Source: an uncultured Acidobacteriota bacterium (GTDB lineage Bacteria > Acidobacteriota > Thermoanaerobaculia > Thermoanaerobaculales > Sulfomarinibacteraceae). From it: a stretch of 64,000 nt of DNA. Numbering within the stretch: the stretch's first letter is position 1; each line of letters begins with the position of its first letter. Below the pieces are notes generated by a model that was not told the DNA's origin, searched no databases, and saw only the letters and a list, made by a program, of their open reading frames with translations. The translations under genes and the position numbers were made by a program. The stretch lies in NCBI GenBank assembly GCA_963823445.1, contig CAWGLT010000015.1, positions 70,520-134,519 on the forward strand, in the 5' to 3' direction. This document shows, piece by piece, positions 1-64,000 of the stretch.

Positions 1-225
1 TCACGCGCGCCCCGGATGACGATATCGTCGCGCATCATCGCGCCACCGGATCTGTTGTTCTTCTGGTCATGCTCAATCCTCGTCGCAGCGGACACCATCG
101 AGAACACGCCTGAAATGCTCTCCGTTCCCGATCCCGTTCCCGATCCCTGATGACCTCGGTGCGGGTGACGGCGAGAGGGCTCGGTTTTACGTCTTGATTA
201 TACCCGAGCCTGATCCTCAGGGCGA

Positions 226-696
226 TCACCTTCGCGATGCATGCCCGTCTTTGAGATCCTGCTCGGCCTCGCGATCCATGGTTCGCTGACGCAGGGTTTC
301 GCGCTTGTCATGGAGCTGCTTGCCCCGGGCCAGCGCAATCTCGATCTTGATCCAGTTGCCGATGAGGACGACCGCCGTCGGAATCACGGCCAGGCCCTTT
401 TCCTGGACCTTCGAGGCGAGTCTCTCGATCTGGCGTTTGTGCATCAACAACCGGCGCGGCCGGCGGGCTTCGTGGCTGGCATATCCACCGTGTTCATAGG
501 GCCCGATGTGGCAGCCCATGAGCACGGCCTGTCCGCCGGAAAAATGGACGTGGGCATCGGTGAGGTTGACCCTGCCGTCCCTGATCGCCTTGACCTCGGT
601 TCCGCGCAGCTCGATGCCGGCGACTTCGTGCTCGATGAAGTGGTAGAGGTGGCGGGCTCGGCGATTCTGAGCAATCACCCGACGCTGATCGTTCAT
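226..696 (-). CDS. smpB: SsrA-binding protein SmpB
   Basis: 156-aa ORF with the SmpB-like N-terminus (IAQNRRARHLYHF, GIELRGTEVKAIR) and a basic C-terminal tail. Its ATG overlaps the stop of the upstream gene (ATGA). Confidence 0.9.
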   Translation of the reverse strand: MNDQRRVIAQNRRARHLYHFIEHEVAGIELRGTEVKAIRDGRVNLTDAHVHFSGGQAVLMGCHIGPYEHGGYASHEARRPRRLLMHKRQIERLASKVQEKGLAVIPTAVVLIGNWIKIEIALARGKQLHDKRETLRQRTMDREAEQDLKDGHASRR

Positions 697-2240
697 GCAA
701 CCACCTTGGTTATGGCGTCGACCACCGCCGGGTCGAATTGATGGCCGGCCGCACGCTTGAGGATCGCCAGGGCCCGTTCCTGGCTCACCGCCGGACGGTA
801 GCTGTTGGCCGCGGTGAAGAGATCGAAGACCTCAGCCACGTGGACGATGCGTGCGAGAACGGGAATCGCGGTGTTCGCCAACCGGTCGGGGTAGCCGTTT
901 CCGTCCCACCTTTCGTGATGGTGACGCACGGCGTCGGCGATCTCGTCGAAGCCTTCGACCCGGACGATACGGTCGCCGACCTCGACGTGCATGCGGTACG
1001 TGCGGCGATCCTCCGGGCCCGGCGTCGGATGCATATAAAGCCGATCGTAGTCGAGTTCCCGCATGCCGACATCGTGCAGCAGACCGGCCAGGGCCGCATG
1101 TTCCGTGGCGGTCTCGTCGAACTCGAGCACCCGGGCGATGGACCAGCACAGACGCGAGACGCCGAGGGAATGCGCGACGAGTTCCGGATAGCGGCGGTCG
1201 CCGGGTTGCAGCAGCCGCCGGGCGAGCCCGCGTCGGGCAATGCGAAGACAGAATCGTTCCCTCGCCTCGGCGACCTGGGTCCCGAGCCGCTCGACGGCCT
1301 CCCTGGCCACCGCCGGCTCGGCGTCGGCGATGACCGATGCCACCAGGCAGCTGCCGGCGACCCGCAGCAGGACCGCAGACCCGATCACCGGACTCCGGAA
1401 CGAGCCGGCGGGTCCAGCCGTGCGGCGGATCTCGGTCTTCCACGCTTTCGGCGGCGGCGGTGAAACCGACTTCTCGGTCATGGCGTCTATTTGATGCTTG
1501 ATGAGTGGATCAAGCTCGATGCCCGGGGAACCGGCGCGCTGGTGAACCAGGATGGCGGCGGCGGCCGGACTCGCGATACTCAAAGCGATCGCCAGCACGC
1601 GGGGATCGGCGAGCCCGTCTGCGGCGGCGGTGTTGATTTCGTCAAACCCCGGTTCGTCAAGGAGCGCCTCGGACCCATCGCCGGAATCGGCCGGGAGTTC
1701 GACCACCTTCGGCGCCGCCACGACGGTTCCCTCGACCCGGGGCTCTTTTGCGGATTCGTCGGGCGCGGTGTCTCTGATCAACCGGGTCAGACCGACCGCG
1801 ATCGACCGGGAGAGCTCGAGATCGCCGGCAACAAAGGGGCGCTGGCCACCTTTGTCCCGAACATCGATAAAGCCGACCTGGTCGGTTCCGTCGATGACCG
1901 GAACCAGCATCAACCGGGTGGTCCCAGCATCGGCGAGGTAGCCGGCGAGTTCACCGACCTCGTTGAGATCGTTGTAGAACCTGGGGTCCTCTCCGAACGC
2001 GCGCACCATACGTACGAGGGGGTGATCATCGGCAAAGGACTCCGACAACCGATCTCGACGGCCAAAACCGTACTGCGTCGCGAGAGACCAACCCCCGCTC
2101 GACGACTTCAGGTAGAGCGCGGCCTTGGTGGCGTGGACATCCCCCATGAAGCGATACAAGACCTCTTTGAAGGCCCGTTCGGTATCTGGAGTCCAGGGTG
2201 GATGCTGCGCCGTCATGACCTCTCCTCGGTCGGTTTCCAA
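693..2240 (-). CDS. GAF-like sensor / HD-GYP-type metal-dependent phosphohydrolase
   Basis: 515-aa ORF. The C-terminal half carries HD (LLHDVGM) and HHERWDGNGYP motifs typical of HD-GYP domains. The start could instead be the second Met at 2216. Confidence 0.8.
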   Translation of the reverse strand: METDRGEVMTAQHPPWTPDTERAFKEVLYRFMGDVHATKAALYLKSSSGGWSLATQYGFGRRDRLSESFADDHPLVRMVRAFGEDPRFYNDLNEVGELAGYLADAGTTRLMLVPVIDGTDQVGFIDVRDKGGQRPFVAGDLELSRSIAVGLTRLIRDTAPDESAKEPRVEGTVVAAPKVVELPADSGDGSEALLDEPGFDEINTAAADGLADPRVLAIALSIASPAAAAILVHQRAGSPGIELDPLIKHQIDAMTEKSVSPPPPKAWKTEIRRTAGPAGSFRSPVIGSAVLLRVAGSCLVASVIADAEPAVAREAVERLGTQVAEARERFCLRIARRGLARRLLQPGDRRYPELVAHSLGVSRLCWSIARVLEFDETATEHAALAGLLHDVGMRELDYDRLYMHPTPGPEDRRTYRMHVEVGDRIVRVEGFDEIADAVRHHHERWDGNGYPDRLANTAIPVLARIVHVAEVFDLFTAANSYRPAVSQERALAILKRAAGHQFDPAVVDAITKVVA

Positions 2241-2313
2241 TTCTCTACTTTAGTCCACTCCACCGCAATTGGGGTGCTTTTCCAGCTCCGCCCGATGGTA
2301 GAATCGGCCGATC

Positions 2314-2847
2314 ATGCCTTTTGTGCTCGTCGTGATGCTCGCAACGGGAATCGCTCTTCCCGATCCCGTCGCCCTCGAGGTGACCCGGGACCCGGCGACG
2401 GTCGAGATCCGCTTTCGGCTGGTGGAGTCCTTACCGGAGGAAATCTCGGATGCACTCGCATCGAGCGCAGAGGTTCGTTTGACCTATCCGCTTCGGGTCA
2501 GGGCCAAACGGCGGGGATGGTGGGATCGCCGGCTCTGGAGCGGTGAACTGGTGAGTATTTCGACCTTCGACGCCGTCACCGGCCGCTTCCGCTGCCAGGT
2601 CATCCTCAACGGCATCATCACCGCATCCGATGAAGCCGAGACGACCGAAGAGGCGCTCCGGTGGCTGACCAATCCGCCGCCGGTCCGGGTCGAACTCCCG
2701 ACCGAGCGCCGCCAGGCCAACCTGCGGATTCGAGTCCGCGCGGTCTTCTCATCCGGCACCACCTGGCTCATCTTTCCGACGACCGACGCGACTCCCTGGA
2801 GCGAGATCATCCTGGAACCACCTCCCGAGCCCGAGGACGCAGAGTAA
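2314..2847 (+). CDS. DUF4390-like hypothetical protein (partner of NtrY-type kinases)
   Basis: 177-aa ORF with a hydrophobic N-terminus, ending 3 nt before the kinase gene. The family assignment is from memory of the gene-neighbourhood pattern, not from a search. Confidence 0.55.
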   Translation: MPFVLVVMLATGIALPDPVALEVTRDPATVEIRFRLVESLPEEISDALASSAEVRLTYPLRVRAKRRGWWDRRLWSGELVSISTFDAVTGRFRCQVILNGIITASDEAETTEEALRWLTNPPPVRVELPTERRQANLRIRVRAVFSSGTTWLIFPTTDATPWSEIILEPPPEPEDAE

Positions 2848-2850
2848 CCC

Positions 2851-4971
2851 ATGGGCGGCCTGGTCCGCGCCTGGAATCGCCATCGCCGCGAGAACCGGTT
2901 TCTTTTCGGCGCCTTCCTCTTCTTGATGACGCTCACCACCGGGGCCTTCTACCTGCTCCAGCGCGCCCAGAGCGTTTCTCCCGATGAGCTCACCAATCGT
3001 TTGCTGCTCTTTATTCTCTGGTACCTCGATATCTCCCTCATCCTCATCCTGTCATTCGTCATCGTTCGAAACGTCGTCCGCCTGGTCGCGGAGTGGCGGA
3101 GCGGGATCCTCGGCGGCCGGTTTCGGACCAAGCTGGTCCTGACCTATGTCGCCCTGACGTTTGTCCCCGTCATCTTTATTTTTCTCATCGCCACCAACCT
3201 GCTGCAACGCTCCATCGATCGCTGGTTTTCATCCCCCGTCGAGGAGATCCTTCTCGTCGGTTCCGAGGTCACCATCGAAATCCGGAAGGCGGTCGAGGAC
3301 CGACTCTTGGAACAGGTCGCCGTCGCCAGCAACGAGCTCGGGTCGAACCCGGACTCACAGAGCCTCGCCCGTCTTCGAACCCTGCTCAGCGTCGATCTGG
3401 TCGCAATCTACGACGGCCCGGATCTCGTCCAGGCGGTGACCGATCCTCGACGCCTCCCGGCGGCCCTGCCGCCGCTCAATCTCGACGAGCTCCCCGCAAC
3501 CGGCGTCCGCGCCACCCGCTGGCGGACGGTCCTGCTGGTGCGGGCGTGGCGACCCATGGAAGACGGGGTCTCGACCGTCGTCGTCGGCACCACGCTTCCC
3601 CGCCAGTTGCTTCAGCACCTCGATCGCGCCAACGCCGCCCATGTCGAGTTCCAGGAGATGAAACTGGCCCGCGGGATGGTCACCTCGACGACCATCCTCG
3701 TCTTCCTCGCCATCACCCTCCTGCTCCTTTTCGGCACCGTCTGGATCGGGCTCTTTCTCTCGCGCCGGTTCACCGAGCCGTTGCTCGCGGTGGCCGATGC
3801 GACCCGCCGGGTCGCCGGCGGGGACGAGCTTTCCGAGGTCCAGATTCCGGCGACGGATGAGATGGCGGTCCTCGTCGACTCGTTCAACGCCATGGTCCGC
3901 AGGGTTCGGGCCACCGAAGCCGATATCCGCGCATCGGCCAACGAAATGGCCACCCTGCTGGCGACCATCCCGACCGGCGTCCTGACCGTCGATGCCGGCG
4001 GGCGCACCTTTCGACCCAACCCCGCCGCTGCGGCGATGCTGGGTCATCCCGAGTGGGCCGGCGAGTGGCTCGAACTCAGCCGGATCTCCGAACCCGGGCT
4101 CGAGGCGCTCTACACGCCCCTCACCGGCCGTCCGATAAGGGAAACGCGGTTCGAGGCCGATCTCGAGACCGCCGAGGCGATCCTCCACGTCGAGATCACC
4201 ATCACCACCCTGGCTGGTGGAGGGAATGTCGTGGCGATGGACGATCTCACCCAGTTGGCCCGCGCCCAACGCCAGGCCGCATGGAGTGAGGTCGCCCAGC
4301 GGATCGCGCATGAGATCAAGAACCCCCTGACCCCGATCCAGCTCGCCGCGGAACGGATCCACCGCCACGCCGGAAAACTGGACCCGGAGCTCAGCGAGGT
4401 GGTTTCGTCCGGGTGCGACGCCATCGTCACCCAGGTTTCCGGGCTCAAACAGCTCGTGGATTCGTTCCGCGAGTATGCGCGGATGCCGACGGTCCAGCCA
4501 CGTCCCGCTTCGGCCAATCGCATCCTGCGCGAAGTCTGTTCGCTTTACGACGGCGTCCGTGAGGGCCTCGCCATCGAGCTCGACCTGCCCGACGAGGATC
4601 TCGTCGGCATGCTCGATCCGGTCCAGCTCAATCAGGGCCTGGTCAATCTCCTCGACAATTCCATCGCGGCCATTCCCGGCCCGGGAACCATCACGGTTTC
4701 GGCGCGTTCCGAGGGGCTCGATCTCATCGTCACTGTGACCGACACCGGAGTCGGTCTGCCGACCGAGGATACCGAACTGCTGCTGCAGCCCTTTTACTCG
4801 ACCAAGGGCCGCGGGTCCGGCATCGGTCTCGCGGTCGTCCACCGAATCGTCACCGAACACGGCGGTACCCTCAAGATCGCCAACCGAAACCAGGGCGGCG
4901 CCGTCATCACCATCGTGCTGCCGGGGACCCTCATCGGTGAATCGATCGAGCCTGACCTGAAGGATTCATGA
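2851..4971 (+). CDS. NtrY-like sensor histidine kinase (TM-HAMP-PAS-HisKA-HATPase)
   Basis: 706-aa ORF with N-terminal TM segments, H-box HEIKNPLTPI, N-box LLDNSIAA, and G-boxes DTGVGL and GSGIGLAVV. Confidence 0.85.
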   Translation: MGGLVRAWNRHRRENRFLFGAFLFLMTLTTGAFYLLQRAQSVSPDELTNRLLLFILWYLDISLILILSFVIVRNVVRLVAEWRSGILGGRFRTKLVLTYVALTFVPVIFIFLIATNLLQRSIDRWFSSPVEEILLVGSEVTIEIRKAVEDRLLEQVAVASNELGSNPDSQSLARLRTLLSVDLVAIYDGPDLVQAVTDPRRLPAALPPLNLDELPATGVRATRWRTVLLVRAWRPMEDGVSTVVVGTTLPRQLLQHLDRANAAHVEFQEMKLARGMVTSTTILVFLAITLLLLFGTVWIGLFLSRRFTEPLLAVADATRRVAGGDELSEVQIPATDEMAVLVDSFNAMVRRVRATEADIRASANEMATLLATIPTGVLTVDAGGRTFRPNPAAAAMLGHPEWAGEWLELSRISEPGLEALYTPLTGRPIRETRFEADLETAEAILHVEITITTLAGGGNVVAMDDLTQLARAQRQAAWSEVAQRIAHEIKNPLTPIQLAAERIHRHAGKLDPELSEVVSSGCDAIVTQVSGLKQLVDSFREYARMPTVQPRPASANRILREVCSLYDGVREGLAIELDLPDEDLVGMLDPVQLNQGLVNLLDNSIAAIPGPGTITVSARSEGLDLIVTVTDTGVGLPTEDTELLLQPFYSTKGRGSGIGLAVVHRIVTEHGGTLKIANRNQGGAVITIVLPGTLIGESIEPDLKDS

Positions 4972-5031
4972 GGTTTGGTCGAGAGGTCCTCGTTGACCGT
5001 CGGATGACCCCCTTGGTACCATCGTAACGAT

Positions 5032-7323
5032 ATGTCATATCCAGGCAACTCTGGGCTTTCCGTCCAAGCGCAAGAACGGGTCATGACGGCCTTCAAACAG
5101 GTGCTCAAGAACCTCCAAGCGGGACAACGCGAGGAGGCGACGATCGGCCTCGAATTCGTCCTTCGACTCGATCCGAAGTTCAAACCGGCCGTCAGCCTGA
5201 AACGCCAGGTCGCGTCGAGCTCCAATGAAATCGATCTTGGCGACATCATCGCCCAACTCCAGGCGCCGACCACCGAGACCATCAACGGTCTGCTCATCGA
5301 AGCGGTGGATGACTTCAACTCGAGAGAATTCCTCGGTGCGAAGGAAAAGGTCGAGAAGGTCCTCATCGATCTCCCCGGGCACCAAGAGGCCCGCGATCTC
5401 AGAGACCAGATCGACCGGGCCCTCAAGATCGAGAGTCAGGTCGGCCAGTTCCTGATCCAGGCCCGGGAGGCTCTCGCCAAGGGCGACCCCCAGGAAGCCG
5501 CCAACTTCGTCATGATGGCGCAGGCGCTCGATCCCCACCACACCGGCATCGCCTCGACGCTCAAGGAGATCGACGAGACCGGCGGGCTCGCCCTGTCCCA
5601 GAGCGCCGCCGCCGAATCGAACGCAGCCTCGCAGGAGCGCGCGGTCCCGCCCTCACGGCCGGCCACCAAGGGGGCAAAATCGGAGCCCGTCTCGGTTTCG
5701 GACGCGTTCGATCCCGGCATGCCGGACCCGCTCCCTGACAACCAGCTCGGTTCCCCCCTCGAGGACGCGTTCGCCGTTGAATTCGATACCCAGGATCCGT
5801 TTGCCGATCTCATGGCTTCGGAGCCGGATTCGGCGATGCCGGACCCCCGGCCGGTTCCCGCCTTCGGTGACGGCAGCGGCGATGACCTGTCGTTCCCACC
5901 CGTGGACGACACCGCGGATCTCTTCTCGGCGCCACCGGGGTCCTTCGCCGCGGGAGGCCCAAGTGGTGCCGCCACCCACGGCGAAGACTCCGGGTTTGCC
6001 GACATGAGGAACGCCGATGAGGATTCCATCGCGTCCTCCATTCAGGAGCTCATCACGCGCGGGCAGGAGGCGTACGACCAGAAAGACCAACCGCTGGCGA
6101 TCTCCCTCTGGTCGCGGGTGTTTCTTCTCAAACCGACCCACCCCGAGGCCGGGCACTTGATCGAACGGGCGAAAAAGTCTCTCGCTGAAACCGAAAACCA
6201 GATCGAATCGCTCTTCGGCAAGGCTCGAGACGCATTTGATGAAGGCGAGCACGATGCCGCCAGGTTGCTCGTCACCAAGGCTCTCGCGCTCCGTCCGAAC
6301 CACCTCGAAGTCAACCTCCTCAAAGAACAACTGGATCGCGAACAGGGGGTTTCTTCGGCCCAACCGCGGGCTGCGGAGAAGCCGGCGCGACGCGTCGAAG
6401 ATGCACCGGCGGCGGCGCCCGAACTCCCCGATCTCGATGACGACCTTTTTGCTGATCTCCCGTCGGCGTCGGACGCCGATGCGGAGCCCGAGGATCTCGA
6501 AGACGACCTCTTCAGCGATCACGACGACGATTTCGCCGATTTTGAAGAGCTCTCGCTCGTCGAACGCATTCGCAGCAAGATCTCCCTGCGGATGGTGGCC
6601 ATCGCGGGGCTTGCGGTGGTCGTCGTTCTCGCCGGGGTCTGGCTCGGCGGGAAGTTCCTCACGACCGAGCCTGCGGAGGTGGACGATTCGGCGGCTGTGA
6701 ACGCAGTCTTGAAAGAGGCCGATCGTCTCTACTCGGAACACAAAGTCGAGGAGGCGCTCCATCTGCTCCGGGAGTTTCCTGCTTCGGGCCTTTCCAAACA
6801 GCGGATCGACATGAAGATCTCCAAGTACGAGGTGAGTCTCGCTCCTCCGACCCCCACTCCGGTGCCCGAGGATGCCTCGCGCGCCCAAGCGTTGGTCGAT
6901 CAAGGTCTCTGGTGGTCGGCCTACATGGCCGCGACCGACGGGCTTGCAGCTTATCCCGACGACTCGGGATTGATGGAGATCCAACAGTCGATCATCGAGT
7001 CCGAGCCCGAGGCGCCGATCCTCCACAATGCGCTGAAGACCCGCGACTTTCGAACCGCCGTCAGCATCAGCGAAGATCTCCTCCTGCAGTACCCCGGACA
7101 GGGTGACATCATGGTGGCCCTCGAGCGGAGCCTCTTCAACGCGGCTCTCGCCGAATCACGAGCCTACAACCTCACCGGCGCGGAGAATCACCTGACTCGG
7201 CTCCTCGAACTCAAACCCGAAGACGAGGAAGCCATCCGTTTCCTCGAGTTTGTCCAGAAATACAAGGTTCGAGCGGCCGACATGCGCCTCGAGATCTTTA
7301 TCCGAAGCTTGAACGAACGATAA
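5032..7323 (+). CDS. TPR-repeat protein with an acidic/proline-rich linker and one TM segment
   Basis: 763-aa ORF. TPR-like helical repeats lie at both ends, with a long D/E/P-rich low-complexity centre and a hydrophobic stretch (VAIAGLAVVVVLAGVWLGG). Confidence 0.7.
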   Translation: MSYPGNSGLSVQAQERVMTAFKQVLKNLQAGQREEATIGLEFVLRLDPKFKPAVSLKRQVASSSNEIDLGDIIAQLQAPTTETINGLLIEAVDDFNSREFLGAKEKVEKVLIDLPGHQEARDLRDQIDRALKIESQVGQFLIQAREALAKGDPQEAANFVMMAQALDPHHTGIASTLKEIDETGGLALSQSAAAESNAASQERAVPPSRPATKGAKSEPVSVSDAFDPGMPDPLPDNQLGSPLEDAFAVEFDTQDPFADLMASEPDSAMPDPRPVPAFGDGSGDDLSFPPVDDTADLFSAPPGSFAAGGPSGAATHGEDSGFADMRNADEDSIASSIQELITRGQEAYDQKDQPLAISLWSRVFLLKPTHPEAGHLIERAKKSLAETENQIESLFGKARDAFDEGEHDAARLLVTKALALRPNHLEVNLLKEQLDREQGVSSAQPRAAEKPARRVEDAPAAAPELPDLDDDLFADLPSASDADAEPEDLEDDLFSDHDDDFADFEELSLVERIRSKISLRMVAIAGLAVVVVLAGVWLGGKFLTTEPAEVDDSAAVNAVLKEADRLYSEHKVEEALHLLREFPASGLSKQRIDMKISKYEVSLAPPTPTPVPEDASRAQALVDQGLWWSAYMAATDGLAAYPDDSGLMEIQQSIIESEPEAPILHNALKTRDFRTAVSISEDLLLQYPGQGDIMVALERSLFNAALAESRAYNLTGAENHLTRLLELKPEDEEAIRFLEFVQKYKVRAADMRLEIFIRSLNER

Positions 7324-7325
7324 CG

Positions 7326-7829
7326 ATGAGATCAGACGAGATCCCCCCCGGGGAGCGAGAGATCCCGAAGAACTGGGACGTCCTGGCCGAGTCTCCGCCT
7401 GACGACGATGTCCCGGCCGGCGGGGCGCCGACGACCGGTTCGAGCGGCGTGCCCCCGACCATCAACCTGCTGGCCTCATCCTGGGCCGACGCCGTTGCTT
7501 CGCTCGTGGTTTGCACCGCTGCGCTCTTCGGCCTCAACGCCGCCGGCCAGCCCGCTTCGCTGCCGGCCTTGCCCTGGGCGCTGGCGCTTGGAGTCGCCTG
7601 GTGGCTCGCTGCCGCCGCGGCCCTCATCGTGATCCGCCAGGCGACCCCCGGAATGTTGCTCGCCGGCGTCGTGTTCAGCGATCGCGTCCCCCCGGCGCGG
7701 TTGGCGGCGGTGATCACGGCGGCGGCGGTGTCCGCCCTTTTGCTTGGTCTGCCGAACCTCCTCGGCCCCCGGCGCTCGCCGCTCGCCCTCGCAGCCGCCT
7801 CGGAGCTCGAGTCCGTTCCGGCGGCTTGA
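7326..7829 (+). CDS. small integral membrane protein (possibly RDD family)
   Basis: 167-aa ORF starting 3 nt after the TPR gene stop, with three hydrophobic segments. The RDD assignment is tentative. Confidence 0.5.
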   Translation: MRSDEIPPGEREIPKNWDVLAESPPDDDVPAGGAPTTGSSGVPPTINLLASSWADAVASLVVCTAALFGLNAAGQPASLPALPWALALGVAWWLAAAAALIVIRQATPGMLLAGVVFSDRVPPARLAAVITAAAVSALLLGLPNLLGPRRSPLALAAASELESVPAA

Positions 7830-7911
7830 ACGGCCCCGAGATCGTTTGCTTGCGTCGTTTCTCCACCACCGGCCTTCTCTCGGATCAGCCGATCGACGCG
7901 GAAGCATCGAC

Positions 7912-8655
7912 ATGCGCTTGAGCGTGGTGATCCCATCGTTCAACGAAGCCCGGCGATTGCCCTCGACGCTGGTCGAGATCGTCGGCTTCCTCGAGCGTCA
8001 TCCCAGTTGGCTCCCGGCCGAGATCCTCGTGGTGGATGATGGTTCCAGCGATCAAACCGCGGCGGTTGCGGGTTCGGCAGCCCTTGCCGCCGGCGTCACC
8101 CTCCGATGTCTGGTTCACGACCGCAACATGGGCAAGGGCGCCGCCGTGAGAACGGGTTTCGGCGCCGCGCGGGGCGAGGTCATTCTGCTCTGTGACGCAG
8201 ATATGGCCACCCCAATCGAGGAACTCGAGGCGCTGAACGAGTCCTTCGCCGGCGGAGTCGTCATCGGCTCCCGCGCCCTCGACCGAAGCCGCATCGTCAA
8301 GCGGCAGCCGAGATACCGAGATCTCATGGGGCGAACGTTCAATCTGGCGGTGCGGTTGCTCGCGGTCCCGGGGTTCGGCGATACCCAGTGCGGATTCAAG
8401 CTCTTCGACGGCGATCTCGGACGCCGCCTGTCGGCTGAGCAGAGGATCGACGGTTTCGCCTTCGATGTCGAGCTCCTCTTTCTCGCCCGCGCCTGGGGTG
8501 TTGATATCCGCGAGATACCGGTGCGGTGGCGACACGTGGAGGAATCGAGGGTCCAGGCGTTGGCTCACTCCGCCGAGATGTTCGCCGATCTCCTGCGCAT
8601 CGGCTGGTGGCGCCTCACCTCTCAGACCGGCGGCGACGAGGGAACAGAACCATGA
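7912..8655 (+). CDS. family 2 glycosyltransferase (dolichyl/polyprenyl-phosphate glycosyltransferase-like)
   Basis: Start placed at the internal ATG (MRLSVVIPSFNE). VVDDGSSD and CDAD motifs are present. The longer ORF from 7744 overlaps the previous gene. Confidence 0.8.
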   Translation: MRLSVVIPSFNEARRLPSTLVEIVGFLERHPSWLPAEILVVDDGSSDQTAAVAGSAALAAGVTLRCLVHDRNMGKGAAVRTGFGAARGEVILLCDADMATPIEELEALNESFAGGVVIGSRALDRSRIVKRQPRYRDLMGRTFNLAVRLLAVPGFGDTQCGFKLFDGDLGRRLSAEQRIDGFAFDVELLFLARAWGVDIREIPVRWRHVEESRVQALAHSAEMFADLLRIGWWRLTSQTGGDEGTEP

Positions 8656-9575
8656 CCGAAGAGCCTTCTCTCCGGCCGGCATGGTCGGAGGATTCGTTTC
8701 TCGAACACCTCGAGTTCGAACGCAACCTCTCGCCGGCGACCCTCAAGGCCTATCGTCGCGAGCTCGCGCGTTTTGTCGATCACGCCGAAGCTCGCCACCG
8801 CGGTCCGGCGGAGGTCAGGACATCCGACATCAGGGACTGGATCGCGCATCTGTGGCAGCAGCGGCTCCAGCCGCGGTCCCTCGAACGCGCCCTGTCCAGC
8901 ATCCGGACGTATTTCGGCTTTCTCGTGACCGAGGGGATTGTCGCTTCCAACCCGGCCATCGCGGTCCCTCTCCCCCGAAAAGAGCTCAACCAACCCGAGG
9001 TCGTCGATCGATATGCCATCGAGGCCCTCCTCGAGACCTTTCCCCAGACCCCGGCCGGTCGTCGCGACCTCGCCCTCGTCGAGCTTCTTTACGGGGCCGG
9101 CCTCAGGGTCGGCGAACTCGTGGCGTTGGATCTGGATGACCTTTCGTTGACCCAGCGTCTGTTGCGGGTCAGCGGCAAGGGGCGCAAGGAGAGGATCGTA
9201 CCCTTCGGCCGGCGGGCGGAGAGCGCCGTTCGGGCTTACCTGCCCCATCGCTCCGAGTGGCGGGGACACCACCGCGGTGGCGACGAGCCCCTCTTCGTCA
9301 ACCAACGCGGCGGCCGCCTCTCCGACCGCTCGGTGCGACGTGTTCTCGACGACGCCGTCCGCCGAACGGCGGATCTCCACCGGCTTCATCCGCACGCGTT
9401 GCGGCACGCTTTCGCCACTCATCTCCTCGAAGCGGGGATGGATCTGCGCGCGATTCAGGAACTCCTCGGCCACAGCTCACTGGCGACGACCCAGGTCTAC
9501 GCCGGGGTCGATCTCGCCCATCTCATGTCGGTGTACCGGAAGAGTCATCCGCGGGCGGGGTCGGGGGAGGAGTGA
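8652..9575 (+). CDS. tyrosine site-specific recombinase XerC/XerD family
   Basis: Start ATG overlaps the GT2 stop (ATGA). N-terminal SAM-like domain (FLEHLEFERNLSPATLKAYRREL) and C-terminal LRHAFATHLLEAGMDLRAIQELLGHSSLATTQVY. I cannot separate XerC from XerD by eye. Confidence 0.85.
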   Translation: MTEEPSLRPAWSEDSFLEHLEFERNLSPATLKAYRRELARFVDHAEARHRGPAEVRTSDIRDWIAHLWQQRLQPRSLERALSSIRTYFGFLVTEGIVASNPAIAVPLPRKELNQPEVVDRYAIEALLETFPQTPAGRRDLALVELLYGAGLRVGELVALDLDDLSLTQRLLRVSGKGRKERIVPFGRRAESAVRAYLPHRSEWRGHHRGGDEPLFVNQRGGRLSDRSVRRVLDDAVRRTADLHRLHPHALRHAFATHLLEAGMDLRAIQELLGHSSLATTQVYAGVDLAHLMSVYRKSHPRAGSGEE

Positions 9576-9621
9576 GGGGTTGAGGGTTGAGGGTTAACGT
9601 GACGTTAGACGTTGAAGGGTT
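9576..9621. repeat. heptamer-phased degenerate array (GAGGGTT / ACGTNAG units), arm 1
   Basis: Reads GGGTTGA GGGTTGA GGGTTAA CGTGACG TTAGACG TTGAAGG directly after the Xer stop. Confidence 0.6.
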
Positions 9622-9644
9622 CATGCCGTGGTGACCCCAATCGT

Positions 9645-9689
9645 CCCTTCGTCTTACGCCTCTCGTTTCACTTCTCACGTCTCCCTACC
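9645..9689. repeat. heptamer-phased degenerate array, arm 2 (imperfect inverted partner of 9576-9621)
   Basis: Reads CCCTTCG TCTTACG CCTCTCG TTTCACT TCTCACG TCTCCCT. It is partly complementary to arm 1 (for example TTAGACG..GAAGGG against CCCTTCGTCTTAC). Confidence 0.55.
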
Positions 9690-9695
9690 TGAACG

Positions 9696-9932
9696 CTACT
9701 GCTGCATCCGGGTGAGCGGCTCGGCGACCAAAACCCTGCTGTGGCTCCGTTGTCCTCGAATGATCCACCGGCGGCCCGCATGGTCGAAGCACGATCCGGT
9801 GAGAACCGGTCGGGTCGCGTCGAGGAGAACCACTTCGGCCCGACCTCCGTCATCCGCGATCACGATGGTCTTGCGACGGTCCGGACTCGGCAGCCGCACC
9901 CCGGGGCTCGCGGTCTGTTTGATCTCTCGCAT
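9696..9932 (-). CDS. small hypothetical protein (78 aa)
   Basis: ATG preceded by GGGAGGA about 6 nt upstream. The ORF fills the gap between trmFO and the repeat region. No family recognised with confidence. Confidence 0.5.
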   Translation of the reverse strand: MREIKQTASPGVRLPSPDRRKTIVIADDGGRAEVVLLDATRPVLTGSCFDHAGRRWIIRGQRSHSRVLVAEPLTRMQQ

Positions 9933-10014
9933 GGTTCATCCTCCCGTCGTCCGCGCGTCATCGATATAGACGGTCGAGGGGGCGAAAAAGTTCAAACGTT
10001 CCGGGTGACCAGGA

Positions 10015-11337
10015 TCACACGCGCTCTGCTCCCCATGCGGCGATCGCCTCCAGGGCTCTCTCGGCCTGGGCCATCCGACGTTCGTTCTTGTTTCGAATGG
10101 ACCGCAGCCCGGGCGGGCAGGCGATGAGGCCCCAGGTGATGTTGGCAGGCTGAAAGCCCTCCGGCGCCCGCCCGGTCAGGTGACGGACGAGTCCGCCGAG
10201 CGCGGTCACCGGCGGCGGCGCTTCAAGGTCGCGACCGGCCAATTCGGCTGCCAGGGTCCTTGCGGTCATGAGACCCGTGGCGGCAGACTCGACATAGCCT
10301 TCCACCCCGGTGATCTGACCGGCCAACCGGAGGCCGGGGCGCTTGACGATTCGGAGCCGGGAATCGAGATGCGCCGGCGCATTGATGAAGGTGTTGCGAT
10401 GGATCATTCCGAGCCGGACAAAACGGGCGTCCTCCAAACCGGGCAGGGTTCGAAAGACCCGCTTCTGTTCGGCGTGAGTGAGCTTGGTCTGAAAACCGAC
10501 GATGTTCCAGTACTCGGCGGCGAGGTCGTCCTGTCTCAGTTGAACCACCGCCCAGGGCTGCCGCCCGGTGACGGGATCCACCAACCCTACCGGTTTCATG
10601 GGTCCATAGCGAAGCGTGTCGAGTCCCCGTTCAGCCATGACCTCGACGGGGAGACAGCCTTCGAAATATCGGTAATCCTCGATCTCGAAATCCTCAAACG
10701 CGACCTTCTCGGCAGCGAGCAAATCGGCGACAAACGTCTCGTACTCCTCCCGGTCGAGGGGAATGTTGAGATAGTCATCGCCGCCCTTGCCATAGCGGGA
10801 GGCGCGAAATACCTTCCTGTCGTTGATGGAATCCCGATCCACGATGGGAGCAACGGCGTCGAAGAAGGCGAGTGAACCCTCGCCGAGAAAGAGCTCGAGT
10901 TCGTGGTGAAGCGCGGGGCTTGTCAGGGGCCCGGTGGCGATGATCGCTGGATCGCTGGGCAATTCGGTGATTTCCCGGCGCTCGATGGTGATCAGAGGAT
11001 TCCCCTCGATGGCGGCGGTCACCCCGCCTGAAAAGAGCTCCCGATCGACCGCCAGCGCGCCGCCCGCCGGCACGGCCGATTCCCTCGCGACACGGATGAC
11101 GAGGGAGTCGAGGATCTCCATCTCACGCTTGAGCAGACCCACAGCATTGCTGAGGACATCGCCGCGAAGCGAGTTTGAGCACACGAGCTCGGCGAGCCGG
11201 TTGGTGGTGTGGACCGGGGTTTGCCGGGTGGGGCGCATTTCAACCAACCGCACCCGTAGACCGGCCCGGGCGAGCTGCCATGCGGCCTCGCTCCCGGCAA
11301 GACCTCCGCCAACGACGAGAATTTCTTCGTTCTTCAC
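10015..11337 (-). CDS. trmFO: methylenetetrahydrofolate--tRNA-(uracil54-C5)-methyltransferase TrmFO
   Basis: 440 aa with the N-terminal FAD fold ILVVGGGLAGSEAAWQLA. GidA-related but short, as in TrmFO. Confidence 0.9.
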   Translation of the reverse strand: MKNEEILVVGGGLAGSEAAWQLARAGLRVRLVEMRPTRQTPVHTTNRLAELVCSNSLRGDVLSNAVGLLKREMEILDSLVIRVARESAVPAGGALAVDRELFSGGVTAAIEGNPLITIERREITELPSDPAIIATGPLTSPALHHELELFLGEGSLAFFDAVAPIVDRDSINDRKVFRASRYGKGGDDYLNIPLDREEYETFVADLLAAEKVAFEDFEIEDYRYFEGCLPVEVMAERGLDTLRYGPMKPVGLVDPVTGRQPWAVVQLRQDDLAAEYWNIVGFQTKLTHAEQKRVFRTLPGLEDARFVRLGMIHRNTFINAPAHLDSRLRIVKRPGLRLAGQITGVEGYVESAATGLMTARTLAAELAGRDLEAPPPVTALGGLVRHLTGRAPEGFQPANITWGLIACPPGLRSIRNKNERRMAQAERALEAIAAWGAERV

Positions 11338-11400
11338 GCGCTCGTCACCCTCCTGTGATCAGCCCCCGCGCCTTCCCACACAAGCGATGGCGGTGGTGGT

Positions 11401-12456
11401 CTATTCCTTTGGCAAGATCGGCCGTCTGAGCTGGAAGCTGCCATCTCGGAGGCGTTCCACCTCGCCGCCGAGTTCGAGATCGAGCAGGGCGGAGTGCACC
11501 TCGGGCACCGAAAGGCCCGAGCGCGTCACGAGTTCGTCGGTGGTGAACCGCTCTCCGGCGGAAACGTGCGCCAGCAAGGGGTGGGCGGCGGCCGTCGGCT
11601 CCTCCCCCGGAGGGGCTTCATGTCCGATGGCGTCGAGCACATCTCGAGGGCTGAGCATGGGCCGCGCGCCCAGACACAGCAGGGTGTTGGGGCCGGTCGA
11701 CACCTCCGAGAGGATGCTCCCCGGCACCGCGAGAACTTCGCGGCCCTCATCAAGGGCGAGTCTTGCTGTGATGAGCGCGCCGGATCGGGCGGCAGCCTCA
11801 ACGACGACGACCGCTCGGGCAAGCCCGGCGAGGATCCGGTTTCGCTCGGGAAAATGGTGCGGCCGCGGCGAAGTTCCCGGGAGGTATTCGGTAATAAGCG
11901 CGCCACACGTGGAGATTGTGCCAGCAAGTTCCTTGTGTTCAGGAGGATAGACGTGATCGGGTCCGGCACCCCACACCGCCCAGGTGGGCCCGCCTGCCGC
12001 AATGGCGCCTTCGTGGGCAGCAGCATCGACCCCCCGTGCCATCCCCGACGCAACGACGACCCCGGCCCGGGCGAGCTCCTCTCCCAAGACCCGCGCGACC
12101 TGTTTTCCATAGCTCGTCGCGCGCCTCGAGCCCACCACCGCCACCACCGGCGCCGGACGCAACTCGCCGCGGACAAAGAGCCCGAGCGGAGGGTCCGCGG
12201 TCTGCTCGAGCGCGCTCGGATAACCGGCATCACCGGGCACGAGCCAGCGCCAGCCCTCCCGTTTGACCCACCCGAGAACCCTCGGCACCTCGTCATCGAG
12301 GAAACGAGCGACCTCGGTCTTGAGGGCGGCCGGCGCCTGAGCCCAGAGTTGTCCCTCCCTGCCCTCGTCGCCGGCCACGAGACGCCGAATCTTCTGTCCG
12401 CCTCCGGCAAGAAGGAGGGCAAGACGGAGACGGGGTTGGTGGCTCGGCGTCGCCAT
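11401..12456 (-). CDS. dprA: DNA processing protein DprA (Smf)
   Basis: 351 aa with GYPSALEQTADPPLGLFVRG, VAVVGSRRATSYG and GMARGVDAAAH motifs. Confidence 0.85.
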   Translation of the reverse strand: MATPSHQPRLRLALLLAGGGQKIRRLVAGDEGREGQLWAQAPAALKTEVARFLDDEVPRVLGWVKREGWRWLVPGDAGYPSALEQTADPPLGLFVRGELRPAPVVAVVGSRRATSYGKQVARVLGEELARAGVVVASGMARGVDAAAHEGAIAAGGPTWAVWGAGPDHVYPPEHKELAGTISTCGALITEYLPGTSPRPHHFPERNRILAGLARAVVVVEAAARSGALITARLALDEGREVLAVPGSILSEVSTGPNTLLCLGARPMLSPRDVLDAIGHEAPPGEEPTAAAHPLLAHVSAGERFTTDELVTRSGLSVPEVHSALLDLELGGEVERLRDGSFQLRRPILPKE

Positions 12457-12512
12457 CTCTTCATGGTACCGCCAACCGGCTGTTCGTGTCAGGTCTCAGG
12501 TATACTCGCGGC

Positions 12513-13292
12513 ATGGACTTCAGGGTTTTGGGTAGCTTTGGCGGAGACAGCCCCGAGTGCCGAATGACCTCGTTTCTCGTCGACGGCGCGGTCGTCGTCG
12601 ACGCCGGCGCCATTACCCGCGCCCTGACCATCAGCGAACAGCAGAAGATTCGCCACGTGCTCATCAGTCACACGCACATGGATCACACCGCAACACTGCC
12701 GTTCCTCATCGAGAACATCTTCGGTACCCACCCCGAGCCGGTGTCGATCTATTGTGCAAAACAGGTCATGGGCGCGGTTCGCCGCCATCTCTTCAACAAC
12801 GACACATGGCCGGACTTCACCCGGATTCCGGATCATGTGGAGCCGTCGGTTCGGTTCCAGGAGATCGTCGCCGAGGAGTCGTTCACCATCACCGGCTTAC
12901 CCACCGGCGACCTCGAAATCACCGCGGTTCCGGTCAACCATATCGTCCCGACGACCGCGTTTCTCATCAGCCAGGGCTCGTCCACCGTCATCTTCACCTC
13001 CGACACCGGACCCACCGAGCGGATCTGGCAGGTGGCGAACGAAACGCCGAATCTCAAAGCCCTCATCACCGAGTGCTCGTTCCCGAATCGGATGCAGGCG
13101 GTGGCCGATATCAGCCTCCACCTGACCCCGAAGACCCTTGCCGCTGAATTGAGAAAACTCAACCGCGACATCCCGGTGCTTGTCTATCACTTCAAACCGC
13201 CCTACGTCGAGGAGCTGCGGGCGGAACTCGCCGCCACCGAGATGAACCGCGAGATTGCGGAGTTGGTCCAGGACCGGACCTACACCTTCTGA
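12513..13292 (+). CDS. MBL-fold hydrolase, class II 3',5'-cyclic-nucleotide phosphodiesterase-like
   Basis: Start at the ATG giving MDFRVLGSFGG. Metal motif ISHTHMDH. TATACT lies 7 nt upstream of the ATG. Confidence 0.7.
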   Translation: MDFRVLGSFGGDSPECRMTSFLVDGAVVVDAGAITRALTISEQQKIRHVLISHTHMDHTATLPFLIENIFGTHPEPVSIYCAKQVMGAVRRHLFNNDTWPDFTRIPDHVEPSVRFQEIVAEESFTITGLPTGDLEITAVPVNHIVPTTAFLISQGSSTVIFTSDTGPTERIWQVANETPNLKALITECSFPNRMQAVADISLHLTPKTLAAELRKLNRDIPVLVYHFKPPYVEELRAELAATEMNREIAELVQDRTYTF

Positions 13293-13313
13293 TGAGCCGA
13301 TCGGCTCTCCTCG

Positions 13314-14075
13314 TCAGCCTCCGAGACGCTCAACCAATCCGCTGATCCGCTGCTGGGCTTCCGGTGTGAACCAACAGTCGAGAAAAGTCTCGTCGTCGTC
13401 GGGATTCAGCCGGGACATCCGGCCCCAACTCTCTCCGAGGAGAAACCGTTTGGTGGCGGCAAAGGCATCCTTCGGTTTGGCGGCGAGACGGGCGAGTTCA
13501 CGCTCGGCCTCGGCAAGCACGGTATCCGGTTCGGCCGTCCGGTACACGATCCCCAGCTTCTTCGCCCGTTCAGCATTGCACCCGTCGCCACCTACCACGA
13601 GTTCCTCGACCACGTTCGCGGCCAGCCGCTCCCGGAGCATCATCAGGCTCGACGCCGGAACCGGAACCCCGAGGTTGAGTTCGGAGAGCCCAATCCTGGG
13701 TCGGCCGGTCGCCATGATTCTCAGATCGCAGCACAGAGCCAGGAGACAGCCTCCGGCCACGGCGTGGCCGGTGATCGCCGTCCCGGTCGGACCGGGATAG
13801 CTGAAGAGATCGAAGATCAAACGGTTGAATCGATCGAGGGCCACGGCGACTTCTTCCCGTTCAGCGCCAACGAGGTCCTTGAGGTCCCAACCGGGGCAGT
13901 AGAGGATTTCGTGCGACGATCTCAACAGGACCGGCGGAGCCCCTCCCTCGCGGAGCTCGGCAAGCGCGCCGGATAACGCATCCATGAGGTGCGCGTTGAG
14001 CGCGTTCGGCCCGTCGTTCATCACCAGATGGTGGATCCCGTTGGTTTCTTCTCGAAGCAGCGTCTCAACGGTCAT
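13314..14075 (-). CDS. enoyl-CoA hydratase/isomerase (crotonase) family protein
   Basis: 253 aa with the crotonase-fold core (GHAVAGGCLLALCCDLRI). Confidence 0.8.
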   Translation of the reverse strand: MTVETLLREETNGIHHLVMNDGPNALNAHLMDALSGALAELREGGAPPVLLRSSHEILYCPGWDLKDLVGAEREEVAVALDRFNRLIFDLFSYPGPTGTAITGHAVAGGCLLALCCDLRIMATGRPRIGLSELNLGVPVPASSLMMLRERLAANVVEELVVGGDGCNAERAKKLGIVYRTAEPDTVLAEAERELARLAAKPKDAFAATKRFLLGESWGRMSRLNPDDDETFLDCWFTPEAQQRISGLVERLGG

Positions 14076-14646
14076 GGCCAGCCTCCCCGTTCACCAGGAG
14101 ACGGTGAACTCGATGGTCGTCGGTCAATTCGGGATGGAACGTGGCGGCGATGATGCCGCCCTGCCGGATGAGGACCGGATCGCCGCCGAGGCGGCCGAGG
14201 ACTCGCACATCGGGTCCTATTCGGGTGATCCTCGGAGCTCGGATGAAGACGCCTTCGATCACCGCCGACCCACCGAGTGCCGCGGTGAGTTCGACTGCGG
14301 CAACCCGCGAATGAACCTGGCGGCCATAGGCGTTTCGCTCGACCTCGATATCGAGCAGGCCCAGACTCGGCTGCGCCGGCCGGGTCGCAGCCGCGAGCAG
14401 GATGACCCCGGCGCAGGTGGCGAGCACAGGCATCCCGTTTCGCACCCGGTGGGCGATCTTCTCAGCGAGCCGGTCGGGCTCCATCAACCGAAGCATCGCT
14501 GTGGACTCGCCGCCCGGGAGGACGAGGGCATCGACGGTTTCGAGCTCAGCCGCGGTGCGAACGAACACGGTGTCGATCTTGAGTTTGTCGAGCACCGCGG
14601 CATGGGCCGCCCAGTCCCCCTGCAAAGCCAGGACGCCGCAGCGCAT
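14065..14646 (-). CDS. pdxT: pyridoxal 5'-phosphate synthase glutaminase subunit PdxT
   Basis: Start at the internal ATG ([11 protein letters not shown]), which overlaps the pdxS stop by 1 nt. LPGGESTAM, catalytic ATCAG and FHPE motifs are present. Confidence 0.85.
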   Translation of the reverse strand: MRCGVLALQGDWAAHAAVLDKLKIDTVFVRTAAELETVDALVLPGGESTAMLRLMEPDRLAEKIAHRVRNGMPVLATCAGVILLAAATRPAQPSLGLLDIEVERNAYGRQVHSRVAAVELTAALGGSAVIEGVFIRAPRITRIGPDVRVLGRLGGDPVLIRQGGIIAATFHPELTDDHRVHRLLVNGEAGHDR

Positions 14647-15536
14647 CACCACCCTCGACGGGACAGCATTTCCTCTGAGGTGAGCTTGCCGACTTCGAGA
14701 CCCGACATGGCGTCCTGGAGATTGCGCGAAATCTCCACGAGCTTGGCCGGGTCCTGCCAATGCGTCACCGCATCGACGATGGCCTTGGCTCGCGGCGCCG
14801 GGTCGGATGACTTGAACACGCCCGATCCGACAAAGACCGCTTCCGCACCCAGGGTCATGCACAGCGCGGCATCGGCGGGGGTGGCAATTCCGCCGGCCGC
14901 GAAATTGGGCACCGGCAGCCGTTTGTGTTCGGCGACCCAGGTCACAAGCTCGTAAGGTGCGCCGAGGTTCTTGGCTTCGGCCATGAGTTCGTGTTCGTCG
15001 AGGATGCCGAGGGTTTTGATGCCGCGTTGAACCGCACGGAGATGACGCACGGCCTCGACGATGTCGCCGGATCCCGCCTCGCCTTTCGTCCGCATCATCG
15101 CGGCGCCCTCACCGATCCGCCGCAGCGCCTCGCCGAGGTTGCGGCAACCACAGACAAAAGGCACCTTGAAACCATGTTTGTTGACGTGGTTCTCCTCGTC
15201 GGCCGGGGTCAGGACCTCGCTTTCATCGATGAAGTCCACCTCGAGGGCTTCGAGCATCCGTGCTTCGGTGATGTGACCGATGCGGATCTTGGCCATCACG
15301 GGGATCGAAACACAGCTCTGAATCTCGGTGATCTTCTCAATGGCCGCCATCCGGGCAACCCCGCCCTGAACACGAATGTCGGCGGGCACGCGCTCGAGGG
15401 CCATGACCGCGGCGGCGCCGGCATCCTCGGCAATCTTTGCCTGCTCGGCGGTGGTGACATCGAGGATGACTCCACCCTTGAGCATCTCCGCCAATCCTAC
15501 CTTGACACGAAATCGATTCTCGGCACTTTCCATCAT
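14646..15536 (-). CDS. pdxS: pyridoxal 5'-phosphate synthase lyase subunit PdxS
   Basis: Start placed at [44 protein letters not shown] is highly PdxS-like. Confidence 0.9.
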
Positions 15537-15616
15537 GACCTCCGGGGCCGCACACGCAGCCGCCGGTATTGTACACAGCGGTGCCTGATTTGGGGTTGCT
15601 GGCAGACCCCGGGTTC

Positions 15617-16168
15617 TCACCAGGGTTCGTCACCGGCCCTCCGCAACCTGAGAAGAGCCACCGCATTGATCACGACATGGGCCGCGGCCGCGGCCGGGTA
15701 ACCCCAGACCGCAAAGAGACCCCCGAGGAGAAGCCCGCTGAGGAGGGCAAAGACCGGCCAGAACCAGAGCCGTTTGTCGGGAATGAAGTGAAGGACCGCA
15801 AAAAGGACGGCCGCCGGCACGAGACCGATGACCGGCTGGAGAAAGGCCCGCAACATCGCCTCTTCCGCAAGTCCGGAGACCAATGCCACCGCGACTGCGT
15901 CGGTGACGGTCCACCGCGAGACCACCCCCCGTTGCCACGCCTCGAGACGCTCGAGCGCCGGGGCCTTGCGCAGCAAGAACAACAGGCCGACGCTGGCCGC
16001 CCCGGCCGCGACACCGCCGGCGATGGAACCGAGGAGCGTGGTTGTCGGCGCCAGCGACTCGAGAACACCCCTGTCACCAAACGACAGCCCGATCACCGCG
16101 ATCAAGGCGAGAACGCCTTCCTGGTGAATGAGCGCCACCGCGCGAATCTCGGGCGGGTCGGTCACCAC
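15617..16168 (-). CDS. CPBP family intramembrane glutamic endopeptidase (CAAX protease-like)
   Basis: [11 protein letters not shown] and FAVLHF motifs in a polytopic membrane protein. I chose a GTG start just downstream of the gyrA stop. The long ORF to 16363 overlaps gyrA, so the start is uncertain. Confidence 0.6.
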
Positions 16169-16187
16169 CTCGGCTCCCGGGGGGCGA

Positions 16188-18812
16188 TCAGCTCTCCGCG
16201 CCGGGATCTTCGGTGCCGTCCTCGAAGTCGTCCTCGAGACCTTCGGCGCCGTCGTTTTCGGACGCCTCGTCGGTCGCGGGCTCGACCGCACCGCCCGCCG
16301 GGTCTTCACCGATTTGACTCTCGTCGAACTCGGCGCCGTCAGCGTCGTCGTCGTCGTCAACATTGTCGGCGCCGGCCACCGCGACCGAGACCACGCGGTC
16401 GCCCTCGTCGAGGCGAATGAGACGCACCCCCTGGGTGGCCCTGCCGATGCGGCGGATCTCGGCGATGTTCATCCGGATGAGAATCCCGCCCTCGGTCACG
16501 ATCAGGAGTTGTTCATCCTCGTGGACGTGGTGCATTCCGATGACGTTGCCGTTCTTTTTGGTGAGCTTGATGAGCGCCACGCCGTATCCGCCCCGGCCCT
16601 GGAGCCGGAACTCGGACACCGCCGTTCGTTTGCCGAACCCGAGATCCGTGACGACGAGGATGTCGTGGTCGTCCTCGGGATCGACGATGGCGACCTCTTC
16701 GACAAAGTCGTTCTTGCGGAGGTTGATCCCACGCACGCCGGCCGTGACCCGACCCATGGAGCGGGCGTCGCTTTCGGAAAAGCGGATCCCCATTCCCTGG
16801 TGGGTGCCCATGAAGACCTGGCTGGCGCCGTCGGTGAGCTGCACCGACAGGAGATCATCGCCCTCGTTGATGACCACGGCCCGCAGACCGTTCGATCGGA
16901 TGTTGGAGTAGTCTTTGAGCGGGGTTCGTTTCACCCGACCCATGCGGGTCGCGAAGAAGAGGAACGAATCCGGGTGATCCGAGAAGTCCCTGATCGCGAG
17001 CAACGCAGCGACCCTCTCGCCGCTGTCGAGCTGGAGGAGGTTGACGAGGGCCCGCCCCCTTGCCGCCGGGCCGATGTCGGGGAGCTCATGGACCTTGCGG
17101 GTGAAGACCCGGCCCGATGACGTGAAGAAAAGCATCGTCGCGTGGGTTGACGCGACAAAGAGCTTCCAGACCAGATCCTCGGATTTGGTGGCCATCCCGC
17201 GCCGACCGCGGCCGCCGCGGCGTTGGGCGCGATAGACCGAGACCGCCGATCGTTTGATATAGCCGTCGCGGGACACGGTGATGACCATGTCCTCCTCGGC
17301 GATGAGGTCCTCGATGGACAGATCGCCGAGATCTGCGACGATCTCGGTCCGGCGTTCATCGCCGTACTTCGAGCGGATTTCGGTGAGCTCGTCGACGACG
17401 ATGTCGGCCACCATCGCCTCGGAACCGAGAATCGCCTCGAGGTGCGAAATGGTCTTCTTGAGTTCGGCATACTCCTCGATGATCTTGTCACGCTCGAGAC
17501 CGGTGAGCCGCTGCAGCCGCATGTCGAGAATCGCCTGGGACTGCAGCGCGGAGAGATCGAATGCATCCATGAGGCCGGTCTTCGCCGTCACCGGATCCGC
17601 CGCGGCGCGGATGAGCTTGATGACCTCGTCGAGGTGGTCGAGGGCGATGACGAGACCTTCGAGGATGTGGGCTCTCTCGAGGGCGCGGGCGAGATCGAAT
17701 CGGGTGCGCCGGACCACCACTTCCTTGCGGTGCTCGATGAAGTGTTGGAGGAGCTCCTTGAGATTGAAGATCTTGGGCTGGTTGTTCAGGACTCCGAGGA
17801 GGATGATCCCGAAGGTGGTCTGCATCTGGGTGAGCTTGAAAAGGTTGTTGAGCACCACCTCGGGGATGGCGTCGCGCTTGAGCTCGATCTTCATCCGGAT
17901 GCCGTCGCGGTCGGACTCGTCGCGGAGATCGGCGATGCCTTCGAGGCGCTTGGCCTGGACGAGATTGGCGATCTGCTCGACGAGGCGGGCCTTGTTGACC
18001 TGGTAGGGCAGCTCTTTGACGATGATCGCCGCACGCTTACCCTTTTCGGCTTCCTTGATGATGGCTCGCGCTCGCATCTGAATGATGCCGCGGCCGGTGG
18101 TGTAGGCGTCACGGATCCCCTTGAGGCCGTGGATGAAGCCGGCGGTGGGGAAGTCGGGACCCGGTACGATCTCGAGCAATTTCTCGATCCCGATATTCGG
18201 TTCGCGGACGACGGCGATGGTGGCGTCGATGATCTCGCTGAGATTGTGCGGTGGAATATTGGTGGCCATTCCCACCGCGATCCCCGCCGAACCGTTGACC
18301 AGCAGATTGGGAAACCGTGCCGGAAGGACCGTCGGCTCGCTCATGGAGCCGTCGTAGTTGGGCGCCCAGTCAACGGTCTCCTTCGTGATGTCGTCGCCGA
18401 GCAACTCCTCGGCGAGCCGGGTGAGGCGGACCTCGGTGTAGCGCATGGCCGCGGCTGAATCGCCGTCCACCGATCCGAAGTTGCCCTGTCCGTCGACCAG
18501 GGTGTAGCGCATGGAGAAATCCTGCGCCATCCGAACCGCGGTGTCATAGATCGCCTGATCGCCGTGGGGATGGTACTTACCCATCACATCGCCGACGATA
18601 CGCGCAGATTTTCGATAGGCCTTCGAGGCGGTGCTGCCGCCCTCGAGCATCCCGTAGAGGATCCGTCGGTGGACCGGCTTGAGCCCGTCTCGAACATCGG
18701 GCAGGGCGCGACCGATGATCACCGACATGGCATAGTCGAGATAGGAGCTTCGAAGCTCCTCTTCGATGGTGATCGGGATGCGATCGCCTTCGGGTGCCTT
18801 GTTCTCGCTCAT
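16188..18812 (-). CDS. gyrA: DNA gyrase subunit A
   Basis: 874 aa with [27 protein letters not shown], active-site AAAMRYTE, a C-terminal beta-pinwheel and an acidic tail. Confidence 0.95.
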
Positions 18813-22323
<3,511 letters not shown>

Positions 22324-22370
22324 CGGTCACCTACGCTTGAGACGGAATGGGTTCACCGAGCTCGTCGGAG

Positions 22371-23477
22371 CTACAACCTCATGGGCATGAGGACGTAGAT
22401 GTACTCCTCGAGCCGCGGATCGTCATCGACCGGAACCAAGACGCACTGGGTGTTTCCGTCTTTGAGTTGGAGTTCCACCAGCGGACATTCGAGGGTCTGC
22501 AGGACGTCGATGACGTACTGGGCGTTGAGGGCGATTTCCATGCCGTCACCCTGGTAGCTGACAGAGAGTGTTTCCTCCGCGCTGCCGCGCTCGTAGCCGA
22601 TGGACAACAGGGTGAGTTCACCCGATGGATCAAAACGAAATCGAACCCCTCGCGCCTTCTCGTGAGCCATCAGACTCACCCGACGCAGAGATGCCAAGAA
22701 TTCCTTGCGATCCACTCGCGCTCGAGATGGGTTGTCCCGCACGATGACCCGCTCATACTGCGGGAATCGGAGCTCGACGATCCGCGACACCAGGGTCCGT
22801 TCACCCATCCGGAAGCCGAGATGGTTCTCGCTGGCCGACAGCTCGACGTTCTCGTCCCCGAAGCGGGCGAATTCGGTCAGAAGCTTGCGCGGGAAGAGTT
22901 GCTGCTCGAAGGGGGGCTGACCATCAGGGGCGTTGGCTCGAACCACCGACAGACGATGGCCATCGGTTGCAGCGATCTCAATTTCCCCGGGTAGAAGTTT
23001 CACCAGGGCGCCGTTGAGCTGAAACTTCGGATCGTCCTTGGTAATGGAAAAGGCGACTCGATCGAGCATCAACTGAAAAAGATCCAACGGCAGCGAATAC
23101 TCTCCATTCGGCGGGACATCCGGAATGGTGGGATACTCCGAGGGGTCAGCCACAGCCATTCGCGACTTGAACCGGCCGCTGGTGATCTCGACCGAGTCTC
23201 CGTCGAGCCGAAGGCTGAACTCCTCCTCCGGGAGATTTCGCACGAGTCCTTGAAAAACCCGGCTTTCGAGGGTCACCCGTCCGCCGCCGTGAACCACGGC
23301 GGGACAGTCGGTCATGATCGTCATGTCGAGATCCGTCGCGATCATTCGAAGACGCGCGTCGGCGGTTTCAGCGAGGATGCTGGAAAGAATCGGGATCGTC
23401 GTTCGGTGCTCGACGACCCCCTGGAGAATAGAAAGCTCCTGAAGCACCAGGTTTCGCTGCAGTTTCAGTTCCATCAA
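22371..23477 (-). CDS. dnaN: DNA polymerase III beta sliding clamp
   Basis: 368 aa, three-domain clamp length, C-terminal VLMPMRL, positioned between dnaA and recF. Confidence 0.95.
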   Translation of the reverse strand: MMELKLQRNLVLQELSILQGVVEHRTTIPILSSILAETADARLRMIATDLDMTIMTDCPAVVHGGGRVTLESRVFQGLVRNLPEEEFSLRLDGDSVEITSGRFKSRMAVADPSEYPTIPDVPPNGEYSLPLDLFQLMLDRVAFSITKDDPKFQLNGALVKLLPGEIEIAATDGHRLSVVRANAPDGQPPFEQQLFPRKLLTEFARFGDENVELSASENHLGFRMGERTLVSRIVELRFPQYERVIVRDNPSRARVDRKEFLASLRRVSLMAHEKARGVRFRFDPSGELTLLSIGYERGSAEETLSVSYQGDGMEIALNAQYVIDVLQTLECPLVELQLKDGNTQCVLVPVDDDPRLEEYIYVLMPMRL

Positions 23478-23708
23478 CGCGCCTTTCGACGAAGACTAAG
23501 TATCTAGCAGATGGAAATATAGCATAGTAGATCATCACCGTCGAGACGGTGGAAAATGCGGAAAACAGCGTCAAAATCAGACAACAAAAGGGGATCCCTC
23601 GACTCCCCATCTGTGGATGATTTGTGGGAAGCTGTGGATTCCACAACCATTCCGCAGAGTTCCACATATCCGGTGTTCAGGCTTGTGGAAAACCCGGACG
23701 ACGGTGGG
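23478..23708. other. oriC: probable chromosomal replication origin (oriC) in the dnaA-dnaN spacer
   Basis: 231-nt spacer holding an AT-rich tract (23491-23600) and a cluster of DnaA-box-like 9-mers (23612-23692). Confidence 0.65.
23612..23692. promoter_or_regulatory. cluster of DnaA-box-like sites
   Basis: TGTGGATGA (23612), TGTGGGAA (23623), TGTGGATT-CCACA inverted pair (23633-23645), TTCCACA (23660), TGTGGAAAA (23684). All resemble TTATCCACA or its complement. Confidence 0.6.
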
Positions 23709-24995
23709 TCAGTTGAAGTGTTCGCGGAACGAGGTGAGAGTCGCGTCGAAGTCGGGGTTGGACTGACGCATTTTCGAGATCGCATCCACCGCGTACATCA
23801 CGGTGGAGTGGTGTTTGGAAAAGGTTTTGCCGATTTCGGGAAAACTCAGATCGAGGATCTCGCGGATGAGATACATGGCGACCTGCCGAGGCAGAGCGAT
23901 GGATCGGCGGTTGGAGCGACCCTTGAGATCGGCGACCCGGATTCCATAGTGTTGGGCGACAAAGCGAATGATATCCGACGGCGTCGTTTCTCGTTCATCG
24001 GGGAGCAGTTCGAAGAGCGCCATCCGGACCACGTCGACGGTGATCTTTGCGTTCTTGAGTTGGGCGTAGGCGATGGTTCGATTGAGGCAGCCTTCGAGTT
24101 CGCGAACGTTCTTCTGCACCTTTCGGGAAATAAAGAGAACGGTGTCTTCGGGAAGTTCCCAACCGATGGCCCTGGCCTTTTCCCTGAGAATGGCGCATCG
24201 GGTTTCGAGGTCGGGGGGTTGGATATCGGCGATGAGGCCTTGAAGAAAACGGGATCGCAACCGTTCTTCGAGGCCCGGTATGTCCGCTGGTCGCGCATCG
24301 GAGGTGAAGACCACTTGCCGTCCGGTTGACTGCAGGGTGTTGAAGGTGTGGAAGAACTCTTCCTGGGTCCGTTCCTTGCCGGCGATGAACTGAATATCGT
24401 CGAGGAGGAGAACATCGACACCGCGGAAAGTCTGACGAAAGGCCTCCATCTGTTGTCGTCTGATGCAGTTGATGAGTTCGTTGACGAACTGCTCGGTGGT
24501 CATGTACGCCACCTTGCAATTCGGGTTCGAGGCGAGAACCCGGTGGCCGATGGCGTGCAGGAGGTGGGTTTTACCGAGGCCTGATCCGCCATAGATATAA
24601 AGGGGGTTGTAGGCCTTTCCGGGCCGCTCGGCAACGGCCTCGGCGGCAGCGGCGGCGAATTGGTTGGATGAACCCTGTACAAAGCGCTCGAAAACAAAGC
24701 CGCTGATGAACGGGTAACCGGAAATGGTTGGTCGGACCGGATCGGTCTGAGGCTCGAGACCCTCGGCCGATTCGATACCGACGGTGTACTCGGAACCGAA
24801 ACGGCTGCGGGCGACGGTTTCGATATCGCGCAGGAGATGGTCGCGAACCCATTCGGCGACGATGGCGTTGTCGCACGCGAGAACCAGGGCGCCGGCGGTG
24901 GATTTCTTGACCCCGAGGGGTTCGATCCAGGTGCGGTACTCTTCATCGCCCAACAGTTGTCGGAGGTGTGGTTGAAGCTCCTTCCAGCGGTCCAT
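23709..24995 (-). CDS. dnaA: chromosomal replication initiator protein DnaA
   Basis: 428 aa with Walker A GGSGLGKTHLLHAIG, LLLDDIQF, and the C-terminal DNA-binding signature (FSKHHSTVMYA). Confidence 0.95.
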   Translation of the reverse strand: MDRWKELQPHLRQLLGDEEYRTWIEPLGVKKSTAGALVLACDNAIVAEWVRDHLLRDIETVARSRFGSEYTVGIESAEGLEPQTDPVRPTISGYPFISGFVFERFVQGSSNQFAAAAAEAVAERPGKAYNPLYIYGGSGLGKTHLLHAIGHRVLASNPNCKVAYMTTEQFVNELINCIRRQQMEAFRQTFRGVDVLLLDDIQFIAGKERTQEEFFHTFNTLQSTGRQVVFTSDARPADIPGLEERLRSRFLQGLIADIQPPDLETRCAILREKARAIGWELPEDTVLFISRKVQKNVRELEGCLNRTIAYAQLKNAKITVDVVRMALFELLPDERETTPSDIIRFVAQHYGIRVADLKGRSNRRSIALPRQVAMYLIREILDLSFPEIGKTFSKHHSTVMYAVDAISKMRQSNPDFDATLTSFREHFN

Positions 24996-25042
24996 CGACT
25001 CAGGCTAGCACAAAAATCCGCGACCGGGTGGGCGACGAAGTC

Positions 25043-25071
25043 TTGACACCTGCGCCGACCTGGAGTAACGT
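25043..25071 (+). promoter_or_regulatory. putative sigma70-type promoter of rpmH
   Basis: TTGACA, 17-nt spacer, TAACGT, about 33 nt upstream of the rpmH ATG. Confidence 0.45.
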
Positions 25072-25103
25072 AGCGCGCCCGCAGAATTTGGAGTGATGTG
25101 ACG

Positions 25104-25238
25104 ATGAAAAGGACCTTTCAACCAAACAATCGCCGCCGGAAGAAGACCCATGGCTTCCGTGTGCGGATGCGTACCAAGAACGGACGCAGAGTGCTCGCCG
25201 CCCGCCGGCGCAAGGGCCGCAAACGTATTGCCATCTAG
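25104..25238 (+). CDS. rpmH: 50S ribosomal protein L34
   Basis: 44 codons, [44 protein letters not shown], translated by hand. Too short for the ORF track. GGAG lies about 9 nt upstream. Confidence 0.9.
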
Positions 25239-25602
25239 CCGGCGCCGACGATTTCCGCGCTCTGAGAGGCTTCGACGACGCGCGGAATTCCAGCGAGTCT
25301 ACAGTCAGGGAATCCGGGTCGCTGGGCGGCATGTGGTCTTGTTTGCAATCCGAACCGAAAACACGAGCCGATTCGGCGTGACCGCATCCCGAAAGATCGG
25401 CAATGCGGTTGTCCGGGCGCGCGCCAAACGGCGGCTGCGTGAACTGTATCGACTCCGAAAGGCAACAGACGTGACCGAAACGCTCGATCTCGTCGTCAAC
25501 GCGCGGCGGAGCTGTGTTTCGGCGCCCTGGCAGATCCTCGAGCGCGATTTCGAAAGCTGTCTCGAACGGTTGGGTGAGAGGATGAACACCGACGGGAGCT
25601 GA
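25228..25602 (+). CDS. rnpA: ribonuclease P protein component
   Basis: [12 protein letters not shown]...[24 protein letters not shown] is typical of RnpA. I chose the TTG start at 25228. The upstream ATG at 25150 would overlap all of rpmH. Confidence 0.75.
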
Positions 25603-25643
25603 AGAGCCGGCCGGTATGAGAATCCGGGAAGGTGTGGACCGAG

Positions 25644-27296
25644 ATGGAAAAGCGACTGCTGCTGGCCTTTGTGCTGTCGGCGCTGATTTTTGCGGGTTGG
25701 TCGGTGCTCTTTCCGCCACCGGCGCCACCGACCACCCGGCCGCAGAGCGAGGTCGTCATCGACGAGGTGAGCCAAGAGGCCGCGGAGCCGTCGGTCGAGC
25801 GGGCCGTTGCGCAGCCGGCGGCCGGGGAAGAGACGGCTGCCGAGAACCTCCCTGCCATCGTCGGAGAGACGGAAACCACCATCCAGCTTGCCAACGAAAT
25901 GATGGAGGTCAAGCTCAGCAATCGCGGTGCGATGGTCACCTCCATGCGACTGGTTCACTTCAACAATGATGAGGGAGCGCACCTCGATCTCATTCAGTCG
26001 GTTGCCAACGACGAGCGCGCCCTGCCGCTTCAGCTCGTGACGGATGACGGTCCGGACACTCGGCTCTATCGGGTCGAGCGGCTGCAAAACGGGGTGATCC
26101 TGAGTTGGTCCGATGGCGCCGGGTCATCGGTCATCAAGACCATCACCCTCAACCCCGGCTATGGCCTCGAGGTGAGCATTCGGCGTTCCGGGGCGCTGGG
26201 CAATGCGGCGATCAGCGCCGGCACCGGCTTGAGAAATCTCGGCGTCCAGGAGCAGGACAGCCGCCTCGCGGTTTGGGGAGACGGCATCGTACTCGCCGAT
26301 GGCGAAACCGAGAAGTACAAGAAGGCCAAGGTCAAAGCACCGCTCAGCCTGCGACCGGGCGTTCTGGCGTATGCGGGTCTCGAAGACGCCTATTTCATCA
26401 ACCTCCTTCGCCCGCGGACGCGGGTCGATGAGGTTCGGATCGACCGCCTCGAGTTCACCGATTCGGGCAATTCCGGCGAAGAACCGAAGCTCTACCAGGT
26501 GCTGCGGGTACTCCTTGTCCCGAGCGCGGGAGTCTTCGAAGGCGAGCTCCTGGGCGCACCGAAGGACTACGATCTTCTCCAGGGAATCGGCGGAGGCGTC
26601 GAAAAGACCCTCGACTTCGGGATCTTCGGTTTTATTTCGGTCTTTTTCCTCAAGGCGTTGTGGTGGATCTATGGACTCGTGGGCAACTATGGCACCGCCA
26701 TCATCCTGCTGACGGTCGGGATTCGAATCGTTCTCTTTCCCTTGATGCACACCTCCACGGTCTCGATGCGCAAGATGGCCAAGGTCCAACCCAAGGTCAA
26801 GGAGATCCAGAGCAAGTACAAGAAGAAAAAGGGCGACCCCCAGGCCCGCGCCAAGATGAGCCAGGAGACCATGGCGCTTTACAAGGAAGAGGGAGTGAAC
26901 CCCATGGCCGGGTGTCTCCCCGTGCTGGTGCAGCTGCCGATTCTCTGGGCCCTCTACCAGCTCTTCCTGCATGCCATCGAGCTTCGCCACGCGCCGTTCA
27001 TCCTCTGGATCACCGATCTCTCGGCCAAGGATCCGCTCTACGTGACGCCGGTTCTCATGACTGCGACCATGTGGCTGCAACAGAAACTGGCGCCCCAGGC
27101 GGGCGACCCGCAGCAGCAGCGGATCATGCGGATGCTGCCCCTGATTTTCGGCATCATGTTCCTGCAGTTTCCCTCGGGACTCGTGTTGTACTGGTTGACC
27201 AACAACGTGATTTCGATCCTGCAGCAGGAGATCACCCTTTTCATCATCGGTGAAAGGAAGTATTTCGGTCGGGGCGGCGGGAGGAAGAGCGAATGA
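25644..27296 (+). CDS. yidC: membrane protein insertase YidC
   Basis: Starts MEKRLLLAFVLSALIF. Large periplasmic domain followed by the conserved C-terminal core (GTAIILLTVGIRIVLFPL, MAKVQPKVKEIQSKYK). A GTG at 25632 is an alternative start. Confidence 0.9.
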   Translation: MEKRLLLAFVLSALIFAGWSVLFPPPAPPTTRPQSEVVIDEVSQEAAEPSVERAVAQPAAGEETAAENLPAIVGETETTIQLANEMMEVKLSNRGAMVTSMRLVHFNNDEGAHLDLIQSVANDERALPLQLVTDDGPDTRLYRVERLQNGVILSWSDGAGSSVIKTITLNPGYGLEVSIRRSGALGNAAISAGTGLRNLGVQEQDSRLAVWGDGIVLADGETEKYKKAKVKAPLSLRPGVLAYAGLEDAYFINLLRPRTRVDEVRIDRLEFTDSGNSGEEPKLYQVLRVLLVPSAGVFEGELLGAPKDYDLLQGIGGGVEKTLDFGIFGFISVFFLKALWWIYGLVGNYGTAIILLTVGIRIVLFPLMHTSTVSMRKMAKVQPKVKEIQSKYKKKKGDPQARAKMSQETMALYKEEGVNPMAGCLPVLVQLPILWALYQLFLHAIELRHAPFILWITDLSAKDPLYVTPVLMTATMWLQQKLAPQAGDPQQQRIMRMLPLIFGIMFLQFPSGLVLYWLTNNVISILQQEITLFIIGERKYFGRGGGRKSE

Positions 27297-27889
27297 AACA
27301 CGCGCGCGAGTTTCGTGGTGAGACCCTCGACGCGGCGCTGAGCGAAGCCTGCTCGGCATTGAACGCGCGGTTCGGTGAGCTCCGCTACGAGGTCAGCAAT
27401 ACGGATGACGAGGGAGTGGTGGTCGCGGCCGAACTCGACCCCGTGGCGGTGCTCGGACTCTTCCTGTCGGAGACCTTCAGAGCGGGCGACCTCGAGGTGA
27501 CCTCGCGGCTCGAGGAGACCGAGGACGCGCTCGAGGGAGAGCTTTCCGGCAACGACTGCGGGCTTCTGACCGCGGCGGGCGGCAAGGGACTCGATTCGCT
27601 CCAGTATCTGTGCAACCGCGTTCTCAACCGGCGGCTGGAGCGTCATCTCCCGGTCCACCTGGACAGCGATGGTTTCAAGGAGCGGCGGTCAATACAGCTC
27701 CAGGACATAGCGGAGGAGGCAGCCGATGAGGCGCTCCGCACCCGATCACCGGTGGTGATGGGGCTGATGACGCCGGCGGCCCGACGCGAGATCCACCTCG
27801 CGCTCGCCGATGACCCCGGTGTCGAGACCGAGTCGGATGGAGAAGGCTTCCTCAAGCGGGTTGTCGTCCGCCCTCGCCGGCGGCGCTGA
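27293..27889 (+). CDS. jag: Jag/KhpB-like RNA-binding protein (Jag_N-KH-R3H)
   Basis: 198 aa. ATGA overlap with the yidC stop and the conserved position between yidC and mnmE. Confidence 0.75.
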   Translation: MKHAREFRGETLDAALSEACSALNARFGELRYEVSNTDDEGVVVAAELDPVAVLGLFLSETFRAGDLEVTSRLEETEDALEGELSGNDCGLLTAAGGKGLDSLQYLCNRVLNRRLERHLPVHLDSDGFKERRSIQLQDIAEEAADEALRTRSPVVMGLMTPAARREIHLALADDPGVETESDGEGFLKRVVVRPRRRR

Positions 27890-29186
27890 CACCATCATTG
27901 CCCGGTCGTCGCCCGCGGGGCGGGGCGGTCTGGCGTTGATCAGGGTCAGTGGAGGTGAGACCAGGCGGCTCGCCGGGACGGTCTGTCCCGGGCTCGAGAT
28001 GGACCGCGGGTGGCGGGCGTCGCTGGTCGAGCTTCTCGATTCTGAGGGCGGGTTGATCGACCGGGCGGTGGCGCTCCCCTACCCCGCGCCGCGGTCATAC
28101 ACCGGTGAGGACATGTTGGAGCTCATGGTGCACGGGTCGGGTTGGGTCATCCGGTCCACCATCGAGGCGTTCACCGCCGCCGGCGCCCGCCAGGCGGGCC
28201 CCGGGGAATTCACCCGTCGCGCCGTCGCCAACGGGAAGCTCGATCTGGTGCAGGCCGAAGCCATCAATGAACTCATCTCGGCCGACACCGCCTGGCAGGC
28301 AAGGGTAGCGCGGGCCCAGATCGAGGGCCGGTTGTCGCGGGAGTTCGCCCGCCTCAAGAACGACCTCACGGATCTCCTGGCGCACATCGAGGCGTCGCTG
28401 GACTTCTCACAGCACGAGATACCATTCGATCCGGAGACCGGGACCGAGGGTCGCGATCGCTGTCTCGAGCGGGCCGCGGCGCTCCTCGCCACCGCGGCAG
28501 CCGGGCGACGAATCCGGGACGGCGTGCGGATCGTCATTCTCGGGCCGCCGAACTCGGGGAAGTCGACCCTTTTCAATCTCCTCGTCGGCGCCGAAAAGGC
28601 GATCGTCTCTCCCCATCCAGGAACGACCCGGGATGTCGTCGAGGCGGAGCTCGAGGTTGCGGGGGTGCGGGTGATCCTGCAGGACACCGCCGGCCTCGGC
28701 GCGACGAAGGATCCGGTCGAGCGTGAGGGAATCCGCCGCGCGGAGGCGGCCGCCGCCGATGCCGATGCCGTTCTCGTGCTGTGGCCGGCCGATCAACCCG
28801 CGGAGGCGGCGCCTGTGGCGAGACCGCACCAACCGACCCTGCAAATCCGTTCGAAGTGGGATCTCGTCGGCGACGCGGTCGTCTCGGAGCCGTGGCGGGC
28901 GCTGTCGTGTTCAACCGGCGCCGGCGTCCACGAGCTTCGTCAAGCCCTGGCCGAGCTCGTCGCCGCAGAGATCGTCGATCTCGGGGGCGAGTTGGCCATC
29001 GCCGAGCGCCACCGGCGGGCGTTGGAGTTGCTGGTCAGTGAGCTCGAAGCGACGGACTTCGAACTCCCGGAGCTCGCCGCGGAGGGGGTCCGTGCAGCCC
29101 TGGATTCGGTTCGGGAACTGACGGGCGAGGTTGCGACCGAAGATGTCCTCGACCGCGTCTTCAGCTCGTTCTGCATCGGGAAATGA
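27837..29186 (+). CDS. mnmE: tRNA modification GTPase MnmE (TrmE)
   Basis: DTIIARSSPAGRGGLALIRVSG N-terminus, G1 GPPNSGKSTLFNLL, C-terminal FCIGK. The start is uncertain (ATG 27810 or 27837, or TTG 27861). Confidence 0.9.
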   Translation: MEKASSSGLSSALAGGADTIIARSSPAGRGGLALIRVSGGETRRLAGTVCPGLEMDRGWRASLVELLDSEGGLIDRAVALPYPAPRSYTGEDMLELMVHGSGWVIRSTIEAFTAAGARQAGPGEFTRRAVANGKLDLVQAEAINELISADTAWQARVARAQIEGRLSREFARLKNDLTDLLAHIEASLDFSQHEIPFDPETGTEGRDRCLERAAALLATAAAGRRIRDGVRIVILGPPNSGKSTLFNLLVGAEKAIVSPHPGTTRDVVEAELEVAGVRVILQDTAGLGATKDPVEREGIRRAEAAAADADAVLVLWPADQPAEAAPVARPHQPTLQIRSKWDLVGDAVVSEPWRALSCSTGAGVHELRQALAELVAAEIVDLGGELAIAERHRRALELLVSELEATDFELPELAAEGVRAALDSVRELTGEVATEDVLDRVFSSFCIGK

Positions 29187-31054
29187 CCGTGGCTGTCCCG
29201 TTCGATGTCGTGGTGGTTGGAGCGGGTCACGCCGGCTGCGAAGCGGCGGCCGCCGCGGCGCGCATGGGGGCGGCGGTCGCGGTGGTGACGATGCACCGCC
29301 ACACCATCGCCCAGATGCCGTGCAACCCGGCGATCGGGGGCATCGGCAAGGGCCATTTGGTGGCCGAACTCGATGCGCTCGGCGGGCTCCAGGGGTGGGC
29401 GGCCGATCGCGCCGGAATCCAGTTCAAGATCCTCAACGGGTCCCGCGGACCCGCGGTCTGGGGTCCGCGCGCCCAGTGTGACAAAGAACTGTACTCGAAG
29501 CTCATGGCGCGGCTCCTCGCCGGTCTTCGGGGTCTGAGCATCATCGAGGGCGAGGCGGTCGGGTTGGTGACGGATGATGGCGGGGTGAAGGGTGTCCGGT
29601 TGAGTGACGGAGCCCGCGTGATGGGTCGAACGACGATTCTGACGACGGGCACCTTTCTCGGTGGAGTCCTGCACAGCGGCGAGGAGCGCAGACCGGGCGG
29701 ACGGTTTGGCGAGCGAGCGAGCATCGGTCTCGGTGCCGAGTTGTCGGGTCTCGGTCTCGCGCTGCGTCGGTTCAAGACCGGGACGCCGCCGCGCTTGGCG
29801 CGGTCGAGTTTGGATTTCGATCGCCTCGGGGTGCAGGAGGGCGACGAGACGCCGCGGCCGTTCTCCTGGCGGACGAGGTCGGTTCAGAACCGGGTCGTGT
29901 GTTGGGTTACGAGGACACCGGAGACGGTTCAGACCATCATCGAAGACAATATCCACCGTTCGCCGCTTTTCTCGGGGGCCATCGCCGGGGTGGGCCCGCG
30001 GTACTGTCCGTCCATCGAAGACAAGGTTGTTCGTTTTCCCCACCACCGCGAACACACGGTCTTTCTCGAGCCCGAGGGGCTTGCGAGCGACAGCGTCTAC
30101 GTCAACGGGCTCTCGACGAGTCTTCCCCATGATGTGCAGGAGGCGGTGGTTCACGCGGTGCCTGGTCTGGAAACGGCGGAGTTCCTCCGGTACGGGTATG
30201 CGGTGGAGTACGACATGGTCGTTCCCGGCCAGGTTCGGGCGGATCTTTCCTGCCGGGAGGTGCCGGGGCTCGTGCTCGCCGGACAGGTGCTCGGAACCTC
30301 GGGCTATGAGGAGGCGGCGGCGCTCGGTTTCGTCGCCGGCGTGAACGCGGTGCTCTGCGGGAGGGGGGGGCGCCCGTTCGTCCCGACCAGGCAAGAGGCG
30401 TATCTCGGGGTGCTCGTCGACGATCTGGTGACCCGGGAGCACGTGGAGCCATACCGGATGTTCACCTCCAGGGCCGAGCACCGGCTTCTGTTGGGGGTGG
30501 ACTCGGCACGCGAGCGCCTGATGGCCAAGGGCGTCGAACTCGGTCTGGTGCGAGAGGCGATGTTTCACGTGGAACACACGAGATGGGCGGCACGGGCCGA
30601 TGCCCGCCGAACCCTTGAAACCGGTCGGTTGAACCCGGATACCGCCACCCGCGAAGTGGTTCGATCGATCACCGGTGTCGAGGTGACGGCGCCGACCACG
30701 TGGGCGGGGTTGCTGCTGCGGCAGGATGTCGATCTCGATCGAGTGGCCGCCTCGGTACCGGGGCTCAAGGCGTTGAGTGCCGAAGATCGGCGAATCGTGG
30801 TCCGGTCGCTCCGCTACCAGGGATACCTGGCGCGGCACGAGCGTGAGATCGAACGGGTCAAGCGACTTCGCGAGGTCGAGATCCCGCGCGGGCTCGACCC
30901 GGCGAAGATCCCCGGGCTGTCGAGAGAAATCGTCGAACAGCTCGGGCGTCACCGTCCGGCAACCCTCGCCGATGCCGAGGGCCTGCCGGGGATGACGCCG
31001 GCGGCGGTCGCCATTCTCGCCGGGCGCATCGCGGGATGGAGCAAACGGCGATGA
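29183..31054 (+). CDS. mnmG: tRNA uridine 5-carboxymethylaminomethyl modification enzyme MnmG (GidA)
   Basis: 623 aa with FDVVVVGAGHAGCEAA. ATGA overlap with the mnmE stop. Confidence 0.95.
   Translation: MTVAVPFDVVVVGAGHAGCEAAAAAARMGAAVAVVTMHRHTIAQMPCNPAIGGIGKGHLVAELDALGGLQGWAADRAGIQFKILNGSRGPAVWGPRAQCDKELYSKLMARLLAGLRGLSIIEGEAVGLVTDDGGVKGVRLSDGARVMGRTTILTTGTFLGGVLHSGEERRPGGRFGERASIGLGAELSGLGLALRRFKTGTPPRLARSSLDFDRLGVQEGDETPRPFSWRTRSVQNRVVCWVTRTPETVQTIIEDNIHRSPLFSGAIAGVGPRYCPSIEDKVVRFPHHREHTVFLEPEGLASDSVYVNGLSTSLPHDVQEAVVHAVPGLETAEFLRYGYAVEYDMVVPGQVRADLSCREVPGLVLAGQVLGTSGYEEAAALGFVAGVNAVLCGRGGRPFVPTRQEAYLGVLVDDLVTREHVEPYRMFTSRAEHRLLLGVDSARERLMAKGVELGLVREAMFHVEHTRWAARADARRTLETGRLNPDTATREVVRSITGVEVTAPTTWAGLLLRQDVDLDRVAASVPGLKALSAEDRRIVVRSLRYQGYLARHEREIERVKRLREVEIPRGLDPAKIPGLSREIVEQLGRHRPATLADAEGLPGMTPAAVAILAGRIAGWSKRR
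30561..30576. promoter_or_regulatory. parS: parS-like site inside mnmG
   Basis: TGTTTCACGTGGAACA, one mismatch from the consensus TGTTTCACGTGAAACA. Confidence 0.6.
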
Positions 31055-31656
31055 CGGAAACGGCGTCCTTTCGAGATCTCCTGGCGGAGCGTCTGGACGG
31101 GACCGCCCTCGACCGCATGGTGAGTTATGCGGAGCTTCTCGAGACCTGGTCGGCAAAGCACAATCTCGTGCGGTTCGCCGACCGCCGGGAGTTGGTCGAG
31201 CGGCACATCTTCGACGCCCTCGCCGGCGAGCGCCTCCTCGCCGGCGAGGGGAGCCTCCTCGATGTCGGGAGCGGGGCCGGTCTGCCCGGGGTGCCGCTGC
31301 TCATCGCCCGACCGGGCTGGCGCGGGCTGCTGTTGGAGCCGAGGAAGAAGCGGTGGTCCTTCCTCAAACGGGTCATCCGCGAACTCGAGCTCGATGCCCG
31401 GGCGGTGGATCTGCGGTATGAGCAATTGCCGCCGGAGGAGCGGTTTGACCTCATCACCGCCCGGGCGGTGGGCGGCCACGCGACCCTGCTGAATTGGGCG
31501 GAATCCCATCTCGTCGCCGGGGGTGCGGTCGCGTTCTGGACCACCGACGATGGTGAACGCGAGTTGGCCGCGGAGGCGGGTTGGCGTGTGTTAAGCTGGC
31601 CGCTCGTCGGCCTCGATCGGGGCCGACTCGTGTCTCTGAGAAAGCGTTCCACGTGA
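31051..31656 (+). CDS. rsmG: 16S rRNA (guanine527-N7)-methyltransferase RsmG (GidB)
   Basis: SAM motif LLDVGSGAGLPGVPL. The ATG at 31051 gives an ATGA overlap with mnmG. The ATG at 31036 is an alternative. Confidence 0.85.
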   Translation: MTETASFRDLLAERLDGTALDRMVSYAELLETWSAKHNLVRFADRRELVERHIFDALAGERLLAGEGSLLDVGSGAGLPGVPLLIARPGWRGLLLEPRKKRWSFLKRVIRELELDARAVDLRYEQLPPEERFDLITARAVGGHATLLNWAESHLVAGGAVAFWTTDDGERELAAEAGWRVLSWPLVGLDRGRLVSLRKRST

Positions 31657-31660
31657 AACA
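31645..31660. promoter_or_regulatory. parS: parS-like site spanning the rsmG stop and parA start
   Basis: CGTTCCACGTGAAACA. Positions 2-16 equal the reverse complement of the 30561 site. The central GTG is the proposed parA start codon. Confidence 0.6.
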
Positions 31661-32429
31661 CCGAGTCGTCGCCGTCGTCAACCAGAAAGGCGGGGTCGGA
31701 AAGACCACCACCGCCATCAGCCTCGGCGCAGCCCTCGCTGCGTACGAGAGGCGGACGCTTCTCATCGATCTCGATCCTCAGGGAAACTGTACCGCGGGCT
31801 TCGGCGTCGATGTCGCGGCCGGTGCCGCGACGACGTACGAGGTTCTGAACGGCCAGGCGCGGCTTCTCGATGTCGTGCGGCCGACCGAATTTCCCCATCT
31901 GTCACTGGTGCCGGCCACTCCCGATTTGGCCGGGGCGGAGGTCGAACTCGTCGGCATGGTGGGGCGCGAGTTCCGGCTTCGGGAGGCACTGGCGGATTTT
32001 TCCGGCAGCGAGTTCGTTTTTGTCGACTGCCCGCCTTCCCTCGGTCTGCTGACGGTCAACGCGCTGGCTGCGGCCGATGGCCTGCTGGTGCCGGTCCAGT
32101 GCGAGTACTACGCCATGGAGGGTGTGTCGAACCTCCTCAAGACGGTGGACGATGTCCGCCGATTCCTCAATCCCGAGCTCGCCATCGATGGAATCCTGCT
32201 CACCATGTACGATGATCGGACGAATCTGGCGCAGCAGGTGGCCCAGGAGGTGCGTTCGGTGTTCGGTGATCTGGTTTTTGAAGCGGTGGTGCCGCGGAAC
32301 GTCCGGCTCGCCGAGGCGCCATCGTTTGGCCGACCGATCCATGCCTACGACCTGCGAAGCACGGGCGCTCAGGCCTACCTTCAACTCGCCCGCGAATATC
32401 TGACGCGAATGGCTGGAAATCATGGCTAA
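31653..32429 (+). CDS. parA: chromosome partitioning ATPase ParA (Soj)
   Basis: Deviant Walker A VVNQKGGVGKTTTA. The GTG start forms a GTGA overlap with the rsmG stop. Confidence 0.9.
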   Translation: MKHRVVAVVNQKGGVGKTTTAISLGAALAAYERRTLLIDLDPQGNCTAGFGVDVAAGAATTYEVLNGQARLLDVVRPTEFPHLSLVPATPDLAGAEVELVGMVGREFRLREALADFSGSEFVFVDCPPSLGLLTVNALAAADGLLVPVQCEYYAMEGVSNLLKTVDDVRRFLNPELAIDGILLTMYDDRTNLAQQVAQEVRSVFGDLVFEAVVPRNVRLAEAPSFGRPIHAYDLRSTGAQAYLQLAREYLTRMAGNHG

Positions 32430-33285
32430 ACAAGCGCTCGGACGAGGCCTCAAGGCCCTCATCCCCGACACCCAGAGGGCGAGGTCCGGGTTGGCGGAAA
32501 TCCCCGTGGATCGTCTCGGCCCGAACCCGGAACAGCCGCGAAAACATTTTGCCGATGACGGCATTGCCGAGCTTGCCGACTCGATCCGACGCCACGGCGT
32601 CCTCCAACCCCTGCTTGTGAGTGAAGACGGCGCCGGCGGGTACCTCGTCATCGCCGGCGAGCGGCGGTGGCGGGCAGCCCGGGCGGCGGGACTCAAGACC
32701 GTGCCGGCGGTGATCCGTGAGCGGCTCGGCGCCCGCGACGAACTCGCGCTGGCGCTCGTGGAGAACCTGCAACGCCGCGATCTGTCGGCTCTCGAAGAGG
32801 CCCGTGCCTTCGAGCATCTCAGGTCCGAACATGGTCTTTCCCAGGCGGAAATCGCCAACCAGGTCGGAATGGACCGGAGCACCATCGCCAACGCCCTCCG
32901 GCTTCTTCGGCTGCCGGAGAAGATCCAGGAAATGGTGGAGGCGGGGCTTCTGAGCGCCGGTCACGGCCGCGCGCTGCTCGCCGTGCCCGATGTCCAGGAC
33001 CAACTCGAATGGGCCGAACGCGCGGCCGCGGAGGGGCTGTCCGTCCGCGATCTCGAGCGGGTTGCGGCTGACGGGAAGAACACGACGACGAAGCGCAGCG
33101 GCACCGAGAAAACGCGGGCAGCGAAGGACCCGAATCTCGTCGCGGCCGAGGAGAAGTTGAGCCTCCGCCTGGGGGCCCCTGTGGAAATCCGGCCCCGCCG
33201 GAACGATGGCGGTGCGATCGTGATCACCTGCGTTGAACCGGACGAGTTGATGCGGGTCTTCGATCTCCTGATGGGGGGTAAGTGA
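32422..33285 (+). CDS. parB: chromosome partitioning protein ParB (Spo0J)
   Basis: 287 aa with GLKALI, ParB box VIAGERRWRAA and ENLQRRDLS. 8-nt overlap with parA. Confidence 0.9.
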   Translation: MAKQALGRGLKALIPDTQRARSGLAEIPVDRLGPNPEQPRKHFADDGIAELADSIRRHGVLQPLLVSEDGAGGYLVIAGERRWRAARAAGLKTVPAVIRERLGARDELALALVENLQRRDLSALEEARAFEHLRSEHGLSQAEIANQVGMDRSTIANALRLLRLPEKIQEMVEAGLLSAGHGRALLAVPDVQDQLEWAERAAAEGLSVRDLERVAADGKNTTTKRSGTEKTRAAKDPNLVAAEEKLSLRLGAPVEIRPRRNDGGAIVITCVEPDELMRVFDLLMGGK

Positions 33286-33665
33286 TGGTGCGTTCAGCAG
33301 AAACGCTCAATGGATTCGTCGACTCGGGTTGCACCATCAAGGGCGAGCTCGAATTTTCGAATTCCTTTCGGGTCGATGGTCTGGTGGAAGGCACGGTTCG
33401 TTCGCGATCCGAGCTCGTCATCGGTGAGGACGGGACCGTCGACGGTGAAATCGACGTCGCCCGCTGTCTTGTCGGCGGCCAGGTCCGGGGAACGATCAAG
33501 GCCAGCGAGAAGGTCGTTCTGCACGCCTCGGCCAAGGTCTTCGGCGAAATCCACGCACCCGCGGTGGTCATGGAGGATGGCGCCTTCCTCGAGGGCAAGG
33601 TCGACATGGCGGCCCGAGCCAAGAAGGCAACACCGCCGGCGAAGGGCGAAGGCGCCAAGGGTTGA
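33285..33665 (+). CDS. bactofilin family cytoskeletal protein
   Basis: About 126 aa with repetitive beta-helix windings (V.G.V....L.IG..G.V.G.I). The ATG overlaps the parB TGA (TGATG). Confidence 0.85.
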   Translation: MVRSAETLNGFVDSGCTIKGELEFSNSFRVDGLVEGTVRSRSELVIGEDGTVDGEIDVARCLVGGQVRGTIKASEKVVLHASAKVFGEIHAPAVVMEDGAFLEGKVDMAARAKKATPPAKGEGAKG

Positions 33666-33720
33666 GAGCAAGGCTGCTGGTCGACGCTGCCGCTGAATCC
33701 TGTCGCTGCCCCGGAACCTG

Positions 33721-33980
33721 CCCTCATCGCCGGCCTTCTGGGCCGCTGTGACGCATTGGCGTCCCGGCGGCCCAGCGTCGCACCATCGGCGTGGTCGCGC
33801 GTGGGTTGATTGAGAGGCTCGGACCACGCCGATGGCGCGCCGGCGGCCTGCCTCGTAGCCGGGAGAGCAGACCGCATCGCGCTCCCCGCGGGAGCCCGGT
33901 CGGCATTTGTGCTGGGCGGGCCGCTCCGCCGAGAGGTCGTTCCGGCACAAATGCGGACCCGGCACCCCGTTGGGGCGGGG
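33721..33980 (+). repeat. structured repeat, full copy A1 (about 250 nt; tail to hairpin orientation arbitrarily called +)
   Basis: Hand alignment of its reverse complement to 40516-40766 gives about 26 mismatches in about 250 nt. It contains the hairpin GCATTTGTGC (33903) / GCACAAATGC (33945). Confidence 0.8.
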
Positions 33981-34060
33981 TTTTTCGGGTTTCCTTGACG
34001 CGCATTGTCTTCGTGCCTCGAGTGAACGCGGTATTGGCCTCGAACGGACGTGCCGTCTCA

Positions 34061-34199
34061 AACCGATTTTGGGATGGCGTACCGTCCCGGAGCGTGACGC
34101 GTTTCGGGCCCAAACATCGTTTGAGGGGGCACTCTCGGGGAGCGCGATGGGAGAATCTCGTTGGAGGCGCGTGCCGGAAGCGGTCCGCCGTGATTGGTT
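34061..34199 (-). repeat. structured repeat, degenerate truncated copy A2 (hairpin module plus CTCGGGGAGCGCGATG)
   Basis: Hairpin arms CGATTTTGGG (34064) / CCCAAACATCG (34109) around a 35-nt loop containing CGGAGCG, followed by CTCGGGGAGCGCGATG as in copy B2. Confidence 0.5.
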
Positions 34200-34262
34200 C
34201 CCTCATCGCCGGCCTTCTGCGCTACCGTGGCCCTCGATGCCGGAACCCGCACCGGCGATGGG
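34200..34262 (+). repeat. structured repeat, tail fragment A3
   Basis: CCCTCATCGCCGGCCTTCTG is identical to the first 20 nt of A1, followed by a diverged continuation. Confidence 0.5.
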
Positions 34263-34364
34263 ACACTTCTATCCTGCATCCTGATCCACGGTCTCTGTAT
34301 CACGCGATTCGCCTCCAGATTCGGCGCCAAACCCAAAGAAAACCGTCCTTGTGAAAAAAAAATC

Positions 34365-34394
34365 TTGACTCTTTGCGAAATCCTGCGGTAATTT
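34365..34394 (+). promoter_or_regulatory. putative sigma70-type promoter of the atp operon
   Basis: A-tract (GTGAAAAAAAAATC), then TTGACT, 18-nt spacer, TAATTT, about 47 nt upstream of the atpF' ATG. Confidence 0.5.
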
Positions 34395-34440
34395 GAGTCG
34401 CCCTGCAAAGAGGCGGGAGTGCCAAGGCCAGGAGCCGCGG

Positions 34441-34872
34441 ATGCAACCTCCGAATTTATCGCTGATCATCGTCATGGTGTGTTTCTGGTTGACCTTTTGG
34501 TTGATCCAGAGATTCCTCCTCAAACCGGTCGGTGCCGTACTCGCCGAACGCCGTGGTCGGATCGAGGGTGCCGAGAAAGAGTGGCAGTCGAAACACCAGG
34601 AATATCTGGCTGAGACGGCTCGCCTCGAAACCGAACTCGGAGAAGCCGCGAAGGCGGCGGCCGCGGTTCGCAACGGGCTCCAGCAGGAGGCCCTCGATCG
34701 GCGCCAGGCAACCCTCGACGCGGCCCGCCAGATCGCCGACGGCAGGCTCGATGAAGCCATGGCGGTGCTCGACAACGAGGCCGCCAAAGCGCGCGCCGAT
34801 CTCAAGGCTCAGGCAGGTGAACTCGCTCGGGCTTTTGCGAGCCAGCTCCTCGGCAGGGAGGTTTCCCGGTGA
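34441..34872 (+). CDS. atpF: F0F1 ATP synthase subunit b' (second b-type stalk subunit)
   Basis: Start at the ATG giving MQPPNLSLIIVMV, with AGGAG upstream. One N-terminal TM helix plus a long charged A/E/R-rich helix. First gene of the operon. Confidence 0.75.
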   Translation: MQPPNLSLIIVMVCFWLTFWLIQRFLLKPVGAVLAERRGRIEGAEKEWQSKHQEYLAETARLETELGEAAKAAAAVRNGLQQEALDRRQATLDAARQIADGRLDEAMAVLDNEAAKARADLKAQAGELARAFASQLLGREVSR

Positions 34873-35447
34873 AGGACAAGCTCTTCTGGGTTCTGGCCTT
34901 TGTTGTCTTCTTGGTTTTGGCCTTCCTCGTCGACGAGCCGCGACAACCTTCGTTTCTCCCCAGCGCTGCGATTCGGGTCCTTCTCGCAGCCAACCTCACG
35001 CTCTTCCTCTTTCTCCTGAACAAATTTGTCGGCCAACCCGTCAACGAGACCCTCAAGGCTCGCGGTGAGGGCGTCAAGGAGGAGCTTGCCGAGGCCCGCA
35101 GGAAGCTCGCCGAGGCAGAGACCCTTCGCTCGGAAGTCAGCGAACGCCTCGCCAGGGTCGAAGCGGAAGTCAAGGAGATTCAAGAACGGGCGGAAGCTCT
35201 CGGCAAGACCGAAGCGGAAAAGATCGACGCCCAGGCTCGCGAAGACGAAGCGAGATTCATGCGCCGCGTCGATGATCAGATTGCTCGCCGTCAGGCCGAA
35301 ACCCGCGAGCAGCTCGCGAAGGACACCGCGGCGTTGACCGAGCAGCTGACCAAAGAACTCCTGCAGGCGACCATGACCGAGAAAGACCAGCAGCGGGTGC
35401 TCGACCGCAGTCTCGGCGCCCTCGAAAACCTCGCGGATAAGGAGTGA
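34869..35447 (+). CDS. atpF: F0F1 ATP synthase subunit b
   Basis: 192 aa. GTGA overlap with the previous gene. TM segment plus an extended coiled helix. Confidence 0.8.
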   Translation: MKDKLFWVLAFVVFLVLAFLVDEPRQPSFLPSAAIRVLLAANLTLFLFLLNKFVGQPVNETLKARGEGVKEELAEARRKLAEAETLRSEVSERLARVEAEVKEIQERAEALGKTEAEKIDAQAREDEARFMRRVDDQIARRQAETREQLAKDTAALTEQLTKELLQATMTEKDQQRVLDRSLGALENLADKE

Positions 35448-35449
35448 CC

Positions 35450-36001
35450 ATGTCTCGATTCAGAGCCATGCCCTACGCGAAGGCGCTCCTCGAAGTGGTT
35501 CGGGACCAGTGTCCGGAGCGAAAAGAGGCCGTGATCGACGAGCTCAACGGGGTTGCGACAGCCCTCAAGGAGGTGCCCGATTTCGAGCGCGTGCTCGTCA
35601 CGCCCATGGTCGACACCGACACCAAGACCGTCATCCTCGACCAGGTCCTCGACAATCTCGGGATCACCCAACCGGTCCGCCGTTTCTGCCATGTTGTCCA
35701 GCGCCACTATCGCATGCTGCACATGCGCGACATCGCCATTACCTATCGGGACCTGGTCGACCGCGAATTCGGTCGCGCCCGGGCCCATGTCGAGCTTGCC
35801 ACGGCCTATGACGAGGCTGACCGTCGTCGGATCGCCGAGGTCATGAGCGCCGTGACGGGGACCGCCGTGGTCGCCGATTTCGTCCACAACCCGGAGCTTC
35901 TCGCCGGCTTCAAGGTCCAGGTTGGTTCCAAGGTCTTCGACGGGTCGCTCGTCGGACAGGTGAATCGGCTGAGCCGGCAAACCGTCATCGAACAGGGGTA
36001 G
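35450..36001 (+). CDS. atpH: F0F1 ATP synthase subunit delta (OSCP)
   Basis: Starts [22 protein letters not shown] lies about 5 nt upstream. A GTG at 35444 is an alternative start. Confidence 0.85.
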
Positions 36002-36005
36002 CAAT

Positions 36006-37530
<1,525 letters not shown>

Positions 37531-37544
<14 letters not shown>

Positions 37545-38394
37545 GGATCTCACCCGTCGAATCCGCTCCGTCAAGGGCACCCAGCAGATCACCAAGGCCA
37601 TGAAGATGGTGGCTGCGGCCAAGCTGCGGCGTGCGCAGCAGGCGGTGACCAACGCCCGGCCCTACGCCGACACGTTGTCGAAGGTGCTGGCCAACGTCGC
37701 GGCCAGGACCGAGGAGAGCCACCCGTTGCTCGAACGTCGTGAAGGTGGCCAAACCTGGTTGGTGGTCGTTTCGTCCGACAAGGGTCTGTGCGGTTCCTTC
37801 AATGCCAACCTCCTCCGCCAGATCGAGAAGGATCTCAAAAAGAAGCGGTGGCCCGATGTCGAGCTGATCCTCATCGGTCGCAAGGCCTCGGACTATTTCA
37901 AGGTCCGCGAGTTCCCGGTTGCCCACCAGGAGCGGGACACCATGAACCGTCTCACCGCTGCGGATGGGCCGCGGCTCGGTTCCATGTTCATGGAAGCCTT
38001 CACGTCGGGACAGGTCGACGAGGTGTGGATCGCGTACAACAAGTTCGTCAGTGTTCTCCGGCAGGAGATCACCATCGAGCAGTTGCTGCCCATCCAGCCA
38101 CCCGAAGCCGACCCGAACGCCGACGATGCAGGGACCGACTATCTTTACGAGCCCAACGCGGAGGGTTTACTGGCTGCATTGCTGCCGGCCTATGTCGAGA
38201 CCGAGATCCAGACGGTGCTCTACGACTCGGCCGCGGCCGAGCAGGCATCCCGGATGACCTCCATGGGGGCCGCCACCAAGAACGCCGGCGAGATGATCGA
38301 CGCCCTGACGATGCTCTACAACCGCACCCGCCAGGCCGCCATCACCAAGGAGTTGATCGAGATTGTTTCCGGCGCGCAAGCGCTCGGTGACTGA
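37531..38394 (+). CDS. atpG: F0F1 ATP synthase subunit gamma
   Basis: TTG start with GGAGG upstream. N-terminus [35 protein letters not shown]. Confidence 0.9.
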
Positions 38395-38398
38395 CTAG

Positions 38399-39853
<1,455 letters not shown>

Positions 39854-39854
39854 G

Positions 39855-40265
39855 ATGGCCAACCGGCTGCACCTCGAAATCGTGACTCCAAGCCGCCGAG
39901 TGGTGGAAGTGGCGGTCGACGAGGTGCGTCTCCCGGGCGCCCTCGGAGAGATGGGTGTTCTGCCCGGCCATATCCCGCTTCTGACCTCTCTCGCCGCCGG
40001 TCCGCTGACCTATTTCGACGGTTCCAAGGTGGTCCGGTACGCGGTCCAGGGCGGTTTTGCCGAGGTTCTTCCCGATCGGGTGACGGTTCTGGCCACGGTC
40101 GCCAAGGCGCCGGCCGACATCGATGTCGCCGCCGCAAGGAGCAATCTCCAGGCTGCCCAGGAGAAGCTCAAGGACGCCGCCGCCGAGGAGCTCGATGAGC
40201 TGACCGTTGTGGTGCGGCTTGCCGAGACCGAGATCGAGGTTGGCGGTGGAGCGACGGTCCACTGA
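39855..40265 (+). CDS. atpC: F0F1 ATP synthase subunit epsilon
   Basis: 136 aa. LHLEIVTPSRRVVEVAVDEVRLPGALGEMGVLPGH is typical of epsilon. Confidence 0.9.
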   Translation: MANRLHLEIVTPSRRVVEVAVDEVRLPGALGEMGVLPGHIPLLTSLAAGPLTYFDGSKVVRYAVQGGFAEVLPDRVTVLATVAKAPADIDVAAARSNLQAAQEKLKDAAAEELDELTVVVRLAETEIEVGGGATVH

Positions 40266-40289
40266 TTTTCATTGCGAGACTGAAACACC

Positions 40290-40320
40290 AACGGCGCCCT
40301 TCAGGGCGCCGTTTGTTTCG
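40290..40320 (+). terminator. rho-independent terminator of the atp operon
   Basis: AACGGCGCCC-TTCA-GGGCGCCGTT followed by TGTTT. Confidence 0.7.
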
Positions 40321-40328
40321 AGGGAGAT

Positions 40329-40413
40329 CCCGCCCAACGGGGTGCCGGGTCCGCATTTGTGCCGGAACGACCTCTCGGCGGAGCGGCCCACTCAGCACAA
40401 ATGCCGACCGGGC
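40329..40413 (-). repeat. structured repeat, solo hairpin module B1
   Basis: About 85 nt, identical to the hairpin end of B2 apart from a 1-nt indel in the leading C-run. Hairpin arms at 40353 and 40395. Confidence 0.8.
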
Positions 40414-40515
40414 CAGCGGCAGGAACCAGCGACCGGGCCAGCATCAGAAACCAGCGATCAGCGACAGCAGCAGCATCCGGAACAGCAACCGAAGCCGCCC
40501 GGGACCCGCGGAATA

Positions 40516-40768
40516 CCCCGCCCCAACGGGGTGCCGGGTCCGCATTTGTGCCGGAACGACCTCTCGGCGGAGCGGCCCACTCAGCACAAATGCCGACCGG
40601 GCTCCCTCGGGGAGCGCGATGAGGTCTGTTGTTCCGGCTACGAGGCAGGCCGCCGGCGTGTCATCGGCGTGGTCGCAGCCCTCCCCGATTCCCCCGCGCG
40701 ACTACGCCGATGGCGCGACGCTGGGTCGCTGGGACGCCAAAGCGTCACAGCGGCCCAGAAGGCCGGTG
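40516..40768 (-). repeat. structured repeat, full copy B2 (inverted relative to A1)
   Basis: About 90% identical to the reverse complement of A1 by hand alignment. Hairpin arms at 40542 and 40584. Confidence 0.8.
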
Positions 40769-40944
40769 CCGAGAACAAGGTCCGGAACAACAGCAGCGAC
40801 GGGGAAAGGGGCCGTATCCGATCCGCGGGCGATAGAACTAACCCGCATCGTTACACCACCAAAGCCGGCAGGACGCCGGCGCTACGAACATCGCAACGCC
40901 CTTTGTCGCACTGCGGGAACGAGGGTCGGTCGCTCTACATGGTT

Positions 40945-41205
40945 CTTTCAGCTCCGGCCTTCTGGTGCGGTGGGTCGCTGGAGCGCCCCATCGCCCCAGC
41001 GTCGCCCGATCAGCGCGGTCGCGCGATGGGGGCCGGAGAGGGCTGCGACCACGCTGATCGAGCGCCGGCGGCCTACCTCGAAGCCGGGAGAACCGATTTG
41101 GAGCGCGCTCCCCGAGGGAGCCCGGTTGGACATTGTGCGGAGCGCGCCGAGTAGATTGGAGGTCGTTCCGGCACAATGTCGAACCCGGCACCCCGATGGG
41201 GCGCG
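40945..41205 (+). repeat. structured repeat, diverged full copy B3 (tail-to-tail with B2)
   Basis: Colinear with A1 but much more diverged, with conserved blocks CCGGCCTTCTGG, CCCAGCGTCGC, GGTCGCGCG, GCGCTCCCCG.GGGAGCCCGGT and GGTCGTTCCGGCACAA. Hairpin arms GACATTGTGC (41129) / GCACAATGTC (41171). Confidence 0.65.
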
Positions 41206-41264
41206 ATCTTTCGCGTGTCCTGTTGCGGCTTCAGCACGGGCACGGTATCGGCCGCGGCCACCGC

Positions 41265-42671
41265 TCACTGATACTCCGCGCCCAGGATGACGCTGACGAT
41301 GATGGCGCCGACGGCGGCCGGGGCGGCGAATCGAATGAGAAAACGCCAGACTCCATGGCTCCATCCCAGCGCCCCGTTCCCCTCCTCGAGCTCGTCCCGA
41401 CTTTCCTTGGCGGTGAGGATCCAGCCCGTGAAAAGGGCGATGAAGAGCCCGCCCACGGGGAGGAGCCAGTTGCTCGCCAGGTAGTCGAGGGTTCCGAAGA
41501 CTCCGGTTGTCGAACCCTTGCCAATGGGGTTGAACGCCGATAGGAACTTAACCCCCCCGACGCTGAGCGCCGACAGAATTCCGAAGAGCCAGATCGACAA
41601 GCCTGTGGTCACCGCGGCCCTGCGCCGAGGCCAGTCGAGTTCGTCGATGGCGTAGCTCGCCACCACCTCGAGCAGGCTGATCGTGCTGGTGAGGGCGGCA
41701 AACGAAACCAGGAGATAGAAGAGCCCACAGATCACGGCTCCACCGGGGAGCTTGAAGAAGAGCACCGGGATGGTGGTGAACAGGATGGTGGAGCTCTTGC
41801 TCACCTCGAAATCGAAGCTGAAGATGATGGAGAACATGATGACGCACGCCATGATGGCAATGAGGGTGTCGAGAACGCAGATGGTCAGGGCGGCGCGCGG
41901 GATCGAATCCTGGCGCCGCATGTAGCTGCCATAGGTCAGCATCGAACCGAGACCGACGCTGAGGGTGAAAAACGAGTGCCCGAGAGCCTCGAGCACCCCG
42001 GCCGCCGTGATCTCGGCGAAGTTGGGCCGGAACAGGAAGGCCAGGGCGCGGCCAAAACCGGGGGTGGTCATGGAATACGCGGCGAGGACGAGCAAAATGG
42101 CGAACAAGAGGGGCATCAGAAGCTTGGCGGCGCGTTCGATCCCCCTACCGATTCCGAAATAGACGACGGCGATGGTCAAGCCCATGAAGAGCGTGTGAAA
42201 CAGAATCTGGGCCCCCGGATCGGCGAGGAAGCCGGAAAAAAAGGCCTCGAGGTCTTCCGGGTGACCGGCAAGTTCACCGAGCGATCCCGAAAAGGCCAGC
42301 AGAATGTACCGCAGGGTCCAGCCGGCGATCATGCTGTAGTAGGAAAGGATGATGAAACCGGCCACGACGCCGAGGTAGCCGACACCCTTCCAGGCCCGGC
42401 CACCCGGCTTTCCGACGCTCAACAGGCCAAACGCCCCCACCGGATTCCGTCGGCTCCTGCGGCCGAGCAGGATCTCGGCTCCCAGGATCGGGGCACCGAC
42501 CACGGCGATGGCGGCGAGATAGACGAGGACGAACGCCCCGCCATCGTTCTCGAGGGTGATGTAGGGAAACTTCCAGAGGTTTCCGAGGCCGATGGCGCTG
42601 CCGGCGGCCGCCAGGACGAAACCCAATCGACCGGTCCATTGCGCTCGTGATGCTGCCATCGATCCCCCCAA
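41265..42671 (-). CDS. sodium-dependent transporter, neurotransmitter:sodium symporter (NSS/SNF) family
   Basis: 468 aa, polytopic, with the N-terminal signature GSAIGLGNLWKFPY. Confidence 0.85.
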   Translation of the reverse strand: MGGSMAASRAQWTGRLGFVLAAAGSAIGLGNLWKFPYITLENDGGAFVLVYLAAIAVVGAPILGAEILLGRRSRRNPVGAFGLLSVGKPGGRAWKGVGYLGVVAGFIILSYYSMIAGWTLRYILLAFSGSLGELAGHPEDLEAFFSGFLADPGAQILFHTLFMGLTIAVVYFGIGRGIERAAKLLMPLLFAILLVLAAYSMTTPGFGRALAFLFRPNFAEITAAGVLEALGHSFFTLSVGLGSMLTYGSYMRRQDSIPRAALTICVLDTLIAIMACVIMFSIIFSFDFEVSKSSTILFTTIPVLFFKLPGGAVICGLFYLLVSFAALTSTISLLEVVASYAIDELDWPRRRAAVTTGLSIWLFGILSALSVGGVKFLSAFNPIGKGSTTGVFGTLDYLASNWLLPVGGLFIALFTGWILTAKESRDELEEGNGALGWSHGVWRFLIRFAAPAAVGAIIVSVILGAEYQ

Positions 42672-42737
42672 GGTCGGACTGAGAAAGAAACGGTACAGAC
42701 GCCGGAATCAAGGTGTCAAATACCATGGTCGAAGCAA

Positions 42738-42766
42738 TTGCGTTTCGCGCCGGCTTCGGTTAGACT
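42738..42766 (+). promoter_or_regulatory. putative promoter of tRNA-Pro
   Basis: TTGCGT, 17-nt spacer, TAGACT, ending 10 nt before the mature tRNA 5' end. Confidence 0.4.
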
Positions 42767-42776
42767 GCCGGCCCGT

Positions 42777-42853
42777 CGGGGCGTAGCTCAGTCTGGTAGA
42801 GCGCACGGTTCGGGACCGTGAGGCCGGTGGTTCAAGTCCACTCGCCCCGACCA
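42777..42853 (+). tRNA. tRNA-Pro (anticodon CGG)
   Basis: Cloverleaf folded by hand. Acceptor CGGGGCG/CGCCCCG, anticodon stem CACGG/CCGTG with loop TTCGGGA, T-loop TTCAAGT, encoded CCA. Confidence 0.9.
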
Positions 42854-42868
42854 TTTCTCAAACGAGCC

Positions 42869-42899
42869 AGAGAGCGCACTTCGGTGCGCTCTCTTTTTG
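42869..42899 (+). terminator. rho-independent terminator after tRNA-Pro
   Basis: AGAGAGCGCAC-TTCG-GTGCGCTCTCT followed by TTTTTG. Confidence 0.7.
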
Positions 42900-42908
42900 C
42901 CGTCCGAA

Positions 42909-42937
42909 TTGACTTACGCCTTATTATCGCCTATGGT
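42909..42937 (+). promoter_or_regulatory. putative promoter of lexA
   Basis: TTGACT, 17-nt spacer, TATGGT, about 22 nt upstream of the lexA ATG. GAGGAGA RBS present. Confidence 0.4.
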
Positions 42938-42958
42938 GGTTTCGAGGAGACCCGCATC

Positions 42959-43570
42959 ATGACCTACCTCACCGAACGGCAGCGGGATGTGCTCGATTTC
43001 ATCGAGAAAAGACTCATCAGCGACGGCGTCGCGCCGACGCTCAGAGAAATTTCCGAAGCCTTTGGCTTCGCATCCACCGCGAGCGCGCAGAAACACATCG
43101 CGTTGCTCGAACGCAAAGGTTACCTGCGGCGTGAGAAGCATCAGAAGCGGGGACTCGTCCTGGCTCAACAGCCGACCGCCGACGAGCCCAGCGGGATCGA
43201 GCTTCCGTTGCTGGGATTGGTGGCCGCCGGTTCTCCCATCGAGTCCGTGCCGGACCCCGAACCGGTCTCGGTGCCGCCGGATTTCGTCGGATCGGGCAAC
43301 AACTTCGTCCTCAAGGTCCGCGGCGAGTCCATGATCGAGGACGGGATCCACGACGGCGATCTCGTCATCGTCCAGCCGCGGCCCGAGGCAGCCGACGGCG
43401 ACATGGTGGTCGCCATGGTGGATGGAGAGGTGACCCTCAAACGCCTCTTTCGTCACGCTCCCGGATCGATCAGGCTCCAACCCGCCAATTCGGAGATGGC
43501 CCCCATTTTCGTCGCCGCCGAGGACCTCACCGTGCAGGGGATCGTGGTCGGGCTCGTACGGCGGTACTGA
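42959..43570 (+). CDS. lexA: LexA repressor
   Basis: 203 aa. Starts MTYLTERQRDVLDFI (winged HTH). Cleavage region VAAG, Ser/Lys dyad context VRGESM ... LKRL. Confidence 0.9.
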   Translation: MTYLTERQRDVLDFIEKRLISDGVAPTLREISEAFGFASTASAQKHIALLERKGYLRREKHQKRGLVLAQQPTADEPSGIELPLLGLVAAGSPIESVPDPEPVSVPPDFVGSGNNFVLKVRGESMIEDGIHDGDLVIVQPRPEAADGDMVVAMVDGEVTLKRLFRHAPGSIRLQPANSEMAPIFVAAEDLTVQGIVVGLVRRY

Positions 43571-43594
43571 CGAGGGCCGCGCGGCTCCTTTTTC

Positions 43595-43623
43595 TTGACT
43601 GTGTCGGCTGACTTCGATAGCGT
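43595..43623 (+). promoter_or_regulatory. putative promoter of cutA (leaderless geometry)
   Basis: TTGACT, 17-nt spacer, TAGCGT. The -10 hexamer ends 6 nt before the cutA ATG and there is no SD. Confidence 0.4.
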
Positions 43624-43629
43624 TTCTCC

Positions 43630-44001
43630 ATGACTCGTCTCGAAGAGATCACCGTTGTCATGACGTCTGTGGGGACCGAGCAGCAGGCGGTGGAGATTTC
43701 AGAGGAACTCATCGCGCGCCGGCTGGCCACGTGCGTCAATATTGTCCCCTGTCTGCGTTCGATCTACCGATGGAAGGGGAAGATCTGCGAGGACACCGAG
43801 TATCTGCTCCTCATCAAGACCCCGAAGCGACTCTTCGACAGGGTCTCGGCTGCGATCCGGGAGTACCATTCGTACGAGTTGCCGGAGATCCTGGCCATGC
43901 CGGTGTCTGCGGCCGAGGAGAACTTCCAGCGCTGGATTCTCCAGATGGTCGAGCCCGGCGATGATGAGGACGACGACGAGGACGACCGGGATTTCGACTG
44001 A
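43630..44001 (+). CDS. cutA: divalent-cation tolerance protein CutA
   Basis: 123 aa. LATCVNIVP...SIYRWKGKI..D.E..LLIKT...YELPEI is CutA1-like. Acidic D/E tail. Confidence 0.85.
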   Translation: MTRLEEITVVMTSVGTEQQAVEISEELIARRLATCVNIVPCLRSIYRWKGKICEDTEYLLLIKTPKRLFDRVSAAIREYHSYELPEILAMPVSAAEENFQRWILQMVEPGDDEDDDEDDRDFD

Positions 44002-44033
44002 CTCGGCGGCCGGGTTGCTATAATCCAGCAACG

Positions 44034-44489
44034 ATGTCCGTCGACCTTCCCCAAGATGCCCATCTCGTGCTCTCGAGCGATTTCGCCAACATCGAGATCG
44101 CCGAGCGAGCATTGGTCGATCTCTGCGGTCAGGCTGGATTCTCCGGTGACGATTGCTATTGGCTCGTCACCGCCTTGAGGGAGGCGACGGCCAACGCCAT
44201 TCGCCACGGCAACCGGCAGGATCCCGAGCGATCGGTCCTCGTCGATCTTGGAATTCGCGACGACGAGGTCACGATCCGGGTCGAAGACGAGGGCGAGGGA
44301 TTCGACCTCGAGGCAATCCCTGATCCAACCGATCCGGATTATTTGCTGCGACCGAGCGGACGCGGTATCTTCTACATGCGGCAATTCATGACCCGTGTGG
44401 AGTTCAGCCGCTCGCCGGGTGGTGGCACGGTGGTCGAGATGACCCGGCGCCTCGAGCCCGAGACAAGGAGTTCTGAAAATGAAGAGTGA
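44034..44489 (+). CDS. anti-sigma regulatory factor, serine protein kinase (RsbW/SpoIIAB-like HATPase)
   Basis: 151 aa with EATANAIRHGN (N-box-like) and DEGEGFD (G1). Confidence 0.8.
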   Translation: MSVDLPQDAHLVLSSDFANIEIAERALVDLCGQAGFSGDDCYWLVTALREATANAIRHGNRQDPERSVLVDLGIRDDEVTIRVEDEGEGFDLEAIPDPTDPDYLLRPSGRGIFYMRQFMTRVEFSRSPGGGTVVEMTRRLEPETRSSENEE

Positions 44490-44817
44490 GATCCGTGATG
44501 TGGACGATGTTCGGATTATCGAATTGTCGGGCAAGATCACGATTGGAACCGGCGATGTCAAGATGCGCGAACTCGTCGACAGCGCGCTCGGAGACGGACA
44601 GAAGAAGATCCTCATCGATCTGGCCGGGGTGACCGCCATCGATTCTTCCGGAATCGGCGAAATGGTCGCGTGCTACACCACGGTGACCAAACGCGGCGGG
44701 CAGCTCAAGCTGCTGCGTCTTTCCCCGAAGATCAACGACATCCTCCACGTAACCCAGCTCATCACCGTATTTGATGTCCTGGACAACGTTCAGGAAGGCC
44801 TCGCCGCGCTCAAGTGA
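44479..44817 (+). CDS. STAS-domain anti-sigma-factor antagonist (RsbV/SpoIIAA-like)
   Basis: 112 aa. DLAGVTAIDSSGIGEMV contains the phosphorylatable Ser context. 11-nt overlap with the kinase gene. Confidence 0.85.
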   Translation: MKSEIRDVDDVRIIELSGKITIGTGDVKMRELVDSALGDGQKKILIDLAGVTAIDSSGIGEMVACYTTVTKRGGQLKLLRLSPKINDILHVTQLITVFDVLDNVQEGLAALK

Positions 44818-44847
44818 GCAAACCCGGGGTGGGAAGACAGACCTTTT

Positions 44848-44871
44848 CGGGCGCGGCGTTGACCGCGCCCG
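44848..44871. terminator. GC-rich hairpin between convergent genes
   Basis: CGGGCGCGG-CGTTGA-CCGCGCCCG (9-bp stem) with TTTT upstream and GATCTATTT downstream. No clean U-tract. Confidence 0.4.
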
Positions 44872-44874
44872 GAT

Positions 44875-45939
44875 CTATTTCGGGGCGTCTGAGACGATCA
44901 ACTCTCCAAGGTGGGTTCCGTTGGCGACACCGTCGAGAGGTGATCCGATCACTTCGTCGGGGATGCAGGATCGAGCCTGCTTCTCTTTGTCCTCGGCGGT
45001 GACGGGTGCGATGGCGGAGACCGCGTTTTCCGCCACTTCGATGCGAACCGGCCATCGACCGGCCTGGCAGCTCGTCGAGGAACCCAGCCAGACAACGACG
45101 TCGTCAATGAGAAGGACGACGGAAACCTCCATCTTCGGTGGTTCGCCCGCGGCCTTTGCCTGACCGTCCTTGCCGACGACGGCGAGCTCCGCTGCCGATG
45201 GCCGATCAGCGTCGGTCGGAATCCCCTGCCGGGTGAGCTCCGACTCGGCCTTGAGCTCGACTGAGCCGACGACCCCGGATCCAGCCCCCCTCTTCGCCGG
45301 GGCCGGGCGGGCGGCTTCGTCCTGCCGCAATGCGAACTCCCCGGCGTCGTCTGCCGAGCGCAGATCCTCAGGCGCGGTCGATTCGGCCCGGTCCGCTTCA
45401 GGAGCGGCGGTATCCAAGGGTCCGATGACCTCGAGGGGGACCGGATCGGAAACCGCCGGGAGCGCCGGTTCCTCTTCGAGCAGATGGTCCGCCGCGCCGA
45501 GGGGCCGGTTGTCGTTTTCAACCGCGGTCGGGAGGGGGGCGAGCTTGAAAACCTCGTCCCGTTCGGCAACCGGTCGGTGCTGCCGTGACGGCGTCGGACT
45601 CAGCGTCGGTGTCGGGTTGCGACGGGCCATCTCGGTTGCCACGGTCACCCCCAGAACCACCGCAGCCGCGATTCCGAGCCAACGAAAAACCGGCCGCGCC
45701 CGCGGCGACGGGACCGGCGGCGCCTGGCGCAGTGGTTCCAAGACCCTGTCCAGCGCCGCGGGTGGTTCCATGCGGTCTGCGACGGCTCGAACGGCCGCGC
45801 GCAGCTCACTCGTGGTCTCGATCTCAAACGCGAGCTCGGAATCGGTCTCGGCGCGAGCCATCAGCCGGGACGACTCGGCATCGTCCAGGTCGCCGTCGAG
45901 GTGCCGGCTGACGAGTTCCCGAAGGGATTCATCCATCAC
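44875..45939 (-). CDS. anti-sigma factor, single-pass membrane protein
   Basis: 354 aa. The N-terminal anti-sigma-like helix region (LVSRHLDGDLDD) lacks an obvious zinc motif. One TM (WLGIAAAVVLGVTVA). 4-nt overlap with the ECF sigma gene. Confidence 0.6.
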   Translation of the reverse strand: MMDESLRELVSRHLDGDLDDAESSRLMARAETDSELAFEIETTSELRAAVRAVADRMEPPAALDRVLEPLRQAPPVPSPRARPVFRWLGIAAAVVLGVTVATEMARRNPTPTLSPTPSRQHRPVAERDEVFKLAPLPTAVENDNRPLGAADHLLEEEPALPAVSDPVPLEVIGPLDTAAPEADRAESTAPEDLRSADDAGEFALRQDEAARPAPAKRGAGSGVVGSVELKAESELTRQGIPTDADRPSAAELAVVGKDGQAKAAGEPPKMEVSVVLLIDDVVVWLGSSTSCQAGRWPVRIEVAENAVSAIAPVTAEDKEKQARSCIPDEVIGSPLDGVANGTHLGELIVSDAPK

Positions 45940-46433
45940 AGATCCACCGCATTCTTGAGTGCCGTCCTTGCCCGCGCGAGGCGTGATCGGATGGTGCCGA
46001 CCGGAAGATCGAGGACCTCGGCGATCTCGGCATAGCTGAGATCCTCACCATCTCGCAACCACACCACCACCCGATAGTGTTCGGGAAGCTCGTCCATGGC
46101 TGCGGTAACGCGATCGAGGAGATCCGCTGAAACCGCCTGTTGTTCCGGGCCGGGCGACGGATCCGGTGTGCGGGCGACGATCTCATCAGACTCATCTGCC
46201 ACCGCGGTGAGATGTCTGCCGTATCGCCGATGGTGGCCGCGAAGATAATTCCAGGCGATCTGAAAGACCCAGGTCGAGACCTTGGCCTCGCCGCGGAAGC
46301 CCTCGAGGCCGCGCCATACCCTGAGAAAGATCTCCTGAGTCGCGTCGAAAGCCTCATCATCGTTTCCGGTGAGTCGCCGCGCCAGTCGCCAAATCGGCCG
46401 CCGGAAGCGTTCGTAGACCTCGTCGAATACCAC
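45936..46433 (-). CDS. ECF (sigma-24 type) RNA polymerase sigma factor
   Basis: 165 aa with region 2 (DATQEIFLRVWR, TWVFQIAWN) and region 4 (LSYAEIAEVLDLPVGTIRSRLARAR). Confidence 0.9.
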   Translation of the reverse strand: MVFDEVYERFRRPIWRLARRLTGNDDEAFDATQEIFLRVWRGLEGFRGEAKVSTWVFQIAWNYLRGHHRRYGRHLTAVADESDEIVARTPDPSPGPEQQAVSADLLDRVTAAMDELPEHYRVVVWLRDGEDLSYAEIAEVLDLPVGTIRSRLARARTALKNAVDL

Positions 46434-46591
46434 CTCTCAAGTGTGCCATGGATCGCACGAACGGGGTCTCCTTTCCTCCGGTGCGAAATTTCGTAAGCCG
46501 TGAATCGTTTTCAAAAGCCAGAATGACGGCGGGACCCCTTGAAGATGCGAGTCGATACCGGAATTGCCCTGGCACCAAGCGTCGGAACCGT

Positions 46592-46635
46592 CGGTCCCGC
46601 GACCGACGACTCCCGACTCCCGACTCCCGACTCCC
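46592..46635. repeat. left inverted repeat / GACTCCC heptamer array
   Basis: CGGTCCCGCGACCGACGACTCCC (46592-14) is the perfect reverse complement of 47165-47187. GACTCCC then occurs as 4 perfect tandem copies (46608-46635). Confidence 0.8.
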
Positions 46636-46669
46636 GTCCTCTCCCGGACTCCTCATCGAGTGTGACTCC

Positions 46670-47095
46670 TCAGACGAAGGGGAGTTCCCGCTCTGACCGA
46701 TCGGCGAGGAGGCCGCGGATCCGGTGTTCGAGCTCACGGCCGACGGCGAGATAGACCTCGTCGTCTTCGCCGTAGGGATCACGGATGGACCACGACTCGA
46801 TCTGTGCCCCGAGGTTCGCGGGCAGATAGCTGAGTCCACTGTCCCCGAGAAGCGAGACGATGATGTCAAAGGAGGCCAGATCGACCTCATCGAGGGATTT
46901 CGAGGCGAGGCCTTGAGGATCGTAGCCCATGGTCTCGAGGGTCTCCACCGTCGGGTTGACGATCCTCCCGAACGGCATCAACCCGGCCGAGGCTGCCGAG
47001 ACCCCGTCCTCCCTGAGACCGCGGGTGATGGCTTCAGCCATCGGTGAGCGACAGGTATTGCCGACACAGATGAAGAGGATCCTCAATGGCGCCAT
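46670..47095 (-). CDS. low-molecular-weight protein-tyrosine phosphatase / ArsC-like
   Basis: 141 aa with the active-site P-loop ILFICVGNTCRSPMAE and a downstream DPYG motif. Confidence 0.85.
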   Translation of the reverse strand: MAPLRILFICVGNTCRSPMAEAITRGLREDGVSAASAGLMPFGRIVNPTVETLETMGYDPQGLASKSLDEVDLASFDIIVSLLGDSGLSYLPANLGAQIESWSIRDPYGEDDEVYLAVGRELEHRIRGLLADRSERELPFV

Positions 47096-47131
47096 TGGGG
47101 CATTGTAGACGCGACGGAGGTCGCGGGTCCT

Positions 47132-47187
47132 GAGTCGGGAATCGGGAGTCGGGGGTCGTGAATCGGGAGTCGTCGGTCGCGGGACCG
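47132..47187. repeat. right inverted repeat / GARTCGG heptamer array
   Basis: GAGTCGG GAATCGG GAGTCGG GGGTCGT GAATCGG GAGTCGT CGGTCGC, seven phased units. The last 23 nt are perfectly complementary to 46592-46614. Confidence 0.8.
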
Positions 47188-47389
47188 CTGACGCCCCAGC
47201 TCCTTCTCTGCTGCGTCGTCAACCGCAGAGAGCCGCGACGGTCGATCGACGACGGCAGGTGCTCTGCCCACGCCCCGGGGAAGATGTTCCGACTTGCGAC
47301 TCACGCACGCAGCATGTAGCGGCGTGCATTGACCACACCCCGACGAGGGGGTAGCCTGTAGGCTGCTTGTTTTGGATGGAGCCGGAACG

Positions 47390-48106
47390 GTGGTGCTGAC
47401 TGGTTACAACACCGATATCGATAACGCGGGCACGACGTACCACGTGCAGACCGAAGACAAGGGACGCTCGAACCCCGTCGTCGAAAGCCTGGTCTACGCC
47501 CGCGGAGAGATTCTCTATTCGAGGAGGACCTCGTATCAGGATCTCGTCGATGAAAACGTGGAGAACACCGCCATCGCGACCATGATGGAGCGGCAGCATC
47601 ACACCATCATCGAGATGATTCGCCGTGGTCGGCTGGCGCAGCTGACCGATGAACCGGCTGTGGTCAACGAAGACGACGACACCAACATCTCCAACAAAGG
47701 CGGTGTCGGTCCGGGCATGGCTCTCGAGGCAACCGGAGACGGGGGCGACGAACCGACCCTCGACCGGGTGATCCTCGACTATCTCGCCGCCCAACGCGGC
47801 CGAGCGCATCTTGTGCTCCGCGCCGTGGGTAAACACGATTTTGTCTACGGCTGTGACGCCGAGATCTCCATTTCAGCGGTCGAGGCGCAGACCAACACCC
47901 CGCAACCCGGGGTCCGCATCACCGTGCTCTTCAAATCGACATCGGAGCCGCGCCGGTTGGTTCTCGCCGAGGGTGAGACCGACGATGACGGCGCCTTTGT
48001 AGCAACCGAACGGTTGCCCGAGTTCAGCGGCGGCACCTCGGCGGTTGTCATCACCGCCGAGTCCGACATCGGTCAGAGCGAGATCAAACACCTCGTCCAC
48101 CGGTAG
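47390..48106 (+). CDS. hypothetical protein with conserved N-terminal YHVQTEDKG motif
   Basis: I chose the GTG start (VVLTGYNTD...) about 9 nt after GGATGGAG. A TTG at 47372 is an alternative. The C-terminal part looks like an Ig/carboxypeptidase-regulatory-like beta domain (GVRITVLF...DDDGAF). Confidence 0.6.
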   Translation: MVLTGYNTDIDNAGTTYHVQTEDKGRSNPVVESLVYARGEILYSRRTSYQDLVDENVENTAIATMMERQHHTIIEMIRRGRLAQLTDEPAVVNEDDDTNISNKGGVGPGMALEATGDGGDEPTLDRVILDYLAAQRGRAHLVLRAVGKHDFVYGCDAEISISAVEAQTNTPQPGVRITVLFKSTSEPRRLVLAEGETDDDGAFVATERLPEFSGGTSAVVITAESDIGQSEIKHLVHR

Positions 48107-48296
48107 CCGCCGTCGGCCGCAACCGTTCGTGAGTCGAAATCCGCGAGTCGCTAATCGTGGACGAGAGAGCGTTCATCCGGCCTCCGTTTTCGGGTGACGG
48201 AGCCGCAGACTCCAACCGACGCCGCCGGGAAGAGCTCGAGCGCTCCGGAGACGAGCCCGCGACGTACGACTTTCAATTCGGTGTGCCGTTCAGGTC

Positions 48297-48325
48297 TTGC
48301 CCCTCAGCAGGTTTTGAGGTAGAGT
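48297..48325 (+). promoter_or_regulatory. putative promoter of the tRNA-Lys/tRNA-Leu pair
   Basis: TTGCCC, 17-nt spacer, TAGAGT, ending 12 nt before the tRNA-Lys 5' end. Confidence 0.4.
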
Positions 48326-48337
48326 GCGCGTCGCTGT

Positions 48338-48413
48338 GGGCCGTTAGCTCAATTGGCAGAGCAAGTGACTCTTAATCACTAGGTTGGAGGTTCGATTCCT
48401 CCACGGCTCACCA
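48338..48413 (+). tRNA. tRNA-Lys (anticodon CTT)
   Basis: Hand-folded cloverleaf. Acceptor GGGCCGT/ACGGCTC, anticodon stem AGTGA/TCACT with loop CTCTTAA, T-arm GGAGG-TTCGATT-CCTCC, encoded CCA. Confidence 0.9.
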
Positions 48414-48428
48414 TTTCCTTTCATCCGC

Positions 48429-48514
48429 GCGAAAGTGGCGGAACCGGTAGACGCGCGAGATTTAGGATCTCGTGGGGGCACCCCGTGGGGGTTCGATTCC
48501 CCCCTTTCGCACCA
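48429..48514 (+). tRNA. tRNA-Leu (anticodon TAG), class II with long variable arm
   Basis: Acceptor GCGAAAG/CTTTCGC, anticodon stem CGAGA/TCTCG with loop TTTAGGA, variable arm GGGGCACCCC, T-arm GGGGG-TTCGATT-CCCCC, encoded CCA. Confidence 0.9.
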
Positions 48515-48531
48515 GCCGGAGAGAACACAAC

Positions 48532-49815
48532 ATGACATACAAGTTGACCGAGCAGGCAAATTACAAACTCGAGGTTGCCGGCAGCCTCCAAACCGAGATC
48601 GTCGATCGAGAGCGGCAGTCCATTGTCCGCTCCATCCGAGGTCGCGCCAAGCTTCCGGGCTTCCGCGACGGCAAGGCGCCGGAGTCCATGATCCGAGCCC
48701 GGTTTGCCGAGGACATCGATGCCGACCTCAAGGAGCACCTCAGCCAGCTCGTCTGGGAAGAGGTGATGGAGGCGGAGAAGGAACTCCAGCCCCTCACCAT
48801 GCCGCAGGTGCGAGAGGTCAAATTCGCCGACGATGGCTCCTTCCAGTTCGTCGCCGAGCTCGAGATCCGGCCGAACTTCGAGCTCCCGGAGCTCTCCGCG
48901 GCCACCCTGCCGGAAGTGTCCCTCGATCTCGCCGACAGTGAAATCGACGCCGAGCTCGAGACCCTCCGGGAGCAGCAGGCGGTCTGGGAGCCGGTGGAAG
49001 ATCAGGAAGCCGTCGACGGTATGCTCATCGAGGCCGATCTGGTCGGTCTGATGGAAGACTCCGACCAGGAACCGTACGAAGAGAACGATGCCCGATTTGT
49101 CCTCGGCGGTGACGGATTGCCCCCCGAGATCAACGAGGCGCTCCAGGGAGCCAAGGCCGGCGACGAGAGAGTCGCGGTCAAAGTCTTTCCCGACGACGAC
49201 GAGAACAAAGAGCGAGCGGGCAAAAAGGTCACCTACACCGTCAAGGTCAAAGCCCTCAAGGCCAAGGCCCTGCCCGAGGTCGATGACGAACTCGCCAAGA
49301 CCTTCGGTCTCGAGGATCTCGCCGAGCTCAGGCAACGGCTCATAGAGGCGCTGTCGCGGCGCAAGCGAGCCGAGCGGCGGGATGTGTGGCGGCGGTCGTT
49401 GCTCGACCAGCTCTCGGTGGGGATCGACCTCAACTCCCTGCCGTCCTCCCTGGTTCAGAACGCGGTCAGCGAACGGGTGAATCGATTTGCCTACGAGATG
49501 GCCATGCGGGGCGCCGGTCCCGAAGACGGGAATTTCGACTGGCAGGAGCTCTCGGCCAAGGCCGAACCAGCTGCCCGCCGGCACGTCGCGGACAATCTGA
49601 TCATCGAACAATTGGCCATGAAGTGGAAGACCCCGGTCCCCGAGGCCGAGGTCGAGGCGTATATCGCCGCGGACGCCTCCCGGCTCGGAATTCCTCCGAC
49701 GGAGCACAAGGCCAATCTCGTCGCGGAGGAAAAGCTCGAATCCATCCGCCACGCCGCGCTGCTGACCGCGGTGGTCGACGAGATGATCCGTCAAGCCGGC
49801 GGGGAGGTGGGTTGA
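48532..49815 (+). CDS. tig: trigger factor
   Basis: 427 aa from the ATG giving MTYKLTEQ. Ribosome-binding motif PGFRDGKAP. Positioned upstream of clpP-clpX. Confidence 0.9.
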
Positions 49816-50399
49816 TGTTGGTTCCGGTCGTAGTCGAGCAGACGAGTCGCGGAGAACGCGCCTACGATATCTACTCGCGCCTGCTCAAGGACAACGTCAT
49901 CTTCCTCGGATCGGCCATCGATGACCATGTCGCCTCTCTCGTGATCGCCCAGCTTCTCTTCTTGGAGGCCGAGAACCCCGAGAAGGACATCTACCTCTAT
50001 GTCAACAGCCCCGGCGGCACCATCACCGCCGGTCTCGCCATCTACGACACCATGCAGTACGTCAAGCCCGATGTGGCCACCATCGCCCTCGGTCAGGCGG
50101 CTTCCATGGGCGCCATCCTCCTCGCTGGAGGCGCGGCGGGCAAGAGATACGCCCTGCCGCACAGCCGGGTTCTGCTCCACCAGCCGTTGATGTCCGGTCT
50201 CGGCGGTCAGGCGACGGACATCGATATCCACGCCAGGGACATCATGCGGATGCGAGAGCGGTTGAACACGATTCTCGCCAAGCACACCGGACAAGCCATG
50301 GACAAGATCAATCTCGATACCGAACGCGACTTCATTCTCGAGGCGGATGCGGCCAAAGACTACGGCCTCATCGACAAGATCATTGTTTCCAGAGAGTAG
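49815..50399 (+). CDS. clpP: ATP-dependent Clp protease proteolytic subunit
   Basis: Starts [26 protein letters not shown]. Catalytic Ser context GQAASMGA. The ATG overlaps the tig TGA. Confidence 0.95.
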
Positions 50400-50434
50400 A
50401 CCTGAAATGGGATACAATGAACCGAGGAGGATAG

Positions 50435-51670
50435 ATGTCGAATCGAGATGGTGACGTGCTTCGGTGCAGCTTTTGCGGAAAAAGCCAGCACGAGGTCCGC
50501 AAGCTCATCGCCGGACCGACGGTGTACATCTGCAACGAATGCGTTGAAGTCTGTCTCGACATCATCGCCGAGGATCGCGTCCACGAAGCCAAGAGCCGCC
50601 AGCAGGTGCTGGCCAAACCGCCGGAGATCAAAGCCTATATCGATGAGTATGTCATCGGTCAGGAGATGGCGAAGAAGAAACTCGCCGTGGCGGTCTACAA
50701 CCACTACCGCCGGATCGAGTACCAACGGGGTCGGAACAGCAACGACGTCGAGCTCTCCAAGTCGAACATCCTCCTCATCGGACCAACCGGAACCGGGAAG
50801 ACCCTGCTCGCCCAGACCCTCGCGCGCCAGCTCCAGGTCCCGTTCACCATCGTCGATGCCACGACTCTCACCGAGGCCGGCTATGTCGGCGAGGATGTGG
50901 AGAACATCCTTCTCCGCCTCTACCAGGCCGCCAACGGCGACCGCGAAGCAGCGGAGCGGGGCATCGTCTACATCGACGAGATCGACAAGGTGGCGCGCAA
51001 GGCCGAGAATCCGTCCATCACCCGTGATGTTTCCGGTGAGGGAGTGCAGCAGGCGCTGCTGAAAATCCTCGAGGGCACCGTCGCCAATGTGCCCCCGCAG
51101 GGCGGTCGCAAGCACCCCCATCAGGAGTTCCTCCAGATCGACACCACCAACATCCTATTTATCTGTGGTGGAGCATTCGTCGGACTCGAGGATCTCATCG
51201 CTCGTCGACTCAACCAGAAGATGATGGGTTTCGGCGCGGATCTTTCGGGTAACCAACCCGACACGGCCGACCTCCTCGAGGAGGTGCACCCCGAGGATCT
51301 CATCAAGTACGGCATGATTCCAGAGTTCGTCGGCCGGATTCCGGTCGTCGCGACGCTGCACGAGCTCGACCACGATGCTCTCGTCCGGATCCTCACCGAG
51401 CCGAAGAACTCTCTCGTGCGCCAGTATGAGACCGTTCTCGGGTTCGAGGGTGTTGACCTGAGCTTCGAAGCGGACGCCCTCGCCGCGGTGGCCAAGGAGG
51501 CCATCACCCGCAAGGTGGGCGCCCGCGGTCTGCGTATCATTCTCGAGGAGCTGATGCTCGAGATCATGTACCAGATTCCGGCCCTTCCCGACCTCAAGGA
51601 GTTGACGATTACCCGGGATGTGGTCGAACGTCGGGTTGCGCCGCTCCCGGCTGTGAGAAAGGTAAGCTGA
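50435..51670 (+). CDS. clpX: ATP-dependent Clp protease ATP-binding subunit ClpX
   Basis: 411 aa with zinc finger [27 protein letters not shown] and Walker [12 protein letters not shown]. Confidence 0.95.
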
Positions 51671-51749
51671 GACGTCCCCGGCGCGCCGCCGCGCCCCCTT
51701 CAACCGAAACCGCCGGCCCGAACACACTCCCCTTGAAGAAAGACACAAG

Positions 51750-54152
51750 ATGACAGCAGTCCGTGATTCCCTGACGCTCGCCATCGTTCCGTTGCGGGAC
51801 ATGGTCGTTTTTCCGCACATGATGGCGCCGTTCGTGGTCGGACGGCGACCTTCGGTGGTGGCCCTCGAGCGCGCCCTCGAACGACCCGACAAGCGGCTTT
51901 TTCTCGCCACCCAGCGCGATCCGAAGATCGATGAGCCGAGTCTCGCCGACATCCACGAACTCGGGGTTGTGGCGCGGGTTGTCCAGCATCTCCAACTCGC
52001 CTCGGGCAACATCAAGGTGATGGTCGAAGGGCTCGAGCGTGCGCGGCTTCGTCACGTTGTCGACGACCCCGATTGTCTGATGGCGAGAGTGGAGGTCGAG
52101 GCCATCGAGGTTGGTGAGGATCAGGCCCTGAGCCGTTATATGGCTCAATTGACCGAGTTCTTCAAGGAGTACGCCAAACTCTCCCATCATCTTTCAGCCG
52201 AAGGGGTGCTCGCCTCCCTCCAGACCGATGATCCGGATCAGTTCGCCGACATCCTCGCAGCCCATCTCAACCAACCGACGGCGGAGAAGCAACGGTTGCT
52301 CGAGCTGCTCAACCCCCTCGATCGATTGCAGCGGCTCAACGATCTGCTCGATGTCGAGATCGAGAAGCTCAACATCGACCGGCGGTTATCGTCGCGGGTC
52401 AAGAAACAGATGGAGAAGGCGCAGCGCGAGTACTATCTCTCGGAAAAGATCAAGGCCATCAACGAGGAGTTGGGCCGAAACGACACCACCGAGGAACTCG
52501 CCGGGCTCAAGGAGCAGATCGACGCGTCGGGAATGACCGACGAGGCCAAGGAAAAGGCCACCATCGAAATCCGCCGTCTCGAAGGGATGCCGCCGGTCTC
52601 TGCCGAAGCGGGGGTCTCACGCAACTACGTCGACTGGCTGCTCGCCGTCCCCTGGTCCGAGGCGTCACGAGAGATCCGCGACATCTCGCGGGCCGAGAAC
52701 GTTCTCGACGAAGACCACTTCGGGCTCGAAAAGGTCAAAGAACGCATCCTGGAGTTTCTCGCGGTCCGGCAGCTTGTCCGCAAGACCGGTGGCACGATCC
52801 TGTGTTTTGTCGGTCCTCCGGGGGTGGGCAAGACGTCCCTGGCGCGATCCATCGCCCGCGCGACGGGACGCAAGTTTGTCCGGTTGTCCCTCGGCGGTGT
52901 GCGCGACGAGGCCGAAATCCGCGGTCACCGGCGGACCTATATCGGCGCATTCCCCGGCCAGATCATCCAGATGATGCGCAAGGCCGGCACCGTCAACCCG
53001 GTGCTCCTTCTCGACGAGGTCGACAAGATGGCGGCCGATTTCCGCGGCGACCCCGCCGGAGCGCTCCTCGAGGTTCTCGATCCCGAGCAGAACAACACCT
53101 TCCACGACCACTATCTCGATGTCGAGTACGATCTTTCCAAGGTGCTCTTCATCTGTACGGCCAACGTGACCCATCCGATCCCGCCCGCCCTGCTCGATCG
53201 GATGGAGAAGGTCGAACTTTCGGGCTACACCCACCACGAGAAACTCCAGATCGCCCAGGGATTTCTGGTCCCGCGGCAGACCGAAAGACACGGTCTGACC
53301 AAGTACCACGTCGACTTCACCGATGACGGCGTGCGGTTTCTGATCGACGGCTACACCCGCGAAGCCGGGGTAAGAAACCTCGAACGCGAAATCTCCTCCA
53401 TCTGCCGCAAACTCGCGCGAAAGGTGCTCAAAGAGAAGATCAAGGCCAAGGACGCGGTTCTCGAGATCACACCGGAGTCGGTCGCCGAACTCCTTGGCCA
53501 ACCGAGATACCGGACCCAGAAGCGTGACCAGGATCCCGAGGTCGGGGCGGCGGTCGGGCTCGCCTGGACGCAGGTCGGCGGCGAGTTGCTGACCACCGAA
53601 GTGACGCTCATGCGAGGCAAGGGCGTGCTCACGCTCACCGGCCAACTCGGCGATGTGATGCAGGAGTCTGCCCGCGCGGCGCTGTCCTTTGTCCGCTCGA
53701 AGGCCGACGAACTCGGGATCGACCCCGAGGTCTTCGCCGCACAGGACGTCCACCTCCACGTTCCCGAGGGTGCGATCCCCAAGGATGGACCATCGGCCGG
53801 CATCACCCTCGCCATCGCGCTCATCTCGGCATTCACCAAGGTCCCGGTTCGAGTCGACGTGGCCATGACCGGCGAAATCACGTTGCGCGGAAGGGTCCTC
53901 CCGGTGGGTGGAGTCAAGGAGAAGGTCCTGGCGGCCTATCGGGCGGGCATCCGTGATGTCATCCTCCCGGATGAAAACGAAAAGGACCTCGAGGAGATCC
54001 CCGACGACGTGCGCCACGAGATTCAGTTCCACTTCGTCGACCACATGGACGCGGTCATCGCCAATGCCCTGGTGCGCGAACTGGACACGAAGGTATCAGC
54101 CACGGCCGGTGAGGTCGCCTCGCACGTGGATTCGCCGCCGATGGCTCATTGA
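51750..54152 (+). CDS. lon: endopeptidase La (Lon protease)
   Basis: 800 aa with an N-terminal LON domain, Walker [10 protein letters not shown] and catalytic KDGPSAG. Confidence 0.95.
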
Positions 54153-54166
54153 CAGAGTGAAAAAGA

Positions 54167-54757
54167 GTGGAAATTCGCGAGGTCACCTTTCGTAAATCGG
54201 CGCTCAAGCCATCGGATCGGCCGCAGGAGTATTTTCCTCATGTTGCGGTTGCCGGTCGCTCAAATGTTGGCAAGTCGAGCCTGCTCAATTGGTTGCTTCG
54301 TCAAAACATGGCGAAGGTGGCCAAGGCGCCGGGTAAGACGCGAACGCTTAACTTCTTCCTCGTCAACCGGTCTTTCTTCCTGGTCGATCTGCCGGGTTAT
54401 GGCTACGCCAAGGTCGGACGGGCGCTCCAGGAGGAGTGGGGACGGGAGCTCGGGAACTACCTCGCGACGGAAGAGAGACTGGCGGGGGTCATCACCCTGG
54501 TGGACATTCGGCACGGGCCGACCGATCTTGATCTCGGTCTTCAAGAAATGTTGCTCGCGACCGGGAAAGAGCGCCTCGTGGTGCTCACCAAGGCCGACAA
54601 GGTCAATCGTGGGAAGCGCGCCGGGATGCAGTTTCAGGTTCAAAAAGAGCTCGGTCTGGCGCGGCCGCCCGCAGTTGTGAGCGTCAAGACCGGAGAAGGT
54701 CGAAAAGAGCTGCTCGAAGGGATCGACGAGCTCGTTTTAGCGTGGCGATCAAGATAA
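54167..54757 (+). CDS. engB: ribosome biogenesis GTP-binding protein YsxC/EngB
   Basis: GTG start. G1 [13 protein letters not shown]3 DLPGYG, G4 TKADK. Confidence 0.85.
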
Positions 54758-54770
54758 CGGAGAAACTCAC

Positions 54771-56132
54771 ATGGGACGCAAGAAAAAAACCACCGAAGAA
54801 CCGGTTGTGATTCCCCTCGATCTCGATGACGAGATCGAGGAAAGGGAACAGGCCGCTGCAGCCGCCGCTGCACAGGAGGGACGCCTCGATCTCACCCAGC
54901 TCAAGGAGATGACCATCAACGAGCTCTGTGGCGTGGCCAAGTCGCTCAAGGTGGAGAACCCGGCCGGGATGCGGAGGCAGGATCTCATCTTCCGGATTCT
55001 CCAGCGGCAAACCGAGCGCGAGGGCCTCATCTTCGGCGAGGGCGTGCTCGAGGTGCTGCCGGAGGGCTTCGGCTTTCTCCGCGCCCCGGAGTACAACTAT
55101 CTGCCGGGTCCCGACGACATCTATGTGTCACCGTCTCAGATCCGGCGGTTCAACCTTCACACCGGCGATACGGTGTCGGGACAGATCCGACCGCCAAAAG
55201 AGGGCGAGCGCTACTTCGCCCTGATCAAGGTCGAGGCCATCAACTTCGAGCCGCCCGAGGTCGCCATGGAGAAAGTGCACTTCGACAATCTGACGCCGCT
55301 CTATCCGGATGAGTGGCTCAGACTCGAGGTCGAGGGCAACATGACCGCGCGGGTCATGGACCTCGCGACTCCGCTGGGCAAGGGTCAGCGCGGTCTCCTG
55401 GTGGCTCCACCCCGGACCGGCAAGACCATGATGTTGCAGGCAATCGCCAACTCCATCACCACCAATGATCCGGAGGTCACTCTCATCGTCCTGCTCATCG
55501 ACGAGCGGCCGGAGGAAGTCACCGACATGCAGCGTTCGGTGCGCGGCGAGGTCATTTCGTCGACTTTCGACGAGCCCGCCACCCGCCACGTTCAGGTCGC
55601 GGAGATGGTGATCGAAAAGGCCAAGCGGTTGGTCGAACACAAACGGGACGTCGTGATCCTCCTCGATTCGATCACCCGCCTCGCACGCGCTTACAACACC
55701 GTGGTGCCGCCGTCGGGCAAGGTGCTTTCCGGCGGTGTCGACTCCAATGCGCTGCAGAAGCCCAAGAGATTCTTCGGCGCCGCGCGCAATATCGAGGAGG
55801 GTGGCAGTCTGACCATCGTCGGCACCGCCCTCATCGACACCGGTTCGCGGATGGACGATGTGATTTTCGAGGAGTTCAAGGGAACCGGCAACATGGAGGT
55901 CCACCTCGACCGCAAACTCGTCGAGCGCCGGGTCTTCCCCTCCATCGACATCCACAAGTCCGGGACCCGCAAGGAAGAGCTTCTCATCGACGAGTGGGAA
56001 CTTCGCCGGATCTGGGTTCTGCGCAAGGTGCTCTCCTCCCTCTCCCCGGTCGAAGCCATGGAGCTGCTGCTCGAACGACTCGGGGGTACGCCGTCCAACC
56101 GCGAATTCCTCGAGGCGATGTCGCAGGGGTGA
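54771..56132 (+). CDS. rho: transcription termination factor Rho
   Basis: 453 aa with RNP1-like GFGFLR, Walker [12 protein letters not shown] and a short acidic/Ala N-terminal extension. Confidence 0.95.
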
Positions 56133-56149
56133 GCCCCGCTCACTCTTGG

Positions 56150-56183
56150 TTCGTAAAACGTAAGTCGTGAGTCGTAAGTCGTT
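56150..56183. repeat. heptamer-phased array RAGTCGT (arm 1)
   Basis: GGTTCGT AAAACGT AAGTCGT GAGTCGT AAGTCGT. GTCGTGAGTCGT (56164-75) is the perfect reverse complement of 56305-56316. Confidence 0.7.
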
Positions 56184-56282
56184 TCACACAGATCGGGAGT
56201 GTCCAGGGTTCATATGCAGCCGCGCATCGAGTTCTGAGGCCAGAAAACGCGGAAATGCAATCACCACCACGTCGGAAGCGCC

Positions 56283-56318
56283 CGCGACTCACGATTCACG
56301 AATGACGACTCACGACGT
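56283..56318. repeat. heptamer-phased array ACGANTC (arm 2, inverted)
   Basis: GCGACTC ACGATTC ACGAATG ACGACTC ACGACGT. Confidence 0.7.
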
Positions 56319-56360
56319 TCTCGCTTGACACGCGAGAGAGACAAGGAGAGACTCGGTCGC

Positions 56361-57428
56361 ATGACGGTGTCTGAAATCCTCGACAAGGCGGTGGCCGGCG
56401 AACGGATCGATCGCGCGGAGATCGAGCGGCTCTTTGCCGAAGGTTCGCTCCTCGAGCTTGGCCAGTCGGCCGATGCCGTCCGGCGGCGGAAGACCGATGA
56501 GGGCATCGCCTCCTACATCATCGACCGTAACATCAACTACACGAATGTCTGCATCTACCGCTGTCGGTTCTGCGCCTTCTACCGGAGCAAGGATGCCATC
56601 GACGCCTATGTTCTTCCGTTTTCGGAGATCGCCGACAAGGTGGCCGAGACCGTCGCCGCCGGCGGGACCGGGATTCTCCTCCAGGGCGGAGTCCACCCTG
56701 ATCTCCGCATGGAGTATTACGAAGATCTCCTGCGGCAGCTCAAGGCGGGCTTTCCCGAGGTTCATCTTCACGCGTTCTCCGTGCCCGAGATCTGGTTCCT
56801 CGCCAAGGCGGAGAAGCTGCCGGTCAAAGATGTCATCACGCGACTCATGGCCGCGGGGTTGGAGTCGATCCCGGGTGGCGGCGCGGAGATTCTCGAGGAT
56901 GCGACCCGACGTCGGATCCTCGCTCGCGCGAAAGCAAGCACGAACCAGTGGCTCGATGTCCACGGTGTGGCGCACGATCTCGGGCTGCGGACCACAGCGA
57001 CCATGATGTTCGGCGTCGGCGAGCCGATCACGGCGCGGATCGAGCATTTCCTCGGTGTCCGCGAGCTCCAGGATCGAACCGGCGGGTTCACCGCCTTCAT
57101 CCCGTGGACCTTTCAAGAGCAAAGCACCGATTTGCAGGGCGAAGGGGAACCGGCCGGCGGTTTCGACTATCTCCGGACTCTCGCCATCGCCAGGCTGGTT
57201 TTCGACAACATCGACCATGTCCAGGGATCGTGGGTGACCCAGGGCGCCAAAATCGGTCAGCTCTCGCTCTTCTTCGGTGCCGATGATCTCGGCTCCATCA
57301 TGCTCGAGGAAAATGTGGTCGCCGCGGCGGGGGTCGAGTTCCGCATGACCCAGCGCGACATGGAACGGACCATCCGCGAGGCGGGTCTCACGCCGCGGCA
57401 ACGGAGGACGTTGTACGAGCCGTTGTAA
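56361..57428 (+). CDS. mqnC: radical SAM cyclic dehypoxanthinyl futalosine synthase (MqnC-like; menaquinone via futalosine)
   Basis: Starts MTVSEILDKA, with AAGGAG about 11 nt upstream. CIYRCRFC cluster. SWVTQG and GSIMLEENVVAAAG fit my memory of MqnC rather than MqnE. The MqnC/MqnE/CofH split was not verified. Confidence 0.7.
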   Translation: MTVSEILDKAVAGERIDRAEIERLFAEGSLLELGQSADAVRRRKTDEGIASYIIDRNINYTNVCIYRCRFCAFYRSKDAIDAYVLPFSEIADKVAETVAAGGTGILLQGGVHPDLRMEYYEDLLRQLKAGFPEVHLHAFSVPEIWFLAKAEKLPVKDVITRLMAAGLESIPGGGAEILEDATRRRILARAKASTNQWLDVHGVAHDLGLRTTATMMFGVGEPITARIEHFLGVRELQDRTGGFTAFIPWTFQEQSTDLQGEGEPAGGFDYLRTLAIARLVFDNIDHVQGSWVTQGAKIGQLSLFFGADDLGSIMLEENVVAAAGVEFRMTQRDMERTIREAGLTPRQRRTLYEPL

Positions 57429-57446
57429 TTCGCTTTCGCGAATTAC
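57425..57446. terminator. perfect 9-bp hairpin between convergent mqnC and rng
   Basis: GTAATTCGC-TTTC-GCGAATTAC overlaps both stop codons. No long U-tract. Confidence 0.4.
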
Positions 57447-58927
57447 TATCCGATGATCTCGAACTGTTCCTGGTGCTGCAGCGGGTTCTCCCGCAGGATG
57501 ACCTGGACGCCGTGAACCTCCTCGAGCTCTCGCAGCAGTTCTCGGAACGGACCTTGGAGATAGTGGGAGACCTCGGGGTGGACCACCAACGAGAGCTGAT
57601 CGCCGAGGCCGGCGGTCACCGACTCGAGCAGGCTGCGTCGGACCTCGAGGCAGATGGTGGCGAGGGCTTTGATCCGCCCTGAACCGTGGCAATACGGGCA
57701 CTCCCGGCTCAGGGTTCGATCGAGGCTCGGTCGGGTCCGCTTCCGGGTGAGCTGGATGAGTCCTATATCGGACATGGGCAGGAGCTGAATCCGTGCCGGG
57801 TCGCCCTCGAGCTCGGTCTCGAGGGCCTGATAGAGCTCGAGACGATGGGCCGGGTCCTCCATGTCGATGAAATCGATGACGACGATGCCGCCGAGGTCGC
57901 GGAGGCGAAGCTGTCTGGCGATCTCCCGCACCGCTTCGAGGTTGAGGGTGAAAACGGTTTCTTCGAGGGACTTCGTGCCGACATACTTGCCGGTGTTGAT
58001 GTCGATGGCGACGAGGGCCTCGGTTTGATTGACCACCAGATAGCCGCCGGATTTGAGCCACACCTTCGGCCGCAGCGCCTTCTCGAGTTCCCGGTCGATG
58101 CCAAATGCGCTCATGAGATCGGTCGACTTCCGGAAAAGTTTGAGCCGGGGAACGAGGGTCGGATCCGACTGCTCCAGGAACTCGAGAACCTCCTCGAACG
58201 CCTCCTCCTCATCGATCCACGCCTCCTGCACCGCAAGGGTGAAGGTGTCCCGGACCGCGCGCAAAACCGGGCTCAGCTCATGGTGGACGAGATAGGGCGC
58301 GGTGGTTTTCTCCGAGGCGGTCTGGATCTGCTCCCAGAGATTGACGAGATAGCGCCGATCCGCCGCCAATTCGACTCGACCCTGTCCCTCCCCGGCGGTC
58401 CGGACGATCCATCCGCCCCCGCCGAACTCCTCGATCACGCTCTTGAGCCGCCCCCGCTCGTCGTCGTCGGTGATCCGCCGCGAAACGCCGAGCTGTTCCA
58501 CGGTGGGCATGTAAACCAAGAAGCGTCCGGGCAGGGTGATGTGAGTGGTGAGCCGAGCGCCTTTGGTGCCGATGGGATCCTTCACGACCTGGACGAGGAT
58601 TTCCTGTCCCTGGCGGAGGAGATCGCCGATGTCGGTTTCCGCGAACTCGCTGGGTCCGGGCTCGTCATCGACCCGGAAGATGTCGGTGAACTCATCCATG
58701 ACGCCGCCGGCCTCGCGGACGTAGAGAAAGCCGTCTCGGGGGAGACCAACATCAATAAACGCCGCCTGCATGCCCGGCAGAACGCGGGTGACCCGGCCCT
58801 TGTAGAGATTGCCGACCACGGAAGAAGTCCGGTGTCGTTCCGCTCGGTAGCTCACCAGGCGCGATTTTTCGCGCAGGGCCACTCGGGTTTCGAATGGGTT
58901 GACCGAGAGAAAGAGAACGGAGTTCAT
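57446..58927 (-). CDS. rng: ribonuclease G / RNase E-G family endoribonuclease
   Basis: 493 aa from MNSVLFLSVNPFETRVAL. S1 domain GNLYKGRVTRVLPGMQAAFIDVG. The ATG overlaps the rodA TGA by 1 nt. The longer ORF to 59881 runs through rodA in another frame. Confidence 0.85.
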   Translation of the reverse strand: MNSVLFLSVNPFETRVALREKSRLVSYRAERHRTSSVVGNLYKGRVTRVLPGMQAAFIDVGLPRDGFLYVREAGGVMDEFTDIFRVDDEPGPSEFAETDIGDLLRQGQEILVQVVKDPIGTKGARLTTHITLPGRFLVYMPTVEQLGVSRRITDDDERGRLKSVIEEFGGGGWIVRTAGEGQGRVELAADRRYLVNLWEQIQTASEKTTAPYLVHHELSPVLRAVRDTFTLAVQEAWIDEEEAFEEVLEFLEQSDPTLVPRLKLFRKSTDLMSAFGIDRELEKALRPKVWLKSGGYLVVNQTEALVAIDINTGKYVGTKSLEETVFTLNLEAVREIARQLRLRDLGGIVVIDFIDMEDPAHRLELYQALETELEGDPARIQLLPMSDIGLIQLTRKRTRPSLDRTLSRECPYCHGSGRIKALATICLEVRRSLLESVTAGLGDQLSLVVHPEVSHYLQGPFRELLRELEEVHGVQVILRENPLQHQEQFEIIG

Positions 58928-60003
58928 CACTGATTCACCAGACGATGCCGCCAGACCGACTGTACCGCACCGAGGGCCGCACAGGTCGAGAGCAGCGACG
59001 AACCGCCGTAGGAAAACAGCGGCAGCGTAATTCCTGTCGTCGGCAAGAGCCCGAGGACCATCCCGAGATTGACCACCACCTGAAACGCGAGCCACGAGCA
59101 GACCAGGAGAGCCAAAACGAGACCGAAACGGTTCTCTGCGACAACCGCCGCCATCCCGATGCGATAGAGCAACAAGGCATAGGCCAAGAGGAGTCCGGTT
59201 GCTCCGACAAAACCGGTAGCCTCGGCCCATACTGCAAACGCGAAATCGGTGTGCTGAGCCGGGAGAAACCGGAGCAGAGACTGCGAGCCGTGACCGACCC
59301 CCTGGCCGGCCAGCCGACCTGCGCCGACGGCGATCTTCGACTGTCGCACCTGGTAGCCGGCTCCATACGGGTCGCGCTCGGGGTCGAGGACGGTCAGGAC
59401 CCGTTCCTTCTGGAAATCTTTCAACACGGTCTGCCAGCCGAAAACACCGACCAGAATGCCGAAAGCAACAAGACCGATCCAGGCCCAGCGCGGAAGACCG
59501 CCGATCCAAAGAGCTGCAACGGCCACCGGGAAATAGGTCAGAGTCACCCCGAGATCCGGCTCGAGGGCCACCAAACCGGCCGCCGCGCCGACGAGAGCGA
59601 CCAGCACCGCCACCTCCTTCGCGGACAGCCTGCGACCGCTCCGGCGACCGAGCCATGCCGCGACGATCAGGATCGTAGCCCCGCGGGCGAACTCGCTCGG
59701 TTGGATGGTCAGAGGACCCAGGGCGAACCAACCGCGGGTGCCGCTGCGGATCTCGCCGAAAAAGAGGACAGTCACCAGCGCCGCGAGGCCGAGAAGATAC
59801 ACCAGAGGTGCGACGCGGGCATAGAAATCGAGACGGACGCGGGAGAGGGCCACGAGAGTCAGCATGCCGGCGCAGGCCCACAGAAGCTGGCGGACCAGCA
59901 ACTGGGAACCGACGACGTCTTCAACGGCATTCTGGGTCACCAACGACGCCCCGAGAATGCCGGCGACGGCCAGAATCAGCCAGGCGTCGATGCGGTGGTC
60001 CAT
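58927..60003 (-). CDS. rodA: rod shape-determining peptidoglycan glycosyltransferase RodA (SEDS family)
   Basis: 358 aa, about 10 TM segments, FtsW/RodA/SpoVE-like (TDFAFAVWAEATG, GITLPLFSYGGSS). Located downstream of mrdA. Confidence 0.9.
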   Translation of the reverse strand: MDHRIDAWLILAVAGILGASLVTQNAVEDVVGSQLLVRQLLWACAGMLTLVALSRVRLDFYARVAPLVYLLGLAALVTVLFFGEIRSGTRGWFALGPLTIQPSEFARGATILIVAAWLGRRSGRRLSAKEVAVLVALVGAAAGLVALEPDLGVTLTYFPVAVAALWIGGLPRWAWIGLVAFGILVGVFGWQTVLKDFQKERVLTVLDPERDPYGAGYQVRQSKIAVGAGRLAGQGVGHGSQSLLRFLPAQHTDFAFAVWAEATGFVGATGLLLAYALLLYRIGMAAVVAENRFGLVLALLVCSWLAFQVVVNLGMVLGLLPTTGITLPLFSYGGSSLLSTCAALGAVQSVWRHRLVNQ

Positions 60004-60012
60004 GACTCGATC

Positions 60013-61803
60013 TTACCTTTCCTGGCCCTGGCCGAGTGCCTGGTCTGCGTTCTCACCGAGGGCCGCCGCCAGGATGGTCGATGCGGTCGGAGCTGCGATA
60101 CTCCCGCCGCCACCGCCGTGCTCGACGACCACGGCGACGACGATCTGCGGATCATCGAGGGGCGCCCAACCGATGAACCACGCGTGGTGCTGGAGGTGCG
60201 GCGCGAGATCCTCCGAGTCGACGCCCTCCTGGAGGCGTACGACCTGCGCGGTACCGGTCTTTCCGGCCACCGGTAGGGTGGCCAGTGATCGGGCGGTCCC
60301 CTGGTCGCCGTGAACGACCAACTCGAGGCCGTGCTTGACGAGCTCGAGCTGTGACGGGTCGAGCTTGAGATCGACGGGCACGGAGTCCTTTGGATCCACC
60401 ACGACGTGCGGGGTGACCAGACGGCCGCCGTTGGCGATCGCCGAGAAGCCCCGGGCCAACTGGATTGCGGTCGCGAGGACCGGACCCTGGCCGATGGACA
60501 CCGATACCGCCTCGCCCGGATACCAGGGCGTGCCCCGTACGCGACGGCTCCACTCGGGACTCCCGATGAGCCCCGACGCCTCCGAGGGCAGACCGATCCC
60601 GGTTCGACGTCCGAAACCGAAGGTCTCCAGCCATCCGGCCATGCGGTCGATTCCAAGCCGCTGACCGAGTTGATAGTAGTAGACGTCGCAGGATACCTCG
60701 AGGGATCGCAAGAGGTTGACCTTGCCGTGGCCGCCCCGGTGCCAACACCTGAATCGGTGGCCGTAGAGAACGATTCCTCCAGTGCACTGAACCGTCCAGT
60801 CGGGGGTCACCACACCTTCGTTCAGAGCGGCCAGGGCGAGAAAGGGCTTGATGGTGGAACCCGGCGGGTAGGTTCCTTGCAGACACCGATCCTGGAGCGG
60901 CAGCCGGGGATCCTTGGCGAGCGTGTTCCAGTCCTCGATCGACAATTTTCCCGAGAAGAGCTCGGGTTCGAAGGACGGCGCCGAGTACAGCGCCCGGACG
61001 GCGCCGTTGTTCGGATCGATGGCTGCAATCGCACCGCCCCGGTCGCCCAGCGCCTCCGCCGCGACCTGCTGGAGCCTGGCGTCGAGGGTGACCGCGAGGT
61101 CCTTTCCGGATGTTGAAGGATCCTCCCGTATGACCCCGAGTTGGCGGCCCACCGCCGAGACCACCACCCAGCGTTCACCGGCCCGACCGGTCAGAAAATC
61201 ATCGGCGAGGGCCTCGACACCGATGGCGCCGACACGAGAGTTCGGATCGAGCCGCGGGTTCGCCAGCAACTCCTCCTCCGATACCATTCGGAGGTGTCCG
61301 ACGGCGTGAGCGACCGCGGGACCGAGGGGGTAGTGTCGGCGAAAGCCGGCGACGATGGAGAGTTCCGGATGATCACTCTGATGGGACCGAACCCGCGTGA
61401 CCTGGTTCCAGTCCAGGTTTTCACCCACGACCATCGGTGCAAGGTGGTCGATCCCGCGTCGATTGACCCGATCGAAGAGTGAAGCCGCTTTTGAGACTCC
61501 GAGACCGGCGACGAAAAGCACGGTTTCGTTGAGGTTTCGGGCTTCATCGGGAAAGAGAAGAAGATCCCAGGTCGGAAGATTGTCGGCCAGGACCTGGCCG
61601 CGGCGGTCGTAGATTCTGCCCCGGACAGCGGCCAGGGGAAGGCGCCGAAGGCGGTTGTTCTCGGCCATCCTCCGCCAGTGGGCGCCCTCGATGAGCTGAA
61701 GCTGAGCCATCCGGAAGTGAAGCGTACCCAGAAAGAGGAAAATCATCAGCAGGAGGACCGTGCCGCGTCGGCGGACCGGACGGAGATCTTCGCGAATCTC
61801 CAC
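60013..61803 (-). CDS. mrdA: penicillin-binding protein 2 (elongasome transpeptidase)
   Basis: SxxK STIKP and KTG KTGTAQ. N-terminal TM LLLMIFLFLGTL. I chose the GTG start overlapping the mreD TAG by 1 nt. A GTG at 61836 is an alternative. Confidence 0.88.
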   Translation of the reverse strand: MEIREDLRPVRRRGTVLLLMIFLFLGTLHFRMAQLQLIEGAHWRRMAENNRLRRLPLAAVRGRIYDRRGQVLADNLPTWDLLLFPDEARNLNETVLFVAGLGVSKAASLFDRVNRRGIDHLAPMVVGENLDWNQVTRVRSHQSDHPELSIVAGFRRHYPLGPAVAHAVGHLRMVSEEELLANPRLDPNSRVGAIGVEALADDFLTGRAGERWVVVSAVGRQLGVIREDPSTSGKDLAVTLDARLQQVAAEALGDRGGAIAAIDPNNGAVRALYSAPSFEPELFSGKLSIEDWNTLAKDPRLPLQDRCLQGTYPPGSTIKPFLALAALNEGVVTPDWTVQCTGGIVLYGHRFRCWHRGGHGKVNLLRSLEVSCDVYYYQLGQRLGIDRMAGWLETFGFGRRTGIGLPSEASGLIGSPEWSRRVRGTPWYPGEAVSVSIGQGPVLATAIQLARGFSAIANGGRLVTPHVVVDPKDSVPVDLKLDPSQLELVKHGLELVVHGDQGTARSLATLPVAGKTGTAQVVRLQEGVDSEDLAPHLQHHAWFIGWAPLDDPQIVVAVVVEHGGGGGSIAAPTASTILAAALGENADQALGQGQER

Positions 61804-62297
61804 TACCGGAGCTTCCTCGCCCGGTACGTGGCCCACCTCATCGGCAGTTCGAGGGCGATGATCCAACCGACCAGGCCGCACCACAGCGAGGTGAGAGAGA
61901 CGCTGAGGAGAACATAGCTCCCGGTCAGTTCGGCTGCGAGACCGAGGGGCATGAGAGCGAGTTGCCGAACGACGATCATCAGACCGGCCCCGAGGGCGCC
62001 GAAGGCGGCCCACGCTCGCGGTGATCGATCGGCGACCAGCGGCACAACATAGCTGACGGCCACCGCCGAAGCACTCCACGCGATGGCGCCCGGACCGACC
62101 ACCGGCTCGAGAACCAGATCCCAGGCGAGACCGAGGAGGAGGGCAAAATGGGGCCAGCGCCGGTCCGCCATCAGAAGCGGCGGCCCGACGACAAAGACCA
62201 TGGGGAGAAGAATGGCGGTCAACCAGGGCGGTGATTCCGGCAGGCCCAGCACGATCTGAGCGACGAGGGTCAACGTGACGAGGAGAGCCACTTTCAC
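61803..62297 (-). CDS. mreD: rod shape-determining protein MreD
   Basis: 164 aa, very hydrophobic (5 TM). 4-nt overlap with mreC. Conserved operon position. Confidence 0.75.
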   Translation of the reverse strand: MKVALLVTLTLVAQIVLGLPESPPWLTAILLPMVFVVGPPLLMADRRWPHFALLLGLAWDLVLEPVVGPGAIAWSASAVAVSYVVPLVADRSPRAWAAFGALGAGLMIVVRQLALMPLGLAAELTGSYVLLSVSLTSLWCGLVGWIIALELPMRWATYRARKLR

Positions 62298-63124
62298 GGT
62301 GACATCCCCTTCGCGGGCGGAGGGTCCATCCAGCCGTCAAGGAGAAGAACGACCCGAGTGGTGGCGAGGGCCGCAGCCGGTGCGGCGCGGACCTCCAGGA
62401 AAGCCTTGTCGCTCTCGCGGACGGCGGTGACCCTACCCACCGGCAGACCGGGCGGATAGATCCCGTCGGCCCCACTGGTCACGAGTTCTTCACCCCGCAG
62501 GAGCTGCGCCTGACGTGGAATGAACTGGATTTCGAGCTCACCGGCGTCGGCGCCGACGGCGAGGCCCTGGACGCGGCCCTCGGCGGTCTGGATGGCGACG
62601 GCCGCGACCGGATGAGTGATGAGTTCGATCCAACAACGACGTCCCTCGGAGCGGATGACCCGGCCGATGACCCCGGTTGAAGCGACGGCGGGGGTGTCGG
62701 CGGGGATACGGCGATCGAGAGCGACCAGGGCGATCATCCGCCCACGTGCAAGATCCCGAAATGTCGTCCGAGCCGGGACCGCCGTCGCCGTGAGATTCGG
62801 GACCAACGCCGCAAGGGTGTTGAGTTCGAGGTGGGCCGCCATGTCCTCTGCCATGATCCGGTTGAGCGCCTTGGTCTTTTCGAGTTCGAGCTGCAGCTCC
62901 CGATTTGTCACCAGCAGAGTCGCCGATTCAGACACCCCCGTTACAGCATCGCTGACAAACGAGCCGATGGCCTCGCCGGTCCAGAGGACGGGTGAAATCG
63001 CCGCCCGCACCCAGACCGAGATCACCCGTTCACCGTCGGGAGACTGCACCTGTGCCGCCGCGAGGATTTCGAGCAGAATCCACAGGAGCACGGTGCGCAG
63101 AATGAGAATCCGCCGATCCGTCAC
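62294..63124 (-). CDS. mreC: rod shape-determining protein MreC
   Basis: 276 aa with an N-terminal TM, a coiled-coil (ELQLELEK) and a beta-barrel domain (TSGADGIYPPGLPVGRV). Confidence 0.85.
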   Translation of the reverse strand: MTDRRILILRTVLLWILLEILAAAQVQSPDGERVISVWVRAAISPVLWTGEAIGSFVSDAVTGVSESATLLVTNRELQLELEKTKALNRIMAEDMAAHLELNTLAALVPNLTATAVPARTTFRDLARGRMIALVALDRRIPADTPAVASTGVIGRVIRSEGRRCWIELITHPVAAVAIQTAEGRVQGLAVGADAGELEIQFIPRQAQLLRGEELVTSGADGIYPPGLPVGRVTAVRESDKAFLEVRAAPAAALATTRVVLLLDGWMDPPPAKGMSP

Positions 63125-63224
63125 GCGCGCAGACTCAACCTTTCACCGCCGGCAGGCGGTCGAGAGGACATTGACGATCCGGAGATCCCGCCGCGGGTTT
63201 GCAGACCCGGTGAGAGAGTTCCGC

Positions 63225-64000
<776 letters not shown>

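Follow-up and report, generated by a model that had tools for sequence, protein, structure and literature searches.

A mosaic of REP/BIME-like intergenic repeats between the bactofilin and atp genes of a marine-sediment Acidobacteriota genome

Is the repeat cluster that separates the bactofilin gene from the atp operon in a marine-sediment Acidobacteriota a purpose-built operon boundary, or does it owe its place to the way its repeats spread? The locus lies in a 64,000-nucleotide stretch of DNA (the window, whose coordinates are used here unless a contig is named) from a 5.2-Mb Thermoanaerobaculia MAG of 23 contigs. This genome is labelled G000, its contigs are C-numbered and its relatives are G001-G011. 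A first-pass annotation described a 775-nt spacer between bactofilin and atpF', holding the second cluster of one repeat family in modules A1 to A3, and proposed that A1 had been co-opted to terminate the long rpmH-to-bactofilin transcript just before the atp promoter. The layout largely stands: the spacer measures 775 nt (33666-34440), A1 is a complete copy of a repeat that we call X, and A3 is an X remnant. The features of the spacer and its borders are as follows.

33282-33665, plus strand: bactofilin gene, last cistron upstream of the spacer (codon-usage gene finder; synteny with atpF' in 15 relatives)
33685-33720, plus strand: GCTG-rich 'pre-X' extension, found with some of the X copies (at least 17 further genomic matches to 33685-33725)
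33721-33995, plus strand: A1, complete X repeat (208 copies or fragments in the genome; fold z = -5.4)
33738-33775, plus strand: hairpin H1 of A1
33776-33842, plus strand: hairpin H2 of A1
33843-33875, plus strand: small hairpin of A1, the fourth hairpin of X
33881-33976/9, plus strand: H3, long hairpin of A1
33907-33950, plus strand: TTGTGC ... GCACAA block inside H3 (at least 97% column conservation; adjacent pairs covary)
33965-33985, plus strand: terminator-like end of A1, a GC stem then TTTTT (sequence scan)
33981-33985, plus strand: T-run of A1, TTTTT
33996-34199, plus strand: A2, a copy of repeat family Z (37 genomic BLAST matches, several without X)
34050-34132, plus strand: weak hairpin of A2 (75% complementary)
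34127-34149, plus strand: A2 box, complementary to the X box at 33875-33897
34200-34219, plus strand: A3, 20-nt start of a second X, its body deleted (20/20 identity to the start of A1; a full X there in G010)
34220-34282, plus strand: segment shared with G010, where it lies downstream of the second X; missing from G001 and more distant relatives
34283-34440, plus strand: ancestral, genus-conserved spacer with the atp promoter (alignment of nine orthologous spacers)
34354-34362, plus strand: A-tract of the atp promoter, 9 nt
34365-34370, plus strand: -35 element of the atp promoter, TTGACT (genus-conserved)
34389-34394, plus strand: -10 element of the atp promoter, TAATTT, 18 nt from the -35 (TAnnnT pattern across the genus)
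34430-34434, plus strand: atp RBS, AGGAG
34441, plus strand: ATG start codon of atpF'

The mosaic is not an assembly artefact, because each of its junctions is spanned by contigs of two metagenome runs at 99-100% identity: bactofilin-X (33000-33745), X-Z (33952-34063) and Z-A3-atp (34146-35000). Read depth is even on the unique flanks (21-25 and 15-18), and the summed depth over X, at 2000-5000, is that expected of a high-copy repeat. The tract is non-coding, since the four long ORFs that overlap the spacer match no Pfam family. One contig of metagenome run X2 joins 33666 directly to 34330, skipping 663 nt, and probably comes from a co-occurring relative without the insert.

X is a 275-nt repeat of high copy number that lies almost entirely between genes. 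BLAST with 33721-33995 returned 289 matches in the genome, which overlap removal reduced to 208 copies or fragments of at least 90 nt in 119 intergenic regions. Ninety-eight of these are near full length, and only 5 of the 208 overlap genes called by a codon-usage gene finder. The unit ends sharply at 5' and 3' across many contexts. A1 had rightly been taken for a full copy, with its 3' end now placed at about 33995 instead of 33980. At least 17 X copies share the pre-X stretch, which reaches 36-41 nt upstream of A1. No terminal inverted repeats join the ends of A1, whose hairpins are all internal, and the consensus ends differ from each other. Our literature searches found no description of the family.

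The hairpins of X are conserved as structures. A1 folds more stably than shuffled sequence on both strands (z = -5.4 on the plus, -3.9 on the minus strand). Across the 98 copies, standard pairs fill 83-94% of cells in the three main hairpins and 81% in the small one at 33843-33875; in a control in which the 3' partner was slid by 1-3 columns, only 29-59% of cells were paired. Many pairs have changed on both sides in compensation (TA/CG, CG/AT/GC and AT/TA, for example). Within H3, TTGTGC (33907-33912) and GCACAA (33945-33950) are invariant while neighbouring pairs covary freely, a pattern that points to recognition by sequence. The acting strand cannot be told from G.T and C.A mismatches, since the strand that they favour varies from hairpin to hairpin. 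The minimum-energy fold closes A1 with a long-range stem (33709-33723 with 33974-33989), which proved not to be conserved across the family and was set aside.

The modules downstream of A1 are a copy of another repeat family and the stump of a second X. A2 had been described as a degenerate hairpin module followed by a conserved CTCGGGGAGCGCGATG block. The block is present at 34127-34149 and is inversely complementary to the X box at 33875-33897 (87% over 23 nt), but the module is no degenerate X: the tract 33996-34199 matches 37 other places, several far from any X, and therefore represents a second family, Z. Its hairpin at 34050-34132 is 75% complementary and folds no better than shuffled sequence (z = -1.2). 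For A3, the reported 20-nt match to the start of A1 is exact (34200-34219 against 33721-33740, 20/20), but the 'diverged tail' after it is what stands behind the full second X of G010. Because homology between G000 and G010 restarts exactly at 34220, A3 is a second X that has lost about 250 nt. Nothing beyond 34229 is repeated elsewhere in the genome. A deletion derivative like A3, at G000:C23:307235, joins two CCCGGC microhomologies.

Judged by the alignment of orthologous spacers, only about 160 nt of the spacer is ancestral, and this part carries the atp promoter. Bactofilin and atpF' are syntenic in 15 relatives of the same family, and from about 34283 to the ATG the genus shares the A-tract, TTGACT, an 18-nt spacer, a TAnnnT -10, the 5' UTR and the RBS. 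The region 34328-34440 is almost invariant across the genus, and the 5' UTR holds a conserved small hairpin; a strict consensus promoter scan does not call this promoter. Upstream of the shared segment the relatives differ.

G001: spacer of 180 nt, no X and no Z
G010: two X copies separated by an unrelated linker, then the homologue of 34220-34440
G006 and G007: one divergent or shortened X each
G003, G008, G009, G004, G005 and G011: spacers of 100-365 nt, no X

That the copies are insertions, as had been predicted, is borne out by this comparison, in which content differs even between sister species. A tree from 2.2 kb of flanking genes gives (G007,(G006,(G010,(G000,G001)))) with support of at least 96%. 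Since G001 is sister to G000, its empty spacer reflects either a loss there or independent gains in the others. Presence/absence polymorphism recurs at two further orthologous sites. X at C4:142133 is common to G000, G001 and G010, and the same gap measures 31-71 nt in G003, G006 and G007; a 621-nt repeat-filled gap at C20:39311 is shrunk in G003 to a few bases between convergent genes. The empty sites of G001, G003, G006 and G007 define no clean empty/filled junction or target-site duplication, because the flanks diverge too fast and sequence next to the stop codon is unalignable between species. A1 itself is up to 95% identical to paralogues in its own genome and 84-87% identical to its positional copies in G010, which suggests turnover or gene conversion in its history.

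Elsewhere X is joined to a third repeat, Y, that leads to a REP system. Several loci on contigs C13, C14, C16, C22 and C23 have head-to-tail arrays in which X alternates with a 148-nt linker, Y, giving a period of 423 nt. From locus to locus Y is 98-100% identical, and X varies mainly in its loops. Y is a repeat in its own right, with 120 matches in the genome, and its core is a GTGG-footed 8-bp palindrome. Arrays of Y-core REPs (foot TTGTGG, period about 43 nt; G000:C5:37900-39200) flank on both sides a 203-aa ORF (G000:C5:38172-38780) that carries an HVH motif and scores 89.8 bits, against a cut-off of 80, with NF047646, the NCBIfam model of the REP-associated tyrosine transposase (RAYT). 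By these sequence criteria the gene and its REPs are a REPtron in the sense of PMC6006769. The TTGTGC/GCACAA block in H3 of X resembles the TTGTGG foot of these REPs.

The link from this transposase to X is indirect. None of the flanks of the genome's 15 Y1_Tnp genes is similar to X, and RAYT-like genes carry their own 26-35-nt REPs on their flanks. G007 and G008 each have an orthologue of the Y-associated RAYT; none was found in X-rich G010 (91% complete), and X-rich G001 has only a 53% paralogue. Across relatives we saw no correlation between this RAYT and X abundance. A genome-wide REP count, taken as TTGTGG plus a hairpin, was rejected: control hexamers satisfy the hairpin criterion in 21.5% of cases, which leaves only a modest real excess (30%), and we dropped the skew bias of these sites because base composition confounds it. 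About 5 kb separate an X array from a group II intron maturase gene (G000:C13:153456-154736; TIGR04416, 403 bits), which X and Y fragments adjoin.

The orientation of X follows GC skew. Between tandem flanking genes, 21 X are co-oriented and 34 opposed, and X is equally common in convergent and divergent gene gaps. Against the sign of GC skew (±40 kb), our proxy for replication direction in a 23-contig MAG, 77 X clusters are concordant and 22 discordant (p = 2.5e-8); the A1-type strand thus usually lies on the G-rich strand, that is, on the lagging-strand template. The same concordance is 35:7 for Y and 13:9 for Z. Genes overall lie on the leading strand in 51% of cases, and genes of the PF05635 family, which recur beside X, are 14:7 on the lagging strand. 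The cumulative skew minimum of the window falls at about 16000-24000, at a GC dip (0.594) just upstream of rpmH; this is likely the replication origin region, and A1, with the minimum near 16-24 kb, agrees with the rule. IS200/IS605 enzymes are known to use the lagging-strand template for excision as well as insertion, and a proposed model for RAYTs involves single-stranded BIME circles (PMC3333891, PMC6006769). A1 (33721-33995) and a minus-strand X after atpC (40522-40775) are inverted to each other and bracket the whole atp operon; the latter is among the minority discordant with skew.

Our preferred reading, which we consider probable, sees in 33685-34282 a lineage-specific mosaic of intergenic repeats that are selfish and depend on their structure (X, Z and a deleted X), with any terminator role a by-product. 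The A1-A3 tract is a real but ordinary instance of an unusual, REP/BIME-like family. Spread and turnover of X-family repeats would take place on the lagging-strand template, with the repeats folded as single-stranded DNA and perhaps mobilised by an HUH/RAYT-type or similar mechanism, and gene conversion and microhomology deletions would then reshape the clusters. The A1 hairpin and its U5 could bring about some termination or 3'-end protection of the rpmH-to-bactofilin transcript, an effect of the element's architecture that two chance substitutions would have sharpened and that would not make it a selected boundary. Several points count against the selfish-repeat reading: no enzyme is tied to X itself, the Y-RAYT orthologue was not found in the two X-rich relatives named above, the flanks yield no clean insertion junction or target-site duplication, the G.T and C.A mismatches in X single out no strand, GC skew is a proxy for replication direction, and the tree leaves either loss or repeated gain to account for the empty G001 spacer.

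Among known systems the closest relatives are the REP/BIME clusters and REPINs of E. coli and Pseudomonas, which are mobilised by RAYT (TnpA-REP) Y1 HUH transposases (PMC3333891, PMC3116915, PMC6006769). Like them, X is high-copy (208), intergenic (119 regions), hairpin-forming and clustered, here in mosaics of X, Y and Z; linkers occur in the clusters, copy number varies between relatives, and the X-bearing genome has a RAYT flanked by Y-core REPs. H3, with TTGTGC facing GCACAA, resembles a double REP foot, and REPs can protect mRNA 3' ends, which we count as a further likeness. X differs from them in several ways. It is 275 nt with three long hairpins, whereas a REP has 20-40 nt and a GTAG/GTGG foot, a design that only the Y core fits. 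X arrays run head-to-tail with a 423-nt period, unlike the alternating inverted REPs of BIMEs. X flanks no Y1 gene, two X-rich relatives yielded no cognate RAYT, and X, unlike REP/BIME elements, brackets a protein gene (PF05635).

Other classes of element share fewer traits with X. IS200/IS605 elements and their gene-less derivatives (PATEs; 'peel and paste') likewise have subterminal hairpins, no terminal inverted repeats and no evident target-site duplication, and X has one strand biased to the lagging-strand template (77:22, by the skew proxy). However, no TnpA or TnpB lies in or beside X, tandem arrays are atypical of the group, and the flanks of the genome's one canonical IS200-like TnpA (C4:348259) are unrelated to X. 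MITE-type repeats with effects at the RNA level include the Correia elements of Neisseria, enterobacterial ERIC/IRU and pneumococcal BOX/RUP (PMC3184786, PMC10969869). X resembles such 100-300-nt repeats in being scattered between genes and co-transcribed, with single copies that may be terminators, processing sites or stabilisers; unlike MITEs, it has no terminal inverted repeats and its orientation tracks replication. For the X family itself, the present data supply direct evidence of presence and absence at orthologous sites, an orientation tied to replication and not to transcription, and a physical link to a REP/RAYT system and to PF05635 genes.

The PF05635 genes raise the possibility that X is part of a larger mobile unit. 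PF05635 (23S-rRNA-intervening-sequence/Avd-like four-helix bundle; TIGR02436) has 21 matches in the genome, 16 of which have X within 1 kb, and every such X lies on the strand opposite the gene; so do all 13 of 13 in three related MAGs. The distance from the stop codon to the opposite-strand X (rcX) is typically 27-33 nt, and the gene sits between co-oriented rcX copies, taking the place that Y or Z has at other loci. It is multi-copy more widely: over 275 loci carry it in MAGs that bear the label Thermoanaerobaculia, Holophagae or Candidatus Sulfomarinibacteraceae. In other Thermoanaerobaculia genera (MAGs CAWDGW01, CAWCLO01, CAVZOK01 and CAVQOJ01) a 124-aa PF05635 gene occurs in 8 to at least 17 copies per genome, inside a discrete 750-1000-nt cassette with flanks unrelated to X. 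Literature searches found no description of mobile PF05635 cassettes.

X might be the structured end-module of an undescribed Thermoanaerobaculia cassette system, an idea that we put forward tentatively and would not expect to hold. Each unit would consist of cargo (a PF05635 gene, REP-bearing Y, or Z) and the 275-nt triple hairpin; it would be copied or excised as ssDNA at replication forks and re-inserted beside existing units, giving head-to-tail arrays at more than 100 loci, with A1-Z-A3 as one decaying array. If this replication-linked cassette reading were true, the X family would count as a gene-associated relative of REP/BIME of unusual size, from a phylum that has been little studied, and would offer a handle on the travelling partners of the function-unassigned PF05635 genes. 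The ORF-bearing intervening sequences of 23S rRNA offer a parallel, in that the X system has a single kind of embedded protein gene, PF05635/TIGR02436, which stands between long hairpins, but the A1-A3 cluster is gene-less and outside rRNA. A link with DGRs, as for Avd, was excluded: the genome's single reverse transcriptase is the group II intron maturase, and no DGR-type enzyme is present.

The end of A1 is, by its sequence, a credible intrinsic terminator. The hairpin end had been proposed to act as a terminator: extended H3 ends at 33976-33979 and TTTTT follows at 33981-33985. This hairpin, at -72 kcal/mol, stops 1-2 nt before the T-run, and because so stable a structure abuts five T's, some termination at A1 is plausible. 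An alternative 6-bp stem (33965-33980) with the T5 also passes our own terminator scan; in the ensemble the long hairpin prevails. The family consensus ends in a small terminal hairpin, CGCGG-TTTT-CCGCG, with the T's in its loop, which two substitutions in A1 have destroyed, freeing the T-run. A1 may terminate transcription measurably, though on these features we lean slightly towards its not doing so. A canonical intrinsic terminator stands elsewhere in the window at 40287-40316, directly after atpC, and the first repeat cluster follows at once; the X cluster at C20:39311 likewise lies just behind a canonical bidirectional terminator.

It is unlikely, in our judgement, that selection keeps A1 as an operon boundary, terminating the rpmH-to-bactofilin transcript and insulating the atp promoter. 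The proposal draws on the strong hairpin with its TTTTT, on the passing 6-bp stem and on the two substitutions that free the T-run; A1 is also one of only 6 among 123 X copies with a T-run of at least 5, follows a co-directional gene at a distance of 56 nt, and in 5 of 5 species that bear X at this spacer it points the same way as the operon. The replication rule predicts that co-orientation equally well, given the position of the locus just to the right of the skew minimum. Family-wide, the orientation of X relative to upstream genes is random (the 21:34 split above), and T-runs are alike in co-oriented and opposed copies, averaging 3.2 behind a co-directional gene and 3.0 in others. The 180-nt spacer of sister species G001 has neither X nor any terminator-like motif, and where X does occupy the orthologous spacer its tail is not comparable: it has no T-run in G006 and G007 and only T3-T4 in G010. 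A consensus promoter and terminator scan of 33500-34600 made no calls, and canonical terminator motifs are rare behind genes in this genome (after 6.7%, against 4.4% on the antisense strand). The locus carries a caution: what looks like a purpose-built boundary between two housekeeping operons is repeat DNA, recent and variable, and it is the atp promoter downstream of the repeats, conserved in the genus, that is the real regulatory element.

X could instead be a family of structured non-coding RNA genes, with H3 and the T-run as the RNA's own terminator and A1 as one copy, but we find this quite unlikely. All three hairpins carry compensatory changes, the consensus 3' end is terminator-like and the 5' end sharp; rcX lies directly 3' of PF05635 genes and is for that reason probably co-transcribed as a 3' UTR. 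Yet no promoter is conserved upstream, where information content is about zero beyond position -8; orientation tracks replication and not adjacent transcription; and about 200 copies with tandem arrays and deletion derivatives are hard to square with RNA genes. Rfam 15 gave nothing in the window at gathering score, and at E <= 10 its best match was a chance miRNA hairpin, with none for X even at E = 10. RNA data weigh weakly in the same direction: one RNA library gave only two contigs, both bactofilin, and no X at 90% likeness or more, and only 8-12% of X words turn up in other RNA runs.

That X is an attC-like site of an integron-type system, with Y, Z and the PF05635 gene as cassettes and a tyrosine recombinase building the arrays, is very improbable: co-oriented X arrays whose inserts are interchangeable (Y of 148 nt, Z of about 200 nt, the gene of about 650 nt), the 27-33 nt from PF05635 stop to rcX, reminiscent of cassette-attC junctions, the replication-linked orientation and an integron integrase in the genome all fit it, but that integron is unrelated to X, X arrays stand at more than 100 loci without integrase or attI nearby, and X (275 nt, three hairpins) falls outside the attC design, a 57-141-nt imperfect palindrome beside intI/attI. 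The chromosomal integron occupies G000:C20:138865-145277. Its intI (TIGR02249; C20:138865-139810) is split by a frameshift at profile position 87 into parts scoring 92.6 and 345.9 bits, and its array, which reaches the contig end, has at least 10 copies of its own 77-nt attC-like repeat between small ORFs. A degenerate X fragment lies just upstream of this intI.

Follow-up and report, generated by a model that had tools for sequence, protein, structure and literature searches.

A modular, structured repeat family around the atp operon of an uncultured Acidobacteriota bacterium and its link to a PF05635 gene

Introduction

The BIME and REP elements of enterobacteria and pseudomonads are extragenic and palindromic, form direct and inverted clusters with linker motifs, are mosaic in composition and vary in presence between relatives. 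The repeat family described here, found in the spacers on both sides of an atp operon in an uncultured Acidobacteriota bacterium, shares all of these traits. REPs, however, are single hairpins of 20–40 nt tied to RAYT, whereas the present unit comprises four helices and a junction in 270 nt, is tied to a PF05635 gene and shows strand-specific covariation. The pneumococcal BOX elements (boxA, n × boxB, boxC) are likewise modular and intergenic, contain an internal module that can be repeated in tandem (M3 in the present family), have stable predicted folds and encode no transposase; their modules are much shorter (45–59 nt), there is no sequence relation, and we know of no protein-coding complete form of BOX.

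MITEs (Correia, ERIC, RUP etc.) are non-coding derivatives that lie between genes in many copies and are more numerous than a longer form with a gene, as is the case here. Unlike these IS-derived elements with terminal inverted repeats (TIRs) and target-site duplications (TSDs), the present unit has no TIRs, no target duplication was found, and the only longer form found encodes a four-helix-bundle PF05635 protein instead of a transposase. PATEs of the IS200/IS605 type come closer in their hairpin-rich ends and in that neither TIRs nor target duplications are seen, but the present units occur in both orientations within single intergenic regions (B2/B3, L105, L076, L008). Integron attC sites, including those of CALINs, are single imperfect hairpins of 57–141 nt with R/L core sites at cassette 3' ends, in contrast to a 270-nt, multi-helix unit; conserved RYYYAAC/GTTRRRY ends are not visible in the unit alignment.

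Two further systems involve relatives of the PF05635 protein. In diversity-generating retroelements (DGRs), an Avd-fold gene has a structured RNA, a few hundred nucleotides long, encoded right after it in the same direction (the avd-TR-spacer RNA); the complex of Avd and reverse transcriptase (RT) binds this RNA. The gene-carrying form of the present family has the same layout, but it has no adjacent RT, no pair of template and variable repeats and no adenine-specific variation, and its RNA module has been amplified to many solo copies. Intervening sequences of 23S rRNA carry a PF05635 ORF in Leptospira, Coxiella and other bacteria; the complete units, and only these, similarly place such an ORF in a small element bounded by long, would-be RNase III helices. 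Those intervening sequences lie inside 23S rRNA helices, whereas the present units lie in ordinary intergenic DNA, and searches of the window and of 96 kb of gene-carrying loci revealed no rRNA. We found no account in the literature that could be searched of this repeat family, nor of an Avd-like gene paired with an RNA where a reverse transcriptase is lacking.

Repeat copies on both sides of the atp operon

The DNA analysed, called the window below, is a stretch of 64,000 nt from an uncultured Acidobacteriota bacterium (GCA_963823445.1 CAWGLT010000015.1:70520-134519). Its repeat tract is bounded by the atpC stop codon at 40265 and by the end of an NSS/SNF transporter gene on the minus strand at 41265; the atpC terminator hairpin occupies 40287–40316 and the first repeat, B1, comes directly after it. 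The original prediction had placed three elements in this tract, B1, B2 and B3, with coordinates that are right to within a few bases. Another copy, A, sits in the spacer that separates the atp operon from the bactofilin gene, so that the operon is bracketed by these elements, with copy A upstream and the B copies downstream. The features are as follows.

33666–33718, minus strand: 3' tail of copy A, hexamer-type low complexity that abuts the bactofilin stop codon (read from the sequence and by comparison with the empty L131 site)
33719–33988, minus strand: copy A, full 270-nt unit (unit positions 2–271; nhmmer E = 7e-82)
34034–34179, minus strand: module X, a spacer module found 3' of units in other loci, with a degenerate M1-like stretch inside
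34199–34223, minus strand: unit remnant, the last ~25 nt of another unit (…CAGAAGGCCGGCGATGAGGG)
40324–40413, plus strand: B1, M1 only, unit positions 6–96, the 5' long hairpin (nhmmer)
40414–40507, plus strand: B1 tail and B2 5' leader, C/A-rich low complexity with a 25-nt tandem repeat
40508–40777, plus strand: B2, full unit with the M1 hairpin and the Y-shaped M2 domain (nhmmer E = 3.5e-86)
40824–40909, plus strand: M3, one copy of a 96-nt hairpin-rich module whose tandem arrays elsewhere adjoin the unit
40943–41214, minus strand: B3, diverged full unit 3' of the NSS/SNF transporter gene (nhmmer E = 1.3e-79)

A profile built from 117 copies sets the limits at 40331–40413 for B1, 40516–40773 for B2 and 41205–40944 for B3. 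B1 had been described as matching the hairpin end of B2 except for one indel, and so it does: 40333–40413 and 40522–40602 are identical at 81/81 positions, and extending the comparison to 86 nt gives 98.8% identity and one indel. B3 is, as proposed, a diverged copy of B2 in the opposite orientation, placed tail-to-tail with it; the two inverted copies are 76.6% identical over 273 nt, and seven base pairs are altered on both sides with pairing kept. Copy A is 88% identical to B2.

The tract was said to hold no credible ORF, which codon-position composition bears out: long ORFs across it have GC2 of 0.62–0.73 and GC3 of 0.64–0.72, as against 0.41–0.48 and 0.74–0.85 in the flanking real genes, ruling out a coding reading. 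No sigma-70-like promoter was found in the tract in a promoter and terminator scan of 33600–41400. Elsewhere in the window, two heptamer tandem arrays (CGACTCC × 4.3 at 46607–46636 and GAGTCGG × 5.9 at 47132–47179), mutual reverse complements when rotation is allowed, flank ~500 nt, and tRNA genes lie at 42777–42850, 48338–48410 and 48429–48511.

Modules and their surroundings

The unit consists of two modules. M1 (approximately positions 1–96) is a long hairpin in which a G•G mismatch is conserved. In M2, an invariant GGCC/GGCC helix closes a junction from which a 22-bp hairpin and a terminal hairpin extend, the latter differing in length between subfamilies. M1 occurs alone, as in B1, and so does M2 (L002, L092), in keeping with the suggestion of a modular, BIME- or MITE-like pile-up; truncated and internally deleted copies are common. 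At ~270 nt, the unit is indeed too long for a REP.

Several further modules accompany the unit. The 80 nt that precede B2 also stand 5' of copies in five other loci (L002, L010, L006, L007, L003). The M3 copy of the window is 86% identical to an array of 7.3 copies of 96 nt (L009 522–1221) and to the copies in L005, and M3 is found 3' of units in L001, L002 and L008. Module X, which holds a weak profile match at 34034–34152, is 90% identical to L132 8947–9092 and also matches L001 4510–4712 and L067 529–672. M3 arrays with 98% internal identity adjoin the 270-nt unit in L009 (522–1221) and L005 (~100–385), the former ending in an internally deleted unit.

Leader and tail are C/A-rich stretches of 80–100 nt with hexamer rather than codon periodicity: autocorrelation in the unit flanks peaks at 6 and 12 and lacks peaks at 3 and 9. 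Tandem Repeats Finder (TRF) reports a period of 25 over 40405–40473, in the B1 tail and B2 leader. Hexamer tracts stand on both sides of units (L095 1186–1327, L044 925–1035, L058 ~11880–11990, window 40405–40500), and the hexamer differs per locus, e.g., (AGCCGG)n, (CCGTGA)n or CAGCGA-type. On the reverse strand, these tracts come after a Shine-Dalgarno motif and ATG in the left arm of a palindrome (described below) and would read (GS)n, (GH)n or (PE)n. An ORF resembling EpmA, i.e., lysyl-tRNA-synthetase-like, contains in-frame (GS)n and (SD)n tracts (L039 227–1363), so hexamer microsatellites occur inside genes too in these genomes.

A conserved fold with a defined strand

The proposal that the repeat is structured is supported both by the fold of B2 itself (−153 kcal/mol, z = −6.3) and by pairing across the family. 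The latter was assessed in a structure-blind MAFFT alignment (A3) of 117 non-redundant full copies; these were full-length and high-scoring, so that decayed copies are under-sampled. At the 73 consensus pairs, 89.6% of cells are paired, compared with 35–51% when the partners are slid by 1–3 columns. Pairs changed on both sides number 40, against 27.3±2.3 in shuffled alignments, none of 500 shuffles reaching 40, and compensatory cells number 408 against 125. The 50 core pairs are kept in solo copies (95%) as in gene-linked copies (96%); copy A forms 94% of them and B2 98%.

The covariation is strand-specific. At the 44 pairs predicted on both strands, G-U combinations (175) exceed A-C combinations (39), identifying the B2 (+) sense as the folded strand; since G-T pairs are tolerated in folded single-stranded DNA, the bias fits RNA or one DNA strand. 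The unit ends (…CCCCAACGGGGTGCCGGG, …CCCAGAAGGCCGG) are unrelated, and the inverted repeats that were found are internal stems or whole inverted copies.

A dispersed family in Acidobacteriota and sediment metagenomes

A family rather than a two-locus duplication had been suspected, and the unit is present at least ~190 times in Acidobacteriota MAGs and sediment metagenomes, in 132 loci when the syntenic L131 and L132 are counted with the other 130. Profile search of the window and the 130 loci gave at least 195 matches with E-values reaching 1e-86; a locus often has several, and many fall at contig ends, as is usual for multi-copy repeats. A strict pattern for the 5' hairpin matched 11 times in three Acidobacteriota MAGs, and a pattern for the 3' domain matched at least 120 metagenome stretches, most of them from coastal and marine sediment. 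The scans that built the collection were anchored on M1 and M2, respectively, and the sample is biased accordingly. AtpC homologues put the window among relatives named Thermoanaerobaculales. B1 and B2, 189 nt apart and identical over 81 nt, could by themselves suggest that the similarity is restricted to the window, through local duplication of a segment or by chance, but the copies spread over several genomes, many metagenomes and unrelated gene contexts refute that reading, to which we attach practically no weight.

Searches beyond bacterial chromosomes and among named families were negative in their respective scopes: the M2 pattern has 0 matches in viral contigs (IMG/VR), distant blastn of B2 finds none in plasmids (PLSDB), Rfam 15 reports only three tRNAs at or above the gathering threshold in the window, an E-value scan of 40200–41350 returns sub-threshold noise only, and 20 gene-carrying loci (96 kb) yield 0 Rfam hits. 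These results agree with the earlier failure to recognise the sequence as a named RNA or repeat, and there is no strong match to any known IS, MITE or Rfam family.

The copies lie in intergenic DNA in either orientation, amid genes that are unrelated across loci. Same-strand and opposite-strand cases number 63 and 52 for the 5' neighbour and 54 and 71 for the 3' neighbour. Orientation relative to neighbouring genes is thus about random, which weakens a cis-regulatory or 3'-UTR role tied to those genes and leaves solo copies with no evident source of sense transcription. Two public gene calls in L132 (8426–9115 and 1646–2236; 229 and 196 aa, no Pfam hit) lie entirely over repeat copies and are likely to be spurious annotations caused by the family.

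The complete unit: palindrome, PF05635 gene and element

Clustering of the ORFs near copies picked out a 124-aa protein that matches PF05635 (23S_rRNA_IVP; E = 8e-17) and TIGR02436 (four helix bundle protein; E = 4e-17). tblastn detects the gene, or a 3' remnant of it, in ~21 loci. In ~20 of these, gene and element share a strand and the gene immediately precedes the element; in L098, the search showed no copy downstream of the gene. The gap from the stop codon to the unit is usually 0–30 nt and in a few loci ~200 nt. Palindromes of GTAG type (…GTAGGGTGGGGC…GCCCCACC…), which resemble classical REP sequences, stand between gene and unit in L046 (~1810–2000), L044 and L058 and account for the ~200-nt gaps in some units. 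The 11 intact ORFs have a median dN/dS of 0.18, and the subfamily has more than 3900 homologues, several on one contig.

Upstream of the gene is a 150-nt near-perfect palindrome (−108 kcal/mol, z = −10.7) whose right arm holds the Shine-Dalgarno sequence and start region of the gene, and which is found only together with it. Palindrome, 124-aa gene and 270-nt element on one strand make up a complete unit of ~0.8 kb. The window, in which tblastn finds no PF05635 gene match, contains only copies that are free of gene and palindrome. The original prediction was confined to the repeats in their tract; the PF05635 link, the strand-specific covariation, the extra modules (5' leader, tail, M3 and X) and the empty and filled sites described below go beyond it.

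PF05635 resembles Avd (PMC10053308), and the predicted structure points the same way: in a Foldseek comparison, the model (pLDDT 88.6) is matched best by 2GSC and 2RLD; Avd itself (4DWL) and the Avd chains in DGR RNP structures (8UB7, 8UBE) rank next, with TM of 0.72–0.82. The modelled protein is thus Avd-like by fold. As a structured RNA right after avd is the DGR layout (PMC10053308), and the upstream gene is Avd-like by family as well as by predicted fold, the unit might be taken for a DGR part, i.e., a template repeat and spacer RNA downstream of avd, with the other copies as variable repeats. This reading is largely refuted, and we regard it as very improbable: no RT-sized ORF of fitting position and strand comes after the unit in the 13 loci inspected; variation is not adenine-specific, the entropy of unpaired positions in the 117 copies being 1.31 for A, 1.13 for C, 1.02 for G and 1.19 for T; and solo copies are intergenic instead of standing at the 3' ends of target genes.

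Gain, loss and constraint in close relatives

Two syntenic MAG contigs, L131 and L132, were reached via AtpC homologues (P0002, P0005), their AtpC being 93% and 91% identical, respectively, to that of the window. In L131, the bactofilin-atpF spacer is empty (180 nt) and the atpC-SNF spacer (167 nt) holds only a decayed B1. L132 has two full copies in the upstream spacer and, downstream, a well-kept B1 and a B2 followed by module X; B3 has no counterpart in either relative. No TSD is recognisable, the empty-site junctions of L131 sitting in diverged, low-complexity DNA, and sharp ends cannot be defined at filled versus empty sites. By synteny with L131, the window has gidB-parA-parB-bactofilin directly upstream of the atp operon. 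A promoter-like site, TTGACT-N17-TAATTT after an A-run, lies upstream of the operon at ~34364–34392 in the window and at ~2510–2538 in L131 and is thus kept in filled and empty spacers alike.

Where copies have been retained, they are conserved. In the comparison of the window with L132, identity is 75–77% at the third codon positions of atpD and atpC but 97.9% in the B1-B2 leader and 91.5% in B2; copy A matches its positional counterpart at 90% of paired and 66% of unpaired positions. In each of the two genomes, B1 and the M1 module of B2 share four variants specific to that genome, which indicates concerted evolution of the two elements. Gain and loss of copies thus take little evolutionary time, but the stems are under constraint.

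Such constraint is what would be expected of a structured RNA or DNA that is useful to the host and kept in place rather than selfish, e.g., a 3'-end stabiliser, an insulator or one of multiple genes for an RNA working with the four-helix-bundle protein. Besides the excess of stem over loop conservation, the 91–98% identity of the whole B1-leader-B2 segment against synonymous-type sites, the 95% of core pairs retained by solo copies and the sense orientation of B1/B2 and of B3, each behind one of two convergent genes, favour this explanation. We nevertheless judge it unlikely, given that the close relative L131 does without B2, B3 and copy A and has let its B1 decay, that copy A runs antisense to the genes on either side, that orientation is random family-wide and that truncated and internally deleted copies abound.

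Mobility

The original prediction saw no terminal inverted repeats, target-site duplications or transposase nearby, and the wider search agrees. In 0.75 Mb of flanks (crude gene calling), no reverse transcriptase, transposase or integrase was seen beside units, and the 522 ORFs near copies include no recurrent transposase-like cluster. One subfamily does sit inside a transposase gene: in three metagenome contigs, the unit occupies the place of the absent central (HUH) part of an IS91-family transposase gene (L100 ~560–815, L128 384–625, L063 2270–2513), and this composite is conserved at 82–89% across the three. Since the unit stands in for the centre of a degenerate transposase and the composite is conserved in its entirety, the unit limits read from these loci are only approximate. 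Elsewhere, a single unit is split by an insertion of ~450 nt (L007 2202–2395 and 2844–2931), with ~10 nt of the unit (positions 82–91) on both sides; the doubled stretch may be the target duplication of another mobile element.

These observations bear on the possibility that the element is mobile at the DNA level, its hairpins being recognised as folded single-stranded DNA or cruciforms by a transposase encoded elsewhere (e.g., an HUH Y1/Y2 enzyme), with the PF05635 gene as a passenger. Long palindromic modules, solo copies devoid of coding capacity, intergenic clusters in both orientations, the subfamily inside the degenerate IS91 gene and the small GTAG-type REP palindromes in the same loci are all consistent with such a mechanism, which we nonetheless consider improbable. 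No transposase recurs beside the units, TIRs and target duplications were not found, and opposite orientations within one intergenic region (B2/B3, L105, L076) conflict with the strand-biased insertion of IS200/IS605 elements. A gene that is strictly oriented, tightly spaced and under purifying selection would also be an unusual passenger.

A working model

The reading we prefer, holding belief and doubt in it about equal, is that the tract consists of protein-less copies of a modular, structure-constrained element of Thermoanaerobaculia-type Acidobacteriota that is linked to an Avd-like gene and has spread as a ligand-RNA repeat. The element's active form would be a single folded strand, most probably RNA transcribed together with the four-helix-bundle gene as the 3' portion of one transcript, and this strand would serve as the ligand of an Avd-like pentamer. 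DGRs, in which the Avd-RT complex binds an RNA whose sequence comes right after avd, suggest by analogy that the four-helix-bundle protein may bind this element. As a non-autonomous modular repeat, the unit would have spread through intergenic DNA and undergone reshuffling there, its RNA module more than any other part; the four copies of the window, on either side of the atp operon, would have no specific connection with it. As no RT, transposase, TIR or TSD was found, we can only infer the route of spread, which may be RNA copying by a reverse transcriptase encoded elsewhere, or recombination.

In a bolder version of this model, an RT-less Avd-like pentamer would have the element as its dedicated RNA partner, and the two would constitute a new, small selfish RNP element, possibly RNA-copied by an RT acting in trans; we regard this version as speculative and rather doubtful.

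Implications

In a lineage widespread in sediment and soil, the repeat family interrupts assemblies, gives rise to spurious gene calls and alters the make-up of intergenic regions; the 117-copy alignment is a ready basis for a new RNA or repeat family. Should the element prove to be an ordinary selfish repeat, its value would lie mainly in annotation. PF05635/TIGR02436 proteins are abundant in many bacterial phyla, and to our knowledge Avd of DGRs is the only relative of this fold with a known role. The strictly oriented, tightly spaced link of one PF05635 subfamily to a covariation-supported, multiplied structured element offers a testable hypothesis, by analogy with Avd, that a PF05635 protein may bind the RNA encoded just downstream of its gene. 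If the RNA-partner reading is true, it would provide the first functional handle on the large orphan PF05635 family, whose members would be binders of cis-encoded structured RNAs.

Follow-up and report, generated by a model that had tools for sequence, protein, structure and literature searches.

A long hairpin recurs in this stretch of Acidobacteriota DNA with arms that differ from copy to copy, yet are paired in every one of them. Is it the fold rather than the sequence that is maintained, and to what kind of element would such a hairpin belong? We addressed these questions in the window, by which we mean the whole stretch of 64,000 nt that was analysed, and in related copies retrieved from other genomes.

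Five copies on either side of the ATP-synthase operon

The window holds five copies of the repeat, A1, A2, B1, B2 and B3, in two intergenic regions either side of the ATP-synthase (atp) operon at ~34393-40265 (Table 1). The earlier note had reported that three different arm sequences keep the same pairing, and this hairpin observation is confirmed: all the arm sequences quoted for A1, B1, B2, B3 and A2 are present where it placed them, among them GACATTGTGC at 41129-41138 of B3, which pairs with GCACAATGTC at 41171-41180. The loops have the length that it gave, 32-35 nt (32 nt in A1, B1/B2 and B3, ~35 nt in A2), and the outward extension of the stem with a shared mismatch is real, running through CCCGG/CCCGG with a fixed C.C mismatch. 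The CGGAGCG loop motif, which had also been put forward, is not family-wide; A1 and B3 carry it on opposite strands and at different places in the loop.

The hairpins of B1 and B2 are both the reverse complement of the A1 hairpin. B1 and B2 match each other perfectly over 81 nt, and A1 and B2 form a 179-nt inverted repeat with 91% complementarity. The covariance model described below matches the 3' domain of B3 over 41100-41228 with 124.7 bits, and the long hairpin of this copy has fold z-scores of -4.4 as RNA and -4.2 as DNA. A2 represents a second subfamily (type II) and is a genuine, though diverged, member of the family. In the blastn coverage profile, positions 33700-33995 are common to 125-140 loci among the matches listed. 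No ortholog of the window region was found among the retrieved loci, the matches consisting of the repeats alone. A low-complexity tract with a period of 6 nt lies ahead of A1 (~33680-33729). Module 'C' is a different repeat, which was compared by eye using the TRF consensus of locus L021 (2401-2647), the window sequence and the arrays of loci L038 and L090; it appears to be a component of the mosaic intergenic region.

Table 1. Positions of the repeat copies and their parts in the window.
Feature	Position	Strand	Details and basis
B3 long hairpin (HP4), the hairpin under study	41122-41188	+	CCGGT-TGGACATTGTGC, 32-nt loop, GCACAATGTCGA-ACCCGG; sequence
B3 full element	40954-41228	+	alignment with A1 and B2; regex coordinates
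B3 5' domain hairpins HP1, HP2	HP2 41007-41059	+	alignment with A1 and B2
B3 3' domain	HP3 41105-41121; HP4; HP5 41187-41203; small terminal hairpin	+	
A1 full element	33730-34002	+	blastn coverage profile; covariance model 33874-34002, 120.3 bits
A1 hairpins	HP3 33879-33895; HP4 33896-33962; HP5 33961-33977	+	HP4 arms GCATTTGTGC and GCACAAATGC
A2, type II subfamily	34014-34150	-	covariance model 25 bits, E=2.4e-5; type II alignment
A2 parts	HP3-like GCGCTCCCCGAGAGTGC 34129-34145; arms 34109-34124 and 34058-34073; GACGGCAC 34050-34057	-	arms CCGATTTTGGG and CCCAAACATCG, inside 34058-34124
B1, partial copy, 3' domain alone	40306-40424	-	HP4 40345-40411; covariance model 71.8 bits, HP3 missing
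B2 full element	40494-40766	-	covariance model 122.5 bits
B2 parts	HP5 40519-40535; HP4 40534-40600; HP3 40601-40617; 5' end CCGGCCTTCTGG 40755-40766	-	
Module 'C', different repeat	40825-40920	.	by-eye match to a 96-nt tandem unit beside element arrays in other genomes

Compensatory changes maintain the stem

Copies of the family were sought with an anchor of 21 nt just 5' of the hairpin, one genome per species being scanned. The anchor lies outside the hairpin, which was itself free to vary; it was chosen so as not to bias the test for covariation. At least 104 genomic stretches matched the anchor, almost all of them from metagenome-assembled genomes (MAGs) of Acidobacteriota and ~10 of them obvious chance matches. 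Three of the source MAGs are classified as 'uncultured Acidobacteriota', two belong to the Holophagae and one to Ca. Sulfomarinibacteraceae. From a structure-blind alignment of 126 copies we then built a covariance model, which was run on the retrieved DNA; together with the pattern scan it recovered at least ~165 copies in at least six genomes, with ~50 distinct arm pairs.

Covariation was measured in a structure-blind MAFFT alignment of 126 unique segments of 130 nt against two nulls, 500 shuffles and partners slid by 1-3 columns. The proportion of paired cells is 94.9%, compared with 83.4% in the shuffles and 21.8-51.4% with slid partners. Cells in which both sides have changed number 259, against 67±6 in the shuffles (0 of 500 reach 259) and at most 31 with slid partners, and the covariation score is 0.273 against 0.082 and at most 0.048, respectively. 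Both-side changes occur in 9 of the 14 hairpin pairs across the 126 copies. The three full copies of the window alone give a three-hairpin RNAalifold consensus with 8-9 double-changed pairs and consensus energies of -141 and -139 kcal/mol on the two strands. The 5' arms also pair far more stably with their own 3' arms, at -20.2±4.1 kcal/mol, than with those of other subfamilies, at -11.2±5.6 kcal/mol, and for 21 of 48 arms the cognate partner is the best of 29.

The larger alignment that the earlier note had proposed as a check thus shows covariation clearly above both the shuffled and the slid controls, and the outcome that was to refute its claim did not occur. The covariation over ~165 copies in at least six genomes shows that what is maintained is the fold and not the sequence, in line with the selection on secondary structure that had been suggested, and therefore that the copies do not reflect simple decay of a duplicated sequence. 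The latter point is further borne out by orthologous copies, which are more conserved than the genes that flank them (see below).

A modular element with several hairpins

The element is modular: a 3' domain of ~130 nt is often joined by a 5' domain of ~165 nt with two more hairpins, and the conserved core measures ~295 nt by blastn coverage. The 3' domain is able to stand alone, as it does in B1, in type II copies and in short-form dimers that repeat in tandem every 152 nt. Within it, HP4 (a stem of ~15 bp with a loop of ~32 nt) lies between two small conserved palindromes, HP3 (GCGCTCCCCG-N-GGGAGC, then CCGG) and HP5 (CACCCCG-NT-GGGGCG, after CCCGG), which are near mirror images facing each other across HP4. 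A T-run forms the loop of a small terminal hairpin, GCGG-(GG)TTTT-CCGC. The minimal unit is a quasi-palindrome of ~130 nt, and its minimum free energy (MFE) fold is one imperfect rod of ~45 bp with regularly spaced mismatches. This rod is predicted with RNA or DNA parameters, and folding in both orientations, as had been advised, gives the same long rod on either strand. The fold z-scores range from -1.4 to -4.4 in type I copies and from -0.3 to -2.4 for A2.

HP4 has constant outer and inner parts, CCCGG(T/C) and (A/T)TTGTGC/GCACAA(A/T), separated by 7-8 bp that are hypervariable (entropy 0.6-1.8 bits) but remain paired. The stems of HP1 and HP2 in the 5' domain, unlike this variable segment, are ~97% constant. 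Stem position 4-5 of HP4 is irregular in nearly every arm type, with a bulged G, A.A, G.G or G.A, the window copies having G.G. The loop keeps a 3'-side motif, GCCGG..GGTCG(T/A)TCC, and this motif and the flanks are conserved from one class of Acidobacteriota to another; for the 32-nt loop itself RNAalifold returned no consensus structure on either strand.

Besides A2 there are ~20 further type II copies, with the architecture GCGCTCCCCG.GG.TGCCCCC - TTAGACAATGTTGGG ... CCCAACATTGTCAAAG - ACGGCAC; their stems covary likewise and share the position-4 mismatch with type I. The subfamilies are distinguished by the 7-8 bp at the base of the stem, where pairing is always kept. What follows the terminal hairpin is drawn from a small set of recurrent modules, namely period-6 low-complexity tracts, an array spacer of ~160 nt, a gene-leading spacer and the A2 module, the last of which is also present in seven other loci (L001, L012, L014, L016, L053, L062 and L066). 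The element-bearing intergenic regions can therefore be described as mosaics of recurrent modules joined after the terminal hairpin. A reading of the units as small ORFs was rejected, since a codon-usage gene finder calls none and array units differ by non-triplet indels.

Genomic placement and turnover

Among the matches listed, 139 of 150 copies lie between genes. Of these intergenic regions, convergent ones are over-represented (30, compared with 16 divergent), and between tandem gene pairs the orientation is random, 16 copies being co-oriented with the genes and 15 opposed. The copies are spread over at least 77 different intergenic regions, many of them as solitary elements. Arrays consist of 2-9 units, always in one orientation, with unit lengths of 152-916 nt; some are short-form 152-nt dimers, and some mix arm types or subfamilies. 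The sampled tiles of MFD03804.bin.1.249 contain at least 95 copies with 19 arm variants, those of MFD09779.bin.2.172 at least 24 copies and those of the Sulfomarinibacteraceae MAG at least 17. Six major arm types are common to three species-level genomes.

Orthologous intergenic regions of genomes that are ~87-90% identical differ in the number, subfamily and orientation of their elements, and part of this turnover is tandem expansion or contraction by whole units. Where the 3' domain is retained between orthologous regions, it is 94.0% identical (610/649), compared with 87.3% (3822/4380) for the mostly coding flanks. Viral contigs gave 0 matches to the anchor pattern, and as far as sequence matches tell, the element is not phage-borne. 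In the literature searched we found no published description of this repeat family, which is a previously undescribed family of high-copy, folded intergenic repeats of Acidobacteriota.

Strand and transcription signals

G.U pairs are not enriched in the element: the hairpin has 26 G.U against 64 A.C, and HP1/HP2 have 38 against 64. The wobble pairs of the hairpin (C.A 64 vs G.U 26) point to the complement strand, HP1 pair 24-43 points to the opposite strand (U.G 17 vs C.A 4) and pair 20-47 again has C.A 33. As helices and strands disagree, the strand call from wobble pairs was dropped. By MFE, 84 of 123 type I copies fold better on the aligned strand, whereas A2 does so on the complement. In several stem subfamilies a C.A on the aligned strand is a G.U on the sense strand of the neighbouring PF05635 gene described below. 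The lack of a G.U excess is atypical of RNA and leans towards an element acting at the DNA level.

At Rfam gathering thresholds the whole window yields three tRNAs and nothing else, and at E<=5 the region 33400-41500 yields two chance matches far below threshold. Known Rfam families, including Acido-1, HEARO, OLE, ROOL and ribozymes, were rejected, as no covariance-model score comes near the gathering threshold. No sigma-70-type promoter was detected in either the window regions or a nine-unit array (acidobacterial promoters may differ from that consensus), and the same sequences show no excess of terminator-like sites. The element was also rejected as an intrinsic terminator: the T-run is a hairpin loop and not a tail, there is no excess of sites, and the orientation is random. 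Taken together, the lack of a G.U excess, the random orientation, the lack of transcription signals, and the high copy number and turnover make us lean to a DNA-level element, of the two options, RNA and cruciform/ssDNA, that the earlier note had both allowed.

A PF05635 gene next to the element

Among 575 predicted neighbour proteins only one family recurs, a four-helix bundle of ~116 aa matching PF05635 (56.8 bits), the Avd-like '23S rRNA intervening sequence protein'. This is the family of the Avd protein of diversity-generating retroelements (DGRs), which works with their structured RNA, and of the ORF in the rRNA intervening sequences of Coxiella and Leptospira. Such intervening sequences have been called selfish, with their mode of spread not known (PMC4990558), and PF05635 genes are also found scattered or inserted in cas operons (PMC3936711).

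The PF05635 gene adjoins the element in 13 loci, always tail-to-tail with the element 3' end, at 5-21, 165 or 257 nt. A check that started from the protein agreed in 3 of 3 independent homologues on long contigs, the element lying 85-181 nt downstream on the opposite strand, which brings the adjacency to at least 16 places in all. The complement of the element is thereby always downstream of the gene in the same sense, 5-257 nt past its stop codon. In one orthologous pair of loci the PF05635 cassette is present in L089 and missing in L043, and it is inserted directly after the terminal hairpin. One genome has the succession of element(s), a 257-nt spacer, the PF05635 gene, a 150-nt palindrome and a (TCACGG)n microsatellite, the palindrome covering the ribosome-binding site of the gene. 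The idea that the arm type tracks the PF05635 paralogue was rejected, since near-identical paralogues adjoin different arm types. Most homologues of the linked gene are on contigs shorter than 2 kb, from which we infer that the element probably breaks short-read assemblies.

Search for a mobilising enzyme

The earlier note had suggested recognition by a protein such as a RAYT/HUH-type enzyme. RAYT-type Y1/HUH genes are usually single-copy and easily missed in a search confined to loci. We used tblastn with E. coli YafM and five acidobacterial TIRYT Y1 transposases and a scan for the HUH..Y motif, and no RAYT or IS200-like Y1/HUH gene was found in the sequences searched, namely the window, 108 loci (~870 kb) and ±4 kb of ~170 copies. 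A database search with the Acidobacterium TIRYT returned Terriglobia-like homologues only, none of them on contigs of the element-bearing MAGs. No kind of transposase recurs near the copies among the 575 neighbour proteins, and within the loci there is no tnpA-like ORF near any copy and no recurrent TnpB-size ORF among the neighbours. A tnpA or tnpB gene would be carried by the IS200/IS605 copy whose subterminal hairpins at both ends an IS200/IS605-derived PATE, or an omega-RNA/reRNA, should match. Overall, the interpretation of the earlier note is partly supported.

Comparison with known repeats

Where PMC3116915 and PMC3337134 describe the architecture of REPINs, these consist of two inverted small palindromes and a variable spacer that form a long hairpin, and Acidobacteria encode RAYT-like 'TIRYT' Y1 transposases with repeat families of their own (PMC3733652). 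The present element is likewise extragenic and of high copy number, with inverted small palindromes round a variable spacer and a long imperfect hairpin. It likewise shows compensatory pairing, occurs as singlets, dimers and clusters, and persists over related species. When compared with the REP/REPIN architecture, HP3 (GCTCCC-CGN-GGGAGC) and HP5 (CACCCC-GNT-GGGG) were found to flank HP4 extragenically in many copies. The unit differs from REPINs, however, in being larger and usually fused to the 165-nt 5' domain with its two hairpins, in its same-orientation tandem arrays, which outnumber head-to-head dimers, and in its link to PF05635, which is not a REPIN trait; no RAYT/TIRYT gene was found beside any copy. 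The definition of a REP includes an unpaired GTAG or CGTC tetranucleotide at one end (PMC3733652), whereas the present hairpin is flanked by GAGCCCGG and CCCGGCAC and lacks such a tag. The sole GTAG (CCTCGTAGCCGG, ~45 nt upstream) is moderately conserved and predicted to be paired. A GTAG/CGTC-tagged REP was rejected on account of the absence of this defining unpaired tag.

The BIMEs of E. coli and the NIMEs of Neisseria (dRS3/RS) are similar in being intergenic mosaics of a few modules joined at fixed points, with strain-variable copy numbers and one small palindrome. Their modules are unrelated in sequence to those described here, which are much longer and include a key module whose stem is hypervariable yet paired, and no binding factor (IHF, gyrase) or phage integrase is known for the present element. 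Structured MITEs (Correia/NEMIS, ERIC, RUP, BOX) share the abundance, the intergenic location, the length of 100-300 nt and the long hairpins, but the present element has several hairpins instead of a single stem driven by terminal inverted repeats (TIRs), and no IS-matching TIRs or target-site duplication were found. Its ends, CCGGCCTTCTGG and GTCGGCTTCGG, are closer to a direct than to an inverted repeat; no target-site duplication or empty site is recognisable, the flanks being period-6 tracts or other modules. The intervening sequences of 23S rRNA with an S23p/PF05635 ORF (Coxiella, Leptospira) also have a PF05635 gene, set within strongly self-complementary non-coding sequence. Here, in contrast, the site is intergenic and not helix 25 or 45 of 23S rRNA, the copies number dozens to hundreds, and the gene is not enclosed by a terminal stem but stands beside a separate hairpin repeat, which mostly lacks the gene. 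A 23S rRNA intervening sequence, which by definition is bounded by a terminal stem that RNase III cuts, was rejected, as the loci lie between ordinary protein genes with no rRNA nearby.

What kind of element is it?

The explanation that we favour, tentatively and with somewhat less than even confidence, is that the hairpin forms the cis-acting core of a REPIN/MITE-like family of non-coding, selfish or recombinogenic DNA repeats of Acidobacteriota, which is recognised as a folded single strand. While the DNA is single-stranded, either in replication or through extrusion of a cruciform, the rod would form and be recognised by a trans-acting protein, through its constant flanks, the TTGTGC/GCACAA box and the bulge. 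This protein would copy, move or recombine the element. If propagation were limited to lineages with complementary arms, the compensatory pattern would follow. By analogy with REPs, the leading candidate for the enzyme would be a single-copy Y1/HUH (RAYT/TIRYT-like) transposase. This REPIN-like reading is supported by the size of the family, the covariation, the intergenic turnover, the lack of promoter, terminator and Rfam signals, and the REPIN-like architecture. Against it stand the lack of a recurrent transposase, of a Y1/HUH gene in the window or the 108 loci, and of a GTAG/CGTC tag, TIRs, target-site duplications and an empty site. In addition, tandem expansion and contraction explain part of the turnover without transposition.

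The conservation of retained copies beyond that of neighbouring genes could instead mean a host function, for example as RNA, and a co-transcribed RNA would also fit the constant placement of the element, in position and orientation, next to the PF05635 gene. The element might then act on its own as a non-coding RNA, or within a UTR, for example as exonuclease barrier, processing site or protein-binding platform, and it may be the RNA partner of the PF05635 protein in the manner of Avd and the DGR RNA. A multi-hairpin architecture with covariation and single-stranded motifs that are kept while the stems vary are what such an RNA would show, and several subfamilies read G.U instead of C.A on the gene-sense strand. 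Strong conservation of single copies and the same-sense position downstream of the gene (in 13 loci and 3 of 3 protein-first places) keep an RNA role in play as the next most probable reading, but we consider it rather unlikely. There is no Rfam match, promoter-like or terminator-like signal, the orientation to flanking genes is random (16 vs 15), neither strand has a consistent G.U excess over A.C, and the MFE prefers different strands in type I and type II. A copy number of at least 95 per genome with fast turnover is also unusual for an RNA gene, and the arm type is independent of the PF05635 paralogue. A different possibility is that the covariation is a mutational by-product of template switching, intra-hairpin repair or gene conversion in neutral, satellite-like DNA spread by unequal recombination. 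Templated mutation is an established mechanism in bacterial quasi-palindromes, and arrays that grow and shrink by whole units, strands that fold equally well with an inconsistent wobble bias, and the very high identity of some copies, which fits gene conversion, all agree with it. Templating should erase mismatches, however, and nearly all arm types of both subfamilies have retained the irregularity at position 4-5 and the C.C mismatch, so that a purely mutational origin fits poorly. The unpaired loop motif and the flanks are, moreover, conserved across Acidobacteriota classes, the same arm types persist across species, and the spread over at least 77 intergenic regions goes beyond unequal recombination alone. 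We regard this origin as distinctly improbable.

The arrays also recall those of integron attC sites and CALINs, which are folded single-stranded DNA sites set by structure and extra-helical bases and lie in arrays of one orientation. On this account each unit, which sometimes includes a PF05635 gene, would form a cassette with a folded single-stranded site for a tyrosine recombinase at its end. Units of 152-916 nt in one-orientation arrays, varying stems with conserved bulges, the PF05635 cassette found right after the terminal hairpin in L089 and not in the orthologous L043, and the joining of different modules at one point after the hairpin would suit it. attC sites carry the core sites R'' (RYYYAAC) and R' (GTTRRRY) at the stem base, whereas the base of this stem reads CCCGG-T/C...A/G-CCCGG, without R''/R' cores. 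No IntI was found, and no integrase or recombinase occurs beside any array, among the recurrent neighbours or in the Pfam-annotated contexts. The supposed cassette content, between one hairpin and the next, consists of the one conserved 5' domain and not of diverse genes, and many copies are solitary. The element was rejected as an attC site, and an attC-like cassette system is very unlikely.

The hairpin repeat and the PF05635 gene could together form a two-part selfish system that was unrecognised before, in which the pentameric protein would bind the rod, as DNA or RNA, by its flanks and bulge. The hypervariable basal stem would serve as a specificity code separating co-resident lineages, and insertion of the cassette would take place at one fixed point, immediately 3' of the hairpin. 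We offer this proposal as a speculative and, on balance, unlikely one.

Implications

Acidobacteriota rank with the most abundant bacteria of soils, and very little of their repeat content has been charted. The family described here is a large class of repeats at dozens to hundreds of intergenic sites per genome. It provides an unusually clean natural experiment, in which one genome holds many paired versions of a stem beside invariant flanks and a conserved bulge. In practical terms, the element should be masked or modelled in screens of these genomes for non-coding RNAs and CRISPR arrays. More broadly, it offers a handle on what propagates REP-like elements in phyla without GTAG REPs, and on the function and spread of the widespread PF05635 'IVS protein' genes. 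The parts most worth pursuing are the link to PF05635 and the hypervariable, 'coded' stem. If the two-part system were true, it would provide a mechanism for the presence of PF05635 genes in 23S rRNA helices, in cas operons and at hundreds of intergenic sites.

A PF05635 gene adjoins the hairpin element

At numbered genomic stretches from other genomes (L numbers, mostly Acidobacteriota MAGs), the hairpin element lies tail-to-tail and at a fixed spacing with a gene of the PF05635 family, which encodes an Avd-like four-helix-bundle protein annotated as '23S rRNA IVS protein'. Comparison of an orthologous pair of loci, L043 and L089, shows a PF05635 cassette of ∼560 nt that is present in one genome and missing from the other, with the insertion point between the terminal hairpin and the tail of the element. 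Neither a duplication nor inverted ends were recognised for the cassette in this pair. We found 3077 homologues of the protein (E<=1e-10), the majority carried by contigs shorter than 2 kb.

The state of the gene differs among loci. The L064 copy is a pseudogene with a frameshift, whereas L038 has lost the gene by deletion and retains its flanks alone. A typical member of the hairpin family occurs in a MAG labelled Ilumatobacteraceae (Actinobacteriota), reflecting either misbinning of the contig or lateral transfer.

Positions of the hairpin element's neighbours and related features
Feature	Stretch	Positions	Basis
PF05635-adjoining loci	L002, L021, L022, L023, L025, L034, L037, L048, L064, L067, L074, L089, L105-L108		
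PF05635 gene, example	L074	6069-6416	
Palindrome over gene start	L074	6407-6570	
Orthologous pair, cassette present or missing	L043	1631-1900	
	L089	4503-5330	
Hairpin-family member, Ilumatobacteraceae MAG	L040	699-828	
96-nt module	window	40825-40920	
	L021	2401-2647	
	L038	6750-6920	
	L090	~1100-1700 (- strand)	
Period-6 tracts	L021	5147-5308	
	L074	~6570-6740	
	L097	5722-5790	
	window	33680-33729, 40414-40500	
Inverted hexamer pair (GACTCC)n / (GGAGTC)n	window	46592-46641 and 47117-47187	repeat search
Element ends, example	window	33730-33741 (5' end), ~33990-34000 (3' tail)	family consensus
Terminator-like hairpin	window	40287-40318	

Ends and borders of the element

The 5' end of the element (CCGGCCTTCTGG) is similar, in direct orientation, to its 3' tail (GTCGGCTTCGG); these ends could be att-like junctions, or else the likeness is a coincidence. 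Period-6 low-complexity tracts, among them (TCACGG)27, (TCGGGA)n and (NCGCTG)n, border both the hairpin elements and the PF05635 unit, and their length varies among paralogous copies. The two inverted hexamer repeats of the window, spaced ∼500 nt apart, may belong to the same class. Tandem arrays of two to six units of a separate 96-nt module, which has a palindrome of its own (GCGCTACAAAGGGCGCTGCGATGTTTGTAGCGCC), also adjoin hairpin elements.

Expression of the neighbouring genes

Upstream of the PF05635 gene in L074, a palindrome of ∼150 nt spans the gene start. Because the Shine-Dalgarno sequence and the ATG sit in one of its arms (GGAGGTGACCATG), the sequence suggests that translation initiation is sequestered inside a long hairpin. 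In the window, a canonical terminator-like hairpin (ACGGCGCCCTTCAGGGCGCCGTTTGTTT) directly follows the last atp gene and precedes B1, a partial copy of the element; judged from this placement, the repeats probably lie outside the atp transcript.
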